Part shown: one piece after another, positions 1-14,932 of the stretch
Layout: each line of letters starts with the position of its first letter
Numbering within the stretch: the stretch's first letter is position 1
DNA from: a virus
Taxonomy: Duplodnaviria > Heunggongvirae > Uroviricota > Caudoviricetes
Virus record (IMG/VR): IMGVR_UViG_2660238190_000004
Location: 1 to 14,932 of that record
Length of the DNA stretch: 14,932 bases
Direction: 5' to 3' (one strand)
Notes under the pieces: model-generated
Seen by the model: only the letters and a program-made list of their open reading frames with translations
Databases searched by the model: none
Told to the model about the DNA's origin: nothing
Program-made: the position numbers and the translations under genes

Positions 1-282
1 TCAATAAATCCCATCATTGCGATCAACCTCATCCTTAACCATTGATGCGAGCAGTTCTTCCAGTTTCTGCGCTGACAGCTTTACCTGGTGATCTTCAGCA
101 TCTTCCCGGGCTATTGTGGTTCGCGCAGTGGCTGATTTTGCTGACATCACCACAGGGGGCAGACGGACCATTGAACCATGGCCTCCGGAACAAATAAGGG
201 CAAAAATAACAACCACTATCGAAAGCTTACAAACTAACCGCAGCACGTTCCTGCATACGACGTGTCTGCGGCATAATCCCAA
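1..282 (-). CDS. hypothetical small protein (uncertain; may start at an internal Met)
   Basis: Complete ORF ending with TGA at 1-3. An internal ATG ([13 protein letters not shown]...) has GGAGG about 10 nt upstream. Hydrophobic N-terminal stretch. No family recognised; its 5' end overlaps the tfa fragment. Confidence 0.2.
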
Positions 283-554
283 TGATTACTCCCTGACAGG
301 ATTTGCAGGCCACTCAATATCGGTGCAGTTGATGTATCAACACGATTCAACAATACCCGATATTTATTCCATGCCTCCAGCAACGATCTTTCTTCCTCCG
401 TTGCGATTTCCAGATCTACAGCATCCTGCAGTGGCGCAATATACTCACTGAATTCCTGGATGTAGAACTGTGTGGTGACGGTCTTCCAGCCATTCGTCTC
501 CTGCTGTATCGAAGCATACCAGGCTATTTCAATATCGCTATGCTGCGGCAGCAT
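234..554 (-). pseudogene. tail fibre assembly protein (Tfa) C-terminal fragment, frameshifted
   Basis: Translation contains [40 protein letters not shown], matching the C-terminal segment of the intact Tfa at 1334-1918. Relative to the intact copy a 1-nt difference ('ccgatattgag' vs 'cctgatattgag') shifts frame so the end reads [11 protein letters not shown]... instead of [11 protein letters not shown]. The N-terminal part is unrelated to Tfa. Confidence 0.6.
236..450. repeat. direct repeat copy 1 (about 215 bp, derived from the tfa 3' end plus downstream hairpin)
   Basis: Aligns by eye with 1285-1499 at high identity with scattered mismatches, from 'aaccgcagcacgtt...' through '...cagtggcgcaatatactcactg'. 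Confidence 0.8.
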
Positions 555-610
555 TTAACCCCTTGTAATTCATCGCCATAATTGATTTAATTCACAAATA
601 AAACTATAAC

Positions 611-1279
611 ATGGTGAAATCAATGAAAAAAAACACAGATGATGGGGCTAAAATTTACACACCACTTACCCTAAAGCTTTATGACTGGTGGGTTTTGGGA
701 GTATCAAATCGGCTTGCATGGGGATGTCCTACAAAGGAACACCTTCTTCCACACTATCTGGAACATGTAGGTAACAACCATCTGGATATTGGTGTTGGAA
801 CTGGGTTTTACCTTACTCACGTACCTGAGAGTAGTCTGATATCTTTAATGGATTTGAACGAAGCTAGCCTGAACGCGGCATCTACAAGGGCTGGGGAATC
901 AAAAATTAAACATAAAATTAGCCATGATGTTTTTGAACCTTATCCCGCGGCGTTACATGGTCAATTTGATTCCATTTCCATGTTTTACCTTCTTCACTGC
1001 CTGCCTGGAAATATATCTACAAAAAGCTGTGTAATACGCAATGCGGCGCAGGCCTTAACTGACGATGGAACTCTATACGGAGCCACAATTCTTGGCGATG
1101 GAGTTGTGCACAATAGCTTCGGTCAAAAACTGATGCGCATTTACAATCAGAAAGGCATCTTTTCAAACACAAAAGATTCCGAAGAAGGCTTAACACATAT
1201 ACTCTCAGAGCATTTCGAGAATGTTAAAACCAAGGTTCAAGGTACTGTAGTAATGTTTTCCGCTTCAGGGAAAAAATAG
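611..1279 (+). CDS. class I SAM-dependent methyltransferase (small-molecule or protein MTase type)
   Basis: 222-aa ORF with ATG start. Motif I LDIGVGTGFY (GxGxG SAM-binding loop), an acidic residue at the end of beta-2 (LMDLNE) and a motif II-like FDSISMFYLLHCLP. Visibly AT-rich compared with the flanking tfa sequence. Sits between two direct repeats. Resembles, from memory, the DLP12 ybcY position in E. coli K-12. Confidence 0.7.
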   Translation: MVKSMKKNTDDGAKIYTPLTLKLYDWWVLGVSNRLAWGCPTKEHLLPHYLEHVGNNHLDIGVGTGFYLTHVPESSLISLMDLNEASLNAASTRAGESKIKHKISHDVFEPYPAALHGQFDSISMFYLLHCLPGNISTKSCVIRNAAQALTDDGTLYGATILGDGVVHNSFGQKLMRIYNQKGIFSNTKDSEEGLTHILSEHFENVKTKVQGTVVMFSASGKK

Positions 1280-1284
1280 CATCC

Positions 1285-1499
1285 AACCGCAGCACGTTCT
1301 TGCTTAAGACGTGCTGCGGCATAATCCCAATGATTACTCCCTGACAGGGTTCGTAGGCCACTCAATATCAGGTGCAGTTGATGTATCAACACGGTTCAGC
1401 AACACCCGATACTTTTTCCAGGCTTCCAGCAATGAGGTTTCTTCCTCCGTTGCAATTTCCAGATCTGCAGCATCCTGAAGCGGCGCAATATGCTCACTG
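1285..1499. repeat. direct repeat copy 2 (overlaps the 3' end of the intact tfa)
   Basis: Second copy of the about 215-bp repeat; contains the tfa stop codon region and the downstream hairpin. Confidence 0.8.
1287..1319. terminator. stem-loop between convergent MTase (+) and tfa (-); putative bidirectional terminator
   Basis: Perfect inverted repeat 'ccgcagcacgt' / 'acgtgctgcgg' with an 11-nt spacer, located 8 nt after the MTase stop and 15 nt after the tfa stop. An A6 run at 1271-1276 gives a T-run on the minus strand about 10 nt beyond the stem, so it is not a textbook terminator. Confidence 0.35.
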
Positions 1500-1918
1500 G
1501 CTACCTGCATCAGGTTGTTTTTTGTTTCTTCCGCCTCCCGGATCCGGAACATTTTTTCTGCTTCCGTATCCTTCACCCAGGCTGTGCCGTTCCACTTCTG
1601 AAACTCCCCTTCCGGCGATAACCAGGTAACATTTTCCGGTAACGGACCGAGTTCAGAAATAAATAACTCGTCCCCTGACGCTACGTCATAAACCGTTTTA
1701 CCCCGATGGTCTTCAACGAGATGCCACGATGCCTCATCACTGTTGAAAACAGCCACAAAGCCAGCAGGAATATCTGGTGGTGCAATATCGGTACTGTTTG
1801 CTGGCAGACCTGTATGAGGCGGAATATATGCGTCACCTTCACCAATAAATTCATTAGTTCCGGCCAGCAGATTATAAATTTTTATGGTCCGTGCTTGTTC
1901 ACTCATTCTGAATGCCAT
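1334..1918 (-). CDS. tfa: tail fibre assembly protein Tfa
   Basis: 194 aa, [54 protein letters not shown]...[47 protein letters not shown]. Matches recalled lambdoid/e14-type Tfa proteins nearly end to end. Its ATG overlaps the stop of the upstream stf fragment (TAATG). Confidence 0.9.
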
Positions 1919-2304
1919 TATGCAAGCCTCACAATATAGTTAAATGCGATGTTTTTGACGGTGTTTTCCGCGTTACCAGCAGCGTTAACGGTGATGGTGT
2001 GTCCATGTGAACCAATCGCAACGGAGTGCGTATGCGCACCAATACCTACAGTATGTGCATGTGCGCCAGAACTTGCTGCAGTACCAGACAGCGAGTGGGT
2101 ATGAGCACCTGCTGACTGTGTCTGAATACGTTGATAATACGATCTACGGGAAGAAGTCCCCGGGCTTACTTGATACTGTGAATCCTGGACATAAGTGAAC
2201 CCACCGCCATCATAAAATGCTAACGCAGAACCGCCGCCTCCTGGCCAACGAATACCATTACCATGAGTATGATCACCGGCAGACCCCGTATTTACGCTGT
2301 AATG
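1918..2304 (-). pseudogene. stf: side tail fibre protein (Stf) C-terminal fragment, no start codon
   Basis: Hand translation of the minus strand gives ...[18 protein letters not shown]... and ends ...[26 protein letters not shown] with His-x-His repeat motifs typical of lambdoid side tail fibre C-termini. The frame opens just after an in-frame stop at 2305-2307, contains no Met, and abuts the Nu1 fragment. Confidence 0.75.
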
Positions 2305-2707
2305 TCAACGGCACACGCACAAGTATCCCCGAAATCTCCTGTGCCACACGTTGCAGAATGAAGGTAAACAGTTCAGTTTCCAGCACCACTCCGTCTTCAC
2401 GGGCATTTTTCAGTTCCTGCGCATCTGCCTGCGCTTTTGTGAGCCGGTAGCGTTCATAGTCAATGGTGCCGGGTTGTAAATCTGACTCCGCTGCCGCACG
2501 CAAATCGGCCAGTTCTTTGCGGAGCTTTTCGTTTTCGATATCAGTTTCCCTCTGCGCATACCACTGAATTGCCATGGCAGTATCAAATACAGATTCAATG
2601 CCCTTACTGCCTTTGGAGACGCAAGGGAGCCCCTGAGACTGCCAGCGTTCAATCGTCCGCGGGTCCACGTTAAAAATTTCGGCAAGCCTCTTTTTATTAA
2701 CCTTCAT
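2273..2707 (-). pseudogene. nu1: terminase small subunit Nu1, C-terminally truncated
   Basis: [105 protein letters not shown]... parallels lambda Nu1 (MEVNKKQLADIF...). Similarity stops about 5 codons before the stop (…[11 protein letters not shown]), and the protein is about 35 residues shorter than lambda Nu1. The track ORF begins at a TTG 8 codons upstream; the ATG at 2705-2707 aligns with the lambda start. Confidence 0.8.
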
Positions 2708-2839
2708 AGAACAACCCATTATCAAATACAAGGCCCGACATGAAAACGCCAGAAAAAGGCATTTTCGGACACTTTCATGTCGGACATTTATGAATGCAAT
2801 ATTAAAAAAAACAAAAAGTTATATTCGAGAAGTACCGAC

Positions 2840-2935
2840 ACGATTTTCCCTGAAAAATTTTCATAAATAGTGAAAAACCGCGAGGTCGCCGCCCCGTAAC
2901 GATCTGGATCACCGGAAAGGACCCGCCAACGACTT
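2840..2935 (-). other. cos site (cosB - cosN - cosQ) of the prophage
   Basis: Minus strand reads GGGGCGGCGACCTCGCGGTTTTTCACTATTTATGAAAATTTTTCAGGG, nearly identical to the lambda left end GGGCGGCGACCTCGCGGGTTTTCGCTATTTATGAAAATTTTCCGG. The 12-nt cohesive-end sequence is at 2883-2894. The other side (ccgtaacgatctggatcaccggaaaggaccc) matches the lambda right end/cosQ region. It lies immediately upstream of Nu1, as in lambda. Confidence 0.8.
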
Positions 2936-3117
2936 TCGCGTGCAGGCATTAAAAATTTTGCAGTTCCATGCCTAGTTGAAACCTCGATTTCTATAACATC
3001 CAATTTTGTAAATTTAGATATAGCTCAACTTTTCCCAATGTTTTCAAGTGTATAAAAACAATTGGCGTTACGCCATAACACTATACTTAGGATAAGTAAA
3101 GATTTTAAGGAGTTTTA

Positions 3118-4185
3118 ATGAGTCAACATCAATATTATCCACAGCTGAAATGGAAGCCTGCTGAATATGAATCTCTGATGCTTTTAGATCAAACTACGCT
3201 CTCTGGTTTTACTCCGATCATTACCATTCCAGACATAGACTGGGATTATGAAAACGAATGCTACAAGAAGAGTTTGAGTTCTTACTTATCTGACTTCGGT
3301 ATTAACCTTGCGGCATCCTGGAAAGCCAATCGTCCTGTTTTGCTGGATGTTAAATATTTAGATAAACATGGTTCGAGCCGCCATCATCCTCTAGATATGT
3401 GTATCCAAGATGCTAGAGTAAATGGTAAGGAAATTATCCCTGTTGTTTCTCCCGCATATTCAACAAACTATATACATGCTGTTCAACGCAACTTAATCAA
3501 TGGGCTCGCTATATCTATCACCCCCCAGACATGGCACCAATTCACAAGTCTGGTTAACCACTTAAATATTCATCCTAGTTTAATTGATGTAATCATTGAT
3601 TTTGGAGATATTCAAAACGCAACTGATAGTTTAAAACAACAAGCATTAAGCATGGTCAACACATTATCAGGCCAAGCTCCGTGGAGAAACTTGATTTTAT
3701 CTTCAACCGCATACCCGGCATCACAGGCAGGGATACCGCAACATCAAGTTCATCATATTCCGCGCCATGAATACGATCTTTGGATGTACGTAGTACAGAA
3801 TTTTAGCAATGGAAGAACGCCAAGTTTTAGTGATTATCCCACCGCTAGCTCTACCATTACGAGCGTAGACCCACGCTTCATGTCTCAGTATGTCTCAGTG
3901 AGATATTCGAACGATACCTCATGGATCTTTGTAAAAGGTACCGCAGTTAAAGGAAATGGATGGGGCCAAACTAAAAACTTATGTACTACCCTTGTTAGTT
4001 CGCCAGAGTATCAAGTCTTTGGCTCCAAATTTAGTTGGGGGGATGATTACATTTACCAAAGATCATTAGGCGCTAACAAATCTGGCGGCTCTAAAGAATG
4101 GCGTAAAGTTGCACATACGCACCATATTACGTTAGTCGTGAGACAGCTTTATTGGTTGGCGCAGACTCAGCCTGCCAAGCCTTAA
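3118..4185 (+). CDS. Beta-family-like protein (phage P4 Beta / sce7725-like), function unknown
   Basis: 355-aa ORF with ATG start and SD 'taaggag' 5 nt upstream. N-terminal YYPQLKWKPAEYESL...FTPIITIPD resembles the Y-x-P-x-L-K-x-K-x-G/A-E signature I recall for the Beta protein family. Markedly AT-rich. The family assignment is from memory and unverified. Confidence 0.65.
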   Translation: MSQHQYYPQLKWKPAEYESLMLLDQTTLSGFTPIITIPDIDWDYENECYKKSLSSYLSDFGINLAASWKANRPVLLDVKYLDKHGSSRHHPLDMCIQDARVNGKEIIPVVSPAYSTNYIHAVQRNLINGLAISITPQTWHQFTSLVNHLNIHPSLIDVIIDFGDIQNATDSLKQQALSMVNTLSGQAPWRNLILSSTAYPASQAGIPQHQVHHIPRHEYDLWMYVVQNFSNGRTPSFSDYPTASSTITSVDPRFMSQYVSVRYSNDTSWIFVKGTAVKGNGWGQTKNLCTTLVSSPEYQVFGSKFSWGDDYIYQRSLGANKSGGSKEWRKVAHTHHITLVVRQLYWLAQTQPAKP

Positions 4186-4747
4186 CTTTCCAGCCTACGC
4201 GTTTCTTTAAGGCTGTTCTGACTTCAGGCCTGAGATTCGCTATTGGAATATTTTCCGCAATAATATTCCATAACTCAAATCGGGGCTTGCTTTTGATTCC
4301 TTTGGAATAGCCCCATCGTTCAAGTACGTCGATACATTCATCTTTCCAAAGCAATTGAGCGAGCATCAATGTGTCATGGTTTCGATTAAGCTTTTCTCCA
4401 CGCATGTGCTTTATAAGAATGGCGCCTTTTGGCCCAACAGAAACCGTTTTAACGCCCCACCAACCTGGGATTAACTTTAATGCTCCCTCAAGGTGTTTCT
4501 CAGCTACGACAAGAGTAACCTTGTCCATTACAGAAGAATAATGCTTGATTTGAAGAGGCAAACGCTCCAAAGAGTCATATTCACTTTTGAGCTCGTACCC
4601 GTGTATAACACCATTTATTACAGCAATGTCTGCTCTACTGGCGCCAAGGGATATGGAAAATTCATCGACCACAAGGCAGTCTGGATCTAAATGCGATTCT
4701 TTCAAAAGCTTATGATGCACCGCGAACCTAACATCTTGATCTTTCAT
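4127..4747 (-). CDS. predicted PD-(D/E)xK-fold nuclease-like protein
   Basis: 206-aa ORF with ATG start and a strong SD (ggagggagtaaggag) upstream. Motif VVDEF...RADIAVINGVIHGYELKS gives E ... D-(hydrophobic strand)-ExK spacing typical of restriction-endonuclease-like folds. Convergent with the Beta-like gene and overlaps it by 59 nt at the 3' ends. Confidence 0.6.
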   Translation of the reverse strand: MKDQDVRFAVHHKLLKESHLDPDCLVVDEFSISLGASRADIAVINGVIHGYELKSEYDSLERLPLQIKHYSSVMDKVTLVVAEKHLEGALKLIPGWWGVKTVSVGPKGAILIKHMRGEKLNRNHDTLMLAQLLWKDECIDVLERWGYSKGIKSKPRFELWNIIAENIPIANLRPEVRTALKKRVGWKVKAWQAESAPTNKAVSRLT

Positions 4748-4768
4748 GACTTCTCCTTACTCCCTCCG

Positions 4769-4804
4769 TTATTGAATTATAGCGCACTGCATTTTACTGC
4801 ATTT
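4769..4804 (-). promoter_or_regulatory. putative promoter of the nuclease-like gene, with tandem direct repeats
   Basis: Consensus -10 TATAAT on the minus strand (plus coordinates 4776-4781), about 29 nt upstream of the ATG at 4747. Two tandem copies of 'actgcattt' (plus strand, 4786-4804) occupy the spacer/-35 region, where no good -35 hexamer is present. Confidence 0.35.
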
Positions 4805-5096
4805 GAGAGATTTGACCACTTCAATCACAAAATGCTTATCTGCAGCAACAAGATTCATAGCCATACGACTATGGTGATTACCTTTTGTCTGGAAAACTGA
4901 CCATTCCACGAAGATCAGATAGGTCTATAGAATCTTGGTTTGTCATAGCGTTCGTCTTACTTTGAGATGAACCTTTGCTGCATAGGAGATCAGCCCGTCA
5001 AGGCTCACCAGCACTAACTGACTACTCAAAGGCTCATTCCAAAGGGTTTGGTTCGACGTGGTTGAGTGCGCTGCGGTGCGCGGTGAAATACCTGTA

Positions 5097-5126
5097 CAAA
5101 AATGCCCCGCATCTGCGAGGCATTTT
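5097..5126. terminator. intrinsic terminator downstream of Rz/Rz1 (bidirectional hairpin)
   Basis: Plus strand 'aaaaaatgccccgcatctgcgaggcatttt': GC-rich imperfect stem flanked by an A-run on one side and a T-run on the other, giving a U-tract after the stem on either strand. Lies about 40 nt past the Rz stop. Confidence 0.5.
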
Positions 5127-5163
5127 CCTGAAAGTCACGTATTAAATTTCAGTGAAATTAAAA

Positions 5164-5622
5164 TTATTTTAAGCACTGCGTCCTGATGTACTCCTGCAGG
5201 TAGTTGACCTGAGCGGTTATCTTGTCGATTCCACTTCGGAGACGGTAATAATTGAGTTCAGCATCTGCTGTAAGTCTTGGGCTTTCTCCATCGCCCATGC
5301 TGCTGGCTCCGGTCGTTGACTTTGCACAGGTGGCGGCGACTTGCAGGCGCTTACGCCCAGCAGAAACATCAGCACGAAGACTTTCGATAGTCGCGTTAGC
5401 ATCAGCAAGCTCCTTTGTGTATCTGGCGTCGAGTTCTGCTACATCACGCTGACGCATCTGCATGTCAGTAATTACCACGTTCGCCAGCTTCAGTTCTCTG
5501 GCATTTTTGTCGCGCTGGGCTTTGTAGGTAATGGCGTTATCGCGGTAATGATTAACAGCCCATGACAGGCAGACGATGGTGCAGATAACCAGAGTATAAA
5601 TAATCGCTGCGACTCTGCTCAC
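5164..5622 (-). CDS. Rz: i-spanin Rz
   Basis: ...[76 protein letters not shown]... is nearly collinear with lambda Rz. Probable GTG start at 5620-5622 overlapping the endolysin stop (GTGA); the track ORF starts at a TTG 5 codons upstream. Confidence 0.9.
5217..5408 (-). CDS. Rz1: o-spanin Rz1 (lipoprotein) embedded in Rz in an alternate frame
   Basis: 63-aa ORF nested inside Rz. Signal sequence with lipobox-like LLGVSAC followed by a proline-rich segment ([16 protein letters not shown]), as in lambda Rz1. The exact start is uncertain. Confidence 0.8.
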
Positions 5623-6152
5623 TGATCTATCCCCCAACAGGCTAATGCGCTTTCCTGGTCACGACGAATAACCTGTCCATAGCAGTTATTTGAACGTATG
5701 CGGCAATCGCGCCCACCATCTTTTATCCACCAGCGAATCGCCTCGCATGCGCCCTTACGATCACCGGCATTCAGCCGCTTATAAAACGTCGACGGGAAAC
5801 ACTTACCGGGGCCAATGTTATAGGGACAGAATGACGCTATACCCGCTTTCTGTGGTTCGGTCAGTGGTACTTTAATATTGCGCTCCACCCATGCCAGCGC
5901 CTTATCACGTTCAATAGCGTTAACCTGGTCGCATTTTTCCTTCGACAGCTTCATTCCCGGTATGACGGGCTTACCATCCACCATTGTGGCACCACGACAG
6001 ATGGTCCATATACCGGAACCATCGCGGTATGCCGTAGTGTGGTTACCCTCTTTTTCATCCAGAAACTGGTCAAGTATTTGAGGAGCAGACGCGCCTGCAG
6101 CAATCAGCGCCAGAACAGCAGCTGACAGGCCGTATTTGATTTTTGCGCTCAT
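5619..6152 (-). CDS. endolysin, T4-type lysozyme (GH24) with N-terminal SAR/signal-anchor domain
   Basis: 177 aa. N-terminal weakly hydrophobic Gly/Ala-rich segment ([18 protein letters not shown]) followed by E-x8-D-x5-T catalytic spacing ([20 protein letters not shown]), paralleling the phage 21 R21 SAR endolysin. Confidence 0.9.
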
Positions 6153-6207
6153 GGATATTTATCAGGATGCTACCAATGAAAGATACTGGAAAGCCAACTG
6201 CAAAAAG

Positions 6208-6522
6208 CTAACAACCCGTAATCGAGTTATCAGAACTGTTAATTTTTATGGTATACCGCGCCTCTGAACAGGGGCGCGTTTCTGGCAACAGCTCGTCCCC
6301 TTCACATAACCCGGCAGCAACATCCATGAAGACCTGTCTGATGCTCCTTCTGGCTGCTGCCTCATAAAACTCCAGCGCGGCACCTTCAACACGGTCCAGC
6401 GAGATGTCCAGGTCAAAAATTTCACCGTCAAAGCGTTTTTTGTCCCGTAACGCTAAAGTTACCGTAACTTTATTCTCAAAATTGCGGATCCCTTTCACAA
6501 TCAGTTCATAGTTTTGAGTCAT
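6208..6522 (-). CDS. DUF1327-like protein (YdfR-like) between holin and endolysin
   Basis: 104-aa ORF with ATG start and SD (GGGGAGAG). The position between holin and endolysin is the same as ydfR in the Qin prophage, as I recall. The family call is from position and size, not a checked alignment. Confidence 0.55.
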   Translation of the reverse strand: MTQNYELIVKGIRNFENKVTVTLALRDKKRFDGEIFDLDISLDRVEGAALEFYEAAARRSIRQVFMDVAAGLCEGDELLPETRPCSEARYTIKINSSDNSITGC

Positions 6523-6526
6523 TGAA

Positions 6527-6742
6527 TTACTCTCCCCGTGCAGCCTTACGACGGTCCTCTCTGATTTTGAAATACAGGTTAGTCAGATATGTCAGCAGCC
6601 CAAACAGCAGACTCCCCAGCACGCCTATTGCCGCCCACTGAGACGGGGAAACCCTGTCCAGCAACTGCAGGAACCAGTAGCCCGTTCCCACCGCTGACGT
6701 GGTGTATGACACACCTGTTGTGATTTTTTCCATCTGGTACAT
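6527..6742 (-). CDS. class II holin (phage 21 S-like pinholin) with dual-start motif
   Basis: [71 protein letters not shown]: 71 aa, two TM segments, M-x-x-M dual start, charged C-terminus. Closely matches the recalled S21/EssD holin. The track ORF extends 26 codons further upstream, which is probably not translated. Confidence 0.85.
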
Positions 6743-6892
6743 ACCCCGTCTCCCGTTATCCGGAAGCTGACAACAATAAAAAAAGCCACCAGTTAAGTAC
6801 TGATGGCTCTGATAACTCATGCAGGCATCTCAGACGACCCACTGACACTACCGGTGAGTTTAACGATACCTTCCATTTGACTGGCTCACTTT

Positions 6893-14380: not shown

Positions 14381-14659
14381 TTACCTCCAGATACGTTGCT
14401 GGAATGTGCGGGACGGACGCGGTGGCCGTTCGGAGTAAGGGAGCCTGACGGAGATTATCCAGTGACGGTAGTCGAGGCTAAGGGCTTTTTTAACCTCGCA
14501 TCCGCGCCTGCGGTAACACTGAATGAGCCAATCGGCCTGTTCTTCAGTGCATGGGGGATGCTGGTACCAGTCTGACTTAAATGCATGAGAATACCGCTCG
14601 TGCGTGTGGGCAAGAACGGTCGAATTATCATGATTGTAATATTTTGCGTTGCGTGCCAT
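14381..14659 (-). CDS. hypothetical nin-region protein
   Basis: 92-aa ORF with ATG start and SD GGAGAAAA; translationally coupled to the downstream DUF968 gene. No family recognised. Confidence 0.5.
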   Translation of the reverse strand: MARNAKYYNHDNSTVLAHTHERYSHAFKSDWYQHPPCTEEQADWLIQCYRRRGCEVKKALSLDYRHWIISVRLPYSERPPRPSRTFQQRIWR

Positions 14660-14725
14660 CGGTTTTCTCCGGTGGCACGGTGTTACTCAGCGGGAGTTCA
14701 GCCCCGCGCAAGATTGTAGATGAGT

Positions 14726-14932
14726 TTATTCTTCTGAAAAAGCAGAAAAGCCAGCTTTTATTCCGATCTCTTTCAATGCCTGTAATGAAGTGACAAACTC
14801 ACCGTCGCGCAAGATAAATCCGTCCGTCACTCGGGCATCCACAAAATTAATTAACGCAGCCCCATTTTTTTGCAAACACACAATGCGGTAATGACTAACA
14901 ATATTTCCATTTTCAACGCACACAGCATAGAG
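14726..14932 (-). CDS. hypothetical protein, 5' end possibly outside the window
   Basis: Frame open to the window edge; the only in-window start is a GTG at 14921-14923. No family recognised. Confidence 0.25.
   Translation of the reverse strand, partial: LYAVCVENGNIVSHYRIVCLQKNGAALINFVDARVTDGFILRDGEFVTSLQALKEIGIKAGFSAFSEE

Follow-up and report, generated by a model that had tools for sequence, protein, structure and literature searches.

A gene for a SAM-dependent methyltransferase that sits between two copies of the end of a tfa gene, next to tail-fibre genes, raises the question of how it came to lie there, whether it still encodes a working enzyme and what that enzyme may act on. The locus occupies positions 236–1510 of the window (the whole 14,932-nt stretch analysed), within a lambdoid prophage. 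Judged by sequence, the gene is the intact counterpart of ybcY in the DLP12 prophage of E. coli K-12, where the layout is tfaD-ybcY-tfaX. We consider it likely that 236–1510 is a moron, placed in an accessory slot right after tfa of a lambdoid prophage and moved by homologous recombination. The layout already has annotations in K-12 and in RefSeq genomes by the thousand, and no new kind of element is involved.

The direct repeats carrying the end of tfa, described in the initial annotation, were confirmed. BLAST comparison of 201–520 with 1250–1569 returned a sole alignment, 236–450 with 1285–1499 (216 columns, 89.4% identity, 21 mismatches, 2 gaps, E=3e-77), and this similarity is far beyond chance. 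Ungapped blocks were found at 221–264/1270–1313 (77% identity), 266–321/1314–1369 (95%) and 322–461/1371–1510 (86%); because of the third block, the similarity extends to 461/1510. Each copy consists of the last ~58 tfa codons on the minus strand and, on their 3′ side, a further ~50 bp that include a hairpin. The left copy (236–461, minus strand), delimited by BLAST and alignment with lambda and K-12, holds codons of the conserved C-terminal domain, and the right copy (1285–1510, minus strand), delimited by BLAST and the ungapped blocks, is the 3′ end of an intact tfa.

Folding confirmed that the hairpins in both repeats are real. The right one (1287–1320), which lies between the convergent tfa and methyltransferase genes, has a perfect 11-bp stem with energies of -23.0 kcal/mol on the plus strand and -28.5 on the minus strand (z about -5; none of 200 shuffles was as good). 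The left one (238–271) is bulged and weaker (-17.9 and -22.0 kcal/mol; z -3.1 and -2.5). A T-run accompanies the right hairpin on the minus strand only, TTGGATGCTATTTTTT past the stem, starting 10 nt after it; none follows on the plus strand, the strand of the methyltransferase gene, and a terminator scan did not call this hairpin. It would probably act as the late-operon terminator after tfa, and would also mark the edge of the slot. By BLAST and alignment with lambda, the left hairpin together with 22 bp on its distal side is closer to the second lambda hairpin copy (~24161–24219, beyond ea47) than to the copy adjacent to lambda tfa; window 214–272 matches L011 5220–5162 at 88% by BLAST.

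The intact tfa (1334–1918, minus strand, 194 aa) is of the lambda Tfa type and overlaps the right repeat; it matches the whole Caudo_TAP domain (PF02413) at 1.3e-44 over residues 72–191, and window 1285–2016, which includes the whole gene (orf-194), shares 94% nucleotide identity with lambda. The variable N-terminus of Tfa binds the fibre, and its conserved C-terminus trimerises (PMC9608196). The short tfa′ ORF of the tfaX type (234–554, minus strand, 106 aa) joins an unrelated 37-aa N-terminus to the Tfa C-terminal domain: Caudo_TAP covers residues 31–78 only, at profile positions 75–122, and phrog_2341 matches at 1e-54. A 1-bp deletion near 321/322 shifts the frame close to its 3′ end. The initial annotation had spoken of a frameshifted tfa remnant in the downstream repeat; the frameshift is there, in the left copy, but this copy is downstream only in the direction of tfa transcription. 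The term remnant fits the window and a minority of other copies, but the ORF is intact at 88–89 aa in most of 80 IMG/VR copies; it is broken in 10 of 25 distinct variants, as well as in the window and in K-12.

On its distal side the slot is flanked by the 3′ remnant of a DUF4376-type tail-fibre/assembly gene (1–189, minus strand), which has matches to phrog_1141 (tail fiber) and phrog_7703; in RefSeq the identical sequence is entered as a DUF4376 protein that is incomplete and contains an internal stop. Beyond tfa, only the last ~370 bp of a side tail-fibre gene are left (1919–2289, minus strand), the remainder being deleted; this remnant contains stop codons in the frame tried, and the RefSeq prophage match stops at 2290. 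There it is fused to a 3′-truncated terminase small-subunit gene, Nu1 (2290–2731, minus strand; Pfam Phage_Nu1 at 1.2e-71), in a deletion junction that was found in none of 5426 complete genomes.

The methyltransferase itself is encoded on the plus strand by an ORF at 611–1279. The earlier claim of an intact class I enzyme holds: the frame is open over 222 aa, and Pfam Methyltransf_12, 23, 25 and 11 all score above their cut-offs. The claimed length was correct for the ORF, but the true start is probably ATG 623, giving 218 aa, because the PHROG profile and all homologues from other genera begin there and GGTGA lies 5 nt upstream. The product belongs to the YbcY family, phrog_2132, which it matches at full length (E=1.2e-156; residues 5–222 on profile positions 1–218 of 218), and the gene shares 98.8% nucleotide identity with K-12 ybcY. 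Two features are expected of class I enzymes: motif I, (D/E)xGxGxG, and an acidic residue that closes strand 2 and binds the ribose of SAM. Both are present, since D55-x-G57-x-G59-x-G61 and D77 do not vary among 42 YbcY-family members. The family also has invariant motifs of its own, YDWWVL, SNxxAWxC, YLLHCLPG and YNxKGIFSN, and an AF2 model (pLDDT 91.6) predicts the seven-stranded beta-sheet with alternating helices that defines the class I Rossmann fold.

The top 50–60 fold matches are small-molecule and lipid methyltransferases, with no DNA methyltransferase among them, in agreement with the initial view that the enzyme resembles a small-molecule or protein methyltransferase rather than a DNA methyltransferase. 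Foldseek ranks R. thermophilum PmtA first (8ys9; E=1.3e-11, TM 0.61–0.67), near full length and of similar size; high TM values were also obtained for SgvM (8ftr, 0.68), 3dtn (0.67) and the Plasmodium phosphoethanolamine methyltransferases (0.65–0.66). The set of structural matches comprises MM_2633 (3dtn), BelI, PsmD, DhpI, Coq5, JHAMT, UbiG and R-type PmtA, at 11–22% identity, and neither the AF2 model nor Foldseek makes any one subfamily stand out. The NCBIfam subfamily search gave only sub-threshold matches (CpaM, RquA and PmtA), while sequence and profile searches of the PDB gave only JHAMT and UbiG (E 1e-3 to 2e-6). The product would be a cytoplasmic stand-alone SAM-dependent methyltransferase with a small-molecule or lipid acceptor. 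The literature search on ybcY and tfaX turned up no more than lists, one promoter-SELEX entry and a negative remark on a knockout; it gave no substrate or phenotype and found no methyltransferase moron adjacent to tail-fibre genes.

Between the two divergent reading frames lies an AT-rich unique spacer with a divergent promoter region (462–610). It was found in 3821 genomes at 4812 places and the methyltransferase gene in 3832 genomes at 4877 places, i.e. always together. In K-12, the ybcY/tfaX spacer is bound in vitro by RpoD holoenzyme and by H-NS, and the hexamers given for ybcY by Shimada et al. 2014 are TTGATT/TATAAC (PMC3946193). A candidate sigma-70 promoter for the methyltransferase gene, TTGATT-17-TATAAC, was located in the window by reading the sequence, at 582–610 on the plus strand. 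There is a second promoter consensus match at 555–582, and consensus matches around the spacer are no commoner than in shuffled sequence. Bound by H-NS, K-12 ybcY may be silent under laboratory conditions. The window gene is probably switched on in the lysogen, subject to H-NS, and would serve conversion or fitness rather than the modification of phage DNA. RefSeq places a 'DinI family' fragment at 456–536 (plus strand), for which neither strand's reading has a Pfam match; pN/pS gives no choice between the frames there, the changes being too few.

The resemblance to K-12 DLP12, pointed out in the initial annotation together with the pseudogene state of the methyltransferase there, is close. 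Gene order and orientation are the same, window 309–1772 is 96.8% identical, and upstream both prophages have a truncated terminase gene joined to what is left of a fibre gene, although the Nu1/fibre deletion junctions are independent. The K-12 ybcY is a pseudogene by a 2-bp deletion at window 625–626, whereas the window gene is intact. The tfa′ ORFs are also damaged differently: K-12 tfaX has a premature TGA and no distal hairpin, whereas that of the window is frameshifted.

How the cassette moves is best seen where filled and empty alleles occupy the same chromosomal site. In strain 700481 the order at ompW is tfa-hairpin-methyltransferase-tfa′-hairpin-DUF4376′-ompW′, and in strains EFF60 and PigCaeca_2 it is tfa-hairpin-DUF4376′-ompW′. 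The empty alleles lack exactly the 1049-bp cassette, with the prophage and the chromosomal site (ompW) unchanged, and 20 records match a synthetic deletion junction in a single uninterrupted alignment that covers 100% of it. The sequences on either side of the cassette are thus direct neighbours in related prophages, as is expected of a moron. The single repeat in EFF60 and PigCaeca_2 is a chimera, left-like distally and right-like proximally, with a switch point that differs between the two strains; we therefore infer that homologous recombination in the conserved 3′ end of tfa added or removed the cassette. Chimeras are expected under insertion and deletion alike, the pattern being symmetrical, and a reshuffling of polymorphisms between tfa genes could give the appearance of crossover points. 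The originally proposed capture by recombination within tfa agrees with the breakpoint inside the gene, at 461/1510, but these data fit loss equally well, and precise loss through the repeats, also proposed, is plausible in view of the ompW-site strains. Elsewhere, homology edges in 80 IMG/VR copies fall at the hairpin (1319) or within the tfa 3′ end (1428, 1454 and 1462), and phage 2G7b has tfa 3′ fragments on both flanks, next to an unrelated fibre module.

A simple mechanism would account for this anatomy. The unit of 1049 bp comprises the methyltransferase gene, the AT-rich promoter spacer, the short tfa′ ORF and one repeat copy (tfa 3′ end and hairpin), with the methyltransferase gene oriented against the late operon. 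The repeated segment encodes the conserved C-terminal trimerisation domain of Tfa, and many tfa genes share near-identical DNA there; it would therefore serve as a homology patch for insertion, loss and movement of the cassette between prophages, for which ordinary homologous recombination might suffice. The enzyme would need no partner, and its acceptor may be a small molecule or lipid found in many Enterobacterales.

The cassette had been regarded as unusual cargo, a view that its distribution contradicts. The methyltransferase gene is present in 3832 of 5426 complete E. coli genomes (about 70–71%), and the repeat-cassette-repeat unit, at a coverage of at least 80%, in 2736. It is carried by the viable lambdoid phages PhiR26_1, 2G7b and ev243 and is intact in all 82 phage and prophage copies compared, among which 14 synonymous and 5 non-synonymous changes segregate (pN/pS about 0.10). 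As far as sequence variation can tell, the methyltransferase is functional and under purifying selection. Other copies of the cassette neighbour ompT, an ipaH-like LRR/NEL gene, sodC, sopA and perC-like genes; cargo after tail-fibre genes is the rule, not the exception. Relatives at 56–67% identity are chromosomal and far from any fibre gene. Across nine contexts (in Enterobacter, Salmonella, Yersinia, Aeromonas, Klebsiella and Citrobacter) the genes are solitary and have no conserved partner.

Several known arrangements resemble the locus in part. Under the moron concept of Hendrix and Juhala for lambdoid phages, lambda bor and lom are said to be examples. The cassette is similar in being a single gene with its own candidate promoter region, a flanking hairpin and lower GC (41.1% in the ORF against 47.9% in tfa and 48.2% in the window); this contrast of about 41% with 48%, together with a strong hairpin 3′ of the stop codon that lacks a plus-strand T-run, is what the window offers as signs of autonomy. 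Its cargo is a methyltransferase, unlike bor and lom, and not a membrane or surface protein. Lambda ea47 occupies the corresponding position after tfa, with a copy of this hairpin on either side, but the duplicated boundary in the window reaches ~175 bp into tfa and so creates the short tfa′ ORF. The genomic position is also that of the exchangeable effector loci, virulence cargo 3′ of tail-fibre genes in lambdoid prophages of EHEC, Shigella and Salmonella reportedly described by Tobe et al. in 2006, and the ipaH-like, ompT, sodC, sopA and perC-like neighbours of other copies strengthen this likeness. In contrast to such loci, YbcY shows no sign of secretion and is common in strains lacking type III secretion, including K-12. 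The invertible fibre segments of Mu, P1, e14 and Rac (Gin/Cin/Pin), in which inverted repeats and a site-specific invertase alternate fibre tips, likewise contain duplicated tfa-type sequence adjoining fibre genes. The repeats of the window, however, are direct, the intervening gene is unrelated to fibres, and no invertase or recombinase ORF occurs within window 1–2400.

What YbcY methylates can be narrowed by weighing more specific explanations. In one, for which we see only a small chance, it is a phospholipid or phosphoethanolamine N-methyltransferase, R-type PmtA-like, that methylates PE or LPS pEtN and alters the lysogen envelope. The top Foldseek match to 8ys9, the Plasmodium phosphoethanolamine methyltransferases among the highest TM values and a weak NCBIfam match to Legionella PmtA point this way, although the last scores 15.8 bits against a cut-off of 390 (PLipidMtase_Leg). 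Moreover, invariant Y12, Y20, W22, W23 and W33 recall PmtA Tyr10, Trp13 and Tyr17 (PMC11446283), and G57 and D77 are both shifted by +4 relative to PmtA Gly53 and Asp73. Conserved catalytic and headgroup residues of Rt-PmtA are Tyr10, Ser120 and His147, and a helix at its C-terminus binds the membrane (PMC11446283). If G53/D73 are taken as anchors for a simple +4 offset, PmtA His117 and Ser120 fall on F121 and L124, which suggests, from that offset alone, that these two residues are not conserved in YbcY. A broader proposition, no less of a long shot, is that the hairpin-bounded slot after tfa (lambda ea47, ybcY) is a general lambdoid cassette-exchange site and that the enzyme N-methylates an envelope amine. 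If so, YbcY would be a lysogenic-conversion enzyme, similar to R-type PmtA or phosphoethanolamine methyltransferase, that targets the PE headgroup or the phosphoethanolamine of lipid A or LPS core, and, once H-NS is relieved, it would change surface charge, phage adsorption or host recognition.

It is highly improbable that YbcY acts on nucleic acids, whether by protecting phage or host DNA from restriction or by modifying RNA. DNA methyltransferases have (D/N/S)PP(Y/F/W) or PCQ/ENV motifs and a target-recognition domain; neither a DPPY/NPPY nor a PCQ-type motif occurs in the YbcY sequence or its invariant columns, and its 218 aa contain no target-recognition domain. DNA methyltransferases are absent from the top structural matches, and the PADLOC defence search gave nothing significant (best E=0.011). 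Transcription of the gene, out of an H-NS-bound spacer, opposes that of the late operon; the same prophage already has a separate DNA methyltransferase (10504–11553), and the chromosomal relatives lack a restriction partner. Equally hard to credit is a functional tail-fibre pair, in which tfa′ as a mini-Tfa modulates assembly or the enzyme methylates the fibre or Tfa. Methyltransferase and tfa′ always occur together, both adjoin fibre genes, and tfa′ is intact in most copies, yet where tfa′ is broken the methyltransferase stays intact, and pN/pS for tfa′ is about 0.4–0.6, on very few changes, against 0.10. The methyltransferase is also kept where fibre genes have been lost (the window prophage and DLP12), and its 56–67% relatives live apart from them in chromosomes. 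Hardly any weight falls on the repeats being two copies of a small-RNA gene conserved as such, even though Rfam RF02111 (IS009), whose type entry is 'Gene' only, scores 223.8 bits on the right (1377–1575, minus strand) and 112.3 bits on the left (328–531, minus strand), respectively above and below the gathering score of 117. Both matches lie inside tfa coding sequence, the right one in the intact gene with its strong Caudo_TAP match, and in lambda, K-12 and these prophages alike the conserved stretch tracks the C-terminal domain of Tfa; IS009 is most likely a model of part of the tfa coding sequence.

The moron reading concerns a 218-aa methyltransferase whose gene, found in ~71% of complete E. 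coli genomes, has stayed intact through purifying selection; the broken copy in the laboratory reference strain may explain why the gene was overlooked. With filled and empty alleles side by side at a single prophage site, the locus provides a clean natural example of joints that move cargo in lambdoid prophages, the joints being the hairpin and the conserved segment that codes for the Tfa C-terminus.

The initial 2.7 kb of the window form the terminal part of a lambdoid late operon on the minus strand. A 3'-truncated Nu1 terminase small-subunit gene (2273-2731, -; Pfam Phage_Nu1, 1.2e-71) runs at 2289/2290 into the final ~370 bp of a side tail-fibre gene (-), which is followed by an intact tfa encoding 194 aa (1334-1918, -; Caudo_TAP, 1.3e-44), embedded in a 732-bp stretch (1285-2016) with 94% identity to lambda, and by a hairpin (right hairpin, 1287-1320) that lies after tfa in the direction of late transcription. 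Beyond it are a methyltransferase ORF convergent with tfa (611-1279, +), a short tfa-like ORF (tfa', 234-554), a second hairpin (left hairpin, 238-271) and what is left of a fibre gene of the DUF4376 type (1-189). The truncated Nu1/fibre junction at 2289-2290 (context 1919-2731) was present in none of 5426 complete E. coli genomes, and its two halves are 22,429 bp apart within one prophage in strain 700481 and its relatives, implying a strain-specific deletion that removed all head and tail genes; this deletion is parallel to, and independent of, the nohD-aaaD junction in the K-12 prophage DLP12.

The methyltransferase gene is bracketed by direct repeats, as described in the initial annotation: positions 236-450 and 1285-1499 align over 216 columns with 89.4% identity and two 1-bp gaps (E=3e-77), and the similarity extends ungapped to 461/1510. 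In each copy, the 3'-terminal ~58 codons of tfa are followed by ~50 bp of sequence past the stop, in which the hairpin lies. Of the two hairpins, the right one is strong (+ strand, -23.0 kcal/mol; - strand, -28.5 kcal/mol; z about -5) and probably ends the late transcript, while the left one is bulged and weaker. CssrB matches weakly (32.6 bits) across the right hairpin, at 1288-1350 (-). An invertible fibre segment was ruled out, because the repeats are direct and positions 1-2400 contain no invertase gene. That the repeats represent the sRNA IS009 is very unlikely: Rfam family RF02111 (gathering score 117) matched at 1377-1575 (-; 223.8 bits) and 328-531 (-; 112.3 bits), but since both matches fall within the coding sequence of tfa, what the family describes is probably the conserved segment coding for the Tfa C-terminus rather than an sRNA. 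The frameshifted tfa remnant noted initially is present, in the left copy, which is "downstream" only in the direction of tfa transcription. This tfa' ORF encodes 106 aa in the window; among 80 IMG/VR prophage copies it is mostly intact, with 88-89 aa and a normal Tfa C-terminus (the type of the commonest variant, found in 28 copies), and in 10 of its 25 distinct variants the ORF is cut short, carries a frameshift or continues into other sequence. It matches phrog_2341, and no Pfam match was obtained for its 37-residue N-terminus. Polymorphism in the tfa' region (3 synonymous/7 non-synonymous changes in one frame, 4/5 in the other) is too sparse to judge constraint. We regard tfa' as having arisen incidentally from the duplication, whether or not it has come into use, and give little credence to the idea that it forms a fibre-related pair with the methyltransferase. 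A "DinI fragment" sometimes annotated in RefSeq on the strand opposite the tfa' N-terminus found no support in Pfam. The closest relative outside E. coli, from Citrobacter freundii (L101 5001-5996, 89% identity), is directly followed on the same strand by a full dinI-family gene, which may bear on the "DinI fragment" annotated upstream of the E. coli gene.

Filled and empty alleles were found at one chromosomal site. A complete prophage in strain 700481 carries the identical sequence at its ompW end, beside yciE and the trp operon. A synthetic junction, as expected after recombination between the two repeats, was matched over its whole length in one piece by 20 complete genomes (93-98% identity). 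EFF60 and PigCaeca_2 share this prophage end, again at the ompW site, in the order tfa-hairpin-DUF4376'-ompW', and lack exactly the 1049-bp unit consisting of the methyltransferase gene, its AT-rich spacer, tfa' and one repeat copy. At sites where the window copies differ, their single repeat resembles the left copy across the hairpin and distal flank and the right copy on the tfa-body side, switching at ~264-289 (window coordinates) in EFF60 and at ~296-322 in PigCaeca_2, where a few left-like sites also occur beyond the switch. Such chimeras are the pattern that homologous exchange inside the repeat would leave, and it is predicted equally by the insertion of a circle and by a deletion. Homology to the window among the 80 IMG/VR copies stops recurrently either at 1319, where the right hairpin has its outer edge, or in the tfa 3' end (1428, 1454, 1462), and both cassette flanks in phage 2G7b are bare tfa 3' fragments, beside an unrelated fibre and chaperone pair. 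The repeat encodes the C-terminal helical domain of Tfa. Tfa proteins trimerise through this domain and conserve it, whereas their N-terminal domain differs according to the fibre (PMC9608196). Because of this conservation the repeat supplies homology between otherwise differing fibre modules, and the cassette probably moves through this conserved tfa 3' end and the hairpin, by homologous recombination of the RecA or Red type.

Lambda (NC_001416) contains two direct copies of the hairpin, at ~22560-22608 after tfa (3560-3609 in our lambda stretch, L011) and at ~24161-24219 (L011 5162-5220), with ea47 between them. The left hairpin of the window and 22 bp beyond it resemble the second lambda copy; the cassette thus occupies the slot taken by ea47 in lambda, which suggests a hairpin-bounded cargo slot after tfa common to lambdoid phages. 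Other prophage copies carry further cargo in tandem in this slot: a 547-aa LRR protein of the ipaH/NEL type (L075 4973-6616) and a yciG-yciF-yciE-Mn-catalase block (L089 5155-7368), each between the cassette and the fibre genes.

The ORF of the methyltransferase is uninterrupted, in line with the initial annotation, and has a GC content of 41.1% (vs 48.2% for the whole window). Its true start is more likely ATG 623 (218 aa): the PHROG profile and all homologues in other genera begin there, GGTGA lies 5 nt upstream, and the -10 hexamer of the proposed ybcY promoter ends at 610, abutting ATG 611. Pfam returned only generic domains (Methyltransf_12, 23, 25 and 11), and NCBIfam and PDB sequence searches gave sub-threshold or weak matches (CpaM, RquA, PmtA; JHAMT, 2e-6; UbiG, 1e-3). 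The family itself is well defined, with 2296 clusters at 90% identity (E<=1e-3) and, among 50%-identity representatives, 1336 at E<=1e-3 and 198 at E<=1e-30; nearly all members have 215-230 aa and share the invariant motifs YDWWVL, SNxxAWxC, HLDxGVGTG, D77, HD, FDSxSxxYLLHCLPG, GATILG and YNxKGIFSN. An AlphaFold2 model built from 42 members was confident (pLDDT 91.6, pTM 0.88). Its best Foldseek match was the R. thermophilum phosphatidylethanolamine N-methyltransferase (E=1.3e-11, TM 0.61-0.67); JHAMT and numerous natural-product methyltransferases came next. This top match would favor a PmtA-like lipid methyltransferase, but the protein scores below the curated PmtA family threshold, and the reading is improbable. 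A DNA methyltransferase, disfavored already in the initial annotation, or an RNA methyltransferase is similarly hard to credit: neither list of fold matches contained a DNA methyltransferase, the sequence lacks DPPY and PCQ motifs, and the prophage already encodes a separate DNA methyltransferase of 349 aa (10504-11553, -). In Enterobacter, Salmonella, Yersinia, Klebsiella, Aeromonas and Citrobacter, relatives with 56-67% identity stand alone, with a long spacer upstream and no common neighbor, often in horizontally acquired stretches beside IS elements, sodC, dinI, sopA or perC-like genes. We favor an enzyme that would methylate some small molecule or lipid that Enterobacterales share. The gene was intact in all 82 phage and prophage copies examined, and its 16 alleles differ by 14 synonymous and 5 non-synonymous changes (pN/pS about 0.10), indicating that it is kept by selection.

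The K-12 arrangement given in the initial annotation proved accurate: DLP12 has the order nohD-aaaD-tfaD-ybcY(pseudogene)-tfaX-appY-ompT and is 96.8% identical to window 309-1772. The lesion in K-12 ybcY is a 2-bp deletion at window 625-626 that destroys ATG 623 and shifts the frame; the gene otherwise differs by five amino-acid substitutions and one silent change, with no further lesion. In genomic SELEX, RpoD holoenzyme bound the K-12 spacer between ybcY and tfaX, which overlaps an H-NS site (PMC3946193). The hexamers given there for ybcY correspond to window 582-587 and 605-610, and a consensus scan yielded a further candidate promoter (555-582), such matches being no more frequent than in shuffled sequence. 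The gene may be expressed in the lysogen under H-NS control.

The methyltransferase is not the unusual cargo it was taken for, as 3832 of the 5426 complete E. coli genomes carry it (>=95% nucleotide identity), in one to four copies each. The 149-bp spacer upstream of it is distributed almost identically (3821 genomes), and the repeat-cassette-repeat unit was found at >=80% in one place in 2736. Within the phage collection the gene occurs in 15 records only, all E. coli lambdoid phages (>=98% amino-acid identity); viable carriers include PhiR26_1, PhiR29, 2G7b, ev243, Kati and Turner, and an alpha/beta-hydrolase gene, ompT and int lie downstream of it in viable lambdoid phages. It belongs to a known, annotated family (YbcY; RefSeq class I SAM-dependent methyltransferase, WP_000241000.1; phrog_2132, function unknown) in a known kind of setting, the moron or accessory slot behind lambdoid prophage tail-fibre genes. 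The initial finding is correct but ordinary; its remaining interest lies in a very widespread, selectively maintained prophage enzyme for which our literature search yielded neither a substrate nor a functional study.

A 45-aa RefSeq "hypothetical protein" (WP_001309429.1; 1224-1361, -) that overlaps the hairpin and the 3' end of the methyltransferase gene is in all likelihood a spurious gene call. Between Nu1 and the lysis genes, a position that often hosts accessory or defence genes, lies a convergent overlapping pair named in RefSeq "beta family protein" (3118-4185, +) and "sce7726 family protein" (4127-4747, -). What remains of the window (~6893-11553), the late-regulatory and lysis region of the prophage, includes a SASA-family esterase, iraM, tRNA-Arg, tRNA-Ile, the 349-aa DNA methyltransferase, the Q-type antiterminator, rusA and a DUF968 gene.

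Follow-up and report, generated by a model that had tools for sequence, protein, structure and literature searches.

A complete phage 21-type cos site retained by an ompW lambdoid prophage after a recent 22,431-bp deletion

Can a lambdoid prophage that has lost its large terminase and morphogenesis genes and has kept its cos site still be packaged in trans by another phage, in the manner of a satellite, and carry a candidate defence pair along with it? This question is raised by the window (the whole stretch of 14,932 nucleotides analysed here), in which a cos site lies between a truncated small terminase gene and a pair of genes related to beta and cII of phage P4. The explanation that we consider very probable is that this is the complete phage 21-type cos of an ompW lambdoid prophage, that a single recent deletion of 22,431 bp left the site untouched, and that a 21-type terminase may still act on it and the neighbouring cargo may still be exchanged by recombination.

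A genuine cos site is present on the minus strand, where it extends in full over approximately 2729-2924 of the window (Table 1). On that strand, the joined ends of lambda can be aligned to window 2700-2935, and the phage 21 genome has its first base at window 2894. The cohesive-end sequence GGGCGGCGACCT was found exactly where a sequence-only reading of this DNA had put cosN (2883-2894), and the core GTTACGGGGCGGCGACCTCGCGG has a single occurrence in the window and none in 200 shuffles, even with three mismatches allowed. The cosQ heptamer is common to lambda, phage 21, DLP12 and Qin, as is its spacing to cosN, which is 31 nt here as in lambda. Judged by its sequence, this appears to be a lambda-like cos, with cohesive ends and nicking core, cosQ at the fixed distance and an ordered cosB at the fixed distance between cosN and R3. 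The interval 2840-2935, earlier given as the site, takes in cosQ, cosN, I2 and part of R3 and so covers one portion of the full cos. The 221-bp cos is 100% identical to that of intact sibling prophages, and thus carries no disabling change relative to these presumably functional phages. A 71-aa open reading frame on the minus strand (2788-3003), running across cosQ, cosN and R3, was considered and rejected as probably no gene, having no family match and being unannotated in RefSeq relatives.

Table 1. Positions of the cos subsites, neighbouring genes and deletion junction in the window
Feature	Position	Strand	Remarks
cosQ, packaging-termination subsite, GGGTCCT	2918-2924	-	mapped from the OL657228 cosQ annotation
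Conserved nicking core, 23 nt, GTTACGGGGCGGCGACCTCGCGG	2878-2900	-	same in lambda and phage 21
cosN cohesive-end sequence, 12 nt, GGGCGGCGACCT	2883-2894	-	12/12 vs lambda and vs phage 21
I2, IHF-type site in the cosN-cosB interval	2851-2865	-	mapped from the M81255 annotation
cosB, phage 21 type, order R3-I1-R2-R1	2729-2845	-	collinear with the annotated phage 21 cosB
R3	2830-2845	-	16/16 vs phage 21
I1	2809-2821	-	13/13 vs phage 21
R2	2773-2788	-	15/16 vs phage 21
R1	2729-2745	-	17/17 vs phage 21
Small terminase gene (phage 21 gene 1, Nu1 homologue), truncated	2273-2707	-	ATG at 2707
Deletion junction	2289/2290	.	22,431 bp missing vs intact siblings; 2-bp microhomology TA
Side tail fibre gene, 3' remnant, last 123 codons	1918-2289	-	corresponds to strain 700481 locus CDS 7362-10469
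Tail fibre assembly gene, intact	1334-1918	-	annotated in sibling; PF02413 Caudo_TAP
Beta-family protein gene, cargo in the lysis-to-cos slot, cosQ side	3118-4185	+	PF14350 Beta_protein, E=8e-56
sce7726 / P4 cII-like protein gene	4127-4747	-	NF033832 sce7726_fam, 2e-54; PADLOC cll, 3.8e-31; PF26915 Phage_P4_cII

Subsites were compared with the depositors' phage 21 cos annotation (OL657228, M81255 and X02501), phage 21 being the relative returned by a search of deposited phages (97-98% identity). Across cos positions 1-186, 183/186 bases are shared with phage 21 and there are no indels. Positions 13-49, which include I2, agree with phage 21 at 37/37 bases and with lambda at 30/37, and the cosB elements whose phage 21 matches are listed in Table 1 match lambda at 11/16 (R3), 11/13 (I1), 6/16 (R2) and 5/17 (R1) positions. 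The single R2 base that differs from phage 21 is also present in the intact siblings. Taken on its own, the interval 2840-2935 has 85/96 bases in common with phage 21 and 75/96 with lambda. These two phages discriminate between each other's DNA more than 1000-fold despite having the same cosQ and cosN, the basis of the discrimination being the recognition helix of TerS and the R sites of cosB (PMC4669245). At this locus, the R sites and the DNA-binding domain of TerS are those of phage 21, and neither the R sites nor the TerS recognition domain is that of lambda. The earlier description of cosN, cosB and cosQ as near-lambda is therefore right for cosN and cosQ, which equal lambda, and wrong for cosB; such a look is what any phage 21-type cos should give. 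Going by these subsites, the packaging specificity of the site is of the phage 21 type, and lambda-specific terminases should be expected to ignore it for initiation.

The truncation of the adjacent Nu1 homologue, already noticed from the sequence alone, was confirmed. The gene product (PF07471 Phage_Nu1, E=1e-71) is 144 aa in length and comprises native residues 1-140 followed by the four foreign residues GVCR, as against 182 aa in intact copies. The 140 retained residues are identical to phage 21 gp1 at 138 positions and to lambda Nu1 at 81 (58%). It has lost the TerL-binding region, which is made up of the final 42 residues; lambda TerS depends on its C-terminal 30-40 residues to bind TerL, and does so poorly without the last 30 (PMC9026076). 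The large terminase gene is also absent, removed by the deletion. With the TerS tail and the large terminase both gone, the prophage would be unable to package itself, and its cos would thus be usable only by a terminase acting in trans and having phage 21 specificity.

The prophage is lambdoid and is integrated at ompW, beside the trp operon. Window 2289-14932 matches intact prophages in 36/5426 complete E. coli genomes at 99-100% identity. Window 1-2290 has its match (99.8-100%) elsewhere in the same genomes, at the far prophage end 22.4 kb away. In strain 700481 the two pieces have the same orientation, and the intervening 22.4 kb carry the remainder of gene 1, the genes for large terminase, portal, head and tail, and the larger part of the side tail fibre gene. 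The missing DNA begins at codon 140 of the small terminase gene and ends inside the side tail fibre gene, and exact comparison across the junction gave no mismatch to its left and 2 to its right. The window has no gene for a large terminase, head or tail shaft after the truncated gene, which upholds most of the earlier statement that head and tail genes are lacking; a tail fibre remnant and an intact assembly gene do remain (Table 1). The sibling prophages carry int, xis and an early region, and the head genes of the parent are lambda-like.

Several further observations concern the prophage and its relatives. The two halves of the window lie approximately 290 kb apart and in opposite orientation in strain Ecol_AZ155 (NZ_CP019005.1), which points to a large inversion of the chromosome, one breakpoint of which fell in the prophage's tail region. 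Internal stops are annotated in the tail tip J and tape measure genes of strain 700481, the closest complete relative (11201-14680 and 17469-20042), and reflect either true gene decay or errors of sequencing; in Ecol_AZ155, the portion of the tape measure gene that was retrieved has no pseudogene flag. At the extreme prophage end of the window, a class I SAM-dependent methyltransferase gene (611-1279) sits amid remnants of tail fibre assembly genes and a DinI fragment, in what appears to be a second cargo slot. Two tRNA genes (10293-10454) lie in the late region downstream of a DNA methyltransferase gene and are called by ARAGORN as Arg(tcg) and Met(cat); in RefSeq the second is a tRNA-Ile, as would be expected if its CAT anticodon is modified and reads AUA. 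Finally, a stretch of approximately 220 bp (4943-5163) that separates the cII-like gene from the Rz-type lysis gene matches the 3' ends of rha in P22/BTP1-like phages at 87%, and looks like a gene remnant marking an older recombination joint.

The age of the deletion can be judged from its distribution. The exact 144-aa fusion protein occurs on 4-7 contigs, with 0 mismatches to the window across the junction, while at least 1000 contigs encode the exact intact 182-aa protein. Four NCBI accessions, on four contigs, represent the truncated sequence in the protein collection, and the junction is the same in at least 5 independent contigs. A junction-spanning sequence was found in none of 5426 complete E. 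coli genomes. The deletion is genuine, rare and very recent, in a common prophage. Retention of the cos is accounted for by a breakpoint approximately 600 bp off and by the recency of the event, not by selection. Absence of structural genes is not a conserved property of a lineage here, and the strains concerned do not form a lineage adapted to life without such genes.

On the cosQ side of the site lies the cargo pair, two convergent genes that overlap by 59 bp at their 3' ends (Table 1). In PADLOC, the beta protein matches PD-Lambda-2_C (4e-32) ahead of the P4 beta model (3.5e-10), and no match to a gop partner was obtained among all small open reading frames in 2788-5145, so that the locus holds homologues of beta and cII only, not all three genes of the P4 gop-beta-cII system. 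Copies of the cassette at least 99% identical to it were found in 126/5426 complete E. coli genomes; deposited phage genomes had none. Two otherwise identical prophages (NZ_CM192136.1 and NZ_CP115370.1) have an IS2 insertion in this region between cos and the lysis genes (window 2936-5163). In the intact siblings the beta/cII pair is ordinary phage cargo.

According to the explanation that we favour, one illegitimate-recombination event at the 2-bp microhomology would have removed the 22,431 bp. A terminase of 21 specificity, supplied by a superinfecting or co-resident phage, would then bind cosB and nick cosN, and translocation would start towards the truncated terminase gene and the trp operon; without a terminating cos inside head capacity, the outcome would be stalled, non-infectious heads. 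A prophage cos of matching specificity is used in situ, and Feiss et al. described how initiation at a lone prophage cos fills the head with adjacent bacterial DNA until the motor stalls, leaving a tailless, non-infectious particle. Matches covering most of a 21-type cos were found in 601/5426 complete genomes; the site is thus fairly common in the species, which makes superinfecting 21-type phages plausible.

Cutting at cos would, in addition, stimulate homologous recombination, by which the neighbouring beta/cII pair could move into the infecting phage. The best-documented consequence of a retained cos is most likely this recombinational one. De Paepe et al. found that a marker in DLP12 ybcV, in the slot between the lysis genes and cos, was gained by lambda approximately 100-fold more often than markers in Qin or Rac, and that 10/19 junctions of DLP12 marker uptake were adjacent to cos, as expected if cutting there stimulates exchange (PMC3945230). 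The beta/cII pair sits in the same slot, bordered by conserved lysis genes and, at its other end, by cos and gene 1, and by analogy a 21-type phage infecting the deletion strains could pick it up by cos-stimulated recombination. The situation is an ordinary and already documented one, and very probably not a new satellite-like element.

A different proposal, which spells out the sequence-only reading, is that the remnant is satellite-like, i.e. that it excises, replicates and is packaged cos-to-cos in the virions of a co-resident lambdoid helper, carrying the beta/cII pair. In principle this is sound: the cos is intact, helper packaging of a passive prophage via its cos works in the laboratory and is a standard assay (PMC4669245), int, xis and the early region are found in sibling prophages, and cos-bearing PICI satellites of lambda-like phages are known in E. 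coli. Size, however, is against it. The intact prophage unit measures 50,108 bp, as taken from the constant offset of the ompW 3' repeat, and if the deletion strains are otherwise unchanged relative to the siblings (the early region lies outside the window), the remnant would be 27,677 bp and its dimer 55,354 bp. The head capacity of lambda is approximately 38-52 kb, smaller cos replicons being packaged only as multimers that sum to that range (PMC9764419), and both sibling-based sizes would fall outside; a lambda genome 10% over length already has greatly reduced infectivity (PMC13595911). Nor was a gene for capsid-size change or packaging redirection seen in the window, where the sole candidate for a dedicated hijacking function is the truncated TerS, a plain truncation.

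Packaging direction likewise disfavours the satellite proposal. Terminase stays on the cosB end and translocates from there (PMC9026076), and from this cosN it would proceed via cosB and the small terminase gene towards decreasing coordinates, through ompW' and into yciE-trp. The beta/cII pair (3118-4747), being on the cosQ side, would thus be packaged only by a run that began at an upstream cos and ended here, and in the closest complete genome no second cosN (one mismatch allowed) lies within approximately 57 kb downstream, the deletion being allowed for, or approximately 56 kb upstream. The pair had been thought mobilisable through its cos; packaging from the site runs away from it, and its mobility is instead that of phage cargo in the intact siblings.

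The helper envisaged was simply lambdoid, while the helper needed would be one of phage 21 specificity; lambda-type helpers would not initiate at cosB-21. A second prophage with the same cos was looked for, but each of the 29 complete genomes with an identical cos has a single 21-type cos. A more permissive search of these genomes returned 1-3 Nu1-like regions in total, the others being below approximately 85% identity. In the deletion strains, short-read contigs are continuous from 2005 through the junction and cos to 3475-5507, and this assembly behaviour argues against a second near-identical copy of cos and gene 1. Together with the rarity and recency of the deletion, these points of size, direction, partner cos and helper make satellite-like packaging unlikely, possible in principle as it is, and we give the proposal as a whole little credence.

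Somewhat less probable still is that the truncated small terminase and the cos together form a decoy or dominant-negative module against packaging by 21-type phages, comparable to Rpp. The 144-aa product is encoded immediately after cos and agrees with Rpp in size and domain arrangement (139-154 aa, with a wHTH and an oligomerisation domain); lambda TerS no longer binds TerL once its C-terminal 30-40 residues are lost (PMC9026076), and an infecting phage should give a lower yield where a prophage offers a cos of its own specificity. An intact cos-21 with a 144-aa TerS that keeps its DNA-binding and oligomerisation domains might, at long odds, poison or redirect a 21-type terminase as an accidental Rpp-like module. 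Against this, the event is single, rare and recent and bears no sign of selection, the gene, as part of the late operon, would need induction of this prophage to be expressed, and no sequence feature goes beyond plain truncation. We regard the likeness of the truncated gp1 to Rpp as coincidental and a function of this kind as very doubtful; if it were true, the locus would be a natural snapshot of the first step from a defective prophage to a packaging-interfering satellite. That the junction is instead an artefact of assembly or window construction and the prophage truly intact, as its absence from 5426 complete genomes might suggest, is next to impossible, being refuted by independent exact copies of the fusion protein and the junction in two NCBI assemblies (GCA_038410835.1 and GCA_039852895.1), where the contigs measure 258 kb and 137 kb, and in three or more separate Logan run assemblies, each of them matching the window exactly.

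The favoured explanation, a fresh deletion beside an untouched cos, changes the account of this locus in three respects. The site has phage 21 specificity and could be acted on by phages of the 21 type alone; the prophage derives by a fresh deletion from one that is widespread in intact form; and the beta/cII pair is already mobile in intact relatives, the cargo of the remnant being likelier to move by cos-stimulated recombination than by satellite-like packaging. The value of this beyond correct annotation is slight, although the locus offers a clean and datable example of how cryptic prophages of the DLP12/Qin type originate.

Compared with known systems, the closest likeness of the site is to the cos and gene 1 of phage 21, with which it has the order and spacing of subsites in common and the same cosQ, cosN, I2, R3, I1 and R1. 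It differs from phage 21 by three substitutions in positions 1-186, by a 1-nt difference ahead of the start codon and at 6/22 positions of the sequence between cosQ and cosN; past cosQ, the cargo region of the window is unrelated, and gene 1 is cut off after codon 140. With lambda the likeness extends to cosN (12/12), cosQ and the spacing between them, but not to the R sites of cosB or to TerS (58%). The cargo resembles the P4 gop-beta-cII triad, which guards against lambda and P1 (PMC9122126), in having homologues of beta (PF14350) and cII (PADLOC cll, PF26915) side by side; unlike the triad, it is without gop, its genes are convergent and its beta protein is nearer to PD-Lambda-2_C, and it is a candidate defence pair judged by its genes alone.

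The cos-bearing PICIs of E. coli resemble the window in that a gene for a winged-helix protein of approximately 140-150 aa comes after a lambda-like cosQ and cosN; they carry no structural genes and use helper capsids. They are, however, conserved lineages without a phage-type cosB, in which Rpp redirects the TerS of the helper, whereas the window has an ordinary phage 21 cosB and a plain TerS truncation in a one-off deletion mutant with a predicted length of approximately 27.7 kb. The element is very probably not a PICI-like satellite.

It is instead a defective lambdoid prophage that has retained cos, of the kind known from DLP12 (nohD) and Qin (nohA) in E. coli K-12, which show the same order of lysis genes, cargo slot, intact cos, Nu1 homologue and a deletion reaching to remnants of tail fibre and assembly genes. 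DLP12 and Qin were rejected as carriers of a 21-type cos, the cosB of both being lambda-type, and are analogues in layout only. Both are old and much more decayed prophages, whereas the window has a 21-type cosB, a Nu1 homologue shortened by 42 residues and a recent deletion with 0 mismatches to intact relatives. In Qin, nohA (locus 5799-6368) is itself a fusion whose last 13 residues differ from Nu1 and which overlaps stfQ, which indicates that Qin arose by the same kind of deletion from terminase to tail fibre.

Follow-up and report, generated by a model that had tools for sequence, protein, structure and literature searches.

What two convergent, overlapping genes are doing between the lysis genes and the cos site of a lambdoid prophage is the question raised by a 14,932-nucleotide stretch of Caudoviricetes DNA, here called the window (IMG/VR record IMGVR_UViG_2660238190_000004, positions 1 to 14,932). 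The original prediction, made by a model from the letters alone, was of a Beta-like protein and a PD-(D/E)xK nuclease forming a candidate defense or toxin module in a moron hotspot. RefSeq names both genes, and 126 of 5,426 complete E. coli genomes carry 80% or more of the 2.4-kb segment. The RefSeq/PGAP labels are 'beta family protein' and 'sce7726 family protein', and phage Rac-SA53 has 'beta' and 'CII phage-like protein'. The pair is already known by annotation, to that extent by name only; a literature search yielded no function for the beta/sce7726 pair, no system-level definition, and no mention of a conserved overlap.

The gene pair and its place in the prophage

The beta gene (3118-4185, plus strand) begins with ATG and is an intact open reading frame (ORF) for a 355-aa Beta-family protein with a predicted TIM barrel fold. 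The sce7726, or P4-cII-family, gene (4127-4747, minus strand) also begins with ATG and is an intact ORF of 206 aa. The genes converge and share 59 bp at their 3' ends (4127-4185), as had been described. This overlap encodes residues 337-355 of Beta on one strand, at the end of its C-terminal helix, and residues 187-206 of sce7726 on the other, in its disordered tail. The sequence AAGGAG lies 5 nt before each ATG, at 3107-3112 (plus strand) for beta, where AAGGA is conserved in relatives, and at 4753-4758 (minus strand) for sce7726, so the description of two well-formed genes with strong Shine-Dalgarno sequences was accurate. The segment had likewise been called more AT-rich than its flanks, and GC content was 0.407 for the cassette (3010-4840) versus 0.493 for the remaining window, with 0.510 for the Rz-lysozyme flank and 0.497 for the terminase small subunit gene. 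The dN/dS ratios of both genes against their closest relatives were 0.04-0.08, with dS near saturation; as judged from these alignments, beta and sce7726 are both under purifying selection.

The last lysis gene, encoding an Rz-type spanin, is an ORF at 5164-5637 (minus strand) that RefSeq names 'lysis protein', and PF03245 was found in homologous neighbors. Downstream on the late-operon strand lies the terminase small subunit gene, an ORF carrying that name in RefSeq (2273-2731, minus strand). The cosN-type cohesive-end 12-mer GGGCGGCGACCT, which we take to be the lambda cohesive end, was matched exactly at 2883-2894 (minus strand), with 0 matches in 200 shuffles. The cassette lies between Rz and this 12-mer, which bears out the proposed Rz-cos placement.

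The right-hand boundary of the replaced cargo is marked by a P22-type remnant of the 3' end of rha (4943-5163) with 87% nucleotide identity to P22/BTP1 rha, and other E. coli prophages have an intact 'Rha family transcriptional regulator' gene at the corresponding position. The Rz-to-terminase interval of related E. coli prophages holds iss/bor, rha, DUF1398/YnfO or DUF6979 genes; this variability among sister prophages upheld the idea of a moron hotspot. An identical cassette was found between Rz/lysozyme and terminase genes of differing types in E. coli prophages, the same junction holds the cassette in an HK97-like contig, and a Gordonia phage has it after the lysis genes. The cassette has the traits of a moron, namely dispensability, a fixed junction, a promoter or terminator of its own, atypical composition, and alternative cargo in relatives. 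The cassette resembles known lambdoid morons (lambda bor/iss and P22 rha) in its insertion site, its own promoters, its atypical GC content, and the alternation of cargo, but differs from them in its genes, in its presumed function, and in consisting of two convergent genes instead of one. The window's prophage is truncated, yet beta and sce7726 are both intact.

Each gene is preceded by a conserved non-coding block. Before beta, the block at 3014-3057 (plus strand; TTAGAT-ATAGCTCAA ... TTTTCA ... TATAAA) is shared by six loci from five genera and is probably a promoter or operator region; a scan for a consensus sigma-70 promoter of beta found none. Before sce7726, the promoter-like block at 4776-4822 (minus strand) contains TGGTCA (4818-4813) and TAAAAT (4796-4791) separated by 16 nt, a second -10-like TATAAT (4781-4776, minus strand), and two copies of the direct repeat AATGCAGT. 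This block hardly varies among Escherichia, Edwardsiella, Klebsiella, Pantoea, and Pectobacterium, even though synonymous sites have reached saturation, in keeping with the claim that the nuclease gene has its own candidate promoter. Small minus-strand ORFs upstream of sce7726 (4769-4909 and 4878-4946) are not conserved as ORFs in relatives. The claim that this gene lies past the late-operon terminator was also substantiated by a predicted intrinsic terminator hairpin just after Rz (approximately 5100-5130, minus strand), which has a 13-bp stem followed by U5, folds on the plus strand too, and has a dG of -22.6 kcal/mol (z -5.65; none of 200 shuffles reached this stability). At the beta/sce7726 junction no terminator-like structure was detected (folding z -0.9 and +0.3).

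Protein families, pairing, and overlap

Profile searches placed the 355-aa protein in the family that had been proposed for it. It matched Pfam PF14350 (Beta_protein) end to end (E 8e-56; 190.4 bits versus a cut-off of 27), residues 6-342 aligning to positions 1-342 of the 342-position model, and it matched the PADLOC beta model with E 3.5e-10. There are 38 invariant positions in Beta, many of them charged residues; D77, T197, R216, and D239 appear in the predicted fold to be placed at or just past strand ends. The name sce7725 had also been suggested for such proteins. An NCBIfam scan gave only a spurious ndhI match (E 0.11), and the NCBIfam sce7725 model was also unmatched by the Beta-like partners from Sorangium, P4, Gastranaerophilales, and Aneurinibacillus. 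By these profiles, the right label for the 355-aa protein is Beta family, not sce7725.

The 206-aa protein matched NCBIfam NF033832 (sce7726_fam) with E 2e-54 (184.1 bits versus a cut-off of 70; model positions 1-182 of 184), and P4 cII itself scored 151 bits on this model. It also matched the PADLOC 'cll' model of gop_beta_cll (E 3.8e-31), and its homologues carry PF26915 (Phage_P4_cII). Its predicted domains are an N-terminal PD-(D/E)xK domain (approximately residues 1-118), a helical C-terminal domain (approximately 125-182), and a disordered tail (192-206). The check for a nuclease fold was positive, in that a restriction-endonuclease-like alpha/beta core of the PD-(D/E)xK superfamily was predicted; the best structural match was SPO1766 (3dnx). 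In alignments of 37 and 47 sequences, including P4 cII, E29, D40, E52, and K54 were invariant, as was Q66, with Y70 nearly so. The E...D...ExK arrangement that had been noticed (VVDEF / RADIAV / GYELKS) corresponds to the family-invariant E29, R38/D40, and E52-x-K54. The protein is a predicted PD-(D/E)xK nuclease of the P4-cII/sce7726 family.

Co-occurrence of the two families as a unit was surveyed in other genomes and proved to be very tight. Beta was convergent with sce7726 at 77 of 78 assessable GTDB loci, in genomes from many phyla, and on 39 of 39 viral contigs; tandem or divergent pairs numbered 0 of 80. The pairing described in the original prediction was real in this respect, apart from its sce7725 label. 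Pairwise identity matrices of Beta and sce7726 were correlated (r = 0.75, Mantel p <= 0.001), and the family comprised 3,601 clusters at 50% identity (E <= 1e-10). Beta and sce7726 form a conserved unit. Most members are encoded on bacterial chromosomes and have no phage gene closer than 3 kb; conserved metabolic or repair neighbors were not seen. At the nucleotide level the cassette had no relatives among sequenced phages, the rha remnant alone being matched; at the protein level, relatives were found in Rac-SA53, Gordonia and Mycobacterium phages, Mx4, Bacillus jumbo phages, and P4.

The overlap is not chance, because the convergent 3' overlap recurs in 77 of the 78 assessable loci of other genomes. 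It was kept in 77 of 80 pairs, having been lost altogether in P4 and two other loci (L007 and L010), and its length was 2 mod 3 in all 77 overlapping pairs. Exactly 34 nt separate the invariant Arg codon of sce7726 from the invariant His codon of beta at 68 of 79 loci, and the motifs 'LKxRxxWR' of sce7726 and 'NHHxTxVVxQL(A/S)' of Beta are opposite-strand readings of the same bases. Phyla sharing the overlap and spacing range from Patescibacteria to Firmicutes and Proteobacteria. In the clade of the window the anchor codons are 73 nt apart, an extra 39 nt; this 39-nt insertion uncoupled the dual-coded motifs, and neither gene was lost. The 59-bp length is particular to the E. coli variant, its nearest relatives overlapping by 11 bp.

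Relation to P4 Gop-beta-cII and PD-lambda-2

Gop-beta-cII of P4 protects against lambda and P1 (Rousset et al. 2022, PMC9122126), in line with the prediction's account of it as an anti-phage system, and is triggered by phage orf184 (bioRxiv 10.1101/2023.04.06.535777). The killing agent in P4 is Gop, which is restrained by Beta (PMC9122126), and as Ghisotti 1990 is cited in PMC9122126, the lethal partner of a P4 beta defect is Gop, not cII. The literature search found no mechanism given for Gop-beta-cII and no role for component C of PD-lambda-2.

The two Beta proteins belong to the same Pfam family, are both 355 aa long, and have 22% identity over their full length (BLASTP E 3e-07); cII and sce7726 have 27% identity (BLASTP E 3e-19) and the same invariant E...D...ExK. 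The P4 order is gop (plus), beta (plus), cII (minus), with beta and cII convergent and adjoining cos. The window shares the convergence, the position adjoining cos, the order relative to cos, and the status of non-essential cargo of a mobile element. In contrast, gop, the gene for the known small membrane toxin that shares an operon with beta in P4, is absent from the window, where no plus-strand ORF longer than 29 aa occurs between cos and beta and the best tblastn match of P4 Gop (E 0.24) lay elsewhere. P4 also has a 27-bp gap and a terminator between beta and cII, whereas the window has the 59-bp overlap and no terminator; cII of P4 has an extra C-terminal extension of approximately 60 aa; and P4 is a satellite, whereas the window is from a lambdoid prophage. 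No defense finder today is known to dispense with gop, and the two-gene form would be missed for that reason.

PD-lambda-2 consists of a HigB-like protein (A), an Xre-M78 peptidase (B), and a Beta-like protein (C) (Vassallo et al. 2022, PMC9519451). It was classed as toxin-antitoxin-like, and its published definition is without a cII/sce7726 gene (PMC9519451). The 355-aa protein matched the PD-Lambda-2_C models PDLC03984 (E 4.4e-32, residues 141-344) and PDLC03983 (E 2.2e-25). Homologues of A and B were found directly upstream of a beta gene converging on sce7726 at 14 surveyed loci, from Patescibacteria, Proteobacteria, Acidobacteriota, Armatimonadota, and Gemmatimonadota. PD-lambda-2 B was the sole recurrent defense neighbor (14 of 67 loci), other defense genes being singletons, so that a defense-island context is only weakly supported. 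Unlike these loci, the window lacks homologues of A and B; the best tblastn match had E 0.075, and no ORFs were present at that position. An E. coli PD-lambda-2-type locus (AREA_C483, apparently equivalent to the ECOR42 original) has no sce7726, which indicates that Beta-family proteins can work without it, and only 396 bp remain beyond gene C in the cloned PD-lambda-2 fragment. Taken together, the pair is the conserved core of P4 Gop-beta-cII and also adjoins PD-lambda-2-type HigB/Xre-peptidase genes in many phyla, and the window carries the bare core, lacking gop as well as A and B of PD-lambda-2.

Possible functions of the pair

On balance we favor the reading that the cassette (approximately 3010-4840) is a self-contained, horizontally mobile two-gene moron with convergent-transcription control, whose function we infer to be anti-phage or abortive infection; the label of defense or toxin module would suit it on that reading. 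The cassette would shield the lysogen from other phages, whether by superinfection exclusion or through abortive infection. The sce7726 nuclease would be the effector, and Beta its obligate partner as a sensor, a regulator, or a second enzyme. The effector role of the nuclease in the gop-less form is putative, Gop, the killing agent of P4, being absent here. Several observations weigh against this reading: sce7726 may not be strongly toxic, Beta-family proteins can work without it, known defense genes are only sporadic among the neighbors of the pair in other genomes, and beta has no consensus sigma-70 promoter by scan.

Expression of the two genes would be driven convergently from the separate conserved promoter regions with no terminator between them. 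With no terminator between overlapping genes, full-length mRNAs must be complementary and RNA polymerases must collide, which may couple and limit expression of both partners. Because the terminase genes follow sce7726 on the late-operon strand, late transcription of this prophage, once antiterminated by Q, would also raise sce7726 and run antisense through beta. Transcripts complementary at their 3' ends are also produced by type I toxin-antitoxin loci (txpA/ratA) and convergent type II restriction-modification (R-M) pairs; this is an analogy only, and differs in that the cassette pairs two conserved protein-coding genes whose C-termini are dual-coded. A mutation of the P4 cII terminator has reportedly caused a temperature-sensitive phenotype that was attributed to defective beta expression. 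That mutant would set a direct precedent for interference of cII transcription with beta.

The same pair could instead be an addiction or stabilization module of the toxin-antitoxin or R-M type, in which the nuclease is a latent toxin, Beta is its antidote by inhibition or by enzymatic substrate protection, the mobile element benefits, and phage exclusion is incidental. The overlap would then keep either gene from being inherited alone. The near-obligate pairing and co-inheritance, the presence on prophages, satellites, P4-like primase islands, and other mobile elements, and a convergent layout like that of many type II R-M gene pairs are all consistent with this. So are the role of P4 Beta as antidote to a toxin (PMC9122126) and the toxin-antitoxin-like class given to PD-lambda-2 by Vassallo et al. 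However, sce7726 occurs without beta in one isolate genome (L009) and intact beside a broken beta at some metagenome-assembled loci, which would be unexpected for a potent toxin, and sce7726 may not be strongly toxic. It is also Gop rather than cII that is lethal on a beta defect in P4, and both characterized relatives confer phage resistance. We consider the addiction module unlikely. A role in the lytic cycle is more doubtful still. In that case sce7726 would be a late nuclease that might, for example, degrade host DNA, process intermediates of replication or packaging, or act in counter-defense, and Beta would silence it in the lysogen until overridden by late transcription. The gene runs in the direction of the flanking phage operon, with beta opposed to it, in four independent phage contexts: in the window, at surveyed locus L122, in Gordonia phage DumpsterDude, and in Rac-SA53; its late-strand position between Rz and terminase suggests, from lambda, that antiterminated late transcripts cross it; and homologues occur in lytic Bacillus jumbo phages. 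On the other side, the cassette is dispensable, as other cargo lies between the same flanks in sister prophages, the family is mostly chromosomal and away from phage genes, and the truncated prophage of the window has retained both genes intact.

The structural match to SPO1766 and the database name of one homologue, 'DNA repair protein MmcB-like', could point to a repair endonuclease, with Beta, a generic enzyme-like TIM barrel, being a metabolic enzyme linked to it by chance. Such a housekeeping role is very improbable given the sporadic, mobile-element-linked, low-GC distribution, the homology to parts of two validated defense systems, and the lack of conserved metabolic or repair neighbors. 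A separate matter is whether the overlap and pairing mean anything beyond linkage. The overlap might persist as a frozen accident without regulatory meaning, since indels in it would damage both proteins; the overlapped parts are C-terminal ends, the 39-nt insertion uncoupled the motifs with both genes kept, and P4, L007, and L010 lost the overlap. The persistence of the overlap and of identical spacing from Patescibacteria to Firmicutes and Proteobacteria, the constant orientation, and the reported phenotype of the P4 terminator mutant, by which cII transcription can affect beta, argue against this, and we regard a historical accident as somewhat unlikely.

A broader extension of the favored anti-phage reading is put forward tentatively, as possible but short of probable. 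The pair may be an ancient autonomous immune module in which the dual-coding 3' overlap interlocks the genes, convergent transcription (polymerase collision and antisense RNA) sets their balance, and different killers have been added to this common sensing/effector core, Gop in P4 and HigB/Xre-peptidase in PD-lambda-2-type loci. If this were true, two 'different' defense systems would belong to a single family, and the form in lambdoid prophages would show the core working alone. The cassette is the minimal natural form of the part that the two systems share, in a genetically tractable E. coli prophage, and the core function could be tested without accessory toxins. The invariant convergent orientation is a rare case of deeply conserved antiparallel gene overlap across distant phyla, and the fixed phase, 34-nt spacing, and dual-coded C-termini offer a clean system for convergent transcription as a regulator in immune or addiction modules.

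The gene pair and its place in the prophage

The window is a lambdoid E. coli prophage whose minus strand carries the late operon. The two ORFs of the cassette lie between Rz and the terminase gene: beta, on the plus strand (3118-4185, 355 aa), and sce7726, on the minus strand (4127-4747, 206 aa). They converge and share 59 bp (4127-4185), and each start codon is preceded, 5 nt upstream, by AAGGAG. The GC content of the cassette is 40.7%; the flanking phage genes are at 50-51%, and the window outside the cassette is at 49.3%. Against relatives in Edwardsiella, Klebsiella, Pantoea, and Pectobacterium, dN/dS is 0.04-0.08, so strong purifying selection acts on both genes. The lambda cohesive-end 12-mer, GGGCGGCGACCT, has an exact minus-strand match at 2883-2894, 224 nt upstream of the ATG of beta. 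The cassette therefore lies between Rz (5164-5637) and cos, and packaging would put it at the far right end of the genome. The left end of P4 shares the order cos, beta, and convergent cII.

A strong hairpin terminator follows Rz at approximately 5100-5130 (minus-strand dG -22.6 kcal/mol, z -5.65) and appears bidirectional. The hairpin falls inside 220 nt left over from a P22-type rha gene (4943-5163), directly after Rz; other E. coli prophages have an intact rha at this site. The original prediction had described the overlapping ORFs, their strong Shine-Dalgarno sequences, the AT-rich segment, the Rz-cos location, a late-operon terminator ahead of the nuclease gene, and a candidate promoter of that gene's own. 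These observations were confirmed in every particular, and the interpretation as a candidate defense or toxin module is supported.

The prophage also carries a Q-type antiterminator (12128-12949), a DNA methyltransferase (10504-11553), a SASA/NanS-type esterase (6893-8764), and the lysis genes, comprising a holin gene, lysozyme (5619-6152), and Rz. An Arg(tcg) tRNA and a CAT-anticodon tRNA (10293-10369 and 10379-10454, minus strand) lie 3' of the methyltransferase gene, as tRNAs likewise do in Stx-type phages; the latter is assigned to Met by ARAGORN and to Ile by RefSeq. The interval from the esterase gene to the tRNAs holds an IraM-like anti-adapter ORF (9010-9345, plus strand), in a very AT-rich island (8600-9400, GC 0.33-0.38) that looks like another moron. 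To the left of the lysis genes, the prophage is truncated (1-2731): the terminase small-subunit gene (2273-2731) runs straight into tail-fibre-assembly-like genes (1334-1918 and 234-554), beside a SAM methyltransferase (611-1279). The DLP12 remnant of K-12 has the same shortened arrangement, and in strain DA33133 this cassette belongs to a full-length prophage that has head and tail genes.

The identical cassette is always found at the Rz-terminase junction in E. coli prophages that differ in Rz, lysozyme, and terminase types, with identities to those of the window from 100% down to 34%, 30%, and 67%, respectively. Where sister prophages share the window's flanks, the cassette's place is taken by iss/bor, rha, DUF1398/YnfO, or DUF6979 genes. 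The junction is thus a classic moron hotspot, as had been proposed. A 77%-identical cassette on an HK97-like contig is bordered by a LydA-holin/GH108 lysis module on one side and an HNH-TerS-TerL module on the other; a 55%-identical version occurs in P4-like primase (DUF927) islands; and phage Rac-SA53 has the pair in its nin region. Gordonia phage DumpsterDude (MT024859) has an unannotated sce7726 homologue (3501-4115, plus strand; 43% identity, 99% coverage), with the pair positioned directly after lysin A and lysin B. Its gene 33, convergent with the match and overlapping it by about 70 nt, is presumably beta; the annotation places a 216-bp "gene 32" inside the homologue, antisense to it. 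In all four contexts compared (the window, the phage locus L122, DumpsterDude, and Rac-SA53), sce7726 is co-directional with the flanking phage operon and beta is opposed to it.

Conserved pairing and the dual-coding junction

A scan using one genome per GTDB species yielded 389 sce7726 relatives, of which the best 80 loci were kept. These best 80 span Proteobacteria, Firmicutes, Myxococcota, Acidobacteriota, Bacteroidota, Chloroflexota, Elusimicrobiota, and Armatimonadota, as well as Melainabacteria-like lineages and several Patescibacteria. With iterated HMMs, sce7726 had a Beta-family ORF as its neighbour in 77 of these 80 loci, in agreement with the pairing suggested in the original prediction. 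Two of the other three loci were cut by contig ends and one, L009, was a true absence. Identity matrices of the two proteins were correlated (r = 0.75, Mantel p <= 0.001), and a convergent sce7726 was present in 39/39 viral contigs with a complete close relative of the window's beta; a fortieth contig has only the first 40 codons of beta. The matrix correlation and the viral contigs support inheritance of the pair as a unit.

Orientation was counted in 80 pairs, including the window, the full-length E. coli prophage, and P4. All 80 were convergent, with none tandem or divergent, and the genes overlapped in 77 by 11 to 158 bp, every length being 2 mod 3. We measured the bases between the codons of an invariant sce7726 Arg (R183 here) and an invariant beta His (H336 here). 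Of 79 loci, 68 had a spacing of exactly 34, two had 37, and one had 58; the clade to which the window belongs had 73 (34 + 39), and only P4 and L007 lost the pattern. In the junction alignment, the sce7726 motif LKxRxxWR and the beta motif NHHxTxVVxQL(A/S)xL are encoded by the same nucleotides on opposite strands. Judged from these alignments, the overlap is genuine and ancient dual coding, and such a deeply conserved convergent junction appears to be unreported.

The clade of Escherichia, Edwardsiella, Klebsiella, Pantoea, and Pectobacterium has a 39-nt insertion (window 4127-4201), in frame on both strands, that parts the normally dual-coded motifs. The sce7726 tail in this clade contains a W-K-V-K-A-W repeat, which suggests that the insertion arose by local duplication.

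Predicted proteins, expression, and possible role

The 206-aa protein matched the NCBIfam model sce7726_fam (E 2e-54), as anticipated for the partner, and PADLOC "cll" (3.8e-31); its homologues are assigned to a recent Pfam family, Phage_P4_cII (PF26915). Besides the predicted nuclease domain, its C-terminal part comprises a helical domain and, at residues 192-206, a disordered tail. E29, D40, E52, K54, and Q66 are invariant in the alignments, P4 cII included; the sce7726 family comprises 3,601 clusters at 50% identity (E <= 1e-10). The assignment of the 355-aa protein to the P4 Beta family held on profile search: it spans the entire Pfam Beta_protein model (E 8e-56), and it also matched the PADLOC models PD-Lambda-2_C (4e-32) and beta of gop_beta_cll (3.5e-10). 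An AlphaFold2 model from a 31-sequence alignment is an alternating beta/alpha barrel (pLDDT 92, pTM 0.91). Relatives with as little as 31% identity share 38 invariant positions, many of them charged, which makes Beta look more like an enzyme or a ligand-binding protein than like a passive antitoxin.

Homology to relatives of other genera by blastn covers 3105-4839, and conserved non-coding blocks flank the cassette on both sides. The block upstream of sce7726 (approximately 4776-4822, minus strand) contains TGGYCA-16-TAAAAT followed by a second TATAAT, and that upstream of beta (3014-3057) reads TTAGAT-TAGCTCAA ... TTTTCA ... TATAAA. Between the two -10-like hexamers of the sce7726 block is a direct repeat, AATGCAGT-AA-AATGCAGT, nearly invariant in five genera. 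This repeat is a possible operator, at which sce7726 might regulate itself by means of its helical C-terminal domain. No hairpin was found in the beta/sce7726 junction, so the units converge without a terminator and full-length mRNAs must be complementary. On the late strand the terminase genes come after the cassette, so Q-modified late transcription would, from lambda biology, cross sce7726 and run antisense over beta. P4 beta and cII are also convergent but lie 27 bp apart with a terminator between them; Ghisotti et al. (1990) reportedly destroyed the cII terminator and ascribed the resulting temperature-sensitive phenotype to lost beta expression.

The most likely role, with moderate confidence, is anti-phage defense or abortive infection, in which the PD-(D/E)xK nuclease would be the effector, the TIM-barrel Beta its partner, and convergent transcription the means by which both genes may be controlled. 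The pair could possibly be an addiction module instead. An intact sce7726 without beta (tblastn negative) occurs in Xenorhabdus koppenhoeferi (L009, 6001-6567), the sole such assessable locus, which argues that sce7726 alone can be tolerated. A role in the phage lytic cycle is also possible, and the overlap itself could possibly be frozen and functionless.

Relation to P4 gop-beta-cII and PD-lambda-2

P4 carries gop (plus), beta (plus, 355 aa as in the window), and cII (minus, sce7726 family) adjoining cos; the window's Beta is 22% identical to P4 beta, and its 206-aa protein 27% identical to cII. The P4 system guards against lambda and P1, and Gop is toxic without Beta (PMC9122126); its killing of the cell is set off by the phage accessory gene orf184. 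The three PD-lambda-2 components are A, which is HigB-like; B, an Xre-M78 peptidase that is toxic alone and neutralized by A; and C, which is "related to a P4 phage antitoxin" and needed for defense (PMC9519451). Homologues of gop, A, and B were not found in the window, which therefore fits neither system definition.

The position upstream of beta that gop occupies in P4 varies between surveyed loci, and gop itself was found among them in P4 only. A homologue of B was there in 14 loci (L057, L046, L036, L055, L059, L062, L064, L065, L067, L072-L075, and L081; best E 6e-159), 9 of which also had a HigB-like A. These loci span Patescibacteria, Proteobacteria, Acidobacteriota, Armatimonadota, and Gemmatimonadota, and in them beta converges on sce7726. 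These four-gene loci, of PD-lambda-2 type, combine HigB-like protein, Xre-M78 peptidase, and beta with a cII-type nuclease that is outside the published definition; the published PD-lambda-2 clone extends only 396 bp past gene C. At a few loci beta is preceded by LexA/CI-like HTH-S24 proteins or small hydrophobic proteins, and at many, the window among them, nothing is tightly linked there. Conversely, a PD-lambda-2-type locus in E. coli AREA_C483 (L094, 1119-5668) has HigB, IrrE, and beta without sce7726. There, a 549-aa DUF6119 gene converges on beta across a 263-nt gap, beside His-Xaa-Ser (Hxs) genes.

Because the add-ons vary and L094 has beta without sce7726, Beta proteins are the element common to two validated systems and the toxins are interchangeable. 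Beta with sce7726 occurs most often and appears to be the ancestral arrangement; we infer from the distribution of add-ons across loci that the two genes form the "core". In 126 of 5,426 complete E. coli genomes, at least 80% of the 2.4-kb segment is found. RefSeq already names the genes "beta family protein" and "sce7726 family protein", so the cassette is not categorically new, although its two-gene form has no system definition and the literature searched gave no function for sce7726 or for the pair. Taken together, the cassette is a gop-less Beta/cII(sce7726) pair; it reduces to its minimum a family that is known from P4 and has links to PD-lambda-2.

What the first reader, a model, noticed from the sequence alone, without database searches (positions are those of the whole stretch)
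4769..4804. Consensus -10 with tandem 'ACTGCATTT' repeats in place of a -35 upstream of the nuclease-like gene
The minus strand has a perfect TATAAT about 29 nt before the start codon but no recognisable -35 hexamer. The -35/spacer region is instead occupied by two adjacent copies of a 9-nt motif. That layout is typical of activator-dependent or repressor-controlled promoters and would give the putative nuclease tight, conditional expression.
Basis: seen in the sequence. Interest (0 to 1): 0.45.

Follow-up and report, generated by a model that had tools for sequence, protein, structure and literature searches.

The report
Conserved promoter of a prophage defence cassette

Summary
Observation confirmed. 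On the minus strand AAATGCAGT occurs twice exactly (4804-4796 and 4794-4786, one A between). GCGC and TATAAT (4781-4776) follow, then AAGGAG and the ATG at 4747. No hexamer 15-19 nt upstream of TATAAT matches TTGACA at more than 2 of 6 positions.

The gene is an sce7726 / phage P4 cII-like PD-(D/E)xK protein. It is convergent with a P4 Beta-like gene, and together they form a low-GC two-gene cargo cassette (a moron) between Rz and Nu1 of a lambdoid prophage. The cassette is related to the P4 gop-beta-cII anti-phage system but lacks gop.

Across 12-14 diverged lineages, synonymous sites are near saturation, yet the stretch from TGGYCA to TATAAT is almost invariant. Every lineage keeps T[GA]G[CT][CT]A, exactly 16 nt, then TA[A/G/C]AAT. 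The junction of the two repeats therefore forms the -10 of a conventional sigma-70 promoter ("P_up").

TATAAT lies 9 nt downstream of that -10. It corresponds to the TGCTATAAT extended -10 of distant relatives, including P4 cII, and is damaged in three lineages.

The repeat is exact only in E. coli (6-8 of 9 elsewhere). Even so, repeat 1 is conserved beyond what RNA polymerase needs, so an operator role remains possible. The geometry fits repression, not activation. This is an ordinary, uncharacterised promoter of modest interest.

The parts
4819..4832 (-). T-rich block TTTTGTGATTGAAG just upstream of the -35-like hexamer. It may act like an UP element. It is conserved in one subclade (E. coli, Klebsiella, Edwardsiella, Cronobacter, Ps. 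cerasi) and replaced by ACAATTGCCC-type sequence in the other.
   Evidence: Alignments.
4813..4818 (-). -35-like hexamer TGGTCA of the upstream promoter P_up (4 of 6 to TTGACA). The positions that match the consensus (T1, G3, C5, A6) are the conserved ones.
   Evidence: Scan. The form T[GA]G[CT][CT]A is present in 14 of 14 lineages. Conservation P = 3e-4 against 4-fold sites.
4796..4804 (-). Repeat unit 1, AAATGCAGT. It lies in the spacer of P_up, and its last T is the first base of the P_up -10. Seven of its 8 non-hexamer positions are nearly invariant across lineages.
   Evidence: P = 1e-5.
4791..4796 (-). TAAAAT, the -10 hexamer of P_up, formed by the junction of the two repeat units. Across lineages it varies only at its third position (A/G/C).
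4786..4794 (-). Repeat unit 2, AAATGCAGT. Its AAAT belongs to the P_up -10. Its GCAGT, with the following GCGC, forms the GC-rich discriminator and start region of P_up, and also the spacer of the TATAAT promoter.
4776..4785 (-). GCGC plus the consensus TATAAT (4781-4776), the downstream -10 (P_down). It corresponds to the TGCTATAAT extended -10 of distant relatives and P4 cII. In this clade the TG is displaced by 2 nt. It could be a second promoter or a -10-like element at about +3 to +8 of the P_up transcript.
4753..4758 (-). Shine-Dalgarno sequence AAGGAG, 5 nt before the ATG at 4747. The leader is unstructured.
   Evidence: RNA fold (-1.5 kcal/mol, z = +1.1).
4127..4747 (-). sce7726 / P4 cII-like gene (206 aa). 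It has a PD-(D/E)xK nuclease fold with a D40...E52-x-K54 motif and a C-terminal helical domain.
3118..4185 (+). Beta-family gene (P4 beta-like, 355 aa). It is convergent with the cII-like gene and overlaps it by 59 bp.
   Evidence: Pfam PF14350 E = 8e-56. PADLOC beta and PD-Lambda-2_C. RefSeq annotation.
3014..3057 (+). Conserved upstream block of the beta gene (TTAGATATAGCTCAACTTTT...GTGTATAAAA). It marks the other end of the mobile cassette and does not contain the AAATGCAGT motif.
5099..5126 (-). Strong intrinsic terminator hairpin downstream of Rz. It isolates the cassette from upstream transcription in a lysogen, which is why the gene needs its own promoter.
   Evidence: inverted repeat I2. 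(-22.6 kcal/mol, z = -5.4).
4943..5015 (-). 5' remnant of a Rha-family gene. It marks where the cassette displaced ancestral prophage sequence.

Best explanation
The 4776-4832 stretch is the cassette's own promoter region for the P4 cII-like nuclease gene. That gene belongs to a two-gene (Beta / cII-like) cargo cassette, a 'moron', inserted between Rz and Nu1 of a lambdoid prophage. Repeat 1 lies in its spacer. The junction of the repeats forms its -10. Repeat 2 plus GCGC forms its GC-rich discriminator and start region. The consensus TATAAT 9 nt further downstream is the clade's version of the family's ancestral extended -10 (TGCTATAAT in P4 cII and distant relatives). Here it has lost correct TG spacing. 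It acts either as a second, weaker, -35-independent promoter starting near 4769, or as a -10-like element in the early transcribed region. The promoter lets a lysogen express the gene independently of the phage late operon, which is blocked by the terminator at 5099-5126. Shown here: the sequence elements, their strong and position-specific conservation, the identity of the genes, and the mobility of the cassette. Inferred: which -10 is used, the start sites, and any regulation. Repeat 1 is conserved more than a spacer needs to be. A protein binding the two 9-mers, most plausibly as a repressor given their position, is therefore a reasonable add-on, with roughly 0.3 probability.
For: 1. The scan tool reports TGGTCA-16-TAAAAT as a 9-of-12 match and does not report the TATAAT promoter.
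2. All 14 lineages with 80-85% protein identity keep T[GA]G[CT][CT]A, exactly 16 nt, TA[A/G/C]AAT. They come from E. coli, Klebsiella, Edwardsiella, Cronobacter, Enterobacter, Pectobacterium, Providencia, Proteus, Ps. cerasi and metagenomes. Variation falls only at -35 positions that already mismatch the consensus and at the third, least critical, -10 position.
3. P_up is the best-scoring sigma-70 arrangement in 9 of 12 lineages and among the top three in all 12.
4. Synonymous 4-fold sites are 32-51% identical between the window and the other lineages, and 1 of 38 columns is invariant. The promoter elements show 10-12 of 12 majority counts: P = 3e-4 for the -35-like hexamer, about 5e-6 for TAAAAT, and below 1e-5 for TATAAT. 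The 4 nt in mid-spacer and the 8 nt after TATAAT are unconstrained.
5. TATAAT is TATAAC in Pectobacterium, GATAAT in Providencia, and displaced by about 5 nt (TATGAT) in Proteus. The P_up geometry is untouched in all three.
6. Distant relatives (53-57% identity) and P4 cII carry TGCTATA(A/T)N, an extended -10, at the corresponding place.
7. Moron context: cassette GC is 40.7% against 48-50% in the flanks. The same cassette sits in unrelated neighbourhoods. Homology with other prophages resumes at about 4943. There is a strong terminator upstream.
8. No Rfam family matches and the leader has no RNA structure.
Against: There is no transcription start-site data for this locus; nothing was found in the literature searches. 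A 9-of-12 match is common by chance: 6.8 are expected per 3.6 kb. The case for P_up therefore rests on conservation, and a protein-binding site overlapping the same bases could also produce that conservation. TATAAT is a perfect consensus, is itself highly conserved, and matches the -10 of distant relatives, so it could be the main promoter and TGGYCA an upstream site. Seven of the 8 spacer positions of repeat 1 are nearly invariant (P = 1e-5). A plain sigma-70 promoter does not explain that.
Confidence: 0.6

Rival explanations
1. This is the repressor form of the first reader's model. TATAAT, with or without TAAAAT, is the core promoter, and the two 9-mers (AAAT-C-GT at one helical turn apart) are an operator. 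The binding protein could be cassette-encoded, either the cII-like nuclease through its C-terminal helical domain or Beta. It could also be a conserved enterobacterial factor. Binding would occlude RNA polymerase and keep a potentially toxic nuclease low until a signal arrives.
Against: The units are identical only in E. coli and match at 6-8 of 9 positions elsewhere. They vary at different positions in each unit (position 5 in unit 1; positions 1 and 7 in unit 2), with no sign that the two copies are kept alike. Much of unit 2's conservation is explained by the TAAAAT hexamer. The motif is absent from the beta promoter and from the rest of the window. No helix-turn-helix or other established sequence-specific DNA-binding fold was found. 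Consensus sites recalled from memory for LexA, CRP, CpxR, PhoB/PhoP, CytR and lambda CII fit poorly.
Confidence: 0.3
2. TATAAT is the only -10, it lacks a -35, and the tandem 9-mers are the binding site of a transcription activator that replaces the -35 contact, as in pho-box or lambda CII-type promoters.
For: TATAAT has no -35 at spacers of 15-19 nt. Direct repeats at a 10-bp period covering the -35 region resemble the layout of lambda pRE (TTGC-N6-TTGC; here ATGC-N6-ATGC) and of pho boxes (from memory). The repeats are conserved.
Against: The repeats extend to 4 nt from TATAAT, with their centre near -26, whereas class II activators sit near -41.5 and CII tetrads lie 13 nt from the -10, not 7. 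The tetrads read ATGC, ATAC or ATCT in different lineages and never TTGC. The period is 10, not the 11 of pho boxes. The cassette occurs in non-phage chromosomal contexts that lack a lambdoid CII. TATAAT loses its critical -7T or -12T in two lineages, and its distance to the repeats changes in Proteus, while the alternative promoter stays intact.
Confidence: 0.07
3. The exact repeat is an evolutionary accident. A 10-bp slippage duplication, or 'perfection' of an imperfect repeat, occurred in an otherwise ordinary promoter, and the repeat has no function as a repeat.
For: The repeat is exact only in the E. coli lineage. A second exact period-10 repeat in the same cassette (3880-3899) is plainly incidental coding sequence and is imperfect in the other lineages. 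Tatumella (57% identity) has a single clear AAATGCTGT next to its TGCTATAGT.
Against: This does not conflict with the best explanation; it concerns origin only. Both units are old: they are present in every lineage of the clade. Both are individually constrained, so the DNA is functional whatever its origin.
Confidence: 0.35

Closest known systems
Prophage 'morons' (autonomously expressed cargo cassettes in lambdoid phages, e.g. lambda bor/lom and the HK97 morons; concept recalled from memory)
   Same: It is a low-GC insert between conserved phage modules, here Rz and Nu1/cos. It has its own promoter and is separated from the late operon by a terminator. It occurs in otherwise unrelated phages and islands.
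   Different: It carries two convergent, overlapping genes with two separate promoters. There is no terminator of its own between the genes.
Phage P4 gop-beta-cII anti-phage locus (Ghisotti 1990, from memory; Rousset 2022, PMC9122126)
   Same: It has Beta and cII homologues in the same convergent arrangement. P4 cII also has a TATAAT about 30 nt before its ATG.
   Different: There is no gop homologue. Protein identity to P4 cII is only 27-28%. P4 cII has a true extended -10 (TGCTATAAT) and no tandem 9-mers or TGGYCA-16-TAAAAT arrangement. Defence activity of the two-gene form has not been tested.
Overlapping or tandem sigma-70 promoters, and extended -10 promoters without a -35 (e.g. gal P1/P2; from memory)
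   Same: There are two -10 hexamers 15 bp apart serving one gene. The downstream one is consensus and has no -35. Its homologues in relatives carry the TGn extension.
   Different: In this clade the TG sits 2 nt too far upstream (TGCGC-TATAAT), so the definition of an extended -10 is not met. Use of two start sites is unproven.
Sigma-70-dependent promoter-proximal pause elements (lambda PR'-type -10-like sequence in the early transcribed region; from memory)
   Same: If P_up is used, a perfect TATAAT lies at about +3 to +8 on the non-template strand. This is the layout that traps sigma-70 and pauses early elongation complexes.
   Different: There is no evidence of pausing. The cassette occurs outside phages, so coupling to a Q antiterminator is not expected. 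The element is equally explained as a second promoter.
Lambda CII-activated promoters (pRE, pI, paQ) and pho-box promoters (direct repeats replacing the -35; from memory)
   Same: Direct repeats at about one helical turn cover the -35 region of a promoter with a good -10.
   Different: The tetrad sequence, the distance to the -10 and the period do not match. See the membership tests.

Membership tests
Sigma-70 -35/-10 promoter (P_up) | A -10 hexamer with T-12, A-11 and T-7 | tested here: met
   TAAAAT at 4796-4791. The form TA[AGC]AAT is present in 14 of 14 lineages.
Sigma-70 -35/-10 promoter (P_up) | A -35 hexamer resembling TTGACA at a 16-18 nt spacing | tested here: met
   TGGTCA matches at 4 of 6 positions with a 16-nt spacer. 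The spacer length is invariant in 14 lineages.
Sigma-70 -35/-10 promoter (P_up) | A mapped transcription start 6-8 nt after the -10 | not testable with these tools
   No transcript data were available.
Extended -10 (TGn) promoter | TG at -15/-14, one base upstream of the -10 hexamer | tested here: not met
   The window has TGCGC-TATAAT, with C at -15 and G at -14. The feature is met in P4 cII and in loci L008-L012 (TGCTATAAT, TGCTATAAG, TGCTATATA).
Lambda CII-dependent promoter | TTGC-N6-TTGC flanking the -35, with the second tetrad about 13 nt from the -10 | tested here: not met
   The window has ATGC-N6-ATGC, 7 nt from TATAAT. The tetrads vary between lineages (ATAC, ATCT). The reference geometry is recalled from memory.
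Pho-box / OmpR-family activator site | Direct repeats with an 11-bp period ending about 10 bp upstream of the -10 | tested here: not met
   The period is 10 and the repeats end 4 bp from TATAAT. The reference is recalled from memory.
LexA (SOS) box | CTG-N10-CAG palindrome | tested here: not met
   The plus strand gives CTG-N10-CAT. The Klebsiella-type variant moves further from the consensus.
CRP class I/II site | TGTGA-N6-TCACA centred at -41.5 or -61.5 | tested here: not met
   The TGTGA half-site at 4829-4825 is paired with TGGTC. Its centre lies at about -38 relative to P_up or -52.5 relative to P_down. It is absent from half of the lineages.
Moron (autonomous prophage cargo cassette) | Inserted between conserved phage genes, with atypical composition and its own promoter, and found in different contexts | tested here: met
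   Promoter activity itself is inferred.
gop-beta-cII defence system | Beta-family protein (PF14350) | tested here: met
   E = 8e-56. PADLOC 'beta'.
gop-beta-cII defence system | cII / sce7726-family protein convergent with beta | tested here: met
   NF033832 E = 2e-54. PADLOC 'cll' E = 4e-31. P4 layout.
gop-beta-cII defence system | gop toxin gene upstream of beta | tested here: not met
   There is no ORF or tblastn match. The beta upstream region is non-coding and conserved only for about 105 nt.
gop-beta-cII defence system | Protection against phage infection | not testable with these tools
   Shown only for the three-gene P4 locus (PMC9122126).
Known structured RNA (riboswitch, leader, sRNA) | A match to an Rfam model, or a stable conserved fold | tested here: not met
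   No Rfam hit at E <= 1 in 2700-5300. The leader folds at -1.5 kcal/mol, z = +1.1.

The most novel reading that the evidence does not exclude
The promoter may be a compact regulatory switch for an abortive-infection-type nuclease. Two overlapping promoters share a direct-repeat operator (AAAT-C-GT, twice, one helical turn apart), which a cassette-encoded protein (the cII-like nuclease or Beta) or a host factor occupies. The perfectly conserved TATAAT at +3 to +8 of the upstream transcript would add a sigma-70-dependent early pause. Expression of the nuclease would then be held low and released on infection. The evidence does not exclude this. Repeat 1 is constrained without any known RNA polymerase requirement, and the TATAAT, GCGC and TAAAAT spacing is fixed in 13 of 14 lineages.
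Probability: 0.15. Interest if true: 0.55.

Novelty: new member of a known kind. Interest (0 to 1): 0.3.

Why it matters
Beta/cII-like gene pairs are widespread on prophages, plasmids and islands. Their three-gene P4 relative is a proven anti-phage system whose mechanism and regulation are unknown. Locating the cassette's own promoter, and showing which bases are constrained, gives a ready set of point mutations and a roughly 90-bp fragment for reporter and footprinting work. It also corrects a tempting misreading: a perfect TATAAT without a -35 does not by itself indicate activator dependence. The promoter itself looks ordinary. The only feature beyond the ordinary is the unexplained conservation of repeat 1.

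Tried and rejected
1. The motif elsewhere: no other exact copy in the window, and one-mismatch copies occur at chance level. It is absent from the beta promoter. The 63-nt promoter block occurs only at this locus, in 127 of 5426 E. coli genomes, and on no plasmid. It is therefore not a shared regulon motif or a portable promoter module.
2. Known RNA families or a leader structure: none.
3. Known transcription-factor sites. Consensus sequences recalled from memory were compared by eye for LexA, CRP, lambda CII, PhoB/PhoP, CpxR (GTAAA-N5-GTAAA; only one good pentamer), CytR (GTTGCATT octamers; 6 of 8 per unit, an untested lead), Fis, IHF, sigma-54 and sigma-E. None fits both sequence and position, and no position-weight-matrix library was available.
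4. A sigma-S-type reading (TG-N2-C-TATAAT with C at -13, from memory) is compatible with the sequence but cannot be tested here.
5. A divergent promoter on the plus strand (TTGACC is the reverse complement of GGTCAA): no conserved -10 partner.
6. The Ghisotti 1990 paper on P4 cII transcription could not be read.
7. The N-terminally truncated 73%-identity homologue (L086) has lost its promoter and was uninformative.
8. A DNA-binding fold in the cII-like protein: only a weak SAP-like similarity. The afdb50 library was unavailable.
9. A gop homologue: none.

Full report
**1. Checking the observation**

The minus strand between 4832 and 4745 reads TTTTGTGATTGAAG TGGTCA AATCTCTC AAATGCAGT A AAATGCAGT GCGC TATAAT TCAATAACGGAGGGAGT AAGGAG AAGTC ATG.

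- The two AAATGCAGT copies are exact, at 4804-4796 and 4794-4786. One base separates them, so the period is 10.
- TATAAT is at 4781-4776, with 28 nt between it and the ATG at 4747.
- No hexamer 15-19 nt upstream of TATAAT matches TTGACA at more than 2 of 6 positions.
- An exact run of at least 9 nt at period 10 is expected 0.037 times per dinucleotide shuffle of the window.

The description is therefore accurate.

Two qualifications apply:

- The window contains a second exact period-10 repeat, ATGTCTCAGT twice, at 3880-3899. It is ordinary coding sequence of the Beta gene and is imperfect in relatives. Exactness alone is therefore weak evidence of function.
- The consensus scan reports a different promoter on this strand: TGGTCA (4818-4813), 16 nt, TAAAAT (4796-4791), a 9-of-12 match. 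Its -10 is the junction of the two repeats.

**2. The gene and its setting**

The ORF at 4747-4127 (206 aa) is an sce7726-family protein (NCBIfam E = 2e-54). It matches the PADLOC model 'cll' and is a distant homologue of phage P4 cII.

The gene is convergent with a Beta-family gene (3118-4185, PF14350 E = 8e-56) and overlaps it by 59 bp. This mirrors the P4 beta/cII layout. P4 gop-beta-cII protects against phages lambda and P1 (PMC9122126), and a phage accessory gene triggers it to kill the cell (bioRxiv 10.1101/2023.04.06.535777). This window has no gop homologue.

The window is a lambdoid prophage of E. coli, identical to many RefSeq chromosomes. On the minus strand the order is:

1. Q antiterminator, DNA methylase and two tRNA genes.
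2. An esterase, a P21-type holin, a DUF1327 protein, lysozyme and Rz.
3. The cassette.
4. A truncated Nu1.

Several features mark the pair as a self-contained cargo cassette (a moron) spanning roughly 3005-4835:

- A strong terminator hairpin follows Rz (5126-5099, -22.6 kcal/mol, z = -5.4).
- Homology to other prophages, which carry a Rha-family gene there, resumes at about 4943.
- The cassette is 40.7% GC against 48-50% in its flanks.
- The same pair occurs in unrelated neighbourhoods. Examples are a restriction-enzyme gene in Providencia, tail genes in Proteus, metabolic genes in Pectobacterium, and other Rz genes.

In a lysogen the gene needs its own promoter.

**3. Comparative test of the promoter**

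Relatives were collected through the protein, not through the motif. Fourteen lineages with 80-85% protein identity were obtained.

Synonymous 4-fold sites are only 32-51% identical between the window and the other lineages. Just 1 of 38 such columns is invariant across 12 lineages. Unconstrained DNA should therefore be scrambled, and some of it is. The 4 nt after TGGCCAAAT(T) and the 8 nt after TATAAT are as variable as 4-fold sites (P = 0.89 and 0.91).

The functional elements, by contrast, are nearly invariant (majority count out of 12 lineages):

| Element | Mean majority count | P against 4-fold sites |
|---|---|---|
| -35-like hexamer | 10.7 | 3e-4 |
| Repeat 1 outside the hexamer | 10.75 | 1e-5 |
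| TAAAAT | 11.3 | about 5e-6 |
| TATAAT | 11.2 | below 1e-5 |

The region is under purifying selection. Because the variable patches are so short, recent recombination is an unlikely explanation.

**4. Which -10 is used**

Every lineage keeps T[GA]G[CT][CT]A, exactly 16 nt, TA[A/G/C]AAT.

- The -35-like hexamer varies only at positions 2 and 4, which already mismatch TTGACA.
- The -10 varies only at its third position, the least important one.
- The spacer length never changes.

This is the pattern expected of a working sigma-70 promoter, called P_up here. It is the top-scoring arrangement in 9 of 12 lineages and among the top three in all 12.

TATAAT (P_down) is intact in 11 of 14 lineages. 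It is TATAAC in Pectobacterium, which loses the critical -7T. It is GATAAT in Providencia. In Proteus a deletion brings a TATGAT to 4 nt after the upstream -10 instead of 9 nt. Damage and indels are therefore tolerated at and before TATAAT but never within P_up.

TATAAT is nevertheless not accidental. Relatives at 53-57% identity and P4 cII carry TGCTATAAT, TGCTATAAG or TGCTATATA at the corresponding place. That is a classic extended -10, which explains how the ancestral promoter worked without a -35. In the window's clade two extra bases (TGCGC-TATAAT) displace the TG, so the extended -10 definition is no longer met.

My reading is that P_up is the main promoter. TATAAT is then either a second, weaker promoter or, at about +3 to +8 of the P_up transcript, a -10-like element that could pause early elongation. 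Which applies cannot be decided without mapping the transcription start.

**5. The repeats themselves**

The two units are identical only in E. coli, where all 127 carrier genomes share them. The single polymorphism in the block is at 4772, downstream of TATAAT. Elsewhere the units match each other at 6-8 of 9 positions.

The variable positions differ between the units: position 5 in unit 1, and positions 1 and 7 in unit 2. Nothing suggests that the two copies are kept alike.

Part of the conservation is explained by P_up. The last base of unit 1, the junction A and the AAAT of unit 2 together form the -10 hexamer. The conservation of AAAT-CAG in unit 1, which is only spacer for P_up and unlike TTGACA for P_down, is not explained by RNA polymerase contacts I know of. 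That leaves room for a bound protein.

The units span about -20 to -2 of P_up and -35 to -17 of P_down. Occupancy there would block polymerase, so repression is plausible and classical activation is not.

No candidate binding protein was identified:

- The motif is absent from the Beta promoter, which has its own conserved block at 3014-3057.
- It is absent elsewhere in the window.
- It is absent from other E. coli loci and from plasmids.
- Recalled consensus sites for LexA, CRP, lambda CII (TTGC-N6-TTGC, 13 nt from the -10; here ATGC-N6-ATGC, 7 nt away), pho boxes, CpxR and others do not fit in sequence or position. A loose resemblance to CytR octamers is an untested lead.
- The cII-like protein has only a weak SAP-like similarity in its C-terminal domain.

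**6. Verdict**

The inference 'no -35, therefore activator-dependent' is not supported, because a conserved conventional promoter runs through the repeats. Repressor control is possible at roughly 0.3 probability and remains unproven.

This is a previously uncharacterised but ordinary promoter of a known kind of element: a prophage cargo cassette related to P4 gop-beta-cII. Its value lies in guiding experiments on a widespread, mechanistically unknown Beta/cII-like gene pair. Its one real puzzle is the constraint on repeat 1.

Noticed in passing
window 3880-3899 (+): A second exact period-10 tandem repeat, ATGTCTCAGT twice, lies inside the Beta coding sequence, in frame (MSQYVSV). It is imperfect in Klebsiella, Edwardsiella and L071 (for example ATGTCTCAATATGTTGCAGT). 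Two exact period-10 repeats in one cassette, against 0.037 expected per window, both perfect only in the E. coli lineage, could be coincidence or could reflect templated 'repeat-perfecting' mutation.
   Followed up: partly
window 4127-4185: The Beta and cII-like genes converge and overlap by 59 bp with no terminator between them. Relatives overlap by 4-59 bp or are a few bases apart. Each transcript must run antisense into the other gene, so transcriptional interference or antisense control is possible.
   Followed up: no
window 3014-3057 (+): The Beta gene's upstream region has its own conserved block, TTAGAT(N)TAG(Y)TCAA(Y)TTTT...GTATAAAA. It also has a good -10-like element and no convincing -35. 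It is unrelated in sequence to the cII-like promoter.
   Followed up: partly
window 4943-5015 (-): This is the 5' remnant (about 24 codons) of a Rha-family regulator gene that is intact at this position in O111 and many other prophages. It marks the site where the cassette replaced ancestral sequence.
   Followed up: partly
window 5099-5126: A strong hairpin flanked by an A-run and a T-run lies just downstream of Rz, the form of a bidirectional intrinsic terminator (-22.6 kcal/mol, z = -5.4).
   Followed up: yes
window 234-2731 (-): The Nu1 (terminase small subunit) gene is cut to 152 aa and abuts tail-fibre-assembly genes, with a methyltransferase gene at 611-1279 (+). The head and tail morphogenesis genes present in the otherwise identical prophage of strain DA33133 are deleted here, so this prophage is defective.
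   Followed up: partly
L004 (Escherichia phage Rac-SA53) 2070-3000: In Rac-SA53 the 54%-identical cII-like gene has an IS1 inserted 165 bp upstream. Its upstream region keeps TGGTCA and AAATGGCATT but not the tandem repeat or the 16-nt geometry.
   Followed up: no
L086 1300-1940: A metagenomic homologue at 73% identity is truncated at the N-terminus. It starts at the equivalent of residue 49 and has lost the promoter block, so it is a likely pseudogene next to an intact Beta gene.
   Followed up: partly
window 4856-4873 (-): A weak terminator-like hairpin (CATAGTCGTATGGCTATG, -8 kcal/mol, z = -1.5) lies about 40 nt upstream of the -35-like hexamer. It is specific to E. coli and probably insignificant.
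   Followed up: yes
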